Assembly: GCA_041752275.1 (NCBI GenBank)
Contig: JBGSHK010000015.1
Span: 64,641 to 128,640, forward strand
Length of the DNA stretch: 64,000 bases
From: Minisyncoccia bacterium
GTDB taxonomy: Bacteria; Patescibacteriota; Minisyncoccia; Phycocordibacterales; CAIZLB01
Direction of reading: 5' to 3'
Of the stretch, positions 1 through 64,000 are shown one piece after another. The notes under the pieces are model-generated. The model saw only the letters and a list, made by a program, of their open reading frames with translations. It ran no database searches and had not been told where the DNA came from. The stretch's first letter is position 1; the number at the start of each line of letters is the position of its first letter. The translations under genes were made by a program, and so were the position numbers.

Positions 1-249
1 TATAATCATATTTTCAGCACAAATAGGACCGTGATCATGTTCTATCTTATCTACAATATCCCTAGATAGTATTAATGGTCTTTTTTTACCATCATAAGAT
101 ACCCGATCTGGAACAGATCCTATGATTTCTAAGTAACTTTCTTTATCTAAAAGCTTTTTTAATCTTTTATAGTATTTCTTTTCTTTATTATTTAAACTTT
201 TAAGTTGTTTTGATATAAATAAGGATTTTTTTATTTTTATGATTTTCAT
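1..249 (-). CDS. hypothetical protein, N-terminal part (start codon at 249; C-terminus lies beyond window start)
   Basis: Minus-strand ORF runs from ATG at 247-249 to the window edge without a stop; it is lysine-rich with no recognisable motif. Confidence 0.3.
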   Translation of the reverse strand, partial: MKIIKIKKSLFISKQLKSLNNKEKKYYKRLKKLLDKESYLEIIGSVPDRVSYDGKKRPLILSRDIVDKIEHDHGPICAENMII

Positions 250-517
250 AACAATATTTTATATAAAACAGGATAAAATTTTGATAAAGAAAAAATAAAG
301 AAATGGTAAATATTTAATAAATAAATGATTGATAAAAATAATCATATATTATATGTGTTGTTTTAAAAATATAATAAACATAGTCACAAATATAAGTGTT
401 TTACGCTGTCGTTTAAGGTATATTCAGGTATAAAAAGATTGACTTTTATACTCAAATATGGTAATATATAAACATAAGCTCGGTAATGTAACCGAACTAA
501 TCAAACAAAACCAAATC

Positions 518-769
518 ATGAAAACGATCAAAATTCTAAGTCTCGGTCTTCTTGCCATTTTAACCTTAAATTCCTGTGGGACCATTGATATACCGGTTTA
601 TCACAGCGTTGGCGTTGAATATAACCGTCCATATTATCAACAAAATCGATATAATCAAAATAACGGAAACTATTGTGGTGGTCAGTACGACCACAGAGAA
701 GTTGTCCAGATCGGCGACCCTCGAAGGAGAGCCTATGGAAACGGACTGCAAACTTATGCCGGGTGGTGA
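518..769 (+). CDS. small lipoprotein (signal peptide + lipobox)
   Basis: Internal Met of ORF 458-769 gives MKTIKILSLGLLAILTLNSCG, a signal peptide with an LNSC lipobox; the mature part is Tyr/Asn/Gln-rich; local GC is above the window average. Confidence 0.4.
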   Translation: MKTIKILSLGLLAILTLNSCGTIDIPVYHSVGVEYNRPYYQQNRYNQNNGNYCGGQYDHREVVQIGDPRRRAYGNGLQTYAGW

Positions 770-869
770 TAACCAAGGATTTATTACAATCCTTAATTTA
801 CCCGCTCAAAAGACCGATCCCGCACACAGCAGGACCGGTCTCTTTTTTTTACTTCTAAAGTGAAAACAA

Positions 870-905
870 AAATAAGTCCTTATTTCTTGAAGGACTTATT
901 TTTGT
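870..905. terminator. bidirectional rho-independent terminator between convergent genes
   Basis: Hairpin aagtcct-tatttcttga-aggactt with an A-run before and a T-run after, sitting between the lipoprotein (+) and ftsX (-). Confidence 0.5.
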
Positions 906-997
906 TTGAGCTTTATATTTTTTATGCTTTTTTAGCTTCTCAATCTGAGTAAAATAAAATTCATCCTTTCTTTGGATGATATTTTATTTTACGAAGA

Positions 998-1924
998 TTA
1001 CACCTTCAAATATTTCTTAATAGCCAAGAATGATGATATAGAGCCTAAGACAGAACCTAAAACAATAAGCATAAGTGTTATACTAAAAATATTTTGAGTA
1101 AAGAAACTAAACAAGTTTACACCTGTACCTAACTTTTCTGTCCAGTTACCTGCATAATGCGTTATTGGTAGCAATATAAGAGCGGTAACAATTGCACCTA
1201 CCAAACCATACAATATACCCACAGTGACAAAAGGTGCACGTATATATGTCTCACTAGCTCCAACTAAACGCATAACAGAAACTTCTTCACGGAATATATA
1301 GATAGCAAGTCTAACCGTATTGAAAGTTATAAGTATAGAAACTATAGCGAAGAATATTACAATAAGTAGACCTAATCTGTTTGAAGCATTAATAATTCTG
1401 TTTAAAGAGGCTATAGCTTGTTGATTTTTTTCGGTATAGTTTATTTTATCTATAATATTGTTTTCACCCAAAGCACTTTCTTTATCTTTTAAAAATGTAA
1501 CTATGGTGTCGTACTTGTTTGGATCTGCAGCCTTTACATTTATACTTGCAGGCAATGGGTTATCACCTATCTCAGTTAAAGCTTGTATTGTAGCTTCGTT
1601 ATCTTTATGTCTCTCTTTAAAGTTTTGATATGCTTGATCTTGAGATATGTATTTTACATCTGCTATATCGGGGTTTTTCTTAACATCGTTTGCAAAAGCG
1701 AGTATTGCATCCTCTGTAGCTCCTTTTGTAAAATATATATCTACATCTACTTTGTTTTTTATAGTTTCAAGTGTTGATGATAAAACTACACCTGAAAACA
1801 AAACCATAGTTATAACCGTCAAAGTAACTGTAAGTATAAGTACCGATGCAAGAGAAACTGAACCGTTTCTATAAAAACTTATAACTCCTGATTTTATTGT
1901 TCTTTTTAATTTTGTAAGTATCAT
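998..1924 (-). CDS. ftsX: cell division permease FtsX
   Basis: 308 aa with one N-terminal TM, a large extracytoplasmic loop and 3 C-terminal TMs (FtsX topology); lies immediately downstream of ftsE. Confidence 0.8.
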   Translation of the reverse strand: MILTKLKRTIKSGVISFYRNGSVSLASVLILTVTLTVITMVLFSGVVLSSTLETIKNKVDVDIYFTKGATEDAILAFANDVKKNPDIADVKYISQDQAYQNFKERHKDNEATIQALTEIGDNPLPASINVKAADPNKYDTIVTFLKDKESALGENNIIDKINYTEKNQQAIASLNRIINASNRLGLLIVIFFAIVSILITFNTVRLAIYIFREEVSVMRLVGASETYIRAPFVTVGILYGLVGAIVTALILLPITHYAGNWTEKLGTGVNLFSFFTQNIFSITLMLIVLGSVLGSISSFLAIKKYLKV

Positions 1925-1963
1925 TATTTTTTTTATTTTATTTTTCTTATGTTTCTATGTAAA

Positions 1964-2644
1964 TTAGAGAATATATTTTCCCTCATGACTATCTAATGCA
2001 ACTTCCCCATCTTTTATAGTTATCACACGGCGACCCAAGTTATCTATAACTCCAACGTTGTGTGTAGTTAAAAGTATTGTAGTTCCGAGATCATTTACCT
2101 TTTTTAGAAGTTGTATGATCTCATATGTGTTTACAGGATCCAAGTTACCTGTTGGCTCGTCAGCTATAATCATGTCTGGCTGGTTAACTATAGCCCGTGC
2201 TATAGCTACACGTTGCTTCTCTCCACCAGAAAGTTCATCCGGAAAACTGTGCATCTTATGTTTTAAACCAACAAGATCAAGAGCGTGCGGTACATCGTTC
2301 TCTATCTCTTCATCTGCACGACCTGCAGCCTCCATAGCAAAAGCTACGTTTTCATAAGCTGTTTTATCTGGCAAAAGCCTAAAGTCTTGAAACACAGTTC
2401 CAACACGGCGACGATACTGATTTATATAACTTTTCTTTAACTCATGTATGTTAATATCTTCAAAAGTAACAGTACCTTCTGTTGGACCCTCCTCTGCCAA
2501 TATGAGCTTTAACAAAGTTGTTTTACCCGCACCGGAATGTCCGACAATAGATACAAATTCTTTTGGTTTTATATGTATGTTAATATTTTTTACAGCAACA
2601 TCTCCTGTATGATAAAGTTTTGTTACATCATTAAATTTAAGCAT
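1964..2644 (-). CDS. ftsE: cell division ATP-binding protein FtsE (ABC ATPase)
   Basis: Walker [16 protein letters not shown] signature [14 protein letters not shown], Walker B IIADEP and H-loop; 226 aa; forms an operon with ftsX. Confidence 0.85.
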
Positions 2645-2707
2645 GTATTATATTATACAGTAATATTAAAAATTTATCTTGTTATTATTTAATTAAAATA
2701 ATAATTT

Positions 2708-2971
2708 TTATCTTCTAATATTATTTAAATCAAGACCTGATTCACTGATAAGTTTACCCAAATGATCCTTATGACTTTTCATAACATGCATAGTTGCCTC
2801 CATCTGCCCCTTACCTTTTTTAACTTCAGATTGTATCTCATCTCCTATACGTTTAAAAAACTCAGGATCTCTGTTTATAAGAGTCATGATTTTTTCTTGC
2901 TCTGCAGGAGATACTCCTTTAAGTTGTTTTTTTAATAATTGTTTTGTTAGAAATTCTTTAAAAAATGCCAT
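2708..2971 (-). CDS. hypothetical small charged protein
   Basis: 87-aa ORF with no recognisable motif, 4 nt downstream of the putative anti-sigma gene. Confidence 0.35.
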   Translation of the reverse strand: MAFFKEFLTKQLLKKQLKGVSPAEQEKIMTLINRDPEFFKRIGDEIQSEVKKGKGQMEATMHVMKSHKDHLGKLISESGLDLNNIRR

Positions 2972-2975
2972 ACCT

Positions 2976-3857
2976 TTATGGTAACAAAATAACCCTCAAG
3001 TCTGCAACTATACGGTCATATGATTGTAATGATATAACTGCGTTTTCAATATCACCTGCTTTTAAATGATCTTCTGACACAACTATACTCTTTTCAGCCT
3101 CTACTATAATATCTGTAGTTGATGCATTTTTCTCAAAATCTAATATGTCTTTTTTAGCAGCGATTATTCTATCCTCCACCTCTTTCTCTGTGCTAGTTGA
3201 TATGTTGTTTTTTTCTTTTCTTTCTATATCTACCCTCAAATCTATAGCACTAAAAACTTCTGACTCTACACTTGTTGAAACTTTATATAACTCATCAGCC
3301 TTAAGTGCAGACTCTAGATCAAGTGCTATCTTTTTAGCTTCTGTTATCTTGTCTTCACTTATAAGTGCCGCTACCTGATTTCTGATTTCACGTGAACGAG
3401 ATGATAGTTGGCTAGCCAGTATTTGAGTTTTAACATCTTTTTCAGCAACGTCCTCTGATGCCAAGTTTAGTTTTATCTCTTTTATATCAGCTTGATTTTT
3501 AGATAGATTTGATTTTATCTCATTGCTTCTCTTAAGTTGTTCAAGGTTAGACTTAACTTCGTTTATATCAGACAAAGCTATGCGAGATCTATCAGTGAAC
3601 ACACCTGCGGCTTGTGTACCTATAAATACTATAAGTAGAACTGGTATAGAGTATCTTAAGTATTGTGTGAAATATGTTTTATAAGTATAAAATGGAGACT
3701 TAACAGCTTCAACAACAACTTCTTTTGAAACATCTACTCTATCAAAAACAGATTTTAACATGTCTTTTTTTTCAGACACAGACAAAGACATAGATTCATT
3801 TGGTTTAAATGAACTCAATATGTTTTCTATTCTTTTGTCGTTAATAATGTTTTTCAT
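2976..3857 (-). CDS. membrane-anchored coiled-coil protein, putative anti-sigma factor
   Basis: 293 aa with a single TM (YSIPVLLIVFIGTQAAGVF); overlaps the upstream sigma-factor gene by 17 nt, an arrangement typical of ECF sigma/anti-sigma pairs. Confidence 0.3.
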   Translation of the reverse strand: MKNIINDKRIENILSSFKPNESMSLSVSEKKDMLKSVFDRVDVSKEVVVEAVKSPFYTYKTYFTQYLRYSIPVLLIVFIGTQAAGVFTDRSRIALSDINEVKSNLEQLKRSNEIKSNLSKNQADIKEIKLNLASEDVAEKDVKTQILASQLSSRSREIRNQVAALISEDKITEAKKIALDLESALKADELYKVSTSVESEVFSAIDLRVDIERKEKNNISTSTEKEVEDRIIAAKKDILDFEKNASTTDIIVEAEKSIVVSEDHLKAGDIENAVISLQSYDRIVADLRVILLP

Positions 3858-4413
3858 ATCTTTGTTTTAATTTTTCTAATATGCGGTGTATTTTCACTGC
3901 TATTGTGTTTTCTTTCTGCCCTGTTATCTCAGATATGTCTGTTAAACTCAAACCTTCAATAAATCTCATATATACAAGTTCTTGAGCGTCAAGATCTAAA
4001 CTTTTCAAAGACTTCAATACTTCTTTATAGTCTATATCAATACTGGTGTTGTGTGATACATCTTCATCAGATGAATACTCATATCCAGCATCAACAAGTT
4101 CGTCCAAAGACTGACTCTGCTTTTTTCTGTAATGATCGATAATAGTGTTTCTGATTGTTTTAAATAAGAAGGCTTTATGATTGAAATCAATCTCACCTTC
4201 ATTTTCAAGACTGTCAGTTAGATACTTGAAGTATTTGAAGTATACATCTTGTACTATGTCTATCGCTTTATCTTTATCACTTACCCTAAAGTATGTGAAT
4301 CGATATAGTTGATCTATATGCTCGTTGTATATATTTTCAAAGTGACTGTTAAACTCGCTTTTTGAAAGAGATTTTAAGGCTGTATTTGTGTTGAACATAA
4401 TATCTTCTTTCAT
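3841..4413 (-). CDS. RNA polymerase sigma factor, sigma-70/ECF family
   Basis: 190 aa; region-2-like segment (DIVQDVYFKYFKY) and a C-terminal region-4 HTH (LSLTDISEITGQKENTIAVKIHRILEKLKQ). Confidence 0.7.
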   Translation of the reverse strand: MKEDIMFNTNTALKSLSKSEFNSHFENIYNEHIDQLYRFTYFRVSDKDKAIDIVQDVYFKYFKYLTDSLENEGEIDFNHKAFLFKTIRNTIIDHYRKKQSQSLDELVDAGYEYSSDEDVSHNTSIDIDYKEVLKSLKSLDLDAQELVYMRFIEGLSLTDISEITGQKENTIAVKIHRILEKLKQRYEKHY

Positions 4414-4574
4414 AGTATTAAACGTATAGGATAGGCTTATATTACAAGATTATAATAATAATTAACGAGATAAATAAGTTATCAAGGACAAAGAAACTAT
4501 GAGTATAGTTATAAAGACAGTTATAAGTTTTATCGATTCTTTATCTAACATATTGTTTATACCATTATAACACA

Positions 4575-4598
4575 AAAACCACCCGTTGGGGTGGTTTT
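4575..4598. terminator. rho-independent terminator (perfect palindrome aaaaccaccc-gttg-gggtggtttt)
   Basis: GC-rich hairpin flanked by A- and T-runs, 45 nt downstream of the 599-aa minus-strand gene. Confidence 0.6.
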
Positions 4599-4643
4599 TG
4601 TTAAGCTTAGGCTCGGGCTTTATTCTAAAGTAATCGGTTAAGA

Positions 4644-6443
4644 TTATTTGTTGAATACTGCTGAGTTATCACTATCAAATGGTTCAAATCCACCAGGTAG
4701 TGTAAACCATGTAGCACCTGTGGCTGTTGCATATCTTACACTTTGTACAAACGCTTTAAGGTTTGTTGTAGAAGTGATTGAAGTTGATGCAAATGTAGCA
4801 GAAAGTGTTACAGCTTTTGTAGCTCCGTCAGCAAAGTATGTTAGACCAGATTCATTTGGTGTAACGTTTACTGAAGTTGTAGCAACTATAGCGTTTGTTG
4901 AAGCGTTTTTAAGACCAATAACCGCTGTTGTTGAGGCAGTCAATATGTCTGCTCCAGAAGCTGTTAGATTAAGTCTTATATCAGCTGTAGCTGAAACTCC
5001 AACTCCGTTTTGATTACTTGTTACTGAAACTGTAGATGATGTTTTTGTAAACATTGGAACTACAGTAGCAAAGAAGTGAGCAGGACCTGTAACTGTTGTA
5101 GATACAGTTGCTGATGCACCATCTGCTTTTTCAAATATAACTGAAGTTACACTTGTAGTAACTAGAGAACCTTGAACTGTTGTAGCTGGCATATCAGCTT
5201 TAACTGTAAATGTTACATTTTGATCTTCATTAACCATTACATTTGAGTTTTCAATGTCAAATGATACAACACCTGTTCCTGGAGTAACTGTTCTAGAATC
5301 TAGAAGAGTTGAACCTTGGTATAGGTATAGGTTTGAAGGCATAGTTCCTCCTGTTGAAGTAGCAGCTGTTACGTTAACAGTTCTGATTTTTGAAGGACCT
5401 TGTTCTGATTTGATAGCAAATGTTGATGTAAGAACTTTTTCAGCTCCGTTTGTCAAAGGATTTACTCTGTAATTCATTGAATATAAAGTTGTAGCATCTG
5501 ATTTAAGTAACAATGATGAGTTACCAGGTTTTTTGAACACGTGTGTTCTATTACCTACTGCTGTACTATTGTATGTACTTATACCTCTTCCGTCTACAAC
5601 TCTAGCTCCGTTTGTAGCAACGTCTATAGATACAGTTCTTGATGTATCAATTGAGTTTGTATTAAAGTGTACTGTAAATGTTTTTATAGTATCTTTAGCA
5701 ACTCTTGTTGATAGACCTGAGATTTGTACGTAATAGTTGTTTGTACCAGTATATCTTGAGAAAGTTGAAGTGTTAACAGGGATTGTTGCCAATACTGTTG
5801 AACCATCTTTAACAGAGATACTATTTATAAGAGTAGCTGGGTTCTCATTTGTTGAACCGTTTAATACAGCAACATCAAGAGTTAATCTCTCGAATGAGAT
5901 ATCAGCATTTTTAGCTTTAACCTCTACACCGTATACAGCAACATCGTTTGAAACTTGTACGTTTGTATTGTTAACTGGTGATGGAGAAAGTCTGTATTCA
6001 CCAAATCCTTCCATTCCGTTCAACACTGGTGTTGTAGGGTTTGTTGTTACACAAGGAGCTCCAGTTGTACTACTGAACATAGCGCCAGTTGTACATCCAG
6101 GAGTTGTAGAAGGAGTTGTAGGAGTTGTTCCACCGTTATTAACGATAGTACTGTTGTTTACTGAAGTTCTAGTCATAGGACCAAAGTATCCAACTGCTGG
6201 GGCGATGCCTTTAGCAGTTTGATAAGCCATAACTGCAGATTTAGTTACACCTCCGAAGTATCCAGTAGATCCTCCTGAGAATGTAAAGTGACCTGTAGCA
6301 GTTAGGAAATCTTGAAGTGCAGTAACATCTGCTCCTCTTGATCCCATAGTTAAGTTTTGATTAAATTGATAGCTTGATGCTGATGCACTTACAGAAACTG
6401 CAAGAGCAAGAGCAACGATAGCTGTTTTAAATATTGTTTTCAT
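4644..6443 (-). CDS. secreted Thr/Ser-rich surface protein with N-terminal peptidoglycan-binding (PG_binding_1-like) domain
   Basis: Signal peptide MKTIFKTAIVALALAVSVSASA; a PG-binding-like motif (GSRGADVTALQDFLTATGHF...GYFGGVTKSAVMAYQTAKGI) followed by ~500 aa of low-complexity T/S/N/V-rich sequence. Confidence 0.55.
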   Translation of the reverse strand: MKTIFKTAIVALALAVSVSASASSYQFNQNLTMGSRGADVTALQDFLTATGHFTFSGGSTGYFGGVTKSAVMAYQTAKGIAPAVGYFGPMTRTSVNNSTIVNNGGTTPTTPSTTPGCTTGAMFSSTTGAPCVTTNPTTPVLNGMEGFGEYRLSPSPVNNTNVQVSNDVAVYGVEVKAKNADISFERLTLDVAVLNGSTNENPATLINSISVKDGSTVLATIPVNTSTFSRYTGTNNYYVQISGLSTRVAKDTIKTFTVHFNTNSIDTSRTVSIDVATNGARVVDGRGISTYNSTAVGNRTHVFKKPGNSSLLLKSDATTLYSMNYRVNPLTNGAEKVLTSTFAIKSEQGPSKIRTVNVTAATSTGGTMPSNLYLYQGSTLLDSRTVTPGTGVVSFDIENSNVMVNEDQNVTFTVKADMPATTVQGSLVTTSVTSVIFEKADGASATVSTTVTGPAHFFATVVPMFTKTSSTVSVTSNQNGVGVSATADIRLNLTASGADILTASTTAVIGLKNASTNAIVATTSVNVTPNESGLTYFADGATKAVTLSATFASTSITSTTNLKAFVQSVRYATATGATWFTLPGGFEPFDSDNSAVFNK

Positions 6444-6689
6444 AATAAATTTGATTTAAAAGAAATATGCTTTAAGTGTCTGTTATTAATAATAAATGAT
6501 AATTGTCAGACGCATATTCCTCGGGCTAAATCTTTGTGAACCCGTCTTGACTATCTATATAAGATATCCAAAACGGACTACAAAAACCAACCTGTACCTA
6601 TACAAACGTATAGACCCTTTAAATATTACAATTTTAAGCGTAATGGGTCAAAACCTTTATATGTCTCATACAATAGCACATAAAGGACA

Positions 6690-7388
6690 TTATTTCAATG
6701 AGTATTTGCTCCATCGTCTTTCCCCTGTCTTTTTGAGTGTTCCTGATAGAACAAGAGATGTTAACTCTCTTTGTATAGTCTTTGAACTTATACCTTTTAT
6801 AGACTCTATAAACTCATTTATAGTTACCGCCCCGCGAGCCCTTACTATCTCCAATATCTTCTTTCTTCTCGATCCTATGTCCATAGATATGTTGTTTATT
6901 GTCTTTATGTTCTGAGTATTGTTGTTTATAGTTATATTGGACACCTTTTTCTCAACCTTATCTTCAACAATGAACTCTGCAATTTCTTTATTTTCTATAA
7001 CCATAGGCTTATGGACCTCTCCTGCTGTGTTATTTTCTATATTTAAAACCTTATCTATATATACCTCCTTTCTGTCTTCTGTTTTAGTTAGCTCATGCAA
7101 CTGATTATTGATAGCATTTATTAATAGCTCTGCATTCATCTGTGTTATCAAGTCTATATCACGAGAAAGCTTTATAAGTGAATTTAGTTTCAAAAAACTG
7201 TCTTTTTTATCTGTCTTTTCAACACAAATCACAGCAATTCTTCTTAGAGACATCTTTAAAGGTTCATCCGGCGCAAACAAATCCGTAACTAAATAAATCG
7301 CCTTCGAAATAGCTTCGACTTGAACCTGTCTTTTAATAACCAACTCTGTGTGACCGCTTGATTGATTGTTGTTATTTATACTGTCCAT
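6690..7388 (-). CDS. putative transcriptional regulator with C-terminal winged-helix (DeoR-type) HTH
   Basis: The C-terminus RRKKILEIVRARGAVTINEFIESIKGISSKTIQRELTSLVLSGTLKKTGERRW resembles a DeoR-type HTH; the gene is divergent from ftsK. Start chosen at MDSINNNN. Confidence 0.4.
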   Translation of the reverse strand: MDSINNNNQSSGHTELVIKRQVQVEAISKAIYLVTDLFAPDEPLKMSLRRIAVICVEKTDKKDSFLKLNSLIKLSRDIDLITQMNAELLINAINNQLHELTKTEDRKEVYIDKVLNIENNTAGEVHKPMVIENKEIAEFIVEDKVEKKVSNITINNNTQNIKTINNISMDIGSRRKKILEIVRARGAVTINEFIESIKGISSKTIQRELTSLVLSGTLKKTGERRWSKYSLK

Positions 7389-7457
7389 TAAGTTGCAGTA
7401 TATATAAGACAAGTAAAAATGCAAGTGTAAAATCGAAGTCATGATAAAATAGACAAT

Positions 7458-9821
7458 ATGTCTAAAAAGAACACAAGAAAATACACAAAAAGAAATATTA
7501 AAGATAATGTCCCAGAAGAGGCTAAAGGCTTTATCGGTAAAGGTTTTTTAAGTGGTATAAGACAAACGTTTATACCCAACGATTCATATGTAAAGAACAC
7601 AGTACTCTCACTTGTCTTTTTTGTATTATTTTTATTTTTTAGTTTATCAGCTATTGGTTTAGGTGGATCATTTGGCAGATTTACATATAAAAGTTTCTCA
7701 TATTTATTTGGTTATGGATATTATCTACTTCCTTTACTTTTTCTAATACAATCATACTTTTATGCAATACATAAAGAAAGCAACTCTTTTGCCAAAACTA
7801 AAATAATATTTTCTATACTATTAATAATATCTGTACTGGGAATACTAGAATTATCTGTATTAAATGCAGGTGGTGCTTTAGGGGGTATAATATCAATTCC
7901 AATACTAAACCTTTTTGACACTGTCTTAAGTTATATATTTTTAACAGCAGTGGCTTTTGTATCTTTAATTATATTATTTGAATATTCATTTAATATTAAA
8001 AAAACAAATAATGAGAATGATATCGAGGGGGCGGAAGATGTTGACAGTGATAAAGCTGAAGATAAATCTGTAAAAGACAGAAAGATGAAAATAATAGGTG
8101 CCGATATGGATAATGAAAATGTAAAAGACATAAAAAAAGATGTCTTAAAAGACAATAAAAAACCTAGTGAAATAAAGCTAGAAAAAGAAATGTCTGATAT
8201 AAACAACAGTCTTATAAAATCAAACACTATGACTTTAACAGGTAAAGAATACACTCCTCCTCCTTTATCTTTACTTGAAAGAGATAAAGGTAAACCAGAA
8301 GTTGGTGATATAAAAGCCAACGCAAACATTATAAAAAGAACACTTCAAAACTTTGGTGTACAAGTAGAAATGGACGAAATATCTGTCGGACCTTCTATAA
8401 CTAGATATGCCCTTAAGCCAGCTGAAGGAGTGAAGCTTTCAAAAATACTCGGGCTTCAAAACAACTTATCTCTCGCCCTAGCAGCGCACCCTATACGTAT
8501 AGAAGCCCCTATTCCCGGTAAGTCTCTTGTTGGTATAGAAGTACCAAACTCAACAAAAACTATGGTTGGTTTAGGTTCATTACTTTCACAACCTGAGTAT
8601 CAAAACTCACCAGACCCTCTACTCATAGCACTCGGTAAAGGTGTGTCAGGAAAAATGTATTATGAAAACCTTGCAAAGATGCCTCATGCTCTTATTGCTG
8701 GTACAACAGGTTCAGGAAAGTCAGTTATGATACACAATGTTGTTACTTCTTTATTATACAAGAACTCACCTGAAAACTTGAGATTTATTTTCATAGATCC
8801 TAAGCGAGTTGAGTTAACACTATATAACAAAATCCCCCACCTTTTAACACCAGTTATAACTGATCCAAAGAAGGCTATACTTGCACTAAAATGGGCAGGA
8901 AAAGAAATGAGTCGTAGATATGACATATTGGAAAAACACTCAGTTCAAAACATAGATTCATATCATAAAAACATATTAGCACCAGCTGTTGAAGAATTTA
9001 AAAAGTCCGGAAAAACTGATGACAGTAAAAATGATCTTCCTGATGCTATGCCATATATAGTTATCATTATCGATGAGTTGGCAGACATCATGCAAGCATA
9101 TCCTCGTGAACTTGAGTCAGGTATAGTACGCCTTGCGCAAATGTCTCGTGCCGTTGGTATACATCTTATACTTTCAACACAAAGACCGTCAGTGAACGTG
9201 ATAACCGGTCTAATCAAAGCCAACATTCCGACCCGTATAGCTCTTCAAGTTGCCTCTCAAATAGACTCTAGAACCATCTTGGATGCCCGTGGAGCAGAAG
9301 AATTACTAGGATCTGGAGATATGTTGTTCTTAACAGGAAGAATGTCTAGTGCTCAACGTGTTCAATCCCCTAACATCACAGAGGCTGAGACTAAAAAAAT
9401 AGTTAAATATCTAGTAGATAACATGGATTATATACCCGATACTATACAGCTTGGACCCCAAGAACAACAAGAAAACTCTGGCACAAACGCCATTTTTGCA
9501 TCTGCTTTTAACACAGGAGGTATGGAAGATGATGATATGGATGACGATGATGACTTGTATGAAGATGCAAAAGCCGCTGTTATAGAAGCAAAAAAAGCCT
9601 CAACTTCATATCTTCAAAGAAAACTGAGGGTTGGATACTCACGTGCAGCTCGTCTTATGGATATACTTGAAAAAAGAGGTGTTGTTGGACCTGCTGATGG
9701 CGCAAAACCAAGAGAAATACTTTTAGCCGACACAAATACTCAAAATGATCAATCTATAGAAACTGACACCGAAACAGAAAATACTTTAGAAAACCCTAAA
9801 AAAACTGACGGTCAAAGCTAA
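7458..9821 (+). CDS. ftsK: DNA translocase FtsK/SpoIIIE
   Basis: N-terminal TM segments, a long charged linker, a motor domain with Walker A GTTGSGKSV and Walker B IIIDELAD, and a C-terminal gamma winged-helix (YLQRKLRVGYSRAARLMDILEKRGVVGP). Confidence 0.85.
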   Translation: MSKKNTRKYTKRNIKDNVPEEAKGFIGKGFLSGIRQTFIPNDSYVKNTVLSLVFFVLFLFFSLSAIGLGGSFGRFTYKSFSYLFGYGYYLLPLLFLIQSYFYAIHKESNSFAKTKIIFSILLIISVLGILELSVLNAGGALGGIISIPILNLFDTVLSYIFLTAVAFVSLIILFEYSFNIKKTNNENDIEGAEDVDSDKAEDKSVKDRKMKIIGADMDNENVKDIKKDVLKDNKKPSEIKLEKEMSDINNSLIKSNTMTLTGKEYTPPPLSLLERDKGKPEVGDIKANANIIKRTLQNFGVQVEMDEISVGPSITRYALKPAEGVKLSKILGLQNNLSLALAAHPIRIEAPIPGKSLVGIEVPNSTKTMVGLGSLLSQPEYQNSPDPLLIALGKGVSGKMYYENLAKMPHALIAGTTGSGKSVMIHNVVTSLLYKNSPENLRFIFIDPKRVELTLYNKIPHLLTPVITDPKKAILALKWAGKEMSRRYDILEKHSVQNIDSYHKNILAPAVEEFKKSGKTDDSKNDLPDAMPYIVIIIDELADIMQAYPRELESGIVRLAQMSRAVGIHLILSTQRPSVNVITGLIKANIPTRIALQVASQIDSRTILDARGAEELLGSGDMLFLTGRMSSAQRVQSPNITEAETKKIVKYLVDNMDYIPDTIQLGPQEQQENSGTNAIFASAFNTGGMEDDDMDDDDDLYEDAKAAVIEAKKASTSYLQRKLRVGYSRAARLMDILEKRGVVGPADGAKPREILLADTNTQNDQSIETDTETENTLENPKKTDGQS

Positions 9822-9879
9822 AAAGTGGTATAATTAATTTATAAAATCTTTAAAATAATTTTAAATAAAATAATATAAT

Positions 9880-10281
9880 ATGACACTTGGATATACAGAC
9901 GGCAAAACCAAAATAAAAGTATTTTTATTAATATTTGGATTGATAAGTATATCCACACTCACAGTTTTTGAGTTAAGAAAAGTTATAGCGGGACCTAAAC
10001 TTATATTGAACTGTTCTGAAAGTATAGACAAAAAAAATGATTGCGGTTATATACAAAGTGATGAAAACATATACAAAATATCAGGAAAAACTAAAAATGT
10101 ATCTAATATAATTATAGGTGATAGGAAAATATATATAGATACAGAAGGAAATTTTCAGGAAGATATAGTACTCTACCCTGGTACAAATCTATTAACAATA
10201 AAATCAACTGACAGATTTGGTAAAGAAGTCAAGAAAGATATTAGTATATACTATAGTGGTAAGCTAAGTATCTCAAAATAA
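9880..10281 (+). CDS. hypothetical membrane-anchored protein
   Basis: 133 aa with an N-terminal TM (VFLLIFGLISISTLTVF); no recognisable motif. Confidence 0.35.
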   Translation: MTLGYTDGKTKIKVFLLIFGLISISTLTVFELRKVIAGPKLILNCSESIDKKNDCGYIQSDENIYKISGKTKNVSNIIIGDRKIYIDTEGNFQEDIVLYPGTNLLTIKSTDRFGKEVKKDISIYYSGKLSISK

Positions 10282-10315
10282 TTATAAAAGTTAATAAATA
10301 ATACAAAAATACAAT

Positions 10316-11428
10316 ATGGCAAAAATGGTAAAAAAACAAAAATCTGAACCTGAAGAAGATGAAGATTTATTAGAGGGTGAAGAAGATGATACAGTAGACT
10401 CTGACACAGGAGTAAAATCCAAGAAAGGTAAAAAAGGGTCTAAAGATACTGATTCTTCTATACTTGATACTATAGCTGAGATTAAAAGTCGTTTCGGTGA
10501 AGAGTCCATCATGAAGCTTGGTGAAAAACCTCGGTTAAATGTAGATGTTGTTTCAACTGGTTCTATAGGTTTAGACGCTGCGCTCGGTGTAGGTGGTTTA
10601 CCAAAGGGGCGTATTATAGAAATATTTGGACCCGAGTCTTCAGGTAAAACAACACTTGCACTTCATGTGATAGCAGAGTCTCAGAAAAAAGGTGGTGTAT
10701 GTGCATACATAGACGCAGAACATGCTATGGATCCTGACTATGCAGGAAAGCTTGGTGTAAATATAAACAACCTGCTTATATCGCAACCTGATGCTGGAGA
10801 GCAGGCTCTTGAGATAACAGAGAGTCTTGTTCGAAGTGGTAAGATAGATGTTATAGTTATAGACTCTGTGGCAGCTCTAACACCCAAAGACGAGATCGAG
10901 GGAGATATGGGTGCACATCATGTTGGTAAACAAGCAAGACTAATGTCACAGGCACTTAGAAAACTTACAGCTATCACAGCTAAAAGCGGAACTATAGTTA
11001 TCTTTATAAATCAAATACGTATGCAGATAGGTGTTATGTTTGGTAACCCGGAAACTACACCAGGTGGAAAAGCTTTAAAGTTTTATACTTCTGTTAGACT
11101 TGATATCAGACGTATAGCTCAGATCAAAAAAGGAGAAGATATAATGGGAGGACGTGTTCGAGTTAAGGTTGTAAAAAACAAAGTCGCTGCCCCGTTTAAA
11201 CAAACTGAGTTTGACCTAATGTATAACGAAGGTATATCACTTGAAGGTGAAATGATAGCTCTAGGTGAGAAGATGAAACTGATCACAAAAAGTGGATCAT
11301 CATATGCATATGGTGATATAAAACTAGGCCGAGGGTATGATGCAACGAGACAGTTTTTGAAAGAAAAAGAAAACAAGGCAGTTAAGGATAAGATACTTAA
11401 GGAGATAAGGGATCAGTTGAAAGAATAA
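10316..11428 (+). CDS. recA: recombinase RecA (with acidic N-terminal extension)
   Basis: Walker [14 protein letters not shown]1/L2 loop regions and an overall RecA core; about 60 extra acidic N-terminal residues. Confidence 0.9.
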
Positions 11429-11487
11429 AGCTCAAACAAAAAATATGCATTCTCTAAAGAAGAAATGCATATTTTTTGTTTTCATTT
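11428..11487. repeat. conserved ~60-nt bidirectional terminator element, copy 1 (second copy at 59170-59227)
   Basis: aagctcaaacaaaaaatatgcattctctaaagaagaaatgcatattttttgttttca; copy 2 differs by two compensatory base-pair changes in the stem with the loop conserved; it sits between convergent recA and rpsR. Confidence 0.6.
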
Positions 11488-11565
11488 TAAAGGACCCACT
11501 CTAGAGTGCGGTGATTTATCCAGGTTGAGTTAACAACACCCTAGAGCTCGGGCCCCTAAACCTGA

Positions 11566-11606
11566 ATAAAAAAATAAAGCCTCATTTCTTGGAGGCTTTA
11601 TTTTTT
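11566..11606. terminator. bidirectional terminator downstream of rpsR
   Basis: Hairpin aaagcctc-atttctt-ggaggcttt flanked by A- and T-runs. Confidence 0.5.
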
Positions 11607-11615
11607 AAGAAGGTT

Positions 11616-11822
11616 TTATCCCAAGTTGATATACGGCGTTAAAGCCATAAATCTTGATCTTTTGATAGCTAAGCTCAGCTTTCTTTGGTTTTGAGCAGTA
11701 ACACCCGATCTCTTTCTTCCTATAATTCTACCGTATTTATTAACAAATTTGTTTAATAAATCAGTATCTTTATAATCAATATGCTTGATATTGTGATCAG
11801 TAAAATAACATTTTTTTGACAT
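11616..11822 (-). CDS. rpsR: 30S ribosomal protein S18
   Basis: 68 aa with the S18 signature (GRKRSGVTAQNQRKLSLAIKRSRFMALTPY). Confidence 0.85.
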   Translation of the reverse strand: MSKKCYFTDHNIKHIDYKDTDLLNKFVNKYGRIIGRKRSGVTAQNQRKLSLAIKRSRFMALTPYINLG

Positions 11823-11866
11823 GATTTTTGTATATTTTGATTATGATTAATGATAAGTATTAAGTC

Positions 11867-12337
11867 TTAAAAAGGTATATCTTCTGGGTTTATATCTTCA
11901 TCTGGGTATTGAACTTCTCCAGCATCGGGTACTGACTGATCAGCACCATCATTTGTTGAAGTTGTACTGTTACCTGTAAATGGAGCATTCGATGTACCTG
12001 CACCACTCTTTGAACTTGGTCCGAACTGAAAGCTTTCTAAAACAATCTCTGTTCTATAGTTTTTCTTTCCATCTTGCCCATCCCAACTTCTAGTCTGTAT
12101 TCTACCTTCAACATATAGAGGGTTTCCCTTCTTAACGTATTGATGTATCACTTCAGCTTGTTTGCCGAAGGCTACAATGTTGTGATACTCAGGAACATCT
12201 TTTTTAGCACCAGAAGCATCTTTTATAGATCTGTTTGTTGCCAAAGAAAAAGAGTTTACATGTATACCCGATGGTAAAGACTTTAGTTCAGGATCTTTTG
12301 TTAAATTTCCATATAATACTACCTTGTTTATGTACAT
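11867..12337 (-). CDS. ssb: single-stranded DNA-binding protein
   Basis: OB-fold N-terminus MYINKVVLYGNLTKDPELK, a Gly/Asn-rich linker and the C-terminal acidic tail ending DIPF; lies between rpsF and rpsR in the canonical operon order. Start taken at the internal Met. Confidence 0.85.
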   Translation of the reverse strand: MYINKVVLYGNLTKDPELKSLPSGIHVNSFSLATNRSIKDASGAKKDVPEYHNIVAFGKQAEVIHQYVKKGNPLYVEGRIQTRSWDGQDGKKNYRTEIVLESFQFGPSSKSGAGTSNAPFTGNSTTSTNDGADQSVPDAGEVQYPDEDINPEDIPF

Positions 12338-12432
12338 AATTTTTATTTTTTTATTTAGTTTATAATTGTATGTTTTGAAGCTTCGAGTTAACGATGGGCT
12401 GCACATTCATACCAAATAAAGCTATAAGAGAA

Positions 12433-12918
12433 TTATTTCTCTTCAGTTTCTGAACTAGTTTCTGGGACAACGTCGTCAACAACTTCTTCAGTTGCAACTG
12501 CTGCGTCTACCTCCTTTGAGAGAACTTCATCATCGTAGTCAGGTAAAATATCTTTAGCTACAAGTGTGTTTTCTCTTACTGTTTTCACAATAAGATATCT
12601 AAGCGTGTCATCAAGTTCTTTTACAAACTTTTCAAATGTTGCTAGCTTACTTGCTTCTAATTCAAACTTTACCCAGCCAAAAAATGCAGTTTCATACCAT
12701 TTCTTTTGAGCTTTGATGGTCTTTGGAATCTCATAAGCAAGATTAAACATGCGAGGAATTGATTCAGAGATGATTTCTCCTTCTAATTTCTCTATATTTG
12801 ACTTGATTTTTGAAAATTCTATTTGAACATCAGCCTCAGAAAGGGTTGGAAGGAGATGAATTCCTAATTCATATACCTTGAAGCCTTCTTTTGTGCTTTC
12901 TATATTAATTTCAGTCAT
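12433..12918 (-). CDS. rpsF: 30S ribosomal protein S6 (with acidic C-terminal extension)
   Basis: S6-like N-terminal domain (YELGIHLLP...RMFNLAYEI); position upstream of ssb-rpsR; acidic tail. Confidence 0.65.
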   Translation of the reverse strand: MTEINIESTKEGFKVYELGIHLLPTLSEADVQIEFSKIKSNIEKLEGEIISESIPRMFNLAYEIPKTIKAQKKWYETAFFGWVKFELEASKLATFEKFVKELDDTLRYLIVKTVRENTLVAKDILPDYDDEVLSKEVDAAVATEEVVDDVVPETSSETEEK

Positions 12919-12942
12919 AAAGAACACTTTATCATACAATGC

Positions 12943-13818
12943 TTATTTAAGCCAGTATTTCTTAGCATTGTTATAAAAGACATCTATAACCTCGTTTATA
13001 TCTATATCTTTGACCTCAGCTATCTTTTTATATATCTCTCGAACATGGTTTGGGTTGTTTTTTTGACCACGAAAAGACTTAGGTGACACATATGGACTAT
13101 CTGTTTCGGCAAACATGCGCTCTATAGGTACAAATCTTATCAAGTCCTCATACGACTCAACAAAGGTCACAACACCAGTAAAAGATATACTGAAACCCAA
13201 GTCAAGAAACTCTTTAGCTTCATCTATGGTTCCTGCAAAAAAATGTACATTACCTTTATATTCTTTCATAACACCTATAAAATTTTCTTTAAGAATTTCT
13301 AAAGTTTTACTGTAGGAATCCCGAACATGTAACATCAAAGGAAGGTCATATTTTATAGACATTTTTATCTGATTTATAAATATTTCTTTTTGAAAATCTT
13401 TGATTTTTTCCAAATCCGGCTCATTAATGTTATCAGCTGTAATTCTAAAATAATCTAAACCACACTCCCCTATACCACATATATCTTTGTTTACGACATG
13501 TTTTGATTTATCAAAACAGAAGTGCCCTTGTGGTGAACTTTCATCTTTTAACAAATCTTCTATGTCATATATACCTTCTGGATAAAGAGGATGCAGTCCA
13601 GCGGTGGACCACAAAAGTTCTGGATATTTTTGACTCAACTCAATACCATCCCTTGAACTTTTTTCATCAACTCCTACATTTATTCCTATAACATTATTTT
13701 TTTGCATTTCTGCCAAAATCTCAGTTCGATCTTCATCAAAATCAGCAAATTGTAAATGACAATGTAAATCTACAAATGGATTTTTAGTTGTTATTTCTTG
13801 GTTTTCAGAATTTGCCAT
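12943..13818 (-). CDS. tatD: TatD-family metal-dependent hydrolase (DNase)
   Basis: HCH metal-binding motif near the N-terminus (DLHCHLQF), internal His/Glu ligands and a C-terminal ETDSPY motif. Confidence 0.8.
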   Translation of the reverse strand: MANSENQEITTKNPFVDLHCHLQFADFDEDRTEILAEMQKNNVIGINVGVDEKSSRDGIELSQKYPELLWSTAGLHPLYPEGIYDIEDLLKDESSPQGHFCFDKSKHVVNKDICGIGECGLDYFRITADNINEPDLEKIKDFQKEIFINQIKMSIKYDLPLMLHVRDSYSKTLEILKENFIGVMKEYKGNVHFFAGTIDEAKEFLDLGFSISFTGVVTFVESYEDLIRFVPIERMFAETDSPYVSPKSFRGQKNNPNHVREIYKKIAEVKDIDINEVIDVFYNNAKKYWLK

Positions 13819-13838
13819 GGTGATAATGTCTAATTTAA

Positions 13839-15347
13839 TTATTTACTTTCTATCTCTACTTTTGGAAATAAAGGTTTTTCTGGCATTTCTCTGTTTTGTA
13901 TATGTTGAATAATCTTAGAAACTGTTTTAGGTAATATAGGTTGAATGAAATGCACTATAGTGTAGAAATCAATTAACATGTCACCTACTATTTTTCTTGC
14001 CTCATCTGGATTTGTTTTGAAAAGTTTAAATGGTTCTTTTGTTTGTATATCTGCATCAATTTGAGACAATTCTTTCCATAGAGTATTTGAATAATTATTT
14101 ATATCAAAATTTATAAGAGTTTTCTTTAGATTTTCTTGAAGTTTTATATACAAATCTGTCTTATCGATGTTATCAAAGTTTACAGTCACATCATAAGATA
14201 TCATCATTTTTATTAAACGATTTGTAAGGTTTCCAAGTCCATTTGATAAATAACTATTGTAGTTAGATATAATCAAATCTTCTGTTATTTCACCGTCATC
14301 AAAAACCGGGATATTATTTGCAAAATAAAAACGTAAGCCTTCTGCGCCAATCTTAGAAATCATCTCTATAGGACTAATAACATTTCCTATACTTTTACTC
14401 ATCTTGCGCCCTCCTGATTGCATCATACCGTGTACTATCAAGTTCTTAGGTAGTGGTACATCTGCCGCTAAAAGCATAGCTGGCCATATAAAAGCATGGA
14501 ATTTTAATATATCTTTACCTATAACATGCACTGTTTGCGACTTATCATTATTCCAAAATGTGTTATATAGACTTTCGGGATGCTCTTGACCTTCTGACCC
14601 GTAACCAAGTGCTGATATATAGTTAACTAAAGCATCGCCCCAAACATATATACCCTGAGTTTCATCTCCTGGGACTTGTATAACATTTACTTGTCCCTTG
14701 TTTGGTCTGGAAAAACTAAGATCTGCAACGTCTTTGTCTATAATATTTAATATTTCGTTTTTTCTTGACTCTGGAAATATTTTTATAGTGTCATTTGAGA
14801 TAATCTCTTTTACTTTACTTGCGTATTTTGATAGTTTAAAGAAATAATTTTTCTCTTTGATAAAATCCGGAATTACTCCATGATCAGGACACAATCCATC
14901 AACTAAATCTTTTTCTGTTTTAAAACTTTCACAGCCAATACAATAAAACCCTTCATAAAAACCTTCATATATATCCCCTTGTTCTTTAAGTTTATTCCAT
15001 AAAGCCATAACACCTGGATGATGTCTTTTTTTATCTGTTGTTCTTATATAGTCATCATAAGAAATATCTAACTCTGCAAAAAGAGCCTCAACATTTTTTA
15101 CTTGTATATCTAAATAGTCCATCACATCCATGTTTAACTGATCAGCCTTTTCTTGTATTTTTAAACTATTTTCATCAGCACCTGTTAGAAAATAAGTTTT
15201 CATACCAGCCAGTCTGGCCATACGTGCCAAAATATCACACATAGAAGATGTATAAGTGTGACCTATATGTAGATTACCGTTAGGGTAAAAAATAGGTGTT
15301 GTTATATAAAAATTTGTTTTATTTACTGTATCTGATTTATTTTCCAT
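13839..15347 (-). CDS. metG: methionyl-tRNA synthetase (short form lacking C-terminal tRNA-binding domain)
   Basis: HIGH motif (NLHIGHTYT) and KMSKS (GRKMSKSIGN); at 502 aa it has no C-terminal EMAP/Trbp111-like domain. Confidence 0.85.
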   Translation of the reverse strand: MENKSDTVNKTNFYITTPIFYPNGNLHIGHTYTSSMCDILARMARLAGMKTYFLTGADENSLKIQEKADQLNMDVMDYLDIQVKNVEALFAELDISYDDYIRTTDKKRHHPGVMALWNKLKEQGDIYEGFYEGFYCIGCESFKTEKDLVDGLCPDHGVIPDFIKEKNYFFKLSKYASKVKEIISNDTIKIFPESRKNEILNIIDKDVADLSFSRPNKGQVNVIQVPGDETQGIYVWGDALVNYISALGYGSEGQEHPESLYNTFWNNDKSQTVHVIGKDILKFHAFIWPAMLLAADVPLPKNLIVHGMMQSGGRKMSKSIGNVISPIEMISKIGAEGLRFYFANNIPVFDDGEITEDLIISNYNSYLSNGLGNLTNRLIKMMISYDVTVNFDNIDKTDLYIKLQENLKKTLINFDINNYSNTLWKELSQIDADIQTKEPFKLFKTNPDEARKIVGDMLIDFYTIVHFIQPILPKTVSKIIQHIQNREMPEKPLFPKVEIESK

Positions 15348-15368
15348 ATAGACAATATATCATAAAAA

Positions 15369-16439
15369 CTAAAGCGTTTCTTCTTGTTCAATCATACTGT
15401 CTCTGCGTTTTTTATCATCTAAAAATTCAACTATAAGCACAGATATAGGAACTGATAATATAACTCCAACAAAACCTGCCAACTCTATACCGGCTATTAG
15501 AGATATAATAACAAGAAGTGAAGGAACACCTATTATTTTTTTCATAACAGATGGATATATTATATTTGCCTCTATTTGATGTATAAGAGTAAAGACAATA
15601 AGAACTATAAATGCAGTAGTTATGCCCCCACTTACAAAAGTTAATAAAAAAGCTACAGCTGTAGATACAAAAGTTCCGAGTATAGGTATAAGCTCCATGA
15701 ATCCTGCAATAAGTGCTATCAAGAATATGTTTTGTATTTGATCACCTAAAAATATTTTCAAAACTGACAAAGAAACTAATACTATTAAAAAAACTATACC
15801 CATTAATATGAGTTGACCTTGCATCCACAAACCTATCTTTCTCTGTACTCTATTCCAAAGATCTACTATATATTTTTCATATTCTTTTGGGGAAATAAGT
15901 CTTAAAAACTTGGCTATACCTTTTTCCTCCATAGAAAGATATACAGATAAAACTAAAACCAGTACAAAAGAAACTATACTGTTGAAGAATCGGTTGAATG
16001 TATCGAAAATACCTCCAGCAAAGTTTGAGAAGTATGAAGTTATAAGACTGGTTAAGTCTTCCAATGATATGGTTGGTGGTATATCAGGAAAAACACTTTT
16101 AGCAGTTTTGTATAAACTTTTTTGTATAGGATCAAGTAGGTCTGAAGTTTTAATAGTATCAGGAAGAGAGTTTAATGCACTTATAGACTGTTTTAATAGT
16201 GGCGGTACAGCAAAGAAAAAGAATGATAGGAAAACAGCTAATAATAGTAAATAAGAAAATATAGCAGCAAATCCCCTGTTCATGCCCAATTTTTTGAAAA
16301 ATAACACTAAAGGTTCCATAAAAGAAGCAACAACTACAGCTAGTAAAACCGACACAATTAGAGATTGAAGTTTCATAAGGGCTACAAATATCAATATACC
16401 TATTATTACCTTAAAAATATCTTTTGAGGTTATTTTCAT
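15369..16439 (-). CDS. AI-2E family (PerM/UPF0118) transporter
   Basis: Polytopic membrane protein (~8 TM) with an AI-2E-like hydrophobic profile; start trimmed to the internal MKITSKD to avoid overlap with glyQS. Confidence 0.6.
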   Translation of the reverse strand: MKITSKDIFKVIIGILIFVALMKLQSLIVSVLLAVVVASFMEPLVLFFKKLGMNRGFAAIFSYLLLLAVFLSFFFFAVPPLLKQSISALNSLPDTIKTSDLLDPIQKSLYKTAKSVFPDIPPTISLEDLTSLITSYFSNFAGGIFDTFNRFFNSIVSFVLVLVLSVYLSMEEKGIAKFLRLISPKEYEKYIVDLWNRVQRKIGLWMQGQLILMGIVFLIVLVSLSVLKIFLGDQIQNIFLIALIAGFMELIPILGTFVSTAVAFLLTFVSGGITTAFIVLIVFTLIHQIEANIIYPSVMKKIIGVPSLLVIISLIAGIELAGFVGVILSVPISVLIVEFLDDKKRRDSMIEQEETL

Positions 16440-16476
16440 AGTTGTATTGTATGTTTTTTTGTGGGGGGATGCAACT

Positions 16477-17856
16477 TTACCCAAACATCTCCTCCAAATC
16501 CTCAATCTTCACAATCTCCTGCTTTCCACTGTCTCTGTCACGAAGTGTTACAGTACCTTTCTCTAAGGTGTCAAAATCAACTGTTAAACATATAGGTGTT
16601 CCTATCTCATCTTGTCTTCTATATCTCTTTCCTATACTTTGTGTCTCATCATAGACTATCTTTGATTTTGCTACGCCGTTTTTTGTTGCGATATTTTTCA
16701 CCATTTCAAATATTTCTTTGGCTTTGGCAACCAAATCTTCTTTATTTTTAACCAACGGCAATATAGCAACTCTGTATGGTGCTATAGCAGGAGCGAGTTT
16801 TAAAACAATACGCTCTTCGTCAGCCATAGTGTCTGTAGTATATGCGGTAGACAAAATAGCCAATATACTTCTATCCAAACCAAATGATGGTTCAATACAA
16901 TGTGGAATAAATCTCTCTTTAGTCTCCTCATCAAAATATGATAAATCAACTTTTGAACCTTCACTATGTGCTTTCAAATCAAAGTCAGTTCTGTTGGCAA
17001 GACCAAAAAGTTCTTTTCTTCCTATTGGAAAATCATATTCAAAATCTATAGTCCTTGATGAATAGTGCGCTCTATCTTCATCTGCTATCTCTAGTTCATG
17101 TAGTTTGGCTTTATCTAAACCTATGTCTTGTATAAACTCTTTTATTTCTTTTTGAAAATGTGAGAATGCCTCGTCTGCATTTTTTGGATTTGTAAAATAT
17201 TCTATTTCCATTTGCTCAAATTCTCTTACACGAAAAACAAAATCTCTTGGTGCTATCTCATTTCTAAAAGCTTTACCGATCTGCGCCATACCAAATGGTA
17301 ACTTTGGATGAAATGTATCTTGTATGTTTTTAAAGTTTACAAACATACCCTGTGCTGTTTCAGGACGAAGATATACTACGTTGTCATCTGACTCTATAGC
17401 ACCTATATTTGTTTTAAACATCATGTTAAATTGTCTAACTTCTCCGAAATCATTTCCATCAGTTGATTTTATTTTATTTTCTTTAATCATTGTATCCATA
17501 TCACTTAAAGATTTTCCAGATACAGAAAATCCAGCAGCCTCAAGCACATGATCAGCTCTATATCTTTTTTTAGTTTTAAGATCTTCAACTAACGGATCTG
17601 CAAATCCCCCAACATGACCTGAAGCAATCCAAACCTTTGGATTCATAAGTATGGCCGCATCTACTCCATACATATCACTGCGATTATCTACAAATCTCTC
17701 CCACCATATCTTTTTCACCTGATCTTTAACCATAAGACCCAAAGGACCATAATCCCAAGTACCAGAAAGACCTCCATATATATCAGATCCCTGGTATATA
17801 AAACCACGACGTTTACACAGTGAAATAATATCTTCTAGAGTTGTTTCTTTAGCCAT
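16477..17856 (-). CDS. glyQS: glycyl-tRNA synthetase (dimeric class II, GlyQS type)
   Basis: N-terminus MAKETTLEDIISLCKRRGFIYQGSDIYGGLSGTWDYGPLG and class II motifs; 459 aa. Confidence 0.85.
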   Translation of the reverse strand: MAKETTLEDIISLCKRRGFIYQGSDIYGGLSGTWDYGPLGLMVKDQVKKIWWERFVDNRSDMYGVDAAILMNPKVWIASGHVGGFADPLVEDLKTKKRYRADHVLEAAGFSVSGKSLSDMDTMIKENKIKSTDGNDFGEVRQFNMMFKTNIGAIESDDNVVYLRPETAQGMFVNFKNIQDTFHPKLPFGMAQIGKAFRNEIAPRDFVFRVREFEQMEIEYFTNPKNADEAFSHFQKEIKEFIQDIGLDKAKLHELEIADEDRAHYSSRTIDFEYDFPIGRKELFGLANRTDFDLKAHSEGSKVDLSYFDEETKERFIPHCIEPSFGLDRSILAILSTAYTTDTMADEERIVLKLAPAIAPYRVAILPLVKNKEDLVAKAKEIFEMVKNIATKNGVAKSKIVYDETQSIGKRYRRQDEIGTPICLTVDFDTLEKGTVTLRDRDSGKQEIVKIEDLEEMFG

Positions 17857-17885
17857 ATAGTATCGATATTAACACATATTACAAC

Positions 17886-20132
17886 CTATTTCACCCTACT
17901 ATCTATCTCCGCATTTGTACCGGTTGTAATATCTGTGGTCATGGAATTATTTTTTAATAATAATTTATCCCCTGTAAAACTATCTGTTGCTGTTATGAAT
18001 GGTTCAATAATAGTTACCGGGATCTGACCTGTTTGTGTTAAGGTTGGTGTAAAACCTATATCAAAATAAAATTCTTTTATAGACTTATCTATACCAACAC
18101 CTGCCTCTATATCACCTAAACTTATGGATATTTCTCGGGTTGATTTATTATATTTTAAAGAAGATGATGGTATATTTGAACTATAAGAATTTTTCCATAT
18201 AGAATTTGGTGGTAATTTTGCAATAAATACAACATCTTTAATAGTGTTTGCTGTATTTGAAATATTTCCAGTATACCTAAAAACAGTTTCTTTATTTACC
18301 TCAGGAGAATATGCTCCTCCAAAATATGATAGATTTGAAATAAATAAGACTTCAGTTTTTAATCTTAATTGTTTTTTTGTACTTGCAACAATTGATTCAG
18401 GAACTCTATTTTCACCAAGTCTTTGAGCATTCACGTTTACAGTAAGCTCAGAAGTTGCTCTTCTTAATGTTTTTATAAAGTTTTCTTCACTTGAAATAGT
18501 TCCTATACTGAAACTCATCTCTCTGGTTTCTCCCGGTGATATAACCGCCAACCTTGAATTTGTTGATTTATCCCAAAAAATAACATCTCTATTTGAATCA
18601 TAAAATCCATTATCAGTCTTAACACTTCTCCTATCTATTAAAACTCCTCCCAACAAAACCTCAACAATAACATCTGTAACACTGTCAGGTAATGTGTTTG
18701 TTACAGATAAATCAATTCTCAAATCTTGATCATATTGAACTGATTTATTTTCAGAACTATCTCCATCTATTAACAATTTAGTAATAACAAATGGCTTACG
18801 TATAGAAACTTGATTATCTTGAGTTGATAAAACTGTAAGCATTTCTTTAGTTTTAGGATCTTCTATGCCAATAATAAATCTAAAATTTTTGTCTACATTT
18901 ATCTCTCCTAAGAATTTACCCTTAAGACTAATGGTTGTTGAAGATAGAGAATTTATACTTTCAAATGACCAAGTGTTATTATTTGATACAGGTTTTATAT
19001 TTGATTCCAATAACTTATATCCAAAAGGATACTCTATCATCAACTGTATATTTTCTAATATTTCCTCTGTATTTGAATTTATTTCAATATCAAAATTTAA
19101 CTCTTGATTGTTATTGATTTCTTTTATATTTGATATAACAATATTTATAGGACTACCAACTATAAAAACACTTACATTTTTTTCAGTTTGAAAAATTGTA
19201 GACGAATCATTTATATTAAACTCATAAGAATAATTTATATTTTTTTTAATATTTTGCTCACCAAAAAAAACAACAGAGTTTTTCTTTCTTATTGTCTCAC
19301 CTGGTTTTATTGTACCAACAGAAATTCTTTCATTTGTTAAATCTTGATTTTTATTAAATGGAGATCTTGAACCACTTGGATATTGTATTATTAAATCTGA
19401 CAATATTAATTCTGAATTATTATTATTTGTAATATCTATAATAAAATCAGAAACTTCCCCACTTTTAACAGAAACGGGTCCTGTAACTTTTATATCTATT
19501 TTATTTGTAGATATGGTATTTTTTCCATTTAATATGTTTATATATGTATAGAAAAAAGAACCTACAAAAATAATAAATACAAATATAAATATAATAAGAC
19601 TAAAGTTAAAGTTATTTTTTTTCTTTTTTGATAGTTTTATATCATCTTGCATATCTGCGGTTTCACCTATTTTTACAGTTTTTAAATTAGCATGATAATT
19701 TGGCTGAAAATTATTTTTATTTTCAACAGTTTTATTTAATTTAAGATTTGGGTATAAACTATTTATGTTTTTAGCATCAAGCTGTGCCTGTGCTATTTTT
19801 AAAGTCGCAGTTGTTTTATCTAACTTATTTTCAATATCATCAGCTCTTTTATTGCTATAAAAATCAGCATTGTTATTATTTTCAAATCTATTGTTTAAAA
19901 AATCATTTATGGATTCTTTTTCTTCTTCTGGTTTTATTTTAACACTTTTACTATCTTTATCATCTTTACTATCTTTATTTTTTATAATTTCTTTTTCCCA
20001 ATTTTTAGGTATATTTAAATCATGCTTATGTAAAGAGTTTAGTTTAGAAGTATCATCAGTTAAAGATCTTGAATATAGCTTTTGTTTTAACTTATTTATT
20101 TTATTTACATCTTCATCACTTAGATTATTCAT
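17886..20132 (-). CDS. hypothetical large membrane-anchored protein (charged N-terminal region, 1 TM, ~550-aa extracytoplasmic region)
   Basis: 748 aa with a single TM (FSLIIFIFVFIIFVGSFFYTYI); Asn/Ile/Ser-rich, no recognisable catalytic motif. Confidence 0.35.
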   Translation of the reverse strand: MNNLSDEDVNKINKLKQKLYSRSLTDDTSKLNSLHKHDLNIPKNWEKEIIKNKDSKDDKDSKSVKIKPEEEKESINDFLNNRFENNNNADFYSNKRADDIENKLDKTTATLKIAQAQLDAKNINSLYPNLKLNKTVENKNNFQPNYHANLKTVKIGETADMQDDIKLSKKKKNNFNFSLIIFIFVFIIFVGSFFYTYINILNGKNTISTNKIDIKVTGPVSVKSGEVSDFIIDITNNNNSELILSDLIIQYPSGSRSPFNKNQDLTNERISVGTIKPGETIRKKNSVVFFGEQNIKKNINYSYEFNINDSSTIFQTEKNVSVFIVGSPINIVISNIKEINNNQELNFDIEINSNTEEILENIQLMIEYPFGYKLLESNIKPVSNNNTWSFESINSLSSTTISLKGKFLGEINVDKNFRFIIGIEDPKTKEMLTVLSTQDNQVSIRKPFVITKLLIDGDSSENKSVQYDQDLRIDLSVTNTLPDSVTDVIVEVLLGGVLIDRRSVKTDNGFYDSNRDVIFWDKSTNSRLAVISPGETREMSFSIGTISSEENFIKTLRRATSELTVNVNAQRLGENRVPESIVASTKKQLRLKTEVLFISNLSYFGGAYSPEVNKETVFRYTGNISNTANTIKDVVFIAKLPPNSIWKNSYSSNIPSSSLKYNKSTREISISLGDIEAGVGIDKSIKEFYFDIGFTPTLTQTGQIPVTIIEPFITATDSFTGDKLLLKNNSMTTDITTGTNAEIDSRVK

Positions 20133-20171
20133 ATCTATATTATAAACTTATGTATTGATTGACGCAAAGAT

Positions 20172-20753
20172 TTAAAAATTTAACTTTTTATGCAAATTTT
20201 GTATAGTTAGATTTTTATTTTCAAAATATATAGACAAATTTTCAGATTCTTTATTTAATATATTTTCAATATCAACTTTTTCAACAAAACCTTGTAAACC
20301 CCTTATGTAAACAATAAAAAAAATATTAACTATTTCCAAAAAATGTTTCTTGTTTGGTTTGTCACTTTTAACTATATAGATAATAAATTTAGATAAGTGA
20401 ATAATCATATTATATATTTGAGTATTAATATCATCAAAATAATCTCTTTCGTCATTAAAAAACAAACTTTCAGCTATACGTAAAAACTTAACAAGACTCT
20501 TTGAGTTGGCAAATAAAAACTTATGGTTAACATCAGTTAATCTAAAAAATTCTTTTCCGCGAACTATGGCTATTTTGTTAACTGAAAAAGCCTTAATATT
20601 TCCTTTTAGTTTGGATGATTCTTTTCTGAAACTAGTAGCTATGATATTTATAACACCAAATTTATCAGAAAAAGCCTTTATCAAACAGTCATTTTCTTGA
20701 ATGTTTTTTATATCGAATATGATACAGTCTGTTTCATATATGGTGTAGACCAT
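20172..20753 (-). CDS. recO: putative DNA repair protein RecO (short)
   Basis: N-terminal OB-fold pattern resembling RecO (DCIIFDIKNIQENDCLIKAFSDKFGVINIIATSFRKESSKLKGNIKAFSVNKIAIVRGKEFFRL); 193 aa. Confidence 0.4.
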   Translation of the reverse strand: MVYTIYETDCIIFDIKNIQENDCLIKAFSDKFGVINIIATSFRKESSKLKGNIKAFSVNKIAIVRGKEFFRLTDVNHKFLFANSKSLVKFLRIAESLFFNDERDYFDDINTQIYNMIIHLSKFIIYIVKSDKPNKKHFLEIVNIFFIVYIRGLQGFVEKVDIENILNKESENLSIYFENKNLTIQNLHKKLNF

Positions 20754-20758
20754 AAAAT

Positions 20759-23700
20759 TTAAGCTTTATTTACTATAATTTCAAAATCATCTGATTGTGT
20801 TATTTGTATATCATTAGAATTTACAGATTGTTTTATCATATCTATATATACTGAAATATCTTCTTTTATTTTTATTGTTAAATTTATTTTGTCTAAAGGA
20901 ACAAGATTTAATTCTTTTCTCTTTGACTGTATTTCTCTAATTATATCCCTAACTAGACCCTCCACTCTCAGGTCTTCGGTTATGTTTGTATCTAATGCAA
21001 CTTCATCGCCTTCTGTTATGTTTTTGACATTTAATTCATCTTTTATAATATCCGTATAAATATTTTCAATAATTTCTTTTGATACAGATACGGACTCTAA
21101 AGGCTGTCTTACTTTTATACCCGCTTTATTTCGCAAAGCTAAACCTTGCTCTATTATTTGGCGAGTTTTTGACATTTTCTCAAGTACTGAAACATCTTGT
21201 ATATCTTTAAAATCTGGCCAGTTTTCTAGGTGAACAGATTCTTTTATATCTTTTACTTTGGCAAAATCTTTTATAAAAAGATATATCTCCTCAGCCATAA
21301 AGGGTGTAAACGGAGCTATAACTTTAGATAAATTTAATAAAATAATCAAAAGATTTTTAGTAACTATCGAAGCGTCTCCTTCTTCGTCTTTAAAACGATC
21401 ACGACAACGGCGAAGATACCAAGTCGAAAGCTCTTCAACAAAATCCAATATAGGTTTTGCAGCTCTGTCTGTTTGATAAATATCCAAGTTCTCTGTCGCG
21501 TCTTTTATAAGAGTATTGAGTTTTATATCTATCCACGCATCCAACTCATTTTTATTTGAAAAATCGTTTTCAAGATTTATATCAAGATTTTTAACGCCAT
21601 ACATTTCTAAAAATGAAATAGTATTTGAAATCTTATTGAAAAACTTATTATTTATCTCGTTCAACATCTTTTGTGAAAATGCATATTCCTCGGCTCGAGT
21701 CACGGGAGATGAGAGTAAGAAATATCGAAGTGAGTCGGCCCCAAACTCCTCTACTACAGGCACAAGCTCGGCATAGTTACCTAAACTCTTAGACATCTTT
21801 TTACCGTCCTCAGCCAAAACCATACCACTTACTATTACATTTTTAAACGGAGCCTTATCAAATAAAGCCGCTGACATAAATAACATATAGTAAAACCAGC
21901 CACGAGTTTGATCCAAACTCTCAGCTACAAAGTCTACTGTAAGGTTTTGCTTAAAATCTTTTTGCTCTGACTCGTTAAAATCAAATGGATAATGAACAGA
22001 TGAAAAAGGCATTGACCCAGCATCATACCAAACATCAAGTACTTCAGATAATCTTGTATATGTTTCCCCATTTTCCACAAAAACAACTTCATCTATATGT
22101 GGTCTGTGAAAATCAAGCTCGTACTCAGTGTTGTGTGGTATGAATGCAAAATCTATCTTTGCATACTCAGAAGGTTTTGTTTTTTTATAAACTTTTTTTT
22201 CTTTTATTATATCTTCAAGATTATTACCGTCGGCAATATGATGAGTATTGTATACACAACCTTCATGGGTAACTATTAATATATTTTTATCTTTATTTTC
22301 TTTATCTGTTTCATATAAGAACTCGGCAACTCGTTTTTTTACATCGAGAAGACTTTCACCTTTTGGAAATGATTTACTAAACTTTTCTGATATATTTATT
22401 GCATATGTGTTATATATATCATCACCTTGACCATCCAAATCACCATATTGTTGTTCTATGAGCCTCGCATCTATTTTTATCTCTATATCTTTTCCTAATT
22501 TATCTTTTACAACTTGTTTTACTATAGCTGCAGTTTCTCTTGTTCGAACTATTGGAGAAGAATAAATCACATCTGGTATATTATTTTCTGCTATCATTTT
22601 CTCTACTGAAATACGAACATCTTCTTTTCCTTTATCGGTAAGATGATGTCGACTTGAAAACTCTAGTCCTGAACTCATAACAGATTCTATAAGATGAGTT
22701 GCCTCACCGTGTCTCATCGCTGTGTATGTATTTCTTCTTGTTTTACTTTTTATTTCATCAACTGAACCAAGACAGATATATTTATTTACAGACTCTTCAT
22801 TTGAAGACTTCCAAACTGGAAGTGGTGTTCCCCAATAGCGACTACGTGACACTGCCCAGTCACGGTTATTTTCCAACCATGAATGAAGTCTCTTATGTCC
22901 AATCTCATCTGGATACCAGTTTATACTGTTGTTTATTTCTATCATTCTATCCTTAACGGCTGTGGTTTTTATAAACCAAGATGATGTAGCATAGTTTAAC
23001 AAAGGTGTTTTACATCTCCAACAATGAGGATAACTATGAGTGTACTTTTCTTTTGCAAATAAGTACCCGTTGTGAGCAAGATATTTTATAACTTCAATAT
23101 CAGCTTTAGAGTGATCGTCTGACGGTTTTACTTGGCCAGAAAAATCTTTAACTTCAACCGCAAAGTCACCGTGAGTTGTTACATGTTTTATAACCGGCAA
23201 ACCCTCTCTTTGAGCCAGCTTCATATCATCGTCACCAAAGGCTGGAGCTATGTGTACTACACCCGTTCCGTCTGTATCAGTTACAAAATCACCGCTGTAT
23301 ATTTTCCAAGTTTTATCTGTTTTTAAATCTTGGTAATAATCAAATACAGGTTGATATGATAAACCAAGAAGCTCTTCACCTTTTATTTCTTTTATAACAG
23401 AAAATTGTTCACCTTCTTTTTTTAACGTGTCGATTTTTTCAAGAGATGATTTTAAAATAATTATTTTCTTTGAACCTGTGTCTACTTGTAAGTAACTAAA
23501 ATCTTTGTTTATTGCTAATGCCACATTTCCAGGTAGTGTCCAAGGTGTAGTTGTCCAAGCTATGATTGATGAATCTTTATATTCTCCATCAAGAATGTTG
23601 AAATATACATATTCTGAAAGATCGGCAATATCTTTATACCCCTCTGTCACCTCATAGTTTGATAACACTGTCTCACAATGCGGACACCATGGCATAATTT

Positions 23701-24208
23701 TATAGCCCTCATACACCAAACCTTTTTTGTGCAATTCTTTGAAAGCCCACAGATTTGATTCCATGAAAGATGCATCTAGTGTTCTGTAATCATTTTCCAT
23801 ATCTACCCAACGACCCAACTTTGGAATAATCTTTTTCCAGTCATCGCGAAATTTGAAAACTGAAGCTCTGGCTGTTTCGTTGAATTTTCCAACACCAAAT
23901 TCTTCAATATCTTTTTTATCTTTAAAACCTAGAGTTTTTTCTGCCAAACTTTCTATCGGTAGACCATGAGTATCCCAACCCCAAGAACGAGGTACGTTAT
24001 AGCCTCTCATGGTTTTGTAACGAGGATACATATCTTTTATGGCCGAAGGTAAGGCATTTCCAAAGTGAGGAAGACCTGTAGCATATGGAGGTCCGTCATA
24101 ATAACGAAAAACTGCTTGATCCTTATTTTTATCAAGACTTTTTTGAAAAATGTTGTTATCCTGCCAAAATTTTAGTATTGCTGATTCACGCTCATTTGGG
24201 GTTTTCAT
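20759..24208 (-). CDS. ileS: isoleucyl-tRNA synthetase with an inserted histidine-phosphatase (PGAM-family) domain
   Basis: IleRS signature GPPYATGLPHFGNAL (a HIGH-motif variant, HFGN), WGWDTHGLPIE, a CP1 editing region, DVWYDAGSMP and KMSKS (GKKMSKSLGN). Residues ~490-665 form a complete histidine phosphatase fold (RHGEATH ... SSPIVRTRETA ... IVTHEG) inserted between the WGTPLP and DVWYDAG core motifs. Confidence 0.8.
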   Translation of the reverse strand: MKTPNERESAILKFWQDNNIFQKSLDKNKDQAVFRYYDGPPYATGLPHFGNALPSAIKDMYPRYKTMRGYNVPRSWGWDTHGLPIESLAEKTLGFKDKKDIEEFGVGKFNETARASVFKFRDDWKKIIPKLGRWVDMENDYRTLDASFMESNLWAFKELHKKGLVYEGYKIMPWCPHCETVLSNYEVTEGYKDIADLSEYVYFNILDGEYKDSSIIAWTTTPWTLPGNVALAINKDFSYLQVDTGSKKIIILKSSLEKIDTLKKEGEQFSVIKEIKGEELLGLSYQPVFDYYQDLKTDKTWKIYSGDFVTDTDGTGVVHIAPAFGDDDMKLAQREGLPVIKHVTTHGDFAVEVKDFSGQVKPSDDHSKADIEVIKYLAHNGYLFAKEKYTHSYPHCWRCKTPLLNYATSSWFIKTTAVKDRMIEINNSINWYPDEIGHKRLHSWLENNRDWAVSRSRYWGTPLPVWKSSNEESVNKYICLGSVDEIKSKTRRNTYTAMRHGEATHLIESVMSSGLEFSSRHHLTDKGKEDVRISVEKMIAENNIPDVIYSSPIVRTRETAAIVKQVVKDKLGKDIEIKIDARLIEQQYGDLDGQGDDIYNTYAINISEKFSKSFPKGESLLDVKKRVAEFLYETDKENKDKNILIVTHEGCVYNTHHIADGNNLEDIIKEKKVYKKTKPSEYAKIDFAFIPHNTEYELDFHRPHIDEVVFVENGETYTRLSEVLDVWYDAGSMPFSSVHYPFDFNESEQKDFKQNLTVDFVAESLDQTRGWFYYMLFMSAALFDKAPFKNVIVSGMVLAEDGKKMSKSLGNYAELVPVVEEFGADSLRYFLLSSPVTRAEEYAFSQKMLNEINNKFFNKISNTISFLEMYGVKNLDINLENDFSNKNELDAWIDIKLNTLIKDATENLDIYQTDRAAKPILDFVEELSTWYLRRCRDRFKDEEGDASIVTKNLLIILLNLSKVIAPFTPFMAEEIYLFIKDFAKVKDIKESVHLENWPDFKDIQDVSVLEKMSKTRQIIEQGLALRNKAGIKVRQPLESVSVSKEIIENIYTDIIKDELNVKNITEGDEVALDTNITEDLRVEGLVRDIIREIQSKRKELNLVPLDKINLTIKIKEDISVYIDMIKQSVNSNDIQITQSDDFEIIVNKA

Positions 24209-24318
24209 GTATTGGATTATACATTATTTTGGGGATTTTGGGAGGGTTTATATGGTTATATAAAATACAAAATCCCAGCTTTTTATGGCTGAGATTTTTA
24301 TAAGATTTTGAAAATATA

Positions 24319-25065
24319 TTACTCTTGTTGACCTTTTTTCATATAACCTGTAAATGCTTGCATAACCTCAAGTGGTATAGCATATACAACAGTATTTGAA
24401 GCATCTGAAGACATGTCGTTTATAGACTGCAAAGTTCTTAAGTGAAGTGCCCCTGGTACAGCAGATAATGTTCTTGCAGCCTGAGCCATGTTTTCTGATG
24501 CTGCAACCTCTCCTTCTGAGGTTATAATCACGGCTCTTTTCTCTCTTTCTGCTTCAGCTTGTTTAGCAATAGTTCTTTCCATATTCTCAGGTAGTTTTAC
24601 ATCCTTAAGCTCTACAGAAGAAACCTTTAGTCCCCATGAAGCTGATACAGCTTCAACAAGCACCTCTATACGATCTGCTATTTGATCACGACTTGATAAA
24701 AGTTCATCAAGTGTTGCACCACCTACAACATTTCTCATACTTGTTTGAGCATATTGCATCATTGCATATCTAAAGTTCTCTATCTCTAAAATAGCTTTTT
24801 CTGCATCTACTACTTTATAGTAGATCACTGCGTTTACGTTCACTGGTACATTATCTTTTGTGATAGCGTTTTGATCAGGAACATCCACAGCTTTAGTTCT
24901 AAGATCAACTTTTTGATAAGATTGGATGATAGGAAAAACTATTCTCCATCCAGGATTCATTGTTTTATGAAATTTTCCGAACATGAATTTTAATCCTTTT
25001 TCGTATTGGTTAACTTGACGAATTGAGATTAAAAGTAAAATTATTATTGGTATGATTATTTGCAT
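24319..25065 (-). CDS. SPFH/band-7 (stomatin/prohibitin-like) membrane protein
   Basis: N-terminal TM followed by an SPFH domain pattern and a coiled-coil C-terminus (ERTIAKQAEAEREKRAVI). Confidence 0.75.
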   Translation of the reverse strand: MQIIIPIIILLLISIRQVNQYEKGLKFMFGKFHKTMNPGWRIVFPIIQSYQKVDLRTKAVDVPDQNAITKDNVPVNVNAVIYYKVVDAEKAILEIENFRYAMMQYAQTSMRNVVGGATLDELLSSRDQIADRIEVLVEAVSASWGLKVSSVELKDVKLPENMERTIAKQAEAEREKRAVIITSEGEVAASENMAQAARTLSAVPGALHLRTLQSINDMSSDASNTVVYAIPLEVMQAFTGYMKKGQQE

Positions 25066-25082
25066 ATAGGTATTATATCACT

Positions 25083-26549
25083 TTAATTCTTCTTTCTCAT
25101 CAAAGGAAATGCCTGACATTCTCTCAAAGTCTTACCTTCCAAGAAACTAAATAATCTCTCAGACGTTCCGAAACCAAAAGCTGGTGGCATACCATACTCC
25201 ATAGCTTCAACAAAATCCATATCAGCCATCTGTGCCTCATCATCACCTGCATCCCTTAAAGCTTGCTGTGACATAAATCTTTCTCTTTGATCTATAGGGT
25301 CGTTAAGTTCTGAAAATCCTTTTCCTACCTCACTTCCTGCCAATATAACTTGGAATCTTTCCACAACCCTATTATCTTCAACTGACTTCTTTGCTAAAGG
25401 TTCAAGATAAACCGGTATACCAACAAGAAATCCTGGACCAGCTAAAGTCTTTCTTACTTTCTTCCATAACAAATCTATTCCCCTCTCAACTGACAAAGTT
25501 TTTTTATCATATTCAACCTCATTATTTTTTAATTCATTTTCAACTTCATCAACATTTGTATTGTGAACATCTATATTATATTTTTCTTGTATAATCTTTG
25601 AGAAATCATATATCTCCCAGTTATCCTTCAGGTCAAAAGTTAGCCCTTTGTTTTCAAAAGTTGTTTTTCCATATACCTCCTCTGCAATCTTTATGTATAA
25701 TTCTTTAGTCATTTCCATACCTTTTGTAAAGTCAGAGTATGCCTCATAAAACTCTACTTGAGTATAGTCCTGTGCATGCTCTGGAGACATTCCCTCATTG
25801 CGAAATATTCGTCCTATTTCAAAAGTTTTTGGAAGTCCTGCTATCAATAATCTCTTTTGCCATAGTTCACCTGCTGATATTCTCAAGAAGACCTCCATAT
25901 CCAATGCATTATGATGAGTTACAAAAGGTCGAGCATCTGCACCACCTGTAGTATTCTCTAATACAGGGGTTTCTACTTCTATATAATCCTGCTTCAATAA
26001 AAAAGTTCGAATAGTATTCCAAAAAATACTTCTTCTCTTCATCATGTCGCGGTTATCTTTATTTAAAATAAAATCCAAATATCGCTTTCTATATCTCTCA
26101 TCTTCATCTTCTATACCATAAAATGAATCTGGTATAGGTCTTAAACTTTTTGTTAAAAGTCTCCATGTTTTTACAGACAAAGCATTTGTCTCTCTTTTTG
26201 TAACATAAGCTTTTCCTGTAAACTCTATAAAGTCGCCTGTGTCTATAAGTTCAAAAAAACTGTTAATTGTTTCCTCACCCATATTTTCAAGAGATAAAAA
26301 ACATTGTACTTTTTCAGATGTACCATCGATAATATCTACAAAACCAAGTTTACCTTGTCCACGTACTGAGATAATACGACCACCTACTATTATTTCTTTT
26401 TGAGAATCTAAAAGGTCTTTGAAAGAGTCAGTAAACTCTGCATTTGTAGTGTCTATATTTGATTTAACAGGAAAAGCTTCTATTCCCTTGTCTTTTAATA
26501 GTTTTACTTTTTCAGCGCGTGCATCGCGGATGTCGTCTATTGATGTCAT
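25083..26549 (-). CDS. lysS: lysyl-tRNA synthetase (class II)
   Basis: N-terminal OB anticodon-binding domain plus class II motifs 2 (FRNEGMSPEHAQDYTQVEFYEAY) and 3; 488 aa. Confidence 0.85.
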   Translation of the reverse strand: MTSIDDIRDARAEKVKLLKDKGIEAFPVKSNIDTTNAEFTDSFKDLLDSQKEIIVGGRIISVRGQGKLGFVDIIDGTSEKVQCFLSLENMGEETINSFFELIDTGDFIEFTGKAYVTKRETNALSVKTWRLLTKSLRPIPDSFYGIEDEDERYRKRYLDFILNKDNRDMMKRRSIFWNTIRTFLLKQDYIEVETPVLENTTGGADARPFVTHHNALDMEVFLRISAGELWQKRLLIAGLPKTFEIGRIFRNEGMSPEHAQDYTQVEFYEAYSDFTKGMEMTKELYIKIAEEVYGKTTFENKGLTFDLKDNWEIYDFSKIIQEKYNIDVHNTNVDEVENELKNNEVEYDKKTLSVERGIDLLWKKVRKTLAGPGFLVGIPVYLEPLAKKSVEDNRVVERFQVILAGSEVGKGFSELNDPIDQRERFMSQQALRDAGDDEAQMADMDFVEAMEYGMPPAFGFGTSERLFSFLEGKTLRECQAFPLMRKKN

Positions 26550-26591
26550 AGGTGCAGTTTAGCATGTTTTAGGAAATGAAAAAACTCTATT

Positions 26592-28340
26592 CTACATCTT
26601 CTCAACCACCCGTATCCCCAGCACCATCAAACCATGAGTCAATACATCCCTAGTCTTAACACACAAATCCAACAACTCACCATGAACTTTATCATCCTCA
26701 ATGATTTTATTTTTATTATAAAAACTATTAAACCTTGATGCGAGGTCAATCAAATACTGAGCAATATATTGTGGCGCCATTTCATCAATAGCTTTGTAAC
26801 ATATATGATTGTATCTCCAAAGAGTTCTATTAAGATTTTGTGCCTCATTGGACATTTCTTTTTTCACATTAGAAAATTCTAAGCCTTCAGTTTTTTTAAC
26901 TATAGAATTTATACGAACAACAGCATATTGTATATATGGACCAGAATCCCCTTCAAGCGATAAAGATTTCTCTTTATCGAAAACTATATCTTTTCTAAAG
27001 TTTTGTTTAAGTATAGAAAATTTAATACCAGCCACAGCAACATCACGAGATATATTTTTCTTTTCATCTTCTGTTAAGTCACGGTCTTTCATTTTCTCAT
27101 ATGAAGCAGCCATCATATCTTCAACAAGCTCATCTCCAGCAATAATCTTTCCTGTTCTAGAACTCATCTTTTCACCGACCAACTTCATCATTCCATGACT
27201 TACATGTTCCATCAAAGATCCTATCTCTGGCATCAGCATAGTTATAACTTTCTTAGTCACTTTAAAAATATCATTTTGCTCGTTTGCAGTAACAATAATA
27301 CTCTCATCAAAATTCCACAAATCATATTTCATTTTAGCTAAACCTATTTCTTTCGCCTCATATGTCGGTATACCTTTAGCGTTTACAAAGACACGTGTAT
27401 GTAAACCATAATCTTCACCTTTAAATATGATTGCATCATTTTCACCCTTTGCAAATATATTTGATTCTGAATTTAAATTATTTATGACTATATCTTTTCC
27501 CAAAGGAGCCGTAATACTTTCAAAGAAATAATAATCAAATTTTGTCCCTAATATTTCATATAATTCTTCAAATTTCTGTAACGACCATTCTCGTCCTTGA
27601 TCATATAAAAGATTTACCTCTTCATCAGATCTGTCATAAATCTTCTGATTCATAATTTCTATCTCTGATATAACTTTTTTATATTCTTCACTTTCCTCCC
27701 CGTTTTCTTTTGCTTCAGCTAACTTTTTATTGCCCAACACATAGGCCTGTCCTAGAAACTTTACTTTATCTGTTATAGATATAGTCTCACTATCTGGCCA
27801 AGGTGTTTCCATAAAACGAAGTCCCCACATAGTTACAGCAAGATGACGCCCTGTATCTCCTTGATATGAATATCTTTTTACTTCAGCACCAGCAAGCTCA
27901 CCTATACGAGAAACCGCCTCGCCTATAGTGTTAGCCATAAGATGGCCAATATGAAACTCTTTCATTGGATTTGGATCAGTATATTCGTATGCGATCTTTT
28001 TTCCTGTAAAATCTTTATGATAAATATTTTTATTTTTATCAACCTTAAAGTCATCTGTTAAATAAAAGTTTACATATGCGTCAGCTGCTTCAACTTTTTT
28101 GAAAATAGTTTTATCAAGTTGTTGATGTAAATATTCAGTAAGATTTATAGCTACAATTATTGGATTTTGATTAAATACTTTTGATGTGACTAAAGCAAAG
28201 TTAGTATATAGATCCCCCCTATCGATATCTTTGTTTATATCAACCACAAATTTAATTTTTTCCATATCTTCGTCTGAAATATTGTTTATTTTCAAGAAAG
28301 AAATACAGGTGTTTTTTATGAGTTCTGCGATTTGTAACAT
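26592..28340 (-). CDS. argS: arginyl-tRNA synthetase
   Basis: HIGH motif (PMKEFHIGHLMAN), a C-terminal DALR anticodon-binding domain and the typical ArgRS C-terminal ending (GLMVLGIRVVEKM). Confidence 0.85.
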   Translation of the reverse strand: MLQIAELIKNTCISFLKINNISDEDMEKIKFVVDINKDIDRGDLYTNFALVTSKVFNQNPIIVAINLTEYLHQQLDKTIFKKVEAADAYVNFYLTDDFKVDKNKNIYHKDFTGKKIAYEYTDPNPMKEFHIGHLMANTIGEAVSRIGELAGAEVKRYSYQGDTGRHLAVTMWGLRFMETPWPDSETISITDKVKFLGQAYVLGNKKLAEAKENGEESEEYKKVISEIEIMNQKIYDRSDEEVNLLYDQGREWSLQKFEELYEILGTKFDYYFFESITAPLGKDIVINNLNSESNIFAKGENDAIIFKGEDYGLHTRVFVNAKGIPTYEAKEIGLAKMKYDLWNFDESIIVTANEQNDIFKVTKKVITMLMPEIGSLMEHVSHGMMKLVGEKMSSRTGKIIAGDELVEDMMAASYEKMKDRDLTEDEKKNISRDVAVAGIKFSILKQNFRKDIVFDKEKSLSLEGDSGPYIQYAVVRINSIVKKTEGLEFSNVKKEMSNEAQNLNRTLWRYNHICYKAIDEMAPQYIAQYLIDLASRFNSFYNKNKIIEDDKVHGELLDLCVKTRDVLTHGLMVLGIRVVEKM

Positions 28341-28423
28341 ATAGTTTTAATATAGCAGAATATAGGCAGTAAAAAAAGCCGACCTTTAGAAGAGGTAGGC
28401 TTTGGAATGAAAGGAGGTTTTGT

Positions 28424-28945
28424 TTACACTTGACTTTGCATCAACTCGATAATCTGCTTCGAAATTGCATCAACATCGGGAGTCTCGAAAGTAAACCATT
28501 GTTCGTTGGAGTTTGCCTTAACAGTTTGTTGCAAAAGTGACAATGCCATTCTTCTTCCATTGTTTCCTGGCATAAATCGGATATGTATATGAACAATATT
28601 GACTGAACTTAATGCTATGTTCTTGATGTAACTATATGCATCTGTTGCCATATTATCCTCTCTGGTCTGATCGAGAGACTCAATTAAGATAAAGAATTCA
28701 GACAATAACCCGTTACTAATGTTAATAGGGTTGGTGGAAACCTTAATCCAATTTACAGCTTCTAAAAAAGCAAAGTGACCTTGGCCGTAATGTAAAAAAT
28801 GATTCGACTGAAGCTTTTGATAGGCAAAAGAAACAGGATTCGCCTGTAAAACATCCAAGTCTATAAGTTCACGATAAACCTTATCCCTCAAAACAGGATC
28901 CGGACACGAAATATCAAACAGTGTATTTTTTGTTGTAGTACTCAC
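28424..28945 (-). CDS. hypothetical protein with a degenerate Fic/Doc-like motif
   Basis: 173 aa; contains HIRFMPGNNGRRMALSLL, loosely resembling the Fic HxFx(D/E)GNGRxxR motif; local GC is higher than in neighbouring genes. Confidence 0.3.
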   Translation of the reverse strand: MSTTTKNTLFDISCPDPVLRDKVYRELIDLDVLQANPVSFAYQKLQSNHFLHYGQGHFAFLEAVNWIKVSTNPINISNGLLSEFFILIESLDQTREDNMATDAYSYIKNIALSSVNIVHIHIRFMPGNNGRRMALSLLQQTVKANSNEQWFTFETPDVDAISKQIIELMQSQV

Positions 28946-28980
28946 ACAAACAAAATACCACGTATATAAAATAAATCAAC

Positions 28981-29655
28981 CTACTCATTCACCTCCTTCC
29001 ACACCATCTCATGTATAGCATCAATACTCAAAAGTTCACCTTCTGGTGCACAGTCAATAACTATCCAATTATATTTCTTAGCTACATAAAGAAAAGCATT
29101 CGATGCTTTCATCAAGTGTTCCATATCAGCTTCATGAATATCTTTTTTCTTACCTTTTAGATAATCTTTATCCACACGTTCTGCCATAAGTTTTTGGCTG
29201 ATCTCAGGATGCACATAAAGAAAAACTATTTTATCAGGTCTTGGAATATTTAAAATCTTAAACTCGAGATTATCTAGCCATTCTAGATAAGTATCTCTTT
29301 CTACTAAATCATCAATCTTTCCAGCCTGATGTCCCATATTTGAAGAAGTAAATCTGTCACAAATAACATTCATTCCTTGATTAAAACATTTTCTAATATC
29401 AAAAGATCCATCATATCTATCTGTTGCATAAAAAACTGATCCCGCATACGGGCCAGCTTCTTCAGCGGTTCCATATTCGCCATGTAAATATTTTTCAACC
29501 ATTGCACAAGCAGGATTTCCATACCTAGGGAAAGAAAACATTTCAGTCGGTTGACCTTCAGCTATAAACCTTTCTTTTAAAAGTTTTGTTTGTGTCGCCT
29601 TACCTGAACAATCAGTTCCTTCTATTGCTATAAATATTGGTTTTCTTTGTGTCAT
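28981..29655 (-). CDS. tmk: thymidylate kinase family protein
   Basis: P-loop IAIEGTDCSGKATQ, DRF/DRY-like motif (ICDRFTSSNMGHQAG) and a lid region; 224 aa. Confidence 0.6.
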   Translation of the reverse strand: MTQRKPIFIAIEGTDCSGKATQTKLLKERFIAEGQPTEMFSFPRYGNPACAMVEKYLHGEYGTAEEAGPYAGSVFYATDRYDGSFDIRKCFNQGMNVICDRFTSSNMGHQAGKIDDLVERDTYLEWLDNLEFKILNIPRPDKIVFLYVHPEISQKLMAERVDKDYLKGKKKDIHEADMEHLMKASNAFLYVAKKYNWIVIDCAPEGELLSIDAIHEMVWKEVNE

Positions 29656-29675
29656 ATGTTTTTTATTTTTATTTA

Positions 29676-30101
29676 TTACTTACTACCACTACTACCAAAA
29701 GCCCCCTCCCCTCGTGCTGAATCCGACAACTCATCACATTCAACAACTTCAGCATGCAATACCGGCATGATAAGTATCTGTATTATTTTATCTCCCGACT
29801 TAAATTCATAATCTTTGTCAGACAAATTCATCATACCAACATGTATCTCACCTCTGTATCCAGCATCTATGATCCCTCCATAACTTTTAAGCCCATGCTT
29901 ATGTGACAATCCACTTTTATCAAAAAGTATACCTACATAACCGTCAGGTATTTCTATAGCTATACCTATTGGTATCGATTTTCTTTCTCCTTGTTTAAAA
30001 ATCAAATCTTCTGGAATATACAAATCCAAACCTGCATCCCCTGCATAGGCATAACTTGGTATTTTTGCATTGGGATGAAGTTTTTTAAATTTTAATTGCA
30101 T
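29676..30101 (-). CDS. dut: dUTP diphosphatase (dUTPase)
   Basis: dUTPase motifs AGDAGLDLY and GIIDAGYRGEI; 141 aa. Confidence 0.8.
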   Translation of the reverse strand: MQLKFKKLHPNAKIPSYAYAGDAGLDLYIPEDLIFKQGERKSIPIGIAIEIPDGYVGILFDKSGLSHKHGLKSYGGIIDAGYRGEIHVGMMNLSDKDYEFKSGDKIIQILIMPVLHAEVVECDELSDSARGEGAFGSSGSK

Positions 30102-30112
30102 ATATTTATGTA

Positions 30113-30628
30113 TTAATATTTTGTAATATTTTTATCAAGTATTTCAAGTTTTACTTTTGTTTCTTTAAAAATTCTTTTACTTTGAGCTGATGCTTGATAA
30201 TCTTGTTTTGCAACAACTCGTATAATACCAGCGTTAATAATAAGTTTTGCACATGTATAACATGGTGTCATCGTACAGTACAAAGTTGCACCTTGAAGTG
30301 ACACGCCAACACGTGATGCTTGTATCAACGCATTTTGCTCTGCGTGTATAGTTCTTATGCAGTGCATAGTTTCAGTTCCATCGTCATGGGTTACTTTATG
30401 CATCTCATGTCCAACCTCATCACAATGTTTTGCACCCTGAGGCGAACCTACATAACCTGTAGTTAGTATACGTTTGTCTTTTGTTATGACACATCCTGAT
30501 CTACCTCTGTTGCAAGTTGCTCTATGCCCTATAGTTTCAACCAGCTCCATAAAATATTGGTCCCAGGATGGTCTAGTTTTTTGTTCTGGTTTTTTACCTG
30601 TTTTTACGGTTGCGGTTTTTTTATCCAT
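30113..30628 (-). CDS. dCMP deaminase (cytidine/deoxycytidylate deaminase family)
   Basis: Zinc-binding HAEQNA and PCYTCA motifs; 171 aa. Confidence 0.8.
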   Translation of the reverse strand: MDKKTATVKTGKKPEQKTRPSWDQYFMELVETIGHRATCNRGRSGCVITKDKRILTTGYVGSPQGAKHCDEVGHEMHKVTHDDGTETMHCIRTIHAEQNALIQASRVGVSLQGATLYCTMTPCYTCAKLIINAGIIRVVAKQDYQASAQSKRIFKETKVKLEILDKNITKY

Positions 30629-30736
30629 TAGATAAATTATAGCATTTTGACTTTTTTGAGGTATGCTTGACTTTTGTATACAAATTATGTTATAATATAT
30701 AAGCTAAAGTAAGCAAACTACCGATACTACCGAACC

Positions 30737-31312
30737 ATGAAAAACATTATTACATTCGTTTCTTTCCTCTTTTTCACCATTACCGGTGTGAAGGCATCGG
30801 CTACTTTGACCTTCATTGGAGAAGGATGGTTTACTCAAAACCAAAGAAACTTTATTTCAACTGAAAACGGATATCAGTACTCTGCGACTGATTGGTACTC
30901 CCAAAACACACCAAGGAATACAGCGGTTATTGAATTCAACATCAACAACTATCAAAATTTCTGGAACGTTCAATTTGGTGCACCGACAGGACAAGTTTTA
31001 ACACTTGGAACCTATTATAATGCTACAAAATATACTCCCGGCCATACTCAACCATTCATGAATCTTTATGGCGGAGGTAGAGCATGGTCAGAAATAAATG
31101 GATGGTTTAACATCCTGGAAATTGAATGGGGTACTAATAATGTTGTTACCAAACTCGCAGTCGATTTTGGAATATTTCAAAACCCCATCTCTTGGGCCGA
31201 AGGATCAGTTCGTATGAACTCCAATATACCGATCCCATCCATCCCAGAACCCGGAGCTCCAATCATGTCAGCCATCAGCCTAACTCTCCTCTCATGGAGA
31301 CGTGGCCGTTAA
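30737..31312 (+). CDS. secreted protein with PEP-CTERM-like C-terminal sorting signal
   Basis: Signal peptide (MKNIITFVSFLFFTITGVKASA); the C-terminus ...IPSIPEPGAPIMSAISLTLLSWRRGR is a PEP motif plus a hydrophobic helix plus a basic tail; GC (~42%) is higher than the surroundings. Confidence 0.5.
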   Translation: MKNIITFVSFLFFTITGVKASATLTFIGEGWFTQNQRNFISTENGYQYSATDWYSQNTPRNTAVIEFNINNYQNFWNVQFGAPTGQVLTLGTYYNATKYTPGHTQPFMNLYGGGRAWSEINGWFNILEIEWGTNNVVTKLAVDFGIFQNPISWAEGSVRMNSNIPIPSIPEPGAPIMSAISLTLLSWRRGR

Positions 31313-31376
31313 CAAACAACAATTCTCTCGTACATACCCCCGTGGTGTGTACGAGAATTTTTTTATTTATATATTT

Positions 31377-32153
31377 TTAATACAAAATAACAAGTATCAA
31401 AATAGCCAACACTATCCTATACCAACCAAAAAAACTCAAAGATATGCGTGTTAAATATTTTCTCAAAATAAACAAAGTTATAAATCCAGAAATAAAAGCT
31501 AAAACAAAACCAAGTATCAACTCATTATAATTATAAAGTGTCTGAAAAATATCCCTAGACTTATATGCATCATATAAAACAGCTGCACCTAAAGTCGGCA
31601 ATGCTAATATAAATGTATACTCAATAATGACTGACTTTTTAATACCCCTAAAAACACCAGCTATGATAGTAGCCCCTGAACGAGATACACCTGGAATAAT
31701 AGCTACTGCCTGTGCAAGACCTACAATAAAAGCATCTTTCATACTTAGTGTATCTTTTTGTTTCTGTATATTTACTTCTTTCTTTAAAAATACTTTTTCT
31801 ATATAGATAAATATAACGCCACCTAGTATAAGCATAGAAGCCATCAAAAGAATATTGCCTTCTAAAAGTTGTTTAAACATTTTATAAAAAATAAAACCAA
31901 CAACCGCTGAGGGAATAAAACTAACAACTATGTTTGTAAAAAGTTTTTTATCTGTAAATATTTTTTTAGCGAAAAGTGATGCTCCGGCAAGTAAAGCACC
32001 GAGCTGTATAAATAGTAAATAAAACTTTACATAAGAATCAGTCAAATCAATAGAGCTAAGTTTTGAAAAAATAATGAGATGGGCAGTGGACGATATGGGT
32101 AGAAACTCTGTGAGTCCTTCTAGTATAGATATGAGTAGTAGATTTGTATTCAT
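31377..32153 (-). CDS. uppP: undecaprenyl-diphosphatase (UppP/BacA)
   Basis: EGLTEFLPISSTAHL motif and a polytopic membrane profile; start trimmed to the internal MNTNLLLIS. Confidence 0.8.
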   Translation of the reverse strand: MNTNLLLISILEGLTEFLPISSTAHLIIFSKLSSIDLTDSYVKFYLLFIQLGALLAGASLFAKKIFTDKKLFTNIVVSFIPSAVVGFIFYKMFKQLLEGNILLMASMLILGGVIFIYIEKVFLKKEVNIQKQKDTLSMKDAFIVGLAQAVAIIPGVSRSGATIIAGVFRGIKKSVIIEYTFILALPTLGAAVLYDAYKSRDIFQTLYNYNELILGFVLAFISGFITLFILRKYLTRISLSFFGWYRIVLAILILVILY

Positions 32154-32223
32154 AAAATATATGATATCACAAAAACAAAAAACACCACTTTCATGATGTC
32201 TTTTATTTTCCAACTCTCTTAAC

Positions 32224-32649
32224 TTAGTCTATAACCTCAACCCCAAGTGATGCACATGTTCCTTCGATCATCTTTATAGCTCCGGCAAGGTCGAATGCAT
32301 TCATATCAACCATCTTTCTTTCTGCAATCTCTTTAACTTGAGCTTTTGTGATCTTACCTGCCTTCTTTGAGTTTGGTGTACCTGAACCTTTTTCTAGACC
32401 GATAGCCTTTTTAACCATCTCAGCTGCTGGAGGTGTTTTCATGATAAAGTCAAAACTTCTATCATCATATACACTTATAACAACAGGAATAGTGTTTCCT
32501 GCCATAGCTTGTGTTGCATCGTTAAATCTCTTTACGAAATCTCCGATGTTAACACCAGCAGGTCCAAGAGCTGTACCAATAGGTGGTGCAGGTGTTGCTT
32601 TTGCTGCTGCAATCTGTAGTTTTATTATTTTTGTTACTTTTTTTGCCAT
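32224..32649 (-). CDS. rplK: 50S ribosomal protein L11
   Basis: [35 protein letters not shown] matches L11; 141 aa. Confidence 0.9.
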
Positions 32650-32696
32650 ATTTTTTAGTTTATTTTTGCGAATCTATTTGTACGATTGATAATAGC

Positions 32697-33239
32697 TTAT
32701 TTTTTCTTTACTTGCAAGAAGTCTAGTTCTACCGGTATTTCTCTGTCAAACATAGAAACAAGTACTATAAGCTTACCTTTTTCTTGATCTATCTTAGATA
32801 CCTTGCCATCTGAGTCTTTAAAAGGACCATCAACTATAGAAACATATTCATCCAAACGAACATCTAGATTGTGTATAAGGTTATCTCCTTTCATGTTTGT
32901 AAATATAGCCGCCAACTCAGTATCTGTTACAGGAACCGGGATGTTGCCTGAACCAACAAAACCTGTAACACGTGGTGTGTTACGAACGTTAAACCATGTT
33001 TCGTCATTAACAATCATTTCAACCAAAACATAACCGGGATAAATCTTTTCATCTTCCTCTATTCTTTTACCTGACTTGATTTTTATAACTTTTTTTGTTG
33101 GTATAAGTACATTAAATATTTTATCTTCAAGCCCTAAAGACTCTATACGCTGCTTAAGATTTCTTACAACAGCATTTTCATAACCAGAATATGTTTGTAT
33201 TGCATACCAATTTCTTTCTTTTTCTATTTGTTTTGCCAT
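32697..33239 (-). CDS. nusG: transcription termination/antitermination factor NusG
   Basis: NGN domain (NWYAIQTYSGYENAV) and a C-terminal KOW motif (GPFKDSDGKVSKIDQEKGKLIVLVSMF). Confidence 0.85.
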   Translation of the reverse strand: MAKQIEKERNWYAIQTYSGYENAVVRNLKQRIESLGLEDKIFNVLIPTKKVIKIKSGKRIEEDEKIYPGYVLVEMIVNDETWFNVRNTPRVTGFVGSGNIPVPVTDTELAAIFTNMKGDNLIHNLDVRLDEYVSIVDGPFKDSDGKVSKIDQEKGKLIVLVSMFDREIPVELDFLQVKKK

Positions 33240-33264
33240 ATATTTTAATTAAATTTTAAAATTA

Positions 33265-33441
33265 TTAAAGAATTATTGATAATAATCTGGCAAAAAATGC
33301 ATCTAATGCTCCTAAATATATAGCTAGTAAAAAAGAAAGTGTAGTTACTACAACTGTGTAGCCTATAACTTGTTTTTTTGTTGGCCATTTTATTTTTTTT
33401 GTTTCAAAACTTACTTCTTTTATATAAGATATGATGGACAT
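33265..33441 (-). CDS. secE: preprotein translocase subunit SecE
   Basis: 58-aa ORF below the ORF-track cutoff (MSIISYIKEVSFETKKIKWPTKKQVIGYTVVVTTLSFLLAIYLGALDAFFARLLSIIL); KWPT motif plus a single TM; lies immediately upstream of nusG in the conserved order. Confidence 0.7.
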   Translation of the reverse strand: MSIISYIKEVSFETKKIKWPTKKQVIGYTVVVTTLSFLLAIYLGALDAFFARLLSIIL

Positions 33442-33535
33442 GTTTTTATTATATTATTTATTTATTATTTATCAAACTATTTTTCAATTTTAAAACGCTC
33501 TTTGGGAGCGCTTTAAAGATAAATATTATATTAGA

Positions 33536-34432
33536 CTATTTGATTGAATATGTCAATGTAACATTTGACACAATCTTCTCCTGACCTGGAGTTAACTCAG
33601 GTGCCCGAGGTGCAGACTCTGCTTTAACACTTCTTGTATTCATAGTGTCATAACCGGCACCGCTATACATAGGATATATAGATGAAGCATTATCTGAGAA
33701 ACTAGCTAACTCATCTAAACCAACACCTAAATCTTTAGCTAACTTCTTTGCATCCTCTTTAGCATTTTTTATAGCTTGCTCTCTTATGTTTTTTTGAACA
33801 GACTCTATATCATATACTGTAAAATTAAATCCATCGGCTTTTATATTTTGTGCAGATAATTCACTTATAATCTTTGTTCTTTGATCATTATTTGCATTTT
33901 TTTCTATATCACGAACTTTTACTGACATTGTTTGAGTTAATATTTGCCCTACTATTTTAGAGTTAGAAACTTCACATGGTGCTATTGTTTTTTGAATACC
34001 ACCCTCCATCATTGCGGGATACGCACAAGGTTGTGATACGTTTTCATATTTATCACTTACATAATAACTTTCTAGTTTTATATTTTCTTTCTCTATGCCG
34101 TTAGCAACAAGTGTTGCTATAGCTTTTTCTGCTTTAGCCTTAGCAAGAGATGTTACAGTAGATATATCTTTACCTTCCTCCATAATAGTTATGTTAAAAG
34201 TTAAAGTATCCGGTATAACATACTCCTCTGCTTTTCCGTTTACGCTTATATAGTTTATGTTGTTAGTATTTTCAAAAGAAACAGCTTGTTTATATGTTAA
34301 TACTGTTTTTGCTATAAGAAACAATGCAATAAAGACCAAGATCAATGTTGCAAGATTTTTTCTTAAATTATTTGATTGTACAAATTCTATTATGTTATTT
34401 TGATCTATTATATTATTTTGTGTATTCTTCAT
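33536..34432 (-). CDS. SIMPL/DUF541-like secreted protein
   Basis: N-terminal TM or signal; the central region resembles the SIMPL domain (GKAEEYVIPDTLTFNITIMEEGKDIS...KAKAEKAIATLVANGIEKENIKLESYYV). Confidence 0.35.
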   Translation of the reverse strand: MKNTQNNIIDQNNIIEFVQSNNLRKNLATLILVFIALFLIAKTVLTYKQAVSFENTNNINYISVNGKAEEYVIPDTLTFNITIMEEGKDISTVTSLAKAKAEKAIATLVANGIEKENIKLESYYVSDKYENVSQPCAYPAMMEGGIQKTIAPCEVSNSKIVGQILTQTMSVKVRDIEKNANNDQRTKIISELSAQNIKADGFNFTVYDIESVQKNIREQAIKNAKEDAKKLAKDLGVGLDELASFSDNASSIYPMYSGAGYDTMNTRSVKAESAPRAPELTPGQEKIVSNVTLTYSIK

Positions 34433-34496
34433 GATTTTATTATATCACCGATTCTAGTAAGTTTTCAATCAAACCAAACACGGCGGATTTTATTAA

Positions 34497-35063
34497 TTAT
34501 TTAAAAAATTTAAAATCGACGTATTTAGTTATTCTATAATATATTTTAACTGATAAAAAAGCAGAAAAGGCACCTAACAATATGCCGAAAAATATATCTT
34601 TATATGTATGGACTTGTAACACCAATCTTGTAAAACTAACCAGTAATGCTATAGATACAAACAATGTAGAATGTAGATAATTTAAAAACCAGTGATTGTG
34701 ATCTTTAAAATATTTGAATAATATAAAGATAACCGAAAAACAAAACGCAAAAATCATAGCAGTATGTCCTGAAGGAAAACTATATCCCGTTTCCCAAACA
34801 AGCATGTTTTCTGGTCTAAGTATCCTAAATATTGATTTTGAGACTGCGGATAAAATACCTCCCAGAAGTACAGCTGATGACATTATCACAACCCCTTTAA
34901 TATTGTTTGGGCAGTTAACGCTTAATATTTCTCTGTACTTAATGCCTTTTATATTTAAATATAGAAATGAAACTGCAAGCATGAATACACAAAACATCAC
35001 TAAAACTTCAGGAGAAAATGTGTTCGTAATATATATTGATAATTTTATGAGATAGTCTGGCAT
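34497..35063 (-). CDS. PAP2-family (type 2 phosphatidic acid phosphatase-like) membrane phosphatase
   Basis: PAP2 motifs KxxxxxxRP (KSIFRILRPEN), PSGH (SFPSGHTA) and SRxxxxxHxxxD (TRLVLQVHTYKD). Confidence 0.7.
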   Translation of the reverse strand: MPDYLIKLSIYITNTFSPEVLVMFCVFMLAVSFLYLNIKGIKYREILSVNCPNNIKGVVIMSSAVLLGGILSAVSKSIFRILRPENMLVWETGYSFPSGHTAMIFAFCFSVIFILFKYFKDHNHWFLNYLHSTLFVSIALLVSFTRLVLQVHTYKDIFFGILLGAFSAFLSVKIYYRITKYVDFKFFK

Positions 35064-35067
35064 GATT

Positions 35068-35649
35068 TTATTCAGTCATTTCTTTTTCGTTTTTAATAAT
35101 ATTTCCACTATGGCTTATAACTCCTTGCTTGATCAAAAAATCTGAAAGTTTGTTTGCCAAGTTTTTATCTATAAGAGGAATAAGATTTGTTTTTTCATCT
35201 TCAAAATTATCAAGTCTTGATGTTGTTATATCAAGTTTAGATAAACCAAATAATCTATAGTGATAAGGTCTATCTATATCTACGTTTTGTATATGTCTAT
35301 ATGGTATAACTTTTTCTTTTACCATAAATATTCCTCTTCTTATATGAAAAGAATGTTCCCCTAATAAAAACTTATGTTGTATATGCATTTCAAAAGCTGA
35401 GACAAAAATAAGAATAATAATACTCAAAAGAAGTGAAATAAACCAAAGGTTTAACATACCTACAGTAACAATGGTATTGAAACCGGACCACCATGTGTAG
35501 AAACTATCTGTGTTTATAAGATATATAATAGAAGAAAACAAAATAATCCATAAAAAGGGTTTAAGTCCATTTTTTAACATTAAAAAAAAGAAAACCTGTT
35601 TACCAAAAGTATACTTTTTATTTAAAACTAATTCTTCTTGTTTTTTCAT
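35068..35649 (-). CDS. membrane protein with bacterial PH (bPH_2/DUF304, YdbS-like) domain
   Basis: Two TMs followed by a bPH_2-like segment (HIRRGIFMVKEKVIPYRHIQNVDIDRPYHYRLFGLSKLDITTS); the first 16 codons of the tracked ORF are a read-through of the adjacent tRNA and were trimmed. Confidence 0.5.
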   Translation of the reverse strand: MKKQEELVLNKKYTFGKQVFFFLMLKNGLKPFLWIILFSSIIYLINTDSFYTWWSGFNTIVTVGMLNLWFISLLLSIIILIFVSAFEMHIQHKFLLGEHSFHIRRGIFMVKEKVIPYRHIQNVDIDRPYHYRLFGLSKLDITTSRLDNFEDEKTNLIPLIDKNLANKLSDFLIKQGVISHSGNIIKNEKEMTE

Positions 35650-35650
35650 T

Positions 35651-35733
35651 TGCGCTGGGGGAGATTTGAACTCCCACACCCTTGCGGGCGCTACCACTAA
35701 AAGGTAGTAAGTCTACCTTTTCATTACCTGCGC
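35651..35733 (-). tRNA. type-II (long variable arm) Leu-like tRNA with anticodon UUA (would read UAA/UAG); possible suppressor or pseudo-tRNA
   Basis: Minus strand: acceptor GCGCAGG/CCAGCGC (one A-A mismatch), discriminator A73, Leu-like D-loop AAAAGGTAGA, anticodon stem CTACC/GGTAG with loop TTTTAGT (U33, anticodon 34-36 = TTA), long variable arm CGCCC-GCAA-GGGTG, canonical T-arm GGGAG-TTCAAAT-CTCCC. Confidence 0.45.
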
Positions 35734-35800
35734 ATAGTATAAGGTTACTATAGTTGTATTTGTATATCAAATAGGAATATGATATATTATTTTTACATAA

Positions 35801-35873
35801 GCGCGATTAGCTCAGTTGGTAGAGCAACTCATTTACACTGAGAAGGTCGGGGGTTCAAGTCCCTCATCGCGCA
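35801..35873 (+). tRNA. tRNA-Val (anticodon UAC)
   Basis: Acceptor GCGCGAT/ATCGCGC, D-arm GCTC-AGTTGGTA-GAGC, anticodon loop TTTACAC, T-arm GGGGG-TTCAAGT-CCCTC, discriminator A. Confidence 0.8.
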
Positions 35874-35880
35874 CAAACAG

Positions 35881-35909
35881 AAAAAAGCCCACTAGGGCTT
35901 TTTTATTTT
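35881..35909 (+). terminator. rho-independent terminator after tRNA-Val (a second hairpin at 35918-35942)
   Basis: aaaaaagccc-acta-gggctttttt, followed by gcgcc-cgac-ggcgc-tttt. Confidence 0.55.
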
Positions 35910-35944
35910 GAAGCGATAAAAAGCGCCCGACGGCGCTTTTGTGT

Positions 35945-36030
35945 GGGACTTGAAAAGCTTTCCCTTATTTTTGAGAATCTTGATTCGAAAAAATGGGAAA
36001 GGTATACTGACCGTGTAACGGTCAAGTCCC
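35945..36030 (+). repeat. structured repeat element, copy A (T-arm-mimicking closing helix specific for tRNA-Val)
   Basis: gggacttga...tcaagtccc closing helix; the 3' strand equals the T-loop/T-stem of tRNA-Val 75 nt upstream. Conserved core CGAAAAGC-stem-TTTTGAG-...-CGAAAAA-stem-GGTATACTGA-hairpin(TGTAA loop). Confidence 0.6.
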
Positions 36031-36099
36031 CAATAAAGTACAAAAAAACAGAGCTCCTGAGAGCTCCATTTTTCTAAGTTAAAATATTTTCTCTAATAT

Positions 36100-36780
36100 C
36101 TATTGCAAACGTACACATTTTGCACGAGCAGCATAATCTATAGCATCTTTACCTGTGGCTTGTATTACATAATCTAAATCTGTGCCAGCATTTTTTAAAA
36201 AAGTATATACATTTGCAGGATCATCATAGGCAACTGTACTGGACCAATATGTAGCTGTACCATCAGTAAAATTAAAACCTAAAGTATTTCCAGGGTTACC
36301 TGAAATATATCCACTTAACAATTCTGATATAGTTGGAAGTCTCCAATCTGTATCACCACCTTCAGATAGACCATTACAAAAAGTTGTAGCTTCAAACCAA
36401 TCAACTACTTCATCTACATGTTGCCCTGACGCCCATTCCAAACTTGTTGTTGTTGATAAAGTTCCATTAACTCCAAATATACTTGTTCCTGTAGCAATGT
36501 TTGTCGATATAATATCAGGATTTTCAGCACTTAATAAATTGTATATTTCAGTGAGTGTTCTAAATGAAGCTACGGCAGATCCTGGTGTTGTAAAAGGTGA
36601 AGAAGTTGCATTTGGTGTAGCTGAAAAATTTACTAACTTATTATAAATATCATTTAATGAATATTGAGTATCGTCACCAATGGTTCCTGATGGTGTAAGT
36701 GATCCAATAGCATTTGCAATTTGTGATCCAATAGATACTGTTAGTACTAGTATTAAGATTGTGATTAAAGTTTTTTTCAT
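36100..36780 (-). CDS. secreted protein with C-terminal DUF1566 (Lcl C-terminal-like) domain
   Basis: Signal peptide; the C-terminal region contains a DWRLPTISELLSGY-type motif characteristic of DUF1566. Confidence 0.45.
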   Translation of the reverse strand: MKKTLITILILVLTVSIGSQIANAIGSLTPSGTIGDDTQYSLNDIYNKLVNFSATPNATSSPFTTPGSAVASFRTLTEIYNLLSAENPDIISTNIATGTSIFGVNGTLSTTTSLEWASGQHVDEVVDWFEATTFCNGLSEGGDTDWRLPTISELLSGYISGNPGNTLGFNFTDGTATYWSSTVAYDDPANVYTFLKNAGTDLDYVIQATGKDAIDYAARAKCVRLQ

Positions 36781-36797
36781 TTTTTATTTTTTAAGTA

Positions 36798-37571
36798 TTA
36801 ATTTTTAAGTAATAATTTTTCAACAAAACCTTTGGTAATTGGTCCATACATACCAACGGAAGGTTTTATGTTATTTTCAATCTGAAATTTTATTAAAGCT
36901 TTTTTTGTTAAAGATCCAAATTTATTAGTTTCAAAACCAGGTGATCCTGGACCGGTTTTTGATAATATAAAACCTTGTGAATTTAGAAACTGTTGTAACC
37001 ATTTAACATCTTCACCTTTCATATTTAAACATAAAGTTCTTTTAATGTTTGGTATTTTTATTTTACTAGATTTTAAATGAATATCTAAAGTTGTTGAACT
37101 ACTTCTTAAAAGTACATCTGGTATAACTGTAGGAGTAGACCCTCCTGACCAACTTGATCCAGCGGGTAAAATAGGGGGTGCGGGAGGTGGTGGTGTAGTT
37201 GATGGCCAAGTTGTTGTTACATTTGTACCATTTTCAAATGATAACCATCCAGTGTTGTCATTGTAGGCATAACCTTTAAAAGAAAAACTTTGTATTGAAA
37301 CATTTGAAAAATCAAACCAGCCCACTGATTCACTCCAGGCATAACCCCCTAATACACCATTTGTATTTGTAACGCCATCTAAAACTAACCATCCGGTGTT
37401 GTCGTTGTAGGCATAACCTGTAACCGCAGTGTCTGCTACAGTGACATTTGAAAAATCAAACCATCCTACTGATTCACTCCATGCATAACCTGTAGTGTTA
37501 GCAGCGAAAACTGGAGCTGTTATTAACATAAATAAAATAAGAAAACACTTCTTCATAATTTGATTATACAT
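36798..37571 (-). CDS. secreted cell-wall-associated protein: two tandem ~45-aa repeats, Pro-rich linker, C-terminal peptidoglycan-binding domain
   Basis: Signal peptide; a duplicated GYAWSESVGWFDFSNV...GYAYNDNTGWL unit; TTPPPPAPPILP linker; C-terminal PG_binding_1-like segment (GEDVKWLQQFLNSQGF...LIKFQIENNIKPSVGMYGPIT). Confidence 0.5.
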   Translation of the reverse strand: MYNQIMKKCFLILFMLITAPVFAANTTGYAWSESVGWFDFSNVTVADTAVTGYAYNDNTGWLVLDGVTNTNGVLGGYAWSESVGWFDFSNVSIQSFSFKGYAYNDNTGWLSFENGTNVTTTWPSTTPPPPAPPILPAGSSWSGGSTPTVIPDVLLRSSSTTLDIHLKSSKIKIPNIKRTLCLNMKGEDVKWLQQFLNSQGFILSKTGPGSPGFETNKFGSLTKKALIKFQIENNIKPSVGMYGPITKGFVEKLLLKN

Positions 37572-37632
37572 TATATAAAAAATAAAATATAGTTAAAAGA
37601 CTCAAGTAATGATCTAAAACATGAATTTATAC

Positions 37633-38628
37633 TTATTTTAATAGTATTTCGATCCACTCTCCTGAATATTTTTTTAAAAGGTCATATATTTTTACTTTAT
37701 CAGTCTCATTTAACACACTCACCTTAGAACCAACATTTGCAAAAGGAATAATCTTATAATCCACCTTATCTTTATAAACCTCAGCTGAAACCCCTATGCC
37801 ATGCGTCGTGTTAAAAGAAAAATATTGATCAAAAATAAAATTTCCTAAAGAATAAAATATATATTTATCTTTATAAACCTCAGCTGATTGTATAACATGT
37901 GGATGATGACCTATAACAACATCAACTCCTGCATCTATCCAGGCATGAGCTAACTTAACCTGTTTTTTGTTTGGTGTTAGAGCATACTCTGTTCCCCAGT
38001 GTGGGTATATAACAAGATAGTCTACATTGGGTCTCATTTCTTTTATTTTATCTGCTATAAGTTCATCATTTGCATATCCGAACTCATGCCAACCTATAAT
38101 ACCTACACATATACCATTTACACATGTAGATGTTGCCGTGTATGCTGGATTGTTTTTTGGACTTCCGAAATACATCACATCATTTTCTGATAAAATATTT
38201 CTTGTTTGATTTAAACCAGCCTGACCAAAGTTGTCCGTGTGATTATTTGCCAGAGAAACTATATCTATACCAACATTTTTAAGAGCAGGTGCAACTTTCT
38301 GATCAAAAGTAAACTGGAATCCTGATATAGCTTTTCCGGAAGGTAAAACTAGTTTAGATTTGAACGAAGTTATAGGACCTTCTAGGTTAGCGATAGTTAA
38401 ATCATGATTTTGTATAGTTGTAGTGGCTGTGCCAAAAATATTTTCATAACCAATACCATCACCTTTAACTCTTACACCTCTGTCAAACATCATGTCACCT
38501 AGAAACAATACAGAAACTGATTCTTCTTTTTGTATCAAGTTTACAGGAACACCTTTTTCTATATTTGCATCAGAAAAGCCTAAGAATGAAAAGATGGATA
38601 ATATACTTAAAAACATTTGATTCAACAT
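37633..38628 (-). CDS. CapA/PgsA-family metallophosphoesterase (poly-gamma-glutamate capsule synthesis protein-like)
   Basis: Signal peptide; PGA_cap-like motifs (LFLGDMMFDRG, ANNHTDNFG, GHHPHVIQ, GNFIFDQ). Confidence 0.7.
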   Translation of the reverse strand: MLNQMFLSILSIFSFLGFSDANIEKGVPVNLIQKEESVSVLFLGDMMFDRGVRVKGDGIGYENIFGTATTTIQNHDLTIANLEGPITSFKSKLVLPSGKAISGFQFTFDQKVAPALKNVGIDIVSLANNHTDNFGQAGLNQTRNILSENDVMYFGSPKNNPAYTATSTCVNGICVGIIGWHEFGYANDELIADKIKEMRPNVDYLVIYPHWGTEYALTPNKKQVKLAHAWIDAGVDVVIGHHPHVIQSAEVYKDKYIFYSLGNFIFDQYFSFNTTHGIGVSAEVYKDKVDYKIIPFANVGSKVSVLNETDKVKIYDLLKKYSGEWIEILLK

Positions 38629-38651
38629 ATCTTAAGTATAGACTTATCGAG

Positions 38652-39383
38652 CTATTTAACAACCACAGCCTGATCTGTGACACCTGGAACTTTGTTTATG
38701 TTTTCCATAAGTTTTTGTGTTGTCCAATACTCTGCATATTTACCTTTTTGAGAATCATTAAGATAAAATCCTTGTGGATTTTCTATACCGCCCTTAAAAC
38801 CAATAATCAAACGAACATGCTCACCTCTAAAAGCTTTAACATCTACACCCTCTTTTGTTTTCCATGTGTATGGAATTTCTGTATAAGAACTGTATCCCCA
38901 AACAATAACAGGGTTTCCGTTGTCTATTGATTTTGCCAAGAAACTAGGTGTTATGGCTGTACTTGTAGCATACTCGACATCTCGTCCATAACTTTTTATA
39001 GCATTTACAACAGGCATTCCATACACTCCATAACCGCCATTGGGTTTTCCTGCAACATCTACATAACCAACAAATTGTTTTTGAGGATCATCCCATATAT
39101 TGTTGATCCAATCTTTATATGTCGGATTATAGCCAAATCTGCCAAGTAATTGAACATCATTTGTTAAATTAATACCCTTAAAGGCTAAAGCCATACGAAG
39201 TGTAGAGGCTTCACAGCTATTAACATATTGTTGTTTATAGGCAGGAACTTTTAGTTTTATGTCTTTGTAAATTTTTGTATTCACAGTATCTGCAAAAACA
39301 CTTGTTATTCCAGTTATAGAAATAAGTAATAATAAGAATAGTAAGACTTTACTTTTATATAACATATTAGAATATTGTAACAT
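38652..39383 (-). CDS. secreted papain-like C39-like peptidase domain protein
   Basis: Signal peptide; a putative catalytic Cys in VNSCEASTLRMALAFKG and downstream His/Asp candidates, resembling the C39_2/YvpB-like family. Confidence 0.45.
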   Translation of the reverse strand: MLQYSNMLYKSKVLLFLLLLISITGITSVFADTVNTKIYKDIKLKVPAYKQQYVNSCEASTLRMALAFKGINLTNDVQLLGRFGYNPTYKDWINNIWDDPQKQFVGYVDVAGKPNGGYGVYGMPVVNAIKSYGRDVEYATSTAITPSFLAKSIDNGNPVIVWGYSSYTEIPYTWKTKEGVDVKAFRGEHVRLIIGFKGGIENPQGFYLNDSQKGKYAEYWTTQKLMENINKVPGVTDQAVVVK

Positions 39384-39404
39384 TTTTATTTAAAAGTTAA
39401 AAAA

Positions 39405-39746
39405 TTATCTTATTCTTTCTTCAATTTTATCAACTCGCAAAACTAGATTTTGAAACTCATATGGGTTTATCATGTTTTTATCTATGATATCAAACTTTTT
39501 ATCGACTTTGTCAAAACGACTTTCTATTTGTTGAAATCTTTTATCTACTGTATCAAAACGCTTACTTACATCTTTTTCAAGAACATCGGTTCTTTTGGTA
39601 ATACGATTAAAACCATCAACCATATCAGATCTTAACTCATTTATCTGACTCTGCATATTTGTAAAACCATTATTAACCATAATAGCTAGTTCACATATGG
39701 TCATGTCTTCATCTATTCTTTTTTCTTTGTTAATTTTTTTATTCAT
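39405..39746 (-). CDS. hypothetical coiled-coil protein
   Basis: 113-aa highly charged ORF with repeated KRFDxV/DKxF segments; no recognisable motif. Confidence 0.3.
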   Translation of the reverse strand: MNKKINKEKRIDEDMTICELAIMVNNGFTNMQSQINELRSDMVDGFNRITKRTDVLEKDVSKRFDTVDKRFQQIESRFDKVDKKFDIIDKNMINPYEFQNLVLRVDKIEERIR

Positions 39747-40110
39747 TGTATGTAATTATATTCTCGAAAAATATAAAATCAAATTTCTTTAGAACTGTGA
39801 TATAGGTTTAAACTAAGTCAATGAAATTCGGAATTATGATTATAATTTACAATAAAAAATATGTTTTAAGAGGATAAAATTTGTAACTTAAAAACAGAGC
39901 TTTTCTTTATCTCACTCAAGTTTTAGTTCAGAAAATATGAATGAAGTAGAAAAAGGCTTGACGGAAGACCTTTAAGTCTGAGTCAGAAGAAAATCCCCAG
40001 CTCCTAGAGATGGGGATTATTCTGACCTTTTTCGTATGAATGAATATTTTTGTGCGACTTATATTCCTTATGAGCGTTAGCGAATTAGGAATATAGAAGT
40101 GCCCTTGTGG

Positions 40111-40182
40111 TGCTCTCGGTTGGAATCGAACCAACATTAACGGCTTAGAAGTCCGCAGTTCTATCCATTGAACTACAAGAGC
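40111..40182 (-). tRNA. tRNA-Arg (anticodon UCU)
   Basis: Minus strand: acceptor GCTCTTG/CGAGAGC, D-arm GTTC-AATGGATA-GAAC, anticodon loop containing CTTCTAA (anticodon TCT), T-arm GTTGG-TTCGATT-CCAAC, discriminator A. Confidence 0.75.
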
Positions 40183-40200
40183 AATGGTTAATTTATAACA

Positions 40201-40584
40201 TTACTCGGTCGAAGTTGCAACTGTGGTAGATGCAGTAGTTGTAGCTATTAAAGGCGTCGGTGTTGTCGATTTTATCAGTCTATTATACTCCACCTCCCTA
40301 GTCTCAAAAATTGATATTTTTTTATTTAAATTATTTATATTATTTAAAAAACTCTTATTATTAATTGTATTTCCTAATTCATTTGTAGAGACAGAATTTT
40401 CAACTGAGTCTCTTATTTCTTTTTCTATTGTTGATATTTCTCTCTTAATATATAAAAAACTATAAAAACCATAGGCAAAAACAAAAATCATAAACAAAAA
40501 AAATGTAAACAAAAAGTAATTCCAATCCCTCAATGAATTTATTGTTGTTTTATTTTTAAATTTTGTTTTTAATTTTAATTTCAT
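40201..40584 (-). CDS. hypothetical single-TM protein (possible pilus assembly component downstream of the PilMNO-like genes)
   Basis: 127 aa; an N-terminal TM, then coiled-coil and a Thr/Ala-rich tail; translationally coupled to the upstream gene (4-nt overlap). Confidence 0.3.
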   Translation of the reverse strand: MKLKLKTKFKNKTTINSLRDWNYFLFTFFLFMIFVFAYGFYSFLYIKREISTIEKEIRDSVENSVSTNELGNTINNKSFLNNINNLNKKISIFETREVEYNRLIKSTTPTPLIATTTASTTVATSTE

Positions 40585-41150
40585 CTTTTTTGATATATTA
40601 TCAATGTTATATTAGCATTATTTGCTATATTTGAGTCTGAATATTTAATATCTATTTTTTCTATATACGAGATTAAAGGTAAATTATTTAATATATTTAT
40701 AAAGTTATTTATATCTTTTTCTGATCCTGAAATATTTATATTTATAACTAAATCTATAGCATTGTATTTTAACAGCTCTGTATTTTCTCTAGAAATAACA
40801 GAAACGATAGCTGATTCACCTGTTTTTGATAAACCTGTTTTTTCTGCATATTCTTCAAGTTTATTTATAAGTCCTAAAACCTCTTTTCTGTCACTAGATA
40901 AAATATATTTATTTATAACAGATAATTCTGTTGAATCTTTTGATATAATTTTATCATATTTTTGATAAATTTTTTCTTCATTTTCAAGCTGAGATAATTT
41001 TTTGTAGTCCTCTATGACACTATTTTTATACTTTCTTATTTTATCATTTAAATAATATATTAAAAATATGAAGAATATAAGAATTAATATCAAAAATATT
41101 AAATTTACCATCTTATTATTTATATTTAATTTTAGATTTATCTTATTCAT
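40581..41150 (-). CDS. PilO-like type IV pilus assembly protein
   Basis: 189 aa with an N-terminal TM plus coiled-coil and a C-terminal PilO-like domain; overlapping gene junctions with its neighbours. Confidence 0.35.
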   Translation of the reverse strand: MNKINLKLNINNKMVNLIFLILILIFFIFLIYYLNDKIRKYKNSVIEDYKKLSQLENEEKIYQKYDKIISKDSTELSVINKYILSSDRKEVLGLINKLEEYAEKTGLSKTGESAIVSVISRENTELLKYNAIDLVININISGSEKDINNFINILNNLPLISYIEKIDIKYSDSNIANNANITLIIYQKR

Positions 41151-41667
41151 AATTTAATGTTTGTGAAAAAGTAAAATTTTTATTTTGATTAAAAACAGAA
41201 TAAGGTAAATCAGCACCTTTGTACTTACTTGTATTTAAAGTATCTACTAAAATACTTGCTGTGTTTTTATTATTAACATCAGCAACAACTGTAACTTTTT
41301 TATCTAGAGAGTTTACATTTATACTTATAATTTTAACGTTTGGAACACTTCTATATATATTTTTTATTTCTTGAAATATTTCTATGGTATTTTTTTTAAC
41401 ATCTATATTAAAAATTGAAATATTATTTATACTAGAAACGTCAACTTCATCAACCTTGGTTCTATATTGATTTATAGTATTTTCTATTGGGATTATTTTA
41501 TCTGTAACTATTTTTTTATCCATGTGCATAATTAAATAAGCTGGAAAAAGAGAAATTGATAATATAATTGATAAAATTATAAAACCAATAGAAAACACTA
41601 TAAATAAATTATTATAATATTCATCAAGTATTTTTTCTTTTTGTTTTTTATTTATTAAAAAAAGCAT
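41143..41667 (-). CDS. PilN-like type IV pilus assembly protein
   Basis: 174 aa with a single N-terminal TM (LFIVFSIGFIILSIILSISLF) followed by a periplasmic domain; lies immediately downstream of the PilM-like gene. Confidence 0.4.
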   Translation of the reverse strand: MLFLINKKQKEKILDEYYNNLFIVFSIGFIILSIILSISLFPAYLIMHMDKKIVTDKIIPIENTINQYRTKVDEVDVSSINNISIFNIDVKKNTIEIFQEIKNIYRSVPNVKIISINVNSLDKKVTVVADVNNKNTASILVDTLNTSKYKGADLPYSVFNQNKNFTFSQTLNYE

Positions 41668-41671
41668 ATTT

Positions 41672-42682
41672 TTATTTTAATCTAGGTAATGCAAGTCCTA
41701 TAGACGTTGCATATTGATAAGAATCTGTTTTATTAATAAGTGGAATTTCCTCATTTAAATCAAGTACATTAACCCATACATTTGGTTTTTCTATTGGCAT
41801 AGCCAACTTGTTTGTCATCATATTTATAAATTCTGAATCTATTATATTTGAGTGTGTAGAATTTATTATTAAAGATTTTATATTATTAAATTTATATGAG
41901 TTATTTTTTTCTATATATGAAAACCAAAAAAATATTATTTTATATATGTCTTTTATAACTTCTTCTAATATCTCAATTCTTTCAAGGTTTAAATCTTGGT
42001 CAAAAATAGTCTTATTGATTGTTGATGTGTATAAAACTATGCCAAAAGAAACTATGGAAACTGAAATGTTTTTTCTTTCAATAGAAACGATACAGTAGGA
42101 ATTTTTATCATCTTTATGTATTAATGATTTACTCAGAGCTTGGTTTTGTATTAAAATAGATACTATTTTTAAATTTGCTTTCTGAAAAGTTTCTATGTAA
42201 TCATCTATAATTTTTTTAGAAACAACTGTAATAGAGATAAGTTTTTTTTTATTTTCTAAATTTAAAATTTCGACAAAATCAAATATTATTTCATCAACTT
42301 TAAATGGAACATTTTCTTCTATTTTAAATTCTATTTGACTATTTATAGCAGAAATATCACCATCATCGACTTCCTGAGTATATATATAAGCTAATTCTTC
42401 AGGTAAAGAAACTTCAACATATTTATATTTATATTCTTTTTTGATTTTTTTTAAAATTTCTAAAATTTCTAAAATTTCTAAATTTGTTGATAATAAATCT
42501 TCTTTACTTCTTATGTTTTTTATTTCTTCTACTCCATATGTATCTAAAATAAGTTTATTATTTATTTTTTTAAAATTTATATGTCTAATATGAGCTGAAC
42601 ATACATCAATACCTGCGTGATCAAATCTGATCATTTTTGGTACAGGTATATGTTTTTTTATTTTTTCTAAAAAAATATTCAT
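41672..42682 (-). CDS. PilM-like (actin-like ATPase fold) type IV pilus assembly protein
   Basis: 336 aa, with length and N-terminal pattern (RFDHAGIDVCSAHIRHI) consistent with PilM/FtsA-like proteins; heads a four-gene overlapping cluster. Confidence 0.4.
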   Translation of the reverse strand: MNIFLEKIKKHIPVPKMIRFDHAGIDVCSAHIRHINFKKINNKLILDTYGVEEIKNIRSKEDLLSTNLEILEILEILKKIKKEYKYKYVEVSLPEELAYIYTQEVDDGDISAINSQIEFKIEENVPFKVDEIIFDFVEILNLENKKKLISITVVSKKIIDDYIETFQKANLKIVSILIQNQALSKSLIHKDDKNSYCIVSIERKNISVSIVSFGIVLYTSTINKTIFDQDLNLERIEILEEVIKDIYKIIFFWFSYIEKNNSYKFNNIKSLIINSTHSNIIDSEFINMMTNKLAMPIEKPNVWVNVLDLNEEIPLINKTDSYQYATSIGLALPRLK

Positions 42683-42693
42683 GATTTATTATA

Positions 42694-43017
42694 TTATGAT
42701 AATAAAGTTCCAACAGGTAAATCTCTGTTTGGTTGTATAAGTGCCAGTCCCTGCCCATCCTTACCTGCCAATATCATAGCCTGACTTTCAATACCTAAAA
42801 TGGCACGCGGTTCAAGATTTGTAACAAAAACTTTTTGACTACCTATAAAAGTTTCAAGGTCAACGTGCCCCGCTATACCAGAAACAACTGTTCTGATTTT
42901 ATCTTCAGCAAAATCAACTTCCAACTTCAATAATTTATCAGACCCTTCAACAGGTATTGCTGAAATAATTTTACCTATCTTCATTTCAACTTTTTTGAAT
43001 TCGTCAAATGTAATCAT
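42694..43017 (-). CDS. stand-alone tRNA-binding protein (Trbp111/CsaA, EMAP-like OB fold)
   Basis: 107 aa (KVEMKIGKIISAIPVEGSDKLLKLEVDFAEDKIRTVVSGIAGHV...VFVTNLEPRAILG...MIL) matching the MetRS C-terminal/Trbp111 domain. Confidence 0.75.
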   Translation of the reverse strand: MITFDEFKKVEMKIGKIISAIPVEGSDKLLKLEVDFAEDKIRTVVSGIAGHVDLETFIGSQKVFVTNLEPRAILGIESQAMILAGKDGQGLALIQPNRDLPVGTLLS

Positions 43018-43030
43018 GCTTATGATTATA

Positions 43031-43480
43031 CTATACTTTAGACTTTGAATCGAGAAAATTTTGTAAAATCACAGCTGCAACTTTAGAGTCATCGTTTTTT
43101 GAGGATTCTCGAACAGATTTTGCATTTTTAGAAAAACTTTTTGATGTTTGTTTTTTTTGAAAATGATGACGGGTTTCTGAACTTATGAGTGATGTTGTCA
43201 TACGCTCATCTATGCGATGTATGTTGTATTTTTTATCTTTATTTAAAATCTTAATAAATGCAGTTATATGCTTTTCAACAGTATTATCTTTTTTATCATA
43301 ATCAAATGATTTTCCAACAACAATATCCTTAATCTCTTCTTGATCACATAAGCGCTGTATGTACTCTATGTGCTTTTCATCGTTTATAACGATATCACGC
43401 GGAAATGCCATAGATGCCCTATCATCACTGATAGCTATACCTATCTTTTTTTGACCATAGTCTACCCCTAGATATTTCAT
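43031..43480 (-). CDS. ruvX: Holliday junction resolvase-like protein RuvX/YqgF (pre-16S rRNA nuclease)
   Basis: N-terminal MKYLGVDYGQKKIGIAISD (RNase H-like YqgF motif); has a C-terminal extension. Confidence 0.7.
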   Translation of the reverse strand: MKYLGVDYGQKKIGIAISDDRASMAFPRDIVINDEKHIEYIQRLCDQEEIKDIVVGKSFDYDKKDNTVEKHITAFIKILNKDKKYNIHRIDERMTTSLISSETRHHFQKKQTSKSFSKNAKSVRESSKNDDSKVAAVILQNFLDSKSKV

Positions 43481-43526
43481 ATATAATCTGATAATATCAT
43501 AAAGGTATATCGACGTATACACTTAT

Positions 43527-43613
43527 GGAGGAGTGGCAGAGAGGTCGATTGCACCTGTCTTGAAAACAGGAGGGCTCTAACGGGTCCCGTGAGTTCGAAT
43601 CTCACCTCCTCCG
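43527..43613 (+). tRNA. tRNA-Ser (anticodon UGA)
   Basis: Acceptor GGAGGAG/CTCCTCC, anticodon stem CCTGT/ACAGG with loop CTTGAAA, long variable arm, T-arm GTGAG-TTCGAAT-CTCAC, discriminator G. Confidence 0.8.
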
Positions 43614-45071
43614 CACGGTAAGACTATCAGCTTGATTTAACATCAAATTGAATGGAGAACGCAAGGTAAAACCTAGCGTTTTTTCATTTAATACACAGTT
43701 CTGAAGTAAGAAACCAAGAAATTGGCGCTTTTCTTCAACTTCGGAACTAATAAATATCTCTTTTGCTCGTTTTGCTATATTTAATGTTGTATTTGCTGTG
43801 ATATAGAAGTGTTCGTCCGCATCAGAGTGGTCCTTCATTTGGTCCAACACATCAGCTTGTTTCTCTTTGTACTCTTTCAAAAAGCTGTCATACATTTCAT
43901 CCGTAATACGACCGTCGAGCTTATCTTCATACATCTTCTTTATCCTTGCTTCATATTTATCGTGTTCAGTCTTGAGTGAGTTTATGCTTTGTCGGTAAAA
44001 TCTATTTTCATTTTCACCAATCTCCTTCAACGCTTCGGTAATTTCACCAATCTTTTTATCTGAAAGCTTGAAATCGAGCGCTTTGTAAACCTGCTCCAAA
44101 AGCATATCTTCAGTTACAGAGACCCTTTTACAGTCTTTGTACCCTGAACAACTGTAGTAGGTATATTTTTCTTTTTTAAGTTGCCCACCAATTACACCTC
44201 CACATTTAGCACATACAATAAGACCCCTAAAGATAAAAGGTTTTGAAGCATACTTTGTGGGAACTTTATTATGTCTTTCCATTACCTCTTGGCATTTATC
44301 AAACAGTTCCTTTGAAATAATTGGTTTATAAGCATGTCTGTACCGTAAATCATGAGTTCTTGAGTAGGCATAACCATAGTAAAAACTATCATTCAATATC
44401 TTGAATATCATAGCTTGATTTACCCTTTCATTGACCCTGCTTCTAAAACCTATTTTATACATTCTATCAGCGAGGGTTTTTACAGACACATCACCTTTCG
44501 CATATTCCTCAAAGATACGAACTATGAAATGAGCCTTGTCATCAGGCACCACATCAATCCTACGCATCCTTAATGGATTATCATTATACAAACTCTTGTA
44601 GCCAATGGCTGGCATTCCCGTAATTTCACCATCCTCTCTCATTTTGTCGTGTTTTCGTTTAAGGTTATCACTCAATTGCAACACATAACTTTTAGCAAAC
44701 ATAACGCCCATATCCCAACGCAATATATCAGCACTGTTTGACTTCTTATTTATAACAAGATTTTCTCTATAAAAATGCAACTCAACTTTATCTTCCCTTC
44801 GTAACTCGTCAAAGATAACACTCTCGCGAAAACTTCTTTGTAATCGGTCTACAGTATCCACAACAACAGCTATGGTTTCTTTTGACTTTTTTATTATTTC
44901 AATAATTTCTTGAAACTTTATTCTATACCCTTTCGTTGAACTTTCTTTCAGTTTAAATGTTTTCCACTCTTCCAAACCCTTACCTTTAACATAATCAAGG
45001 ATACGGGACAGCTGTGCATCATTACTATCTTGGTTTTTGTCACTTTCTCTGGCTAAAATAATTGCTTTCAT
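43602..45071 (-). CDS. large serine recombinase (phage-integrase-type resolvase/recombinase with zinc ribbon)
   Basis: N-terminal resolvase domain with a catalytic Ser (AIILARESDKNQDS), a central recombinase domain and a C-terminal Cys-rich zinc ribbon (CAKCGGVIGG...YYSCSGYKDC); the stop codon overlaps the tRNA-Ser 3' end by 12 nt. Confidence 0.85.
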   Translation of the reverse strand: MKAIILARESDKNQDSNDAQLSRILDYVKGKGLEEWKTFKLKESSTKGYRIKFQEIIEIIKKSKETIAVVVDTVDRLQRSFRESVIFDELRREDKVELHFYRENLVINKKSNSADILRWDMGVMFAKSYVLQLSDNLKRKHDKMREDGEITGMPAIGYKSLYNDNPLRMRRIDVVPDDKAHFIVRIFEEYAKGDVSVKTLADRMYKIGFRSRVNERVNQAMIFKILNDSFYYGYAYSRTHDLRYRHAYKPIISKELFDKCQEVMERHNKVPTKYASKPFIFRGLIVCAKCGGVIGGQLKKEKYTYYSCSGYKDCKRVSVTEDMLLEQVYKALDFKLSDKKIGEITEALKEIGENENRFYRQSINSLKTEHDKYEARIKKMYEDKLDGRITDEMYDSFLKEYKEKQADVLDQMKDHSDADEHFYITANTTLNIAKRAKEIFISSEVEEKRQFLGFLLQNCVLNEKTLGFTLRSPFNLMLNQADSLTVRRR

Positions 45072-45535
45072 TTGAATAGTGATATTATTGAAATAATAAT
45101 TGCAATTAAAGATAAAATCAGCGTTACAGGATTTTCTGTTGCTTTGTTTTTAAAATACTCCCAACCACTTTTTCCTTTAGTTGTTAATACAATACTTTCG
45201 GTTAACTCTTCAGTTACATCATAACTAAAGCTTGAGCCATTTTTTGTTTCTATTACTGGAAATGTTTTTTGAGTGCCAATAACTATTAAACCATCTAATT
45301 CCATTCTTTTTAATTCAAACATTATTTCATTTTTCCAACTCAACTCAAAAATACCATCAGGAGAATATACGGGGTATTTATCATCATATTTTTTTATGAT
45401 AAACCCATAATCAGGAAAAACTAAAGGGTCTTCAGATATAGATTGGTATTCTTCAGGGATTTCAAAGAGATATTCACTCCTAGATATTTTACTACCTTCT
45501 AACTCTTTTAATAATTTTATAAGTCTATTCCTCAT
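45068..45535 (-). CDS. hypothetical protein with C-terminal TM, translationally coupled to the recombinase
   Basis: 155 aa; 4-nt overlap with the recombinase start; C-terminal hydrophobic helix. Confidence 0.35.
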   Translation of the reverse strand: MRNRLIKLLKELEGSKISRSEYLFEIPEEYQSISEDPLVFPDYGFIIKKYDDKYPVYSPDGIFELSWKNEIMFELKRMELDGLIVIGTQKTFPVIETKNGSSFSYDVTEELTESIVLTTKGKSGWEYFKNKATENPVTLILSLIAIIISIISLFK

Positions 45536-45543
45536 ATAGCAGT

Positions 45544-45723
45544 TTATTTTGTAGTACTTAATTTATTCAAAAAGGCTTCAAAGTCCGTCTTCTCTATACG
45601 AAACTCTTTGCCTATTTTATATGCTTTTAATTTCTTTGCATCAATGTAACGATAAATAGTCATTATATTGAAGCCTAGCTTTTCTGCTAAATCTTTAGCT
45701 GTGTAGAAGTCTTTTTCTTTCAT
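45544..45723 (-). CDS. excisionase-family/MerR-like HTH DNA-binding protein (putative Xis)
   Basis: 59-aa ORF below the ORF-track cutoff (MKEKDFYTAKDLAEKLGFNIMTIYRYIDAKKLKAYKIGKEFRIEKTDFEAFLNKLSTTK); matches the excisionase-type HTH pattern. Confidence 0.5.
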   Translation of the reverse strand: MKEKDFYTAKDLAEKLGFNIMTIYRYIDAKKLKAYKIGKEFRIEKTDFEAFLNKLSTTK

Positions 45724-45750
45724 AATTTATTTTTATATTATTGTTATTAA

Positions 45751-46905
45751 TTATACTTTACTATTCTTTACATTGCAATCTTCAATGTCGGACAACCTGA
45801 AAGGTTTAAAATCATCAATAGCATCCTTTATTTGTCTTACCCAGTCGTGGTATGTTTTACCAGAAATCTCGTCTAGGAGCTTCAAATCATCAGCTATACG
45901 ATACCAAGTCCTAGATGTTGCGTATCTCTCAACCACAGCCCTAATATCCCTTATTCCCTCCTTACTTAAGACCCTTAGTCCTACTAGATACAGTGCATCT
46001 TTAGGTTTTGTATCAGGTCTGTTTTTAAAGATTGCTTCTAGTGTCTTTTTGGGATTACTTTCAACATCAAATAAGAATAGATTTTTCCCTGTTATTAACT
46101 CATCCCAATAATTTATCAATATCTTCTGACAAACATCCTTCTTGAATATATCAGCAAAAGTTGGATTTTCTTTCAACCCTAAACCCTTAAGAATTGCATT
46201 CATTTTTACCTTTTTTGTAAGTCTAGCTTCAATACGCAACACTTCTTTTTTATCTTTTTTTGTCAAAGTTTCAAAGAGTGATAGTTGAAGTGGATTTTGA
46301 TCCTTATCAATAGCTCGCTTATTACCTTTCTTTAGATCCTGAACTTTATCATACACAACAAGAGAATGAGAGTTTGTATAGAACTGAAGTGAGTGACCGT
46401 TATTCCTAAAACTATCTTTATTAAGATCCATTTTCTGACTTACATCAATCTTATGTAATTCGTTAATAACAAAACCAGAAGTATATCCTTTTGTAAACTC
46501 TATGTTCTTTGAGGGGTGAAAGACCGACACTTTTGCATTTCTTAAATCTTCTAATTTAACGTATACAAACATTTCAGTCATTGCTTCTTGTAGATTTACA
46601 ATTACCCTTTCAAAATCTTTTTCTTGGACCTCGTCAACATTGTTTCCATAAGCCATTTTTGCTACAGAAAACTCTATTTTGAGCGGTATTTCATTACCGT
46701 TTTTTGTCGGTCTTTTCATCAGTGTAATTCTTGGTTTGTAAAAACCTTCTTTCTTATCTGTGGCGGTAGGATTATTTACACATTTAATGAGATAATTTCC
46801 TGACATTTTAAGAATATTCGCATTAGGAGTAAAAGCTTCGGGTCGAAGTCTATAGTAGCCTCTCGGTATCGTTAATATTACTGTGTCTAGCATATACATT
46901 TTCAT
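45751..46905 (-). CDS. putative replication initiation protein (Rep_trans-like)
   Basis: 384 aa; the segment HSLQFYTNSHSLVVYDKVQDL resembles the Rep_trans active-site RxYDK region; the mobile-element context fits. Confidence 0.35.
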   Translation of the reverse strand: MKMYMLDTVILTIPRGYYRLRPEAFTPNANILKMSGNYLIKCVNNPTATDKKEGFYKPRITLMKRPTKNGNEIPLKIEFSVAKMAYGNNVDEVQEKDFERVIVNLQEAMTEMFVYVKLEDLRNAKVSVFHPSKNIEFTKGYTSGFVINELHKIDVSQKMDLNKDSFRNNGHSLQFYTNSHSLVVYDKVQDLKKGNKRAIDKDQNPLQLSLFETLTKKDKKEVLRIEARLTKKVKMNAILKGLGLKENPTFADIFKKDVCQKILINYWDELITGKNLFLFDVESNPKKTLEAIFKNRPDTKPKDALYLVGLRVLSKEGIRDIRAVVERYATSRTWYRIADDLKLLDEISGKTYHDWVRQIKDAIDDFKPFRLSDIEDCNVKNSKV

Positions 46906-47182
46906 TACTTATTTTATTTTTATAAATCAAAACCTCTTCTGCTTTTGTTATAATTGCCTGTTCAATATCCAAAGCAATCTTTCTGTTTATCGGATGAAAA
47001 ACATTGAAGTTTTTACCGTTCAGGTTTTTGGTCGGATAAGTTACTCGATATCCACTTCCATCTAATTTTGTATGAATACCGATTGAGCCAAGATACAGAC
47101 TATTCTCAATAACTAAACTTGCTATAGCTACAAGTCCATTATTTGGCTTTATTGGTATTATTTGTATTTCTGTTATTTTCAT
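46850..47182 (-). CDS. SpoVG-family protein
   Basis: MKITEIQIIPIKPNNGLVAIASLVIENSLYLGSIGIH...FHPINRKIALDIEQAII aligns with SpoVG (AIAS...HPIN) conserved blocks. Confidence 0.55.
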   Translation of the reverse strand: MKITEIQIIPIKPNNGLVAIASLVIENSLYLGSIGIHTKLDGSGYRVTYPTKNLNGKNFNVFHPINRKIALDIEQAIITKAEEVLIYKNKISNENVYARHSNINDTERLL

Positions 47183-47384
47183 ATAGATGTGGATTTACTC
47201 TTTTATCAACCTTCAACAACAATGCGAAAAAACCAAGTAGGTTGTTTCGGTCTATTTCGTTGAGTTCTTTCAACGACCAGTCCTTCTTTATTTCTTTTTT
47301 GTTATTGTTTTCGGACATAAAAAAACCTGTAAGGGTGTCTTACAGATTAATTTAATTGATGTTTACAAAAGTTTGTAAACTTTT

Positions 47385-48959
47385 CTAGGGTTTCAAATAC
47401 TTCTTATTTATGGATATTGATTTAGTAGTAATATCCAGAAAATCCTTGATTTTTGTATCTTGAGCTATGATACTGTTAACCTTTTTACCTGCCTGATAAA
47501 CCTTATTTTCAGAGACCTTTTCGCCAAACTTATAACCCCAATCATCAATTACCTCGTCATTTGCCCATATCTTATTTTCATCCTTGAACAAGGTCCTCAT
47601 CAGCTTATGAGGGTCGCTTTCTTCCTTTTTTGATATAAGTATTTCTTCATTGTTAAATGAAAGTTTACGTGTATTTTCATCAAACGAAAGCGATGACGGG
47701 TTCTTGATTTCTTTTTTTTCCTTACCTTGTTTCAGTCTAATCGTAAACAGAAAACCTCTATCGTATAAATCAAACATCTGTTTTGGACCGTATGAAAAAT
47801 CTTCGATTTCAAGATAGCCATCTTTTTCGAGAGATAACATTGTATGGACAAATAAAAACAAATTAATAGTGTCGTTTTTATTATTTCTGCTTATTTTAAA
47901 AGTATCATTTGTATCATTTCCAATGTATTCTGGTTCAAAATATGGATGACCTATTTCCAAATCATCTCTTTGATACTCTTCATATTTTTCTTGAATATGC
48001 TTTATCAAAATATCCCTTTGTTTTTTAAAACCAAAAAATTGAGTGTGCAATTGCAAAGATAAACCTTCAGAAAAGAAAGTTCCTGTTAAGCCCTTTTTAC
48101 TTAAACCGTGCAAATTATCATTAATGAAAGCTGTAAGATACTCATCTAGATACTTTTCTATTTTATCTGTTTTCTTTATAAATAAACCAAAATTAGTATA
48201 TTCAAAAATCAGTCTTGATAATTTTTGTTGACTATCTTCATGAAGAAAGTTTTCTGCTGTAAAACCACCTTTCTTTAGCTTTTCTCTATTATGTTTATAA
48301 AACATTAATAAAAACTTTTCTATATCTTCTGTATTCCATTTACCGCCGTCATATTCAGGTACTAATTTGTGGACCAACTCAATAAAATCTTCATCAGCTT
48401 GTTTGTCTAGTATTGCATCTCTATATTCTTTTACTGGCTGATGCTCAAGTTCAGAAAACTTACTATTATCAAAATCATCATCTTTTAACATGTTTTCAAG
48501 AAAAGCTCTTTGCTCATTACTCAAGCTACCGTATTTTTCAACATCGTTTCTATTCTCTTCGGTATCTTCAAGATATTCCTTCATTAATCTCCCTGAATAT
48601 TCAGATAAAAAACCTCCCTCAAGCAGACTGTAGTCAGCATCGCCATACACCAAGAAACTTTCTTCGTCGAGTTCTTTTCCTGTATTTAATAGGTAGTTAA
48701 GAATTGTAGGAGACCCTGTTTTGTCATGTATCCTTTGAGTCGATTGCTTAATGGCTTTATTTATATCATCTTCAATTGTTGCAATATCACTAGGATTTTT
48801 TGGTTCAGAGACAAAAACATGCTTACCATCAAGAGTAAAAACATTACTCCATAGTGTTGAAATATGCTTCTTTTTTAGTATCCAATAAAGAATGAAAAGT
48901 TCCTTTTCATTTAGGTAGTTTTTATCTTTGTTTTCTAAATCGATTGTCCAACTGTTCAT
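47385..48959 (-). CDS. hypothetical 524-aa cargo protein of the integrated element
   Basis: Long soluble, acidic protein with no recognisable catalytic motif; the largest gene inside the island. Confidence 0.35.
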   Translation of the reverse strand: MNSWTIDLENKDKNYLNEKELFILYWILKKKHISTLWSNVFTLDGKHVFVSEPKNPSDIATIEDDINKAIKQSTQRIHDKTGSPTILNYLLNTGKELDEESFLVYGDADYSLLEGGFLSEYSGRLMKEYLEDTEENRNDVEKYGSLSNEQRAFLENMLKDDDFDNSKFSELEHQPVKEYRDAILDKQADEDFIELVHKLVPEYDGGKWNTEDIEKFLLMFYKHNREKLKKGGFTAENFLHEDSQQKLSRLIFEYTNFGLFIKKTDKIEKYLDEYLTAFINDNLHGLSKKGLTGTFFSEGLSLQLHTQFFGFKKQRDILIKHIQEKYEEYQRDDLEIGHPYFEPEYIGNDTNDTFKISRNNKNDTINLFLFVHTMLSLEKDGYLEIEDFSYGPKQMFDLYDRGFLFTIRLKQGKEKKEIKNPSSLSFDENTRKLSFNNEEILISKKEESDPHKLMRTLFKDENKIWANDEVIDDWGYKFGEKVSENKVYQAGKKVNSIIAQDTKIKDFLDITTKSISINKKYLKP

Positions 48960-49030
48960 ACGCTTTACTTTACTTTACATTCCAATATAATTCAACGATA
49001 TATAGAAAAAGTTTTAGATTGTTCAATCAA

Positions 49031-49390
49031 TTATTTAACAGTTTTCTTTTTGAAGATTTGGCGTGTCATCAACCCTAATATAACAATACTGAAAAAAACA
49101 CTAATCTGAACATAGTAATTGGTCAGAGTCGCATAACTAGATAAATAAAACACTGCGACAAAAATACAATAATGCCACCATTTTGGCTTAATACTGTTTG
49201 GATTATTCTTACCTTTAGAGTAAAGCAACGCCATTCCCAACATAAGTATGACCATTACAACAATGACACCTAATCCTAATATCTTTTGCGTAGTGACATC
49301 CAACGAGTTACCTTCTAACATTGTTGCCAACGTCGCAATCCATCTGTAGTTTAGAACTATTAATAATATTAGGTAATTTCCCAATGGCAT
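49031..49390 (-). CDS. hypothetical membrane protein (3-4 TM)
   Basis: Hydrophobic profile only. Confidence 0.3.
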   Translation of the reverse strand: MPLGNYLILLIVLNYRWIATLATMLEGNSLDVTTQKILGLGVIVVMVILMLGMALLYSKGKNNPNSIKPKWWHYCIFVAVFYLSSYATLTNYYVQISVFFSIVILGLMTRQIFKKKTVK

Positions 49391-49506
49391 ATCTGTATAA
49401 TATCACCATATTTAATGATTTGCATCAAAATGCACTTTGGTTTACTTTTACTTTGGTATGTATTAAGTTATAATACCATTATTACTTTTAATCATAAAAA
49501 AATATT

Positions 49507-49965
49507 ATGGACACAATCCAAACGCCTAATCAGGCAACACCAATCATTAAAAAAAAATCTATATGGTCAACATTGATATGGATTGGTTACTTTATATCCA
49601 TGCTAGCGACACTTTCTAATTTTTTCCTTTTTCTAACATTAAGAATAACGGATGGTAAGGACATTATAACCTCATCAGATGGTACAAGTATTAGCTTGAA
49701 TGCGTCATTAATAGCCACTGCCATTACTTTAATAATTTATTCAATTTTAACTGTATATTGTATAAAAAGAAAAAAGTCTACCTTAAAACTGTTGCCTGTG
49801 CTTGAGGTTATTTTATATTTTGTAGGTATTGCAAGTGCCATAATAATTTTTCAACTAAATGACTTATCAATGGCATATCTTCTTGGACCGATAATAAGTG
49901 GTTTAATAAGACCAGCAATAGCGATATTTGTTATGTATAAAAACAAAGCTGATTACATTTCGTAA
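49507..49965 (+). CDS. hypothetical membrane protein (4 TM)
   Basis: Hydrophobic profile only. Confidence 0.3.
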   Translation: MDTIQTPNQATPIIKKKSIWSTLIWIGYFISMLATLSNFFLFLTLRITDGKDIITSSDGTSISLNASLIATAITLIIYSILTVYCIKRKKSTLKLLPVLEVILYFVGIASAIIIFQLNDLSMAYLLGPIISGLIRPAIAIFVMYKNKADYIS

Positions 49966-50159
49966 AACTGGCATTATTTTTAAAGCCTATAACAGTATTA
50001 GAACTGTATACGTACCTAAACAGTCGCATATAGTTTTTTTATTCCCAGAAATCCCAATTCTTGCTTAACGGCCGTCCAATTCACAGTTCTGAACGCATCT
50101 ACCCACTCCCGCTATGAGAAAATGAATACATACTTGTTATGTATTCATTTTTGATTATA

Positions 50160-50203
50160 GGAGGAGAGGAGGCCGACAGTTTTGCTTCCGTGTGAGATTC
50201 GAA
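50160..50203 (+). pseudogene. degenerate tRNA-Ser fragment (acceptor/D-region fused to the T-arm 5' half) at the right end of the island
   Basis: ggaggagaggaggccgacag...ccgtgtgagattcgaa versus tRNA-Ser GGAGGAGTGGCAGAGAGGTCGA...CCCGTGAGTTCGAA; the anticodon arm is missing. Confidence 0.45.
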
Positions 50204-50277
50204 AAGCTTTTCTATGTTTTGAGCGCTGTGGTGCGAAAAACGAGAAAAGGTATACTGAAGCTGTAAGCTTCGAATCT
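50195..50277 (+). repeat. structured repeat element, copy B (closing helix agattcgaa/ttcgaatct mimicking the tRNA-Ser T-loop)
   Basis: Same conserved core as copy A (cgaaaagcttttc...ttttgag...cgaaaaa...gagaaaaggtatactga-gaagc-tgtaa-gcttc); inserted in the T-loop position of the degenerate tRNA-Ser fragment. Confidence 0.6.
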
Positions 50278-50296
50278 ATCGTGCTATAATAACCCC

Positions 50297-50713
50297 ATGA
50301 ACTGGACCATATACGCCCTACTCTCTGCTGTATTTGCTGCACTTGTAGCAATATTTGGAAAGCTAGGTTTAAAAAATATTGATTCAACTTTAGCTACAAC
50401 TATACGTTCGATAGTTATGGCAATCTTTCTAATAATCACAGCATTCTCTTTAGGTAAGTTTAATTTTTTAAATACTATAGACAATAAAGCTTTGATATTT
50501 ATCATACTCTCAGGTGTGTCAGGTGCAATATCTTGGTTGTTTTATTTTTTAGCTATCAAACTCGGTCCTGTTAGTGCGGTAGCAGCCATAGATAGAACAA
50601 GTATAGTTTTTGTTTTTGTACTATCTGTGTTGTTTTTGAGTGAATCATTAACAGTATTAAAAAGTATAGGCGCACTTGCCATAGTAATCGGTGCTATATT
50701 AATGGCATTATAA
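50297..50713 (+). CDS. small EamA-like (DMT superfamily) membrane transporter
   Basis: 138 aa with 4 TMs and an EamA-like pattern (ALLSAVFAALVAIFGKLGL ... ISWLFYFLAIKLGP). Confidence 0.5.
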   Translation: MNWTIYALLSAVFAALVAIFGKLGLKNIDSTLATTIRSIVMAIFLIITAFSLGKFNFLNTIDNKALIFIILSGVSGAISWLFYFLAIKLGPVSAVAAIDRTSIVFVFVLSVLFLSESLTVLKSIGALAIVIGAILMAL

Positions 50714-50768
50714 TCTTTGTCTATAAAAAATAACCGTAAAAATCCTCAATCGTGATATACTCATAATC

Positions 50769-52097
50769 ATGAATGAAACTCAAAAAGTAAGAAAACAAAT
50801 AATATCTATAGCATTGCCTGTGTCTATAGGTTTTTTATTTAACACATTATTCAACGTTGTTGATACATATTGGGCAGGAAAAATATCATCTGAAGCCTTA
50901 GCTTCTTTATCTATAACATTTCCTGTTTTTTTTATAATCCTTGCCTTTGGTAATGGTTTGTCTATTGCAACCACAGCACTCATGAGTAACGCCTATGGAG
51001 AAAAAGACGATAAAAAAGCTTTATCATATTATTTTCATTCTATATTCATAGGAGCCATAATAGGTTTTTTTATTAGTTTTTTTGCAGAAAATATAGCTAA
51101 AACTATTTTTAGTTTATCAAAAATACCAGCCGAATTACAATCTATAGCTTTGCTATATATTATGCCAATACTTTCCTTTTCAATATTTTTTATATATCCT
51201 TTTTTACTTAATAGTATTTTAAATGCACAAGGTAACACAAAACCTCTTAGAAATTCTCTTGTGTTTGGTTTTTTTATAAACTGTATTTTAAATCCATGGT
51301 TTATGTATGGGGGATTTGGTTTACCGTCTATGGGTATTGTAGGTATAGCTTATGCAACTATAGTTGTGCAAATACTATCAAGTATTTATATATTTTATGA
51401 AATAAATAAAAGAAATTTATTTAATAATTTTTTTAAAATAAAATCATATTTTTCTATACAAAAATTAAGTGAAATTATAATACAATCCATACCTTCTGTT
51501 TTAAATTTTTCTTTAATAATAGTTGGCTCAATTGTATTATTTTATTTTATATCTTCTTTTGATTCATCAGTTTTTAGTGGATATTCTATAGCCTTACGTT
51601 TAGAACAAATAGCTCTTTTACCGGCTATAGGGTTAAACATTGCGGTGCTTTCTCTTATAGGTAAATACAATGGTGCAAAAGATCATAAATCAATGAGGCT
51701 GGTTATAAACGAATCTTTAAAAATAGGTTTATATATAATGTCTTTTGGTACTGTGTGTATATTAATTTTTGGAGGTTATATTAGTGGTTTATTTTCAACA
51801 GATCAAAAAGTCATAGATGAGGCTGTAAAATATTTAACACCTGCAGCTATAGGTCTTTTTGCATATGCTGTTATTTTTATAACAAATTCTTTTTTTCAAG
51901 GTATAAAAAAACCAAACATAACACTTATTGTAAGTGTTGTAAGACAAATAGTTTTACCATTTATAATATTCTATATTTTAGAAAAATATACAGAATTAAA
52001 TGTATATATGATATGGTATACGATTTTATTTATTACAGTTTTTTCAGCGATAATTTCTTATATTTATATGATGAGATTTATAAAAATGAGAGAATAA
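50769..52097 (+). CDS. MATE-family efflux transporter
   Basis: 442 aa with 12 predicted TMs and an N-terminal MATE pattern (ALPVSIGFLFNTLFNVVDTYWAGKIS). Confidence 0.75.
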   Translation: MNETQKVRKQIISIALPVSIGFLFNTLFNVVDTYWAGKISSEALASLSITFPVFFIILAFGNGLSIATTALMSNAYGEKDDKKALSYYFHSIFIGAIIGFFISFFAENIAKTIFSLSKIPAELQSIALLYIMPILSFSIFFIYPFLLNSILNAQGNTKPLRNSLVFGFFINCILNPWFMYGGFGLPSMGIVGIAYATIVVQILSSIYIFYEINKRNLFNNFFKIKSYFSIQKLSEIIIQSIPSVLNFSLIIVGSIVLFYFISSFDSSVFSGYSIALRLEQIALLPAIGLNIAVLSLIGKYNGAKDHKSMRLVINESLKIGLYIMSFGTVCILIFGGYISGLFSTDQKVIDEAVKYLTPAAIGLFAYAVIFITNSFFQGIKKPNITLIVSVVRQIVLPFIIFYILEKYTELNVYMIWYTILFITVFSAIISYIYMMRFIKMRE

Positions 52098-52133
52098 AAG
52101 TTTTAATTTATTTATAATAATACTAGAACTTTA

Positions 52134-53378
52134 TTATCCTCTACCTGCCAAATAACCTGTCGTCCAGCATATCTGTAAACTATAACCACCGGACGGTCTA
52201 TCTATATTCAAAAGATCTCCAACAATATAAAGATTCTTCACTATCTTTGATTGCATATTTTTAAAATCAATTTCTTTCAAATCAACACCTCCGTCAGAGA
52301 CTATTGCATCATTTTCATCAAGTAAGCCATTTATATTTATTTTCAAACCTTTTATATTTTCTATAAGACTTATTCTCATATCTTTGGTGACTTGAGTACC
52401 TGTTATATTTCCATCTATCTTAAGATTATCCAAAACTATATTAACAAGATTTTTATTCAAAATATCAGATAGAATATTTACAACTTTCTTTTTTGCATTG
52501 TTTTGAAATAGATCAGTAAGGTATTTATTCAAGGCTCCATGATCATATTTATTTAATAAATCAATACTTATATAGACTTTTTGTTTTTGAACAAGATAAT
52601 CACTTATCTCTTTACTCATATTTAAAATAGTTGGACCAGATACACCAAAATGAGTGAAAAGTATTTTACCTTTTTTTGAACTCATTTTTTTATCATCAGC
52701 AAAAAGATTTATCTTAACACTTTGTAAAGCAAGGCCTTGTACTTGTTTTATCCACTTATCATGTGAACGAAGCGGTACAAGAGAAGGTTTAGGTGTGTGT
52801 ACAGTATGACCCATATTCTTAAGCCATACATATGCATCACCTGTAGACCCTGTTTCAGGGTGTGAGGTTCCACCTGTTGCCAATATATATTTTTTGGCGA
52901 CGTATACGACTTTTTCAGTTTGCACTCCTGTTATTTTTCCATTAGAAAATACAATATTTTTAACTGGGGCATTGCTCAGTATTTCTAGGTTTTTATTTTT
53001 TTTTATATCATTGAGTAAAACATTATATACACTGCGAGCAGAGTCAGATACAGGAAATACGCGACCATACTCTTCAACCTTTGTCGGCATATCTCGAGTA
53101 TTAAAATATTTTAAAGAATCTTCAACTCCATATTGTGTAAATGCGGAGTATAGAAACTGTTCAGCTTTTTTATAGTTTTTTAAAAGCACTCTCAAGTCAA
53201 ATTCTGCATTTGTGACATTGCACCTTCCTCCACCTGTAATCAAAAGTTTTTTACCAAGGTTGTTATTTTTCTCTATAAGTAAAACTCTTTTACTACGATC
53301 TATAGAGGCAGCGGCCATCATACCTGAGGCACCTCCACCAATTATTATTATGTCGTATGTTTTCTCTATATTATTCAT
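52134..53378 (-). CDS. HI0933-like (BaiN/aminoacetone-oxidase family) FAD-dependent oxidoreductase
   Basis: N-terminal Rossmann GxGxxG (YDIIIIGGGASGMMAA) and the HI0933-family hallmark GGGRCNVTN. Confidence 0.75.
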   Translation of the reverse strand: MNNIEKTYDIIIIGGGASGMMAAASIDRSKRVLLIEKNNNLGKKLLITGGGRCNVTNAEFDLRVLLKNYKKAEQFLYSAFTQYGVEDSLKYFNTRDMPTKVEEYGRVFPVSDSARSVYNVLLNDIKKNKNLEILSNAPVKNIVFSNGKITGVQTEKVVYVAKKYILATGGTSHPETGSTGDAYVWLKNMGHTVHTPKPSLVPLRSHDKWIKQVQGLALQSVKINLFADDKKMSSKKGKILFTHFGVSGPTILNMSKEISDYLVQKQKVYISIDLLNKYDHGALNKYLTDLFQNNAKKKVVNILSDILNKNLVNIVLDNLKIDGNITGTQVTKDMRISLIENIKGLKININGLLDENDAIVSDGGVDLKEIDFKNMQSKIVKNLYIVGDLLNIDRPSGGYSLQICWTTGYLAGRG

Positions 53379-54927
53379 GATGTGTATTCTTCATCCAGAA
53401 GAATCCAAATATACCTATTATTAAGATAAAAATCAATAACCCTATATTTAATAAGACTTTATTTTTTTCACCAAAAGGTATTATTTGTTTTTGAGGAATA
53501 TATTCAGGATTTTTTAAAAGATTATTATATTGAATTATCTTTGGTGTCACAGCTTCAAAATAGTTTATTGTATTTCTTATATCGTATATAGGAGCAGATT
53601 CTGTATTATTTCCTACTACTATTTTCAAATCATCAGCAACTCCATCATCATACTTAAAAAGTAACCCAGTATTTTGTATTTTTACTTTGGCTGTTTTAGT
53701 TATATCTAAGGGTTTATTATTATTATTTTGTAAAATAACTTTAAACTTTTTATATGTAGATGGAGATATTTTTATTTTAAGACTTTCACCTTTATACACC
53801 GGAGAATCTATTCTATAAATATTTCCACTTGAAAGAGTTACCCAGTTGGAATCATCCTGTGCTCCTTGTATAACAATATTTCTATTAAAATTTTTTTCAT
53901 CACTATCGACATTTAAAGCCAATTCTTCTACATCTATATCTCCTTTATACACTAATTCTGTTCTGCCATCTAATTCAATTCTATCTAAAAGATTTACATC
54001 TTTATATATTGATAAGTTATCAAAAGCAAAGTTGCCAGATAAATAATCTTTTACTTTATAGCCAATATTTTTATTTTCACTTTGTAAGTATTTTATCTCA
54101 GCAGCTATTACACTAAGTTGATTATTAACTTTTATATTTTTGTCAAAATCAGTATCATTTATAAGTTCTATTTTTATATAACGAGACGAGACACCAGTAA
54201 GGTTTATATTCATATTTTCAATCATAAAACTGGTTTCATCAGTGTAGTTGTATAAAACGTTTTTTTGCTCAAACTCTCTCCAAGACGTGCTGTTTGATGT
54301 TAAAAAACTATCTGATATATATACTTTTACTTTTTTTCTAAAATTTTTGGAATTTGAATCTTTTGATAAAAAAAGGTTGTTATATAAAAGCCCTTCTTTA
54401 TTTGTGTCTATAACTAGTATTCTTTTTCCATCTCGAGTTATACTATTTTCCAAAATCTTAACTGCTGAACTTGTGTCATTTATTTGTTGATTTTGTTGAT
54501 TTGATTTAATAAGTATATAAGGAATTTCATTTTTATCTTTATCCATCAAACGTATATCAGATAAATCATATTTTTTAGACATGGTTATAACATCATTATT
54601 TATAGGTAAAACATATAAATTTTGATAATCTTGACCGTTTCCACCAACATCAATCTGAGACATAGTTATATCCCCTATAGTAGTCCAGTTTTTTAGCTCG
54701 ATATTTTTTGCATCTATTGTATAGGAAAATGAAGTTAATGCTAAAAATAATATTATAGTTTTTGTTATGTCTATTTTTTTATTTTTAGAAATATCTAAAT
54801 GAGATTGATTTATCGGTGTTGCTAAGGGAATATTATTTGATAATTTATTTTCTAAATTGCTAATGCGTGAGTTTAAGTTTGCTAAATATAAAACAATACC
54901 TATTACTACAATTATTATTGTAAACAT
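53371..54927 (-). CDS. hypothetical protein, N- and C-terminal hydrophobic anchors with a large Asn/Ile-rich extracytoplasmic region
   Basis: 518 aa; a TM/signal at the N-terminus and a C-terminal TM (LLIFILIIGIFGFFW); no recognisable motif. Confidence 0.3.
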   Translation of the reverse strand: MFTIIIVVIGIVLYLANLNSRISNLENKLSNNIPLATPINQSHLDISKNKKIDITKTIILFLALTSFSYTIDAKNIELKNWTTIGDITMSQIDVGGNGQDYQNLYVLPINNDVITMSKKYDLSDIRLMDKDKNEIPYILIKSNQQNQQINDTSSAVKILENSITRDGKRILVIDTNKEGLLYNNLFLSKDSNSKNFRKKVKVYISDSFLTSNSTSWREFEQKNVLYNYTDETSFMIENMNINLTGVSSRYIKIELINDTDFDKNIKVNNQLSVIAAEIKYLQSENKNIGYKVKDYLSGNFAFDNLSIYKDVNLLDRIELDGRTELVYKGDIDVEELALNVDSDEKNFNRNIVIQGAQDDSNWVTLSSGNIYRIDSPVYKGESLKIKISPSTYKKFKVILQNNNNKPLDITKTAKVKIQNTGLLFKYDDGVADDLKIVVGNNTESAPIYDIRNTINYFEAVTPKIIQYNNLLKNPEYIPQKQIIPFGEKNKVLLNIGLLIFILIIGIFGFFWMKNTHHE

Positions 54928-54941
54928 AGTATAATAGTATC

Positions 54942-55424
54942 ATGAGTAAACTACCAATGGTATGGGAAGAATACAGTCACTTATATGTTCCAAAAGATAA
55001 AGATTGGAAATGGTCAGTGGCTATTATTTCTATAACAATAGCTCTTATATCTTTTATGTTTTCTAATATAACTTTTGGTTTTTTGATAATTATATCAACA
55101 ATAGTTTTGATGCTGAACTCATTTCATGAACCTGGACTTGTTCGATTTGAAATAAATACTAAAGGAATAAGAGTAAATCAGGAATTTTGGTCATTTACAG
55201 ATATAAAATCTTTTTGGATAGAAGATAACAGAGAACACCATATACATTCCAGAATACTTTTTTCACATGATGGTCTTTTTAATTCTTTATTAATACTTTA
55301 TCTACCAATAGAGATCACAAATAATCAAATGCATGATATTCATCAAGAATTGGTGAAAATATTGCCGGAGCAAAGACTTCGTGAATCTTTTTTTCAAACA
55401 ACTCTAGAGTATCTTGGTTTTTAA
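54942..55424 (+). CDS. hypothetical membrane protein
   Basis: 160 aa with two central TMs; no recognisable motif. Confidence 0.3.
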   Translation: MSKLPMVWEEYSHLYVPKDKDWKWSVAIISITIALISFMFSNITFGFLIIISTIVLMLNSFHEPGLVRFEINTKGIRVNQEFWSFTDIKSFWIEDNREHHIHSRILFSHDGLFNSLLILYLPIEITNNQMHDIHQELVKILPEQRLRESFFQTTLEYLGF

Positions 55425-55450
55425 GGTGTTTTGAGGTATATTGTGTAAAT

Positions 55451-55522
55451 GCTCCCGTCGTTTAATGGATAGGACATGACTTTGCGGAAGTCAAGATCTA
55501 GGTTCGATTCCTAGCAGGAGCA
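55451..55522 (+). tRNA. tRNA-Arg (anticodon GCG, unusual G34), with 3-bp D-stem
   Basis: Acceptor GCTCCCG/CAGGAGC (one mismatch), anticodon stem TGACT/AGTCA with loop TTGCGGA, T-arm CTAGG-TTCGATT-CCTAG, discriminator A. Confidence 0.55.
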
Positions 55523-55566
55523 CAAATTATTACTACATGTGTAAGTTAAAAAATCCGGAGGATTTT

Positions 55567-55667
55567 TAGGAATCGAAAGGGTTATCCTATATTTTCGAGC
55601 AGCTTTGCTGTAAGAAAATAGGAAACCCGTACTGAACTCGTAGAGTTCGATTCCTAGCAGGAACACA
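55567..55667 (+). repeat. structured repeat element, copy C, fused to a partial tRNA-Arg 3'-end copy
   Basis: Closing helix taggaatcgaa/ttcgattccta, then cctagcaggaacaca (T-stem 3' + acceptor 3' + ACA of tRNA-Arg, 1 mismatch); conserved core with covarying stems (gggtta-cct/aggaaaccc, gaactc-gta-gagttc). Confidence 0.6.
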
Positions 55668-55671
55668 AGAG

Positions 55672-55697
55672 AAAAATCACCCTTTGTGGTGATTTTT
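55672..55697 (+). terminator. rho-independent terminator (aaaaatcacc-ctttg-tggtgattttt)
   Basis: Perfect hairpin with a T-run, sitting between repeat copies C and D. Confidence 0.55.
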
Positions 55698-55737
55698 CGA
55701 TTTGTGGTTCTGAGCAAGCAAACTGCTTTGCTTGCGT

Positions 55738-55840
55738 CTAGGAATCGAAAAGTTTTGTGATGTTTTTGAGAATTTGCAAAATTCGAAAAAACCACAAAGG
55801 TGTACTGGTCCTGTAAGGACCGATTCCTAGCAGGAGCACA
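55738..55840 (+). repeat. structured repeat element, copy D, fused to a partial tRNA-Arg 3'-end copy
   Basis: Closing helix ctaggaatcg/cgattcctag, then caggagcaca identical to the tRNA-Arg 3' end; core cgaaaagttttgtg...tttttgag...cgaaaaaa-cacaaaggtgtactgg-tcc-tgtaa-gga. Confidence 0.6.
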
Positions 55841-55845
55841 GTAAG

Positions 55846-55869
55846 AAAAACACCCGAAAGGGTGATTTT
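55846..55869 (+). terminator. rho-independent terminator (aaaaacaccc-gaaa-gggtgatttt)
   Basis: Perfect hairpin with a T-run directly after copy D, upstream of pyrD. Confidence 0.55.
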
Positions 55870-55904
55870 CTGTGCGAGTGGAGTGAGCCGAGTATCTCAA
55901 AATA

Positions 55905-57044
55905 TTGTATAATCAAAATATGTACGAAATATTCACCAGAACCCGAAATAAAACAATCTCGATAATATATAAATATCTATTAAAACCCATCTTCTTTCGC
56001 TTCGACCCTGAAGATGTGCACGATCACATGATTAAAACAGGTGAATTTTTCGGTAGATTTTCATTAACAAGAAAACTATTATCTCTTACTTTCAACTATA
56101 AAAATCCTATACTAAGTCAAAACATATTAGGCTTAAACTTCGTAAACCCCATCGGCCTCTCAGCTGGTTTTGATAAAAACGCAGAGCTAACACAACTTTT
56201 ACCATCTATTGGTTTTGGCTTCATTGAAGTTGGATCTATCACAGGTGAACCATGTCCCGGTAACCCAAAGCCAAGATTATGGAGACTCCCCCTTTCAAAA
56301 AGTCTTATAGTGTACTATGGACTTAAAAATGATGGTGCTGAAATTATTTCCAAAAGACTTAAAAATAAAAAAACATCTATACCTCTTGGTATAAATATAG
56401 CAATGACAAATTGCCAAAAAAACATAGACATAAATAACGCAATACAAGATTATAAAAAAGCTTTCGAGTTGATGGAAGAATCAGCTAACTACATAACTAT
56501 AAACATATCTTGCCCCAACACTCTTAGTGATCAGCCTTTTACAGACAATAAAAACCTAGATAATCTTTTAACGGTATTAGATAAAGTTGAAACAACAAAA
56601 CCAATTTTTGTAAAACTATCACCTGATCTAAAACATGAAGAGATAGACAATATATTAGAAACACTTAAAAATCACAGAGTGCATGGTATCATTTGCAGTA
56701 ATCTAACCAAAAATAGAAATAACAATAAAATAATAGAAAAAAACATATCCCTCAAAGGAGGCTTGAGTGGCAAAGTTGTTCAGGATTTGTCAGATAACCT
56801 ACTGTCTTACATTTATAAAAAAGAAGGAAAAAGGTTTTTACTTATAGGTACAGGAGGAATATTTACAGCAGAAGATGTATATAAAAAGATAAAAAATGGG
56901 GCATCTCTTGTGCAACTTATAACAGGAATGATATATCAAGGACCACAACTTATAAGTACATTAAATCAGGAGTTAGCTGTATTATTACAAAACGATGGTT
57001 ATAAAAATATAAGTGAAGCAATCGGCACAAATGTGCTAAAATAA
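55905..57044 (+). CDS. pyrD: dihydroorotate dehydrogenase (quinone), class 2
   Basis: N-terminal membrane-association region and class-2 motifs (GLNFVNPIGLSAGFDKN, IEVGSITGEPCPGNPKPRLWRL). Confidence 0.85.
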   Translation: MYNQNMYEIFTRTRNKTISIIYKYLLKPIFFRFDPEDVHDHMIKTGEFFGRFSLTRKLLSLTFNYKNPILSQNILGLNFVNPIGLSAGFDKNAELTQLLPSIGFGFIEVGSITGEPCPGNPKPRLWRLPLSKSLIVYYGLKNDGAEIISKRLKNKKTSIPLGINIAMTNCQKNIDINNAIQDYKKAFELMEESANYITINISCPNTLSDQPFTDNKNLDNLLTVLDKVETTKPIFVKLSPDLKHEEIDNILETLKNHRVHGIICSNLTKNRNNNKIIEKNISLKGGLSGKVVQDLSDNLLSYIYKKEGKRFLLIGTGGIFTAEDVYKKIKNGASLVQLITGMIYQGPQLISTLNQELAVLLQNDGYKNISEAIGTNVLK

Positions 57045-57049
57045 AAAAC

Positions 57050-57679
57050 ATGCAAGGAAAACTCATACTCATAAGACATCAGGAATCAGAATGGAATAAG
57101 CTAGGTCGCTGGACCGGACACAGAGATATACACCTTACACCACTTGGTTTTGAAAGGTCGAACAAATTTGGATTATATATAAAAGATTTAGATTTAAAAA
57201 TAAACAAAGCCTTTGCATCTATGCAAGTTAGAAGTATTGAAACTTTATCATGCATACTGAACACCTGTGAACTATATGATATACCAACAAAACATGCTGC
57301 CGAACTAGACGAAAGAGATTATGGGGATTATACAGGTAACAACAAATGGGAAATGGAAAAACAACTTGGTGAAGAAGATTTTTTAAAAATACGAAGATCA
57401 TGGGAATACACTCCGCCAAATGGCGAGTCTTTAAAAAAGGTATATGAGAGAGTTGTGCCCTATTTTACAGCAGAGATTTTACCCTTACTAAACAAAGGTG
57501 AAAATGTTTTAATAGTAGGTCACGGAAACTCACTTAGATCTCTTATAAAACACATTGAAGATATCTCAGATGAGGAAATAACAAATATAGAGTTTGATTT
57601 TAGTGAAGTTATTATCTTTGACTTAGATCAAACAGGTAAATGTGTAAACAAAAAAATTGAAGAAGTTTCTTTTGTTTAA
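57050..57679 (+). CDS. phosphoglycerate mutase-family histidine phosphatase (RHG motif reads RHQ)
   Basis: LILIRHQESEWNKLGRWTGHRDIHLTPLG and VGHGNSLRSL match the dPGM family; the conserved Gly of RHG is Gln here. Confidence 0.6.
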   Translation: MQGKLILIRHQESEWNKLGRWTGHRDIHLTPLGFERSNKFGLYIKDLDLKINKAFASMQVRSIETLSCILNTCELYDIPTKHAAELDERDYGDYTGNNKWEMEKQLGEEDFLKIRRSWEYTPPNGESLKKVYERVVPYFTAEILPLLNKGENVLIVGHGNSLRSLIKHIEDISDEEITNIEFDFSEVIIFDLDQTGKCVNKKIEEVSFV

Positions 57680-57700
57680 TTAATGAAATCAGTTAATAAT

Positions 57701-58207
57701 TTACAAGTTTCTGATAAAATTATTTTTTTGAGCAGAATATTTGATTGAATAGTATAAAGCAATTATACCTATTACAATTCCTGATATATATATCAGATCA
57801 GCAATATAGGGAGTATATTTTAATAGTTTTAAAGTAGATAATAAATAATTCCAGTCATGTATTACACTTTCACCTCCTAAAAGAGGTAATTGCATAAGCA
57901 TCGCATCTCTAGCGTAAACAGATATATTTATCATATTTTGCCCAACCCAAAATAATAAAATTGATGCCGAATGATATTCTTCTTGTTGCAGAAAATATAA
58001 ACAACATATAACAGGAATCAGAATCTGAAACAATGAGCCTCCAGTAATACTTATAAATTGTCCAAATAAGAAAGTAATAGTGTGGCCAGCTTCATGAAAA
58101 ATAAGGTTTATATTATCAATAAAATGCCATTTATTTGAAGTAAATGCATAATAAAAAAAATAACTTGCAACCATAGCAGTTAAAAAATAAGATGTATTGA
58201 ATTTCAT
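57701..58207 (-). CDS. hypothetical polytopic membrane protein with HEXXH motif
   Basis: 168 aa with ~5 TMs; HEAGH within IFHEAGHTITFLF suggests an intramembrane metalloprotease-like site. Confidence 0.3.
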   Translation of the reverse strand: MKFNTSYFLTAMVASYFFYYAFTSNKWHFIDNINLIFHEAGHTITFLFGQFISITGGSLFQILIPVICCLYFLQQEEYHSASILLFWVGQNMINISVYARDAMLMQLPLLGGESVIHDWNYLLSTLKLLKYTPYIADLIYISGIVIGIIALYYSIKYSAQKNNFIRNL

Positions 58208-58501
58208 ATATAATATAGTATACAGTATTTAAAATATCTTAATCAACAATGAAACATATTTCAAATTATTTTTTGTATACAATATGATATAATCAAAATA
58301 TGCTTACATTATTTAACTCTATAGCAATATTGACACTAATATTTTTATTAGGATACTGGATTGGAATATTCCTACTTTCCTATCACCTTATACGTTTTGG
58401 TATAGGAACATACCCTCGACGTATTGCTTTTATTATGATATTAGGGTCAGTTTTTTTGACAATATTAAGTATAATACTACTTGTAGCAATAAGATAAAAA
58501 T

Positions 58502-59098
58502 ATGAATACAATAAAAGAAACAGTTGATATGGCAAATATAGAAATAAAAACACAAAGTAGAAATCTGTTTGATTTTTTATCCCATTCTCATATGGGTTTT
58601 GAAGGTCAAAAACATGGTGAAGAAATACTTGTATTTACAAGACGTCATTGGTTTGTGCTTTTAAGTACAGGATTTATTGGTTTTGTTGCAAGTATTTTAC
58701 CTCTTGTTTTTGTAGTTTTAGGTGCAAAAATACTTATACAATACAATTTATCTACTATATTTACTTTAACATGGGTTATATATCTTATGCTTATATGGTT
58801 TTGGGTATTTTATAAACTAACAATGTATGCATTAGACAGTTGGATAGTCACAGACGAAAGAGTTCTCGACATATCTCAAATAGCACTTTTTCGAAGAAAA
58901 GTTTCAGAACTACATCTTACATCGATCGAGGATACTTCAGTACATACTGATGGTTTCATACAATCATATTTAAACTTTGGGGATGTAGAAATACAGACAG
59001 CAGGTGCTACTCAAAGATTCTTATTTGATGATGTTCCAAAACCTTTGGAGATCAAAGACACTATCATGACCGCTGCGGGTAAGTTTGTTGATAAATAA
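58502..59098 (+). CDS. membrane protein with bacterial PH (bPH_2/DUF304) domain
   Basis: Two TMs plus a C-terminal bPH-like segment; a paralogous architecture to the gene at 35068-35649. Confidence 0.45.
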   Translation: MNTIKETVDMANIEIKTQSRNLFDFLSHSHMGFEGQKHGEEILVFTRRHWFVLLSTGFIGFVASILPLVFVVLGAKILIQYNLSTIFTLTWVIYLMLIWFWVFYKLTMYALDSWIVTDERVLDISQIALFRRKVSELHLTSIEDTSVHTDGFIQSYLNFGDVEIQTAGATQRFLFDDVPKPLEIKDTIMTAAGKFVDK

Positions 59099-59169
59099 AA
59101 ACCCTCTCAAAAAAATACGCATCCTCTGAAGACAAAGCTCAATAAAAAAATAAGTCCTCCAGGAAATGG

Positions 59170-59227
59170 AAAGCTCAAACAAAAAACATACATTCTCTAA
59201 AGAAGAAATGTATGTTTTTTGTTTTCA
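59170..59227. repeat. conserved ~60-nt bidirectional terminator element, copy 2 (copy 1 at 11428-11487)
   Basis: aaagctcaaacaaaaaacatacattctctaaagaagaaatgtatgttttttgttttca; sits between a convergent gene pair (bPH_2 gene + / rpsT -). Confidence 0.6.
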
Positions 59228-59240
59228 CTTTAAGAAAAGA

Positions 59241-59510
59241 CTATTTCAAAGTTGCTTTCTTCACCATAGCGTTCAATCTTGATTTCTTTCTTGATGCTGT
59301 GTTTGCTTTGATAGTATTACCTTTTGCTGCTTTATCAAGTGCTGAAAAAGCTTTAGGTAAAAGAGCGTTCGCCTCAAGAGTTTTACCTTCTTTTACAAGT
59401 TTTTTAACAGACTTAACTGCATCTTCAACTTTTTTCTTACGTCTCAAGTTAAAAACTTTCTTTTTTTCACTACCTCTTAGGGCTTTTTTGGCTGATTGTG
59501 TTATTGGCAT
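59241..59510 (-). CDS. rpsT: 30S ribosomal protein S20
   Basis: MPITQSAKKALRGSEKKKVFNLRRKKKVEDAVK... matches the S20 pattern; 89 aa. Confidence 0.85.
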   Translation of the reverse strand: MPITQSAKKALRGSEKKKVFNLRRKKKVEDAVKSVKKLVKEGKTLEANALLPKAFSALDKAAKGNTIKANTASRKKSRLNAMVKKATLK

Positions 59511-59532
59511 ATTATTTTGTATAGTATATTAA

Positions 59533-61674
59533 TTATTTTCTCGCGTCAACTATTAGTTTTTCTACGTTTGGTGGCACAGCTTCGTATTTAGCGAATTCCA
59601 TAGTGTTTGATCCACGTCCTTCTGTCATAGATCTTAGCTGTGTAGTGTAACCAAACATCTCTGAAAGTGGTACAAGAGCTTTGATAGCTTTGTTCAAACC
59701 ACGGTCTTCCATACCTTCGATCTGACCTCTCTTTGAAGAAAGTGATCCTGTAACGTCACCCATGAACTTTTCAGGAACAACAACTTCTACACGCATGATA
59801 GGTTCCATGATAACTGGACGAGCTCTCTTTGCACCTTCTTGGAACGCTTGTGACGCAGCAATCTTGTAGGCGATCTCGGATGAGTCAACATCATGAGATG
59901 ATCCGAAAGTAAGTTCACATGACACACCTGTAAGTGGGAATCCTGCAACAATACCACGGTCCATAGCTTCTTTTACACCCTTTTGTACAGCAGGGATAAA
60001 TTCGTTTGGAATAATACCTCCTTTGATAGAATCGATAAATTCGTACCCTGGTTCACGGTGAACATTCTTAGGAACTTTAGCTCCAGCTTCCGCTTCAACA
60101 AGTGGTTTAAGAGTGATACGTACGTGACCGAATTGTCCTTTACCTCCTGATTGTTTAGCGTATTTGTATTCTGCCTCTGCTTCACCTGTAATAGTTTCTC
60201 TGTAAGCTACTTGAGGTTGACCTACGTTTGCCTCAACGTTGAACTCTCTTTTCATACGATCAATCATAATCTCAAGATGTAGCTCACCCATACCTGCAAT
60301 AAGAGTTTGCCCTGTCTCTGGGTTTGAAGTAACACGGAAAGTTGGATCTTCATTTCCAAGTTTACGAAGTGCAATACCCATCTTCTCTTGATCTGCTTTT
60401 GTTTTTGGCTCGATAGAAAGTGAAACAACAGGCTCAGCAAATACGATCGGTTCTAGAATAATAGGCTTATCAATATCACAGAATGTATGTGAAGTAAGAG
60501 CTTCTTTCAAACCTACGGCCGCAGCAATCTCACCAGCATATACTTTTGTAATCTCTTCTCTTTTATTTGCTTGAAGTCTAACAATACGTCCAAGTCTTTC
60601 TTTGTTTCCAGTTGTTGAGTTATATATGTATGATCCAGCTTCAATAGTACCTGAATACACACGGAAGAAAGTAAGTTGTCCTACGAATGGGTCAGTTTGC
60701 AACTTGAAAGCTAGAGCTGAGAAAGGGGCTTCGTCTGACGCCTCTCTTTCCATCTCCTCACCTGTCTCTGGGTCTGTTCCTTTTACTGGTGGAATATCGA
60801 GTGGTGAAGGTAAAAACTCTACAACGGCATCAAGGATAAGTTGTACACCTTTGTTTTTCAAAGCAGTACCTGTAAATACTGGGAATAGTTTGTTTGCTAA
60901 TGTTCCTTTTCTGATAGCAAATTTTAATTGTTCGATTGTAAACTCACCACCTTCTAGATATGTGTTCATCATGTCATCATCTTGTGATGCAGCTGCCTCA
61001 ACTAGAGTTGCACGATGTTTTGTAGCTTCTTCTAGATACTCTGCAGGAATCTCAGACTCAATAACCTTACTACCCATCTCACCTTCGAATGTGTAAGCTT
61101 TCATTTTCAAAAGATCAATAACACCTTTCATATTCTCTTCTTCTCCCATTGGGATTTGCATACGAACAGCAAATTTTGTAAGTCTATCTGTGATTGATTT
61201 GAATGATCTTTCAAATGATCCACCAGTTCTATCTAGTTTGTTAATAAAACAAATACGAGGCACGTTGTATTTATCAGCCTGTCTCCAAACAGTTTCTGAT
61301 TGTGGCTCTACTCCGGCTACACCGTCAAACACAGTAACGGCACCATCAAGAACTTTTAGAGATCTTTCCACTTCCACAGTAAAGTCTACGTGACCTGGTG
61401 TGTCGATAATATTAAATCTATGCATTTGTGATTTATCAGTTCCCATGTAAGTAGGATTCCAAAAACAAGTGATAGCAGCGGCAGTAATAGTAATACCTCT
61501 TTCTTTCTCTTGCTCCATCCAGTCAGTTACAGCTTCACCTTCGTGAACCTCACCGATCTTGTGTGACATACCTGTGTAATATAAGATACGTTCTGATGTT
61601 GTTGTTTTACCTGCATCGATGTGAGCGATGATACCGAAGTTTCTTGTTTTTTCTAATGAATAATCACGTGCCAT
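59533..61674 (-). CDS. fusA: elongation factor G
   Basis: G-domain motifs [17 protein letters not shown] and NKLD; 713 aa; EF-G domains II-V. Confidence 0.9.
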
Positions 61675-62066
61675 AAATTTTATGTGTTGTTTATATTTGT
61701 TTAATTTTTATATGTCCAGGCATAACGCCTGGGAAAAAGGTTGAGAATCGCGAGTTTGTTATGTTTACGCGAAAATCAAAACTTGTCCATGAACTATAGC
61801 ATGGATTGATGGGGATTTCTAGGGGGTTTTGGTGTCTTTTAGGTATGAAAAAGAACGCCTAGAATCATTGTGGTGTAAATTTCATATGATTTTAATAATG
61901 TGATATAGTTTAATTGTTCAACCGTAATTGTGCCTTTTAAGGGCTTATTTACCTTTTCACCGTCATTGTAGGTAGAAACGGGTAGCTAAGTTCTGTAATG
62001 GAGGTGTTTAGGCACACTGTTACGGTTGAACCCTTAGCTACCCTTTTTTAATTTAAATACAAATAT

Positions 62067-62972
62067 ATGAAAAAAATAATAATTCTAGGTCTCGTATTAA
62101 CATTTATAGCTCCTCAAATTGTTTTGGCGGCTTGGTGGAATCCGTTTACATGGAATATATTTAATAGAAAGAACCAGAAAACTTTAATGTTAGAAAACCA
62201 AGTTAAAGAACTTGAAAACGGACTGAATAATTTAGATAAACCTCAACAGGATTTTTCCACCACAACAAATGAATCTTCTACAAAAACAGAACCCTCAAGA
62301 CCACCCGTGGTTACAAAAATCACAAATAAAACTCCATCAAATCAAATAGTAAATAAAAATACATCTGTTGTGGCACCTGTACAACAATCTATATCCACAG
62401 ACGACCTTTTTAATGCAATCAATATTAAAATTAACAAACTCTTTGATATTAGAGATGGTGTAAAGTTATTAGGAGAAATGAAAGACATTAACAAATCAGA
62501 CATAAACTTAGTTTATAGTAAACAAACAGAAATAACAGGTACCATCTCAAATGGTTCACAAGACAGAGATAATTACAAGAAAGTCATATCTCAATCTTCA
62601 CAATCTGACCATAATAGAAATATAAACCTTTTAAATACACTGATATCTGACCTTGATAAAAAGATAGTGCAGTATACATCTGATTCAGCAAACCTAAAGA
62701 CTAATATACTAAGAAACATTGAAGCAGACAAAATTTCAGCAGTATCGGCTGAAATTGAACTATCTAAGGACAAGCTAGCAAGATTAAAGACTATAAATCT
62801 TGAGATAGCTAATTTAAACGCAAAAAGAGTTAAAGATATAGCATCAATTTCTGGAGTAGCTGGTCAAACAGAATCTCAATATAACATTAGTCTGAATACA
62901 ATAGAAAGACAATATACAAATGAATATAACAGACTTATGGCAGAATTTCAGCAAATTAAATATAGTAATTAA
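62067..62972 (+). CDS. hypothetical secreted coiled-coil protein
   Basis: Signal peptide MKKIIILGLVLTFIAPQIVLA; Asn/Gln/Ser-rich; no recognisable motif. Confidence 0.35.
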   Translation: MKKIIILGLVLTFIAPQIVLAAWWNPFTWNIFNRKNQKTLMLENQVKELENGLNNLDKPQQDFSTTTNESSTKTEPSRPPVVTKITNKTPSNQIVNKNTSVVAPVQQSISTDDLFNAINIKINKLFDIRDGVKLLGEMKDINKSDINLVYSKQTEITGTISNGSQDRDNYKKVISQSSQSDHNRNINLLNTLISDLDKKIVQYTSDSANLKTNILRNIEADKISAVSAEIELSKDKLARLKTINLEIANLNAKRVKDIASISGVAGQTESQYNISLNTIERQYTNEYNRLMAEFQQIKYSN

Positions 62973-62995
62973 AAATATTAACAAACAGATAAAAT

Positions 62996-63370
62996 ATGAA
63001 TTGTAAAAAATGCCAAAAAGAATTACAAGAGGATGATAAGTTTTGTAGTAATTGTGGTTACAAAATAGATAAAGATGATGACATTACTCTCGATTTAGAA
63101 GGAGACGAAGAAGAAAACACAGATGAAATAATTCTAGATTTAGATGATTGTATCGACATCGATCTTAGTGAACTTGATGAAGATAATTATAAAGGAAACA
63201 ATGATGTAACTGATACAGTAGAGCAAAAGAAGAGTTCAGCAAAATCAGAATTTATGAAGTTTATTTTAGGATTATTAGTTTTCATTGGAATAATATGGCT
63301 TATAATAGCATTAGGTCCTTTATGGATTATTGCTATAATATTATTATTAATATTATTAGTAAAAAGATAA
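62996..63370 (+). CDS. hypothetical protein with N-terminal zinc ribbon, acidic linker and C-terminal TM
   Basis: CKKCQKEL...CSNCGYKI gives four Cys; an acidic D/E-rich middle; C-terminal hydrophobic helices. Confidence 0.4.
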   Translation: MNCKKCQKELQEDDKFCSNCGYKIDKDDDITLDLEGDEEENTDEIILDLDDCIDIDLSELDEDNYKGNNDVTDTVEQKKSSAKSEFMKFILGLLVFIGIIWLIIALGPLWIIAIILLLILLVKR

Positions 63371-63487
63371 ACTTAATTTAAAAGGTATATTAAATGAAAT
63401 AATTTCCACTAAACTTTATACACAAAACCAACATTCCCTAAACTTTATAAAGTTTGGAATATTTAAACCCTAAATATAAAGTTATGA

Positions 63488-64000
63488 TTACTCACTAAGA
63501 TTCTTTCTACCCTTAAAATTCCTCTTCGACACCAGCAACTTCCCCGTCTTCTCCTCAATATCTTTTCGTGTCCGTCCAGCAACCTCCCCACCTATTTTAG
63601 CATCATGTTTAAGTGCCACAATACCTTGAGAATCTTTAGTTGTCGAAAGCTCAGTCGTTGTAGCTTCACCAAGCATAGTTAAAATAAGCTCGATGTCACC
63701 CATATGATCACGGAGATTGTCCCCTGCTTTTTTATCAAGGCTTTTATGATCCATATATTCTTTAGAAGTTTTATCAAATGTTGCTTTATATATCTCGTCG
63801 GTCAGTATTGCATAATCAGAACCTTTTGCTCCGCGGTTTTTCCATTCATCAGTTAACGTGTTTCTAACTGCTATACCTCGCATACGTTTATCTATCCAAG
63901 ACTTGTCATAACCTTTCTTCTCATACAACTCTTTAGCTCGAGTCACAGCAAGTTCAGGGTTTGCTATTTCTTCCAATCTTTCTTTACCTATACGAGCTAA
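63488..64000 (-). CDS. RhuM/DinD-family (virulence protein RhuM / DNA-damage-inducible protein D-like) protein, C-terminal part; N-terminus lies beyond window end
   Basis: VTRAKELYEKKGYDKSWIDKRMRGIAVRNTLTDEWKNRGAKGSDYAILTDEIYKATF matches the RhuM/DinD conserved region; the reading frame stays open to the window edge (the tracked start is a TTG). Confidence 0.45.
   Translation of the reverse strand, partial: LARIGKERLEEIANPELAVTRAKELYEKKGYDKSWIDKRMRGIAVRNTLTDEWKNRGAKGSDYAILTDEIYKATFDKTSKEYMDHKSLDKKAGDNLRDHMGDIELILTMLGEATTTELSTTKDSQGIVALKHDAKIGGEVAGRTRKDIEEKTGKLLVSKRNFKGRKNLSE

Follow-up and report, generated by a model that had tools for sequence, protein, structure and literature searches.

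A family of gene-less, folded repeats with tRNA-matched arms beside tRNA gene 3' ends in Patescibacteria

Introduction

A direct repeat running from the T-loop to the 3' end of a tRNA gene is the textbook att layout of tRNA-integrating islands, and the 3' ends of tmRNA and protein-coding genes are also classic integration targets. Islands at tRNA and tmRNA genes, prophages with their attL and attR sites, and integrase-less cis-mobilisable elements all share a repeat that reaches from the T-loop to past the 3' end and leaves the gene intact. The window, by which we mean the whole 64-kb stretch of DNA analysed here, holds four short repeats (A to D) of a family that has this same layout, whose units likewise stack in tandem and which also uses tmRNA and protein-gene 3' ends. 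The repeats differ in being 120-180 nt long without an integrase and in combining an inverted copy of the target with a covarying core. Furthermore, the arms of classical att sites are double-stranded sites for protein binding, unlike the folded core found here.

Recognition through fold or base pairing is known for the folded attC sites of integrons, for the attachment site of CTX phage and for the IS608 guides. Like attC and the attP(+) hairpin of CTX phage, the repeats have a conserved structure with variable stems and a stem that mimics a double-stranded site, and the attC arrays beside a fixed entry site resemble the repeat units. However, the repeats have no GTTRRRY/RYYYAAC box, no intI or attI was noticed next to the copies, and their loop is a large conserved three-way junction. 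In place of the R''/R' boxes of attC, the closing helix is made of a complement and a copy of the neighbouring tRNA and varies by locus; the stem sequence thus follows the individual target and not a recombinase, and single-stranded DNA would presumably be the form used. IS200/IS605 elements and PATEs are likewise small, strand-specific and hairpin-rich, have an internal segment that pairs with the flanking target, and insert next to the target and not within it, as the repeat units would do. In the repeats, hairpins P0 and P3 lie near the unit ends, P0 being conserved within subtypes. The IS200/IS605 guides are 4-5 nt long and the ends constant, whereas the present repeats match 12-22 nt and the target is repeated at their far end.

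Repeats of the REP/REPIN and MITE types (Correia, RUP) are also short, gene-less and structured, lie near gene ends and terminators and occur in many copies, but their terminal repeats are constant, whereas here the arms vary with the neighbouring gene and the core is constant. A structured RNA that follows a tRNA in the same orientation is also found in plant dicistronic tRNA-snoRNA genes, trailer-derived small RNAs and tRNA-scaffolded RNAs, and the tRNA-snoRNA likeness suggests a possible release by tRNA-processing enzymes, expression and processing of the present elements being putative. The arms of one subtype (D-type) form acceptor-like and T-stem-like stems as in tRNA-scaffolded RNAs, but the arm before P0 complements the tRNA 3' strand and is not a copy of the 5' strand. 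In group I introns the IGS (P1/P10) is, like the 5' arm here, a 5' segment antisense to a host stretch flanking the element, but here the core of 70-90 nt has no group I features and the host gene is complete upstream. We know of no RNA family, att site or repeat in which a conserved fold goes together with both an antisense and a sense copy of a gene 3' end. The family therefore appears to lie outside the known kinds, since none of them joins a covarying core to target-specific inverted and direct arms.

Results and discussion

The initial annotation of the window had described four copies of one architecture, whose base pairs covary between copies and whose core matched no RNA family known to it, and these statements were borne out. 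A covariance model built from 16 hand-trimmed copies and run with filters off found exactly four copies in the window, all on the + strand and where they had been placed, at 80.6-103.1 bits, the next best match scoring 14 bits (Table 1). Each copy folds alone to one three-way junction, with z of -3.7 to -5.3 against shuffled controls. The fold comprises a closing helix P1, a long stem P2 that carries a tandem G.A motif and an internal UUUUGAG...CGAAAAA segment, the junction G(G)URUACUG and a short hairpin P3 whose loop is GUA; the 3' strand of P3 continues directly into that of P1, with a third junction strand of zero length. Rfam 15 scans of the window, its sub-regions and 24 related loci placed no family on class I or class II elements, whether at the gathering score or at E up to 10; the matches lay only elsewhere and were to tRNA, rRNA, tmRNA and group I intron, those to Intron_gpI (L026, L033 and L020) included, none of which falls on an element.

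Table 1. Positions of the four repeat units, their parts and neighbouring features in the window
Feature	Position	Strand	Evidence or remark
tRNA-Val(UAC), host gene of copy A	35801..35873	+	ARAGORN; Rfam tRNA 70.4 bits
Unit A left part	35881..35940	+	terminator scan, sequence reading
Unit A, bidirectional terminator-like hairpin	35881-35904	+	
Unit A, AGCGAT, short complement of acceptor 3' strand		+	sequence reading; in left part
Unit A, hairpin P0	35919-35940	+	
Copy A, class I core and closing helix	35944..36030	+	103.1 bits; fold z -4.99
Copy A, 5' arm GTGGGACTTGAA	35943-35954	+	11/12 against complement of tRNA-Val 54-65
Copy A, sense arm TCAAGTCCCC	36022-36031	+	decayed farther along
tRNA-Ser, host gene of copy B	43527-43613		
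Integrated mobile element between tRNA-Ser and copy B, not in the repeat family	43602..50080	-	ORFs, Pfam
Large serine recombinase	43602-45071	-	Pfam Resolvase, Recombinase and Zn_ribbon_recom
Unit B left part	50085..50189	+	sequence reading
Unit B, possible decayed tRNA-Ser 3' end copy (tentative)	~50085-50113	+	
Unit B, terminator-like hairpin	~50117-50152	+	
Unit B, GGAGGAG	50160-50166	+	complementary to tRNA-Ser acceptor 3' strand
Unit B, hairpin P0	50168-50189	+	
Copy B	50193..50278	+	80.6 bits
Copy B, 5' arm GTGAGATTCGAA	50192-50203	+	12/12 against complement of tRNA-Ser 54-65
Copy B, sense arm remnant TTCGAATCT	50269-50277	+	followed by TGcTATAAT promoter-like box and EamA gene
EamA gene 3' of copy B	ATG at 50297	+	Pfam EamA
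tRNA-Arg(GCG), host gene of copies C and D	55451..55522	+	ARAGORN, Rfam
Unit C (C-type)	55526..55698	+	90.5 bits
Unit C, conserved spacer	55526-55547	+	
Unit C, terminator-like hairpin P0 with A and T tracts	55548-55567	+	
Unit C, 5' arm TTAGGAATCGAA	55566-55577	+	11/12 against complement of tRNA-Arg(GCG) 54-65
Unit C, core	55567-55655	+	covariance model
Unit C, copy of tRNA-Arg(GCG) 3' end	55646-55667	+	22 nt, one mismatch
Unit C, terminator	55671-55698	+	
Unit D (D-type)	55704..55892	+	99.8 bits; comparison with L044
Unit D, GTGGTTCTG	55704-55712	+	pairs with tRNA positions 66-74
Unit D, hairpin P0 GCAAGCAAACTGCTTTGCTTGC	55714-55735	+	
Unit D, 5' arm CTAGGAATCGAA	55738-55749	+	12/12 against complement of tRNA-Arg(GCG) 54-65
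Unit D, core	55739-55828	+	covariance model
Unit D, copy of tRNA-Arg(GCG) 3' end	55821-55840	+	20 nt, exact
Unit D, terminator	55851-55864	+	
Unit D, remnant of a further unit's left part	55870-55892	+	

Among 16 sequences aligned independently of the model (MAFFT/RNAalifold), compensatory changes were seen in 19 of the 31 pairs. With 49 distinct sequences, in an alignment that was itself fitted to the covariance model, 93.6% of pair cells were standard pairs and 28 of 31 pairs changed on both sides; none of 500 column shuffles reached any of five covariation measures, and when the partners were slid by 1-3 columns as a control, pairing fell to 39-57%. From covariation the initial annotation had argued for a functional RNA. 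The covariation stood, but it does not settle that the molecule is RNA: G.U pairs exceed A.C only mildly (42 vs 29), so that the folded form may also be single-stranded DNA. The core carries long, strongly conserved unpaired motifs, and these, together with at least two unrelated core classes and with nested composites, make the element look more like a functional RNA than like a recombination site.

The family was followed outside the window by the covariance-model search that the initial annotation had proposed and by text patterns, and many further copies were found in other Patescibacteria. An exact-pattern scan of one genome per species gave 36 loci, about 30 of them real, and every real one belonged to Patescibacteria, spanning Saccharibacteria, Nomurabacteria, Paceibacterota, Parcubacteria and Lloydbacteria. 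A looser pattern gave 25 further metagenomic loci, and the model total was 51 copies at E < 1e-6 in all the DNA fetched from public Patescibacteria contigs. The units have no ORF, and across this phylum-level diversity their size (120-180 nt) and layout are regular. Tandem units occur in the window (C and D) and at L021, L026 and L062, a second, unrelated core class sits between the same kind of arms, and nested composites also occur. About one in two tRNA genes on the sampled contigs precedes a unit; the contigs were themselves selected for having one. In viral contigs three pattern matches were obtained, all by chance and within coding-like sequence, and blastn of the C-D region against phage and plasmid records gave no match. 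In a literature search the family was found described nowhere; the nearest papers, one on group I introns within tRNA genes of Patescibacteria (PMC13011429) and one on guide arrays of TIGR-Tas (PMC12045711), do not describe the element. Neither Rfam nor the phage and plasmid records nor such literature as could be searched thus yielded an earlier description; the mode of action discussed below is a proposal. None of the outcomes that the initial annotation had named as refuting it came about, the Rfam scans being empty at the elements, further copies many and covariation strong.

Some features of the fold and of the tandem units recall a self-cleaving or self-ligating ribozyme, or a viroid-like unit, cut at the junction of P3 and the sense arm, whose RNA might be circularised to a rod with paired arms and whose tandem DNA copies would be the templates. 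The zero-length third junction strand abuts the repeat boundary, the tandem units stand head to tail, each bounded by the same 20-nt block, and two interchangeable core classes share one context, as different self-cleaving ribozyme classes are known to do. Such a ribozyme or circular RNA is possible, but we consider it improbable. No similarity to any Rfam ribozyme was found, and the order of the junction strands does not fit the hammerhead, for which no cyclic rotation of GAARA(G), URUACUG and an empty strand reproduces CUGANGA, GAA and a one-base strand, and which gave no Rfam match. To our knowledge no reverse transcriptase is to be expected in Patescibacteria either. The reported lack of group II introns in these bacteria (PMC13011429) was also counted against this reading.

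A same-strand tRNA lies at most 400 nt upstream in 32 of 46 copies, whereas 3.7% of positions in these loci would qualify by chance. The copies that the model alone detected, having been missed by the text pattern, obey the same tRNA rule (tRNA-Thr, Gly, Ser, Trp, Lys and Asn), and every copy is oriented as its host gene. Adjacency of every copy to a tRNA, which the initial annotation had wished to see checked, hence holds for these 32, the others including copies at tmRNA and rplK and the displaced copy B. The annotation had also stated that the 5' strand of the closing helix is the reverse complement of the T-arm of the locus tRNA, that its 3' strand equals the T-loop and T-stem, and that in C and D the tRNA acceptor 3' strand follows. 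All of this is confirmed (11/12 in A and C and 12/12 in B and D for the 5' strand), and the match extends to a sense copy that runs past the tRNA end. This sense repeat after P3 is exact over 13-24 nt, begins in the T-loop at about tRNA position 56 and ends 1-3 nt past the discriminator; it extends 2 nt beyond the discriminator after C and D and has decayed beyond about 9 nt in A and B.

The arms were scored in 35 tRNA-linked copies, with registers set by acceptor and T-stem pairing. The 5' arm a* (reverse complement of tRNA positions 54-65) matched at 12/12 in 15 copies and at 11/12 or better in 22; the sense copy matched positions 57-65 at 9/9 in 16 copies and positions 66-75 at no fewer than 9/10 in 15. 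A further antisense arm, b*, is the reverse complement of positions 66-75 and precedes the small hairpin P0; it is absent from many units, but it reached at least 8/10 in 13 of the 35 copies where chance would give 0.02 per copy, and its runs of 8-10 nt cannot be attributed to chance. The GAA of the CGAAAAG motif, which had been taken as single-stranded, does not belong to the unpaired part. It faces the T-loop TTC, and in L025 and L033, where tRNA-Asp has the unusual T-loop GTCAGCA, it reads GAC; GAA is therefore the end of the antisense arm. In these two genomes the arm and the sense copy also both track a T-stem difference between them.

We also considered a tRNA pseudogene with an insertion in its T-loop, and rejected it: the upstream strand complements the 3' strand, and neither ARAGORN nor Rfam tRNA makes a call. 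In L023 b* reads GTCGACG and the tRNA's own strand GTCGGCG, in D and L044 b* has a T opposite A67, and b* covers tRNA positions 73-75 too. Since b* complements the 3' strand and is not a copy of the 5' strand, the unit is not a decayed tRNA gene. As for decay of the arms, a good a* with a bad sense copy was seen in 6 copies and the reverse in 3, and a good b* with a bad sense copy in 8 and the reverse in 5. Decay is thus roughly symmetric, as expected after insertion.

The tRNA-Arg(GCG) locus was retrieved from relatives through homologues of the 160-aa protein encoded upstream of the tRNA, the window's own protein being matched by a shorter start in the homologue search. In two relatives (L070 and L071) the locus is empty, the pyrD ATG lying 3 nt after the tRNA. 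In L072 and L073 the tRNA is followed by a terminator, b* (7/7), P0 and a* (12/12) and then by a tiny hairpin only; L044 has a single D-type unit with a truncated sense arm and then pyrD, L040 and L043 have a single C-type unit, L042 has a hybrid of a C-type left part and a D-like core, and the window has a C-type unit followed by a D-type unit. The parts recur at other genes: the C-type spacer and hairpin (AAATTGTTACGA...AGTTAAAAAA-hairpin-TTTTT) were found at tRNA-Arg, tRNA-Lys and tRNA-Asp in several genomes, and the D-type P0 (GCAAACTGCTTTGC) at Arg-GCG, Arg-TCT, Met and Gly. Copy b at L021 joins pieces of two other copies of its genome into a chimera, its P2 being broken and mismatched. 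The variation of the locus and the recurrence of parts indicate that units can be acquired and lost, become duplicated and recombine, their arms being fitted to the host gene in each case. At tRNA-Arg(GCG) the element must be dispensable, since the locus is empty in a relative and variable among close relatives.

Copy B had been assigned to tRNA-Ser as its nearest tRNA. The arm match supports the assignment, the 5' arm being complementary to tRNA-Ser at 19/19 positions in the fullest count, with GGAGGAG upstream of P0, but the two are not adjacent, standing 6.6 kb apart. This distance arises because a 6.5-kb integrated element sits between them, which also holds a SpoVG-like gene and unknown genes besides a large serine recombinase gene whose 3' end overlaps that of tRNA-Ser. 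The covariance model found no core within it, and no second exact copy of the tRNA-Ser 3' end was found with up to three mismatches allowed. Copy B thus looks like an ordinary unit displaced by a later insertion. We also noticed, tentatively, what may be a decayed third copy of the tRNA-Ser end just before the left part of B.

Such islands between host gene and element are seen at copy B, at L007, where the sense arm copies 14 nt of the tmRNA 3' end and a 1.7-kb insert separates tmRNA from unit, and probably at L004. Together with the direct repeat layout, they could suggest that the units are scars of conventional tRNA-integrating islands, that is, attR remnants made of a P arm and the displaced tRNA 3' end, from which the cargo was deleted. 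We hold this to be quite improbable. Double-stranded protein-binding arms would not give compensatory changes in 28 of 31 pairs, unit size and layout would not be so regular across phylum-level diversity, and the inverted target copy has no place in a classical att site. Moreover, the islands seen look like separate insertions, since they lack the core and are flanked by a third, decayed gene-end copy. The related suggestion of the initial annotation, that the repeats are an att-adjacent module of tRNA-integrating elements, found no support in that form: most copies are units of about 150 nt without an integrase, and the serine-integrase element (43.6-50.1 kb), the sole integrase-bearing element in the window, has no core and appears to have displaced B.

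Not all host genes encode tRNA. Four copies (L015, L022, L024 and L061) lie between the rplK stop codon and its terminator. Their 5' arm complements the last codons perfectly over 7-12 nt even though these codons differ by genome, and in three of the four the sense copy has decayed. Pairing with the host gene may thus be under selection or be kept up by templated correction. It should be borne in mind that templated correction within quasi-palindromes could keep an antisense arm host-matched without any function. At L020 a degenerate copy of 5S rRNA directly adjoins a class I core. An L1 or L11 ribosomal-protein leader was considered for the rplK-linked copies and rejected, because the terminator follows the element and because in L024 the following gene appears to be thymidylate kinase and not rplA.

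As B and D lie upstream of same-strand genes and fold into a three-way junction with conserved junction bases, a riboswitch or leader for the downstream gene (EamA after B, pyrD after D) was also considered. It is very improbable, being effectively refuted by the statistics of context. Copy A faces a convergent gene, no two loci share their downstream genes while the constant neighbour is the tRNA upstream (32/46), the promoter-like boxes of EamA and pyrD lie after the element, and the arms copy the upstream gene. The conserved GGTATACTG was likewise rejected as a -10 promoter box, most copies reading TGTACT without the key A and no promoter being predicted in the C-D region; the TATACT of copy A was flagged by the promoter scan.

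Is the element then used as RNA or as DNA? A strong terminator between tRNA and element is absent in 22 of 32 copies, and roughly two-thirds of copies are probably co-transcribed with the tRNA. Orientation with the host gene, the position of the rplK copies inside a transcript, the few terminators, the unpaired motifs and the second core class point to RNA. The lack of a predicted promoter, the bidirectional terminators that bracket A, C and D, the weak wobble asymmetry and the integration-like repeat layout point to DNA.

The main rival of an insertion module is a structured RNA used by the host, lying in the tRNA 3' trailer or the rplK 3' UTR and co-transcribed with the gene. The 5' arm would pair either with the 3' half of the tRNA itself or with the sense copy downstream, and the core would be a protein-binding or catalytic domain serving in tRNA 3' processing, quality control or regulation, or a stable small RNA released on a scaffold like a tRNA minihelix; mobility would be secondary, through duplication and gene conversion. 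We regard this as a serious possibility, though a rather unlikely one. Besides the constant orientation, the frequent lack of an intervening terminator and the placing of the rplK copies, it would explain the strong conservation of unpaired motifs together with strong covariation, and two core classes and nested composites on the same arms are as in modular RNAs. The 5' arm tracks the host sequence (GAC facing the T-loop GTC in L025/L033), the rplK arms are perfect though their sense copies have decayed, and the arm of B matches at 19/19 despite the distance of its tRNA. Nonetheless, the locus is empty in a relative and its content variable among close relatives, the chimeric L021 copy b has a broken stem, the excess of G.U over A.C is mild and arm decay roughly symmetric, no promoter is predicted in the C-D region, C, D and A are bracketed by bidirectional terminators, and an antisense arm against a folded tRNA brings no obvious benefit.

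The reading we prefer, tentatively and with confidence somewhat short of even, is that of a gene-less insertion module in which target-matched arms surround a folded core at tRNA 3' ends; its further, less frequent hosts are tmRNA and the rplK end and perhaps 5S rRNA. It starts from what was observed: the architecture, the link to tRNA 3' ends, the gain, loss and rearrangement at one locus, and the re-use of parts across tRNAs. A unit consists, in order, of an optional terminator or spacer, an optional b*, P0, a*, the folded core and the sense tRNA copy, the class I core being formed by stem P2 with tandem G.A, junction URUACUG and hairpin P3 with its GUA loop. Units may enter at the T-loop-to-3'-end block, and since this block ends up on both sides, the tRNA would be left undamaged. 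The arms would keep the core folded into a three-way junction, in a single strand resembling the double-stranded target, and this folded form might be recognised by a recombinase or transposase acting in trans; after insertion the arms would decay unless renewed. At the loci around the copies no recombinase or transposase was associated with units, no tyrosine recombinase was noticed adjoining any copy, no circular or excised form was seen, and we know of no mechanism by which a new target would be copied in inverted as well as in direct orientation. The insertion module agrees in outline with the initial suggestion of a non-autonomous mobile element aimed at T-loops, as regards the sense repeat, the tandems, the empty and filled locus and the re-use of parts.

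A bolder proposal, which we think unlikely, takes the arms as a base-pairing address, used either for guide-directed insertion without a gene or, at the RNA level, for exchange or supply of tRNA 3' halves. The element would have no protein gene of its own, or would carry interchangeable ribozyme-like cores; an antisense guide of 12-22 nt and the sense copy would recognise both strands, with insertion beside the gene end, and whenever a new host gene is entered, a templated mechanism so far undescribed would rewrite the address.

Conclusion

Patescibacteria genomes are tiny and leave little room for junk, and the core, which Rfam lacks, is conserved throughout the phylum and strongly structured. 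The units account for "extra" tRNA 3' fragments in these genomes and mark where genomes have been rearranged. The two or more core classes are candidate new functional RNA folds that can be tested in vitro. If the units are host RNAs, tRNA biology would have a layer so far unknown, in a major and little understood branch of bacteria. If they are mobile, base pairing would direct them to conserved gene ends with no gene of their own, and if the arms are indeed an address, the family would be a mobile or repair system of a new, guide-directed kind, restricted to the reduced Patescibacteria genomes.

A second core class and composite forms

A second class of core was found between arms of the same kind as those of the class I units, the small structured and putatively mobile modules 3' of tRNA genes, and at a position 57-90 nt after the tRNAs. 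The consensus of this class (class II) reads a*-GAA-(A/C)G(A/C)CGGAG..hairpin..GAG(U/G)CGGGGUCG(A/C)GAG..hairpin..CUCGUGAC-sense copy, where a* is the 5' arm antisense to tRNA positions 54-65 and the sense copy repeats the tRNA 3' end. Its first stem covaries (GAC...GUC vs GCC...GGC), and comparison of the core with Rfam gave no match. In composite forms, the class I module (the P2 stem, GGUGUACUG and the P3 hairpin) lies inside a class II-like RNA and replaces the second hairpin of the latter, the tRNA-matched arms being located further out, outside the nested module. Class I matches that start at GCAAGACC and have no closing helix, found in contigs L017, L020, L027, L032, L046 and L054, are probably parts of larger composite-type RNAs.

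Features mapped in the window and in public Patescibacteria contigs (L numbers)
Feature	Location	Position	Strand
Class II core	L006	~3514-3600	+
Class II core	L010	two loci	
Class II core	L019	~2364-2480	-
Class II core	L053		
Class II core	L062	~7232-7350	+
Composite form	L010	2395-2660	+
Composite form	L006/L055	after tRNA-Arg-TCT	
Composite form	L060	3879-4080	-
Chimeric copy b	L021	915-1003	-
Integrated element at tRNA-Ser	window	43602-50080	
Core-less version after tRNA-Arg(GCG)	L072/L073	2138-2235	

Neighboring RNA genes

Adjoining the L060 tRNA-Arg with the composite unit is a strong match to permuted (two-piece, alpha-type) tmRNA models (3370-3770, +). A degenerate second 5S rRNA copy in L020 (3651-3762, -; 36.8 bits, just under threshold) directly abuts a class I core, the intact 5S gene being ~370 nt off. 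Group I intron matches were seen in L020 (4831-5582), L033 (6857-7101) and L026 (2021-2291). The L026 match closely precedes three tandem units and, since ARAGORN detected no tRNA there, is probably an intron-containing tRNA. In the window, ARAGORN also called a tRNA of 85 nt (35650-35734, -) whose anticodon is UUA ('Stop'). This call overlaps a listed ORF and was not reported by the Rfam tRNA model at gathering score; it may be either a suppressor tRNA or a false positive.

Variation at individual tRNA loci

At 40040-40110 (-) in the window, tRNA-Arg(TCT) lacks a class I unit; the conserved trailer behind it is of another type, CCACAAGGGCACTTCTATATTCCTAAT..GGAATATAAG, and recurs in L021 after copy b, 3' of a displaced tRNA 3' end. 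This copy is a chimera: its P2 contains mismatches because the 5' strand matches L002 and the 3' strand L021 copy a, and its sense arm is a copy of a different tRNA end, with encoded CCA.

The element integrated at the window tRNA-Ser encodes a large serine recombinase, and the final codons of this gene overlap the 3' end of the tRNA. The other genes of the element include a SpoVG-like one and several without a Pfam match.

At tRNA-Arg(GCG), the core-less version in relatives L072/L073 is made up of a terminator, a stretch complementary to the acceptor 3' strand at 7/7 positions, the small P0 hairpin and a 12/12 antisense arm. Only a hairpin of 15 nt follows, and the sense copy is absent. In the empty-site relatives L070/L071 (1996-2075), the pyrD start codon is located 3 nt downstream of the tRNA 3' end and neither terminator nor promoter separates them, implying that tRNA-Arg(GCG) and pyrD are co-transcribed.
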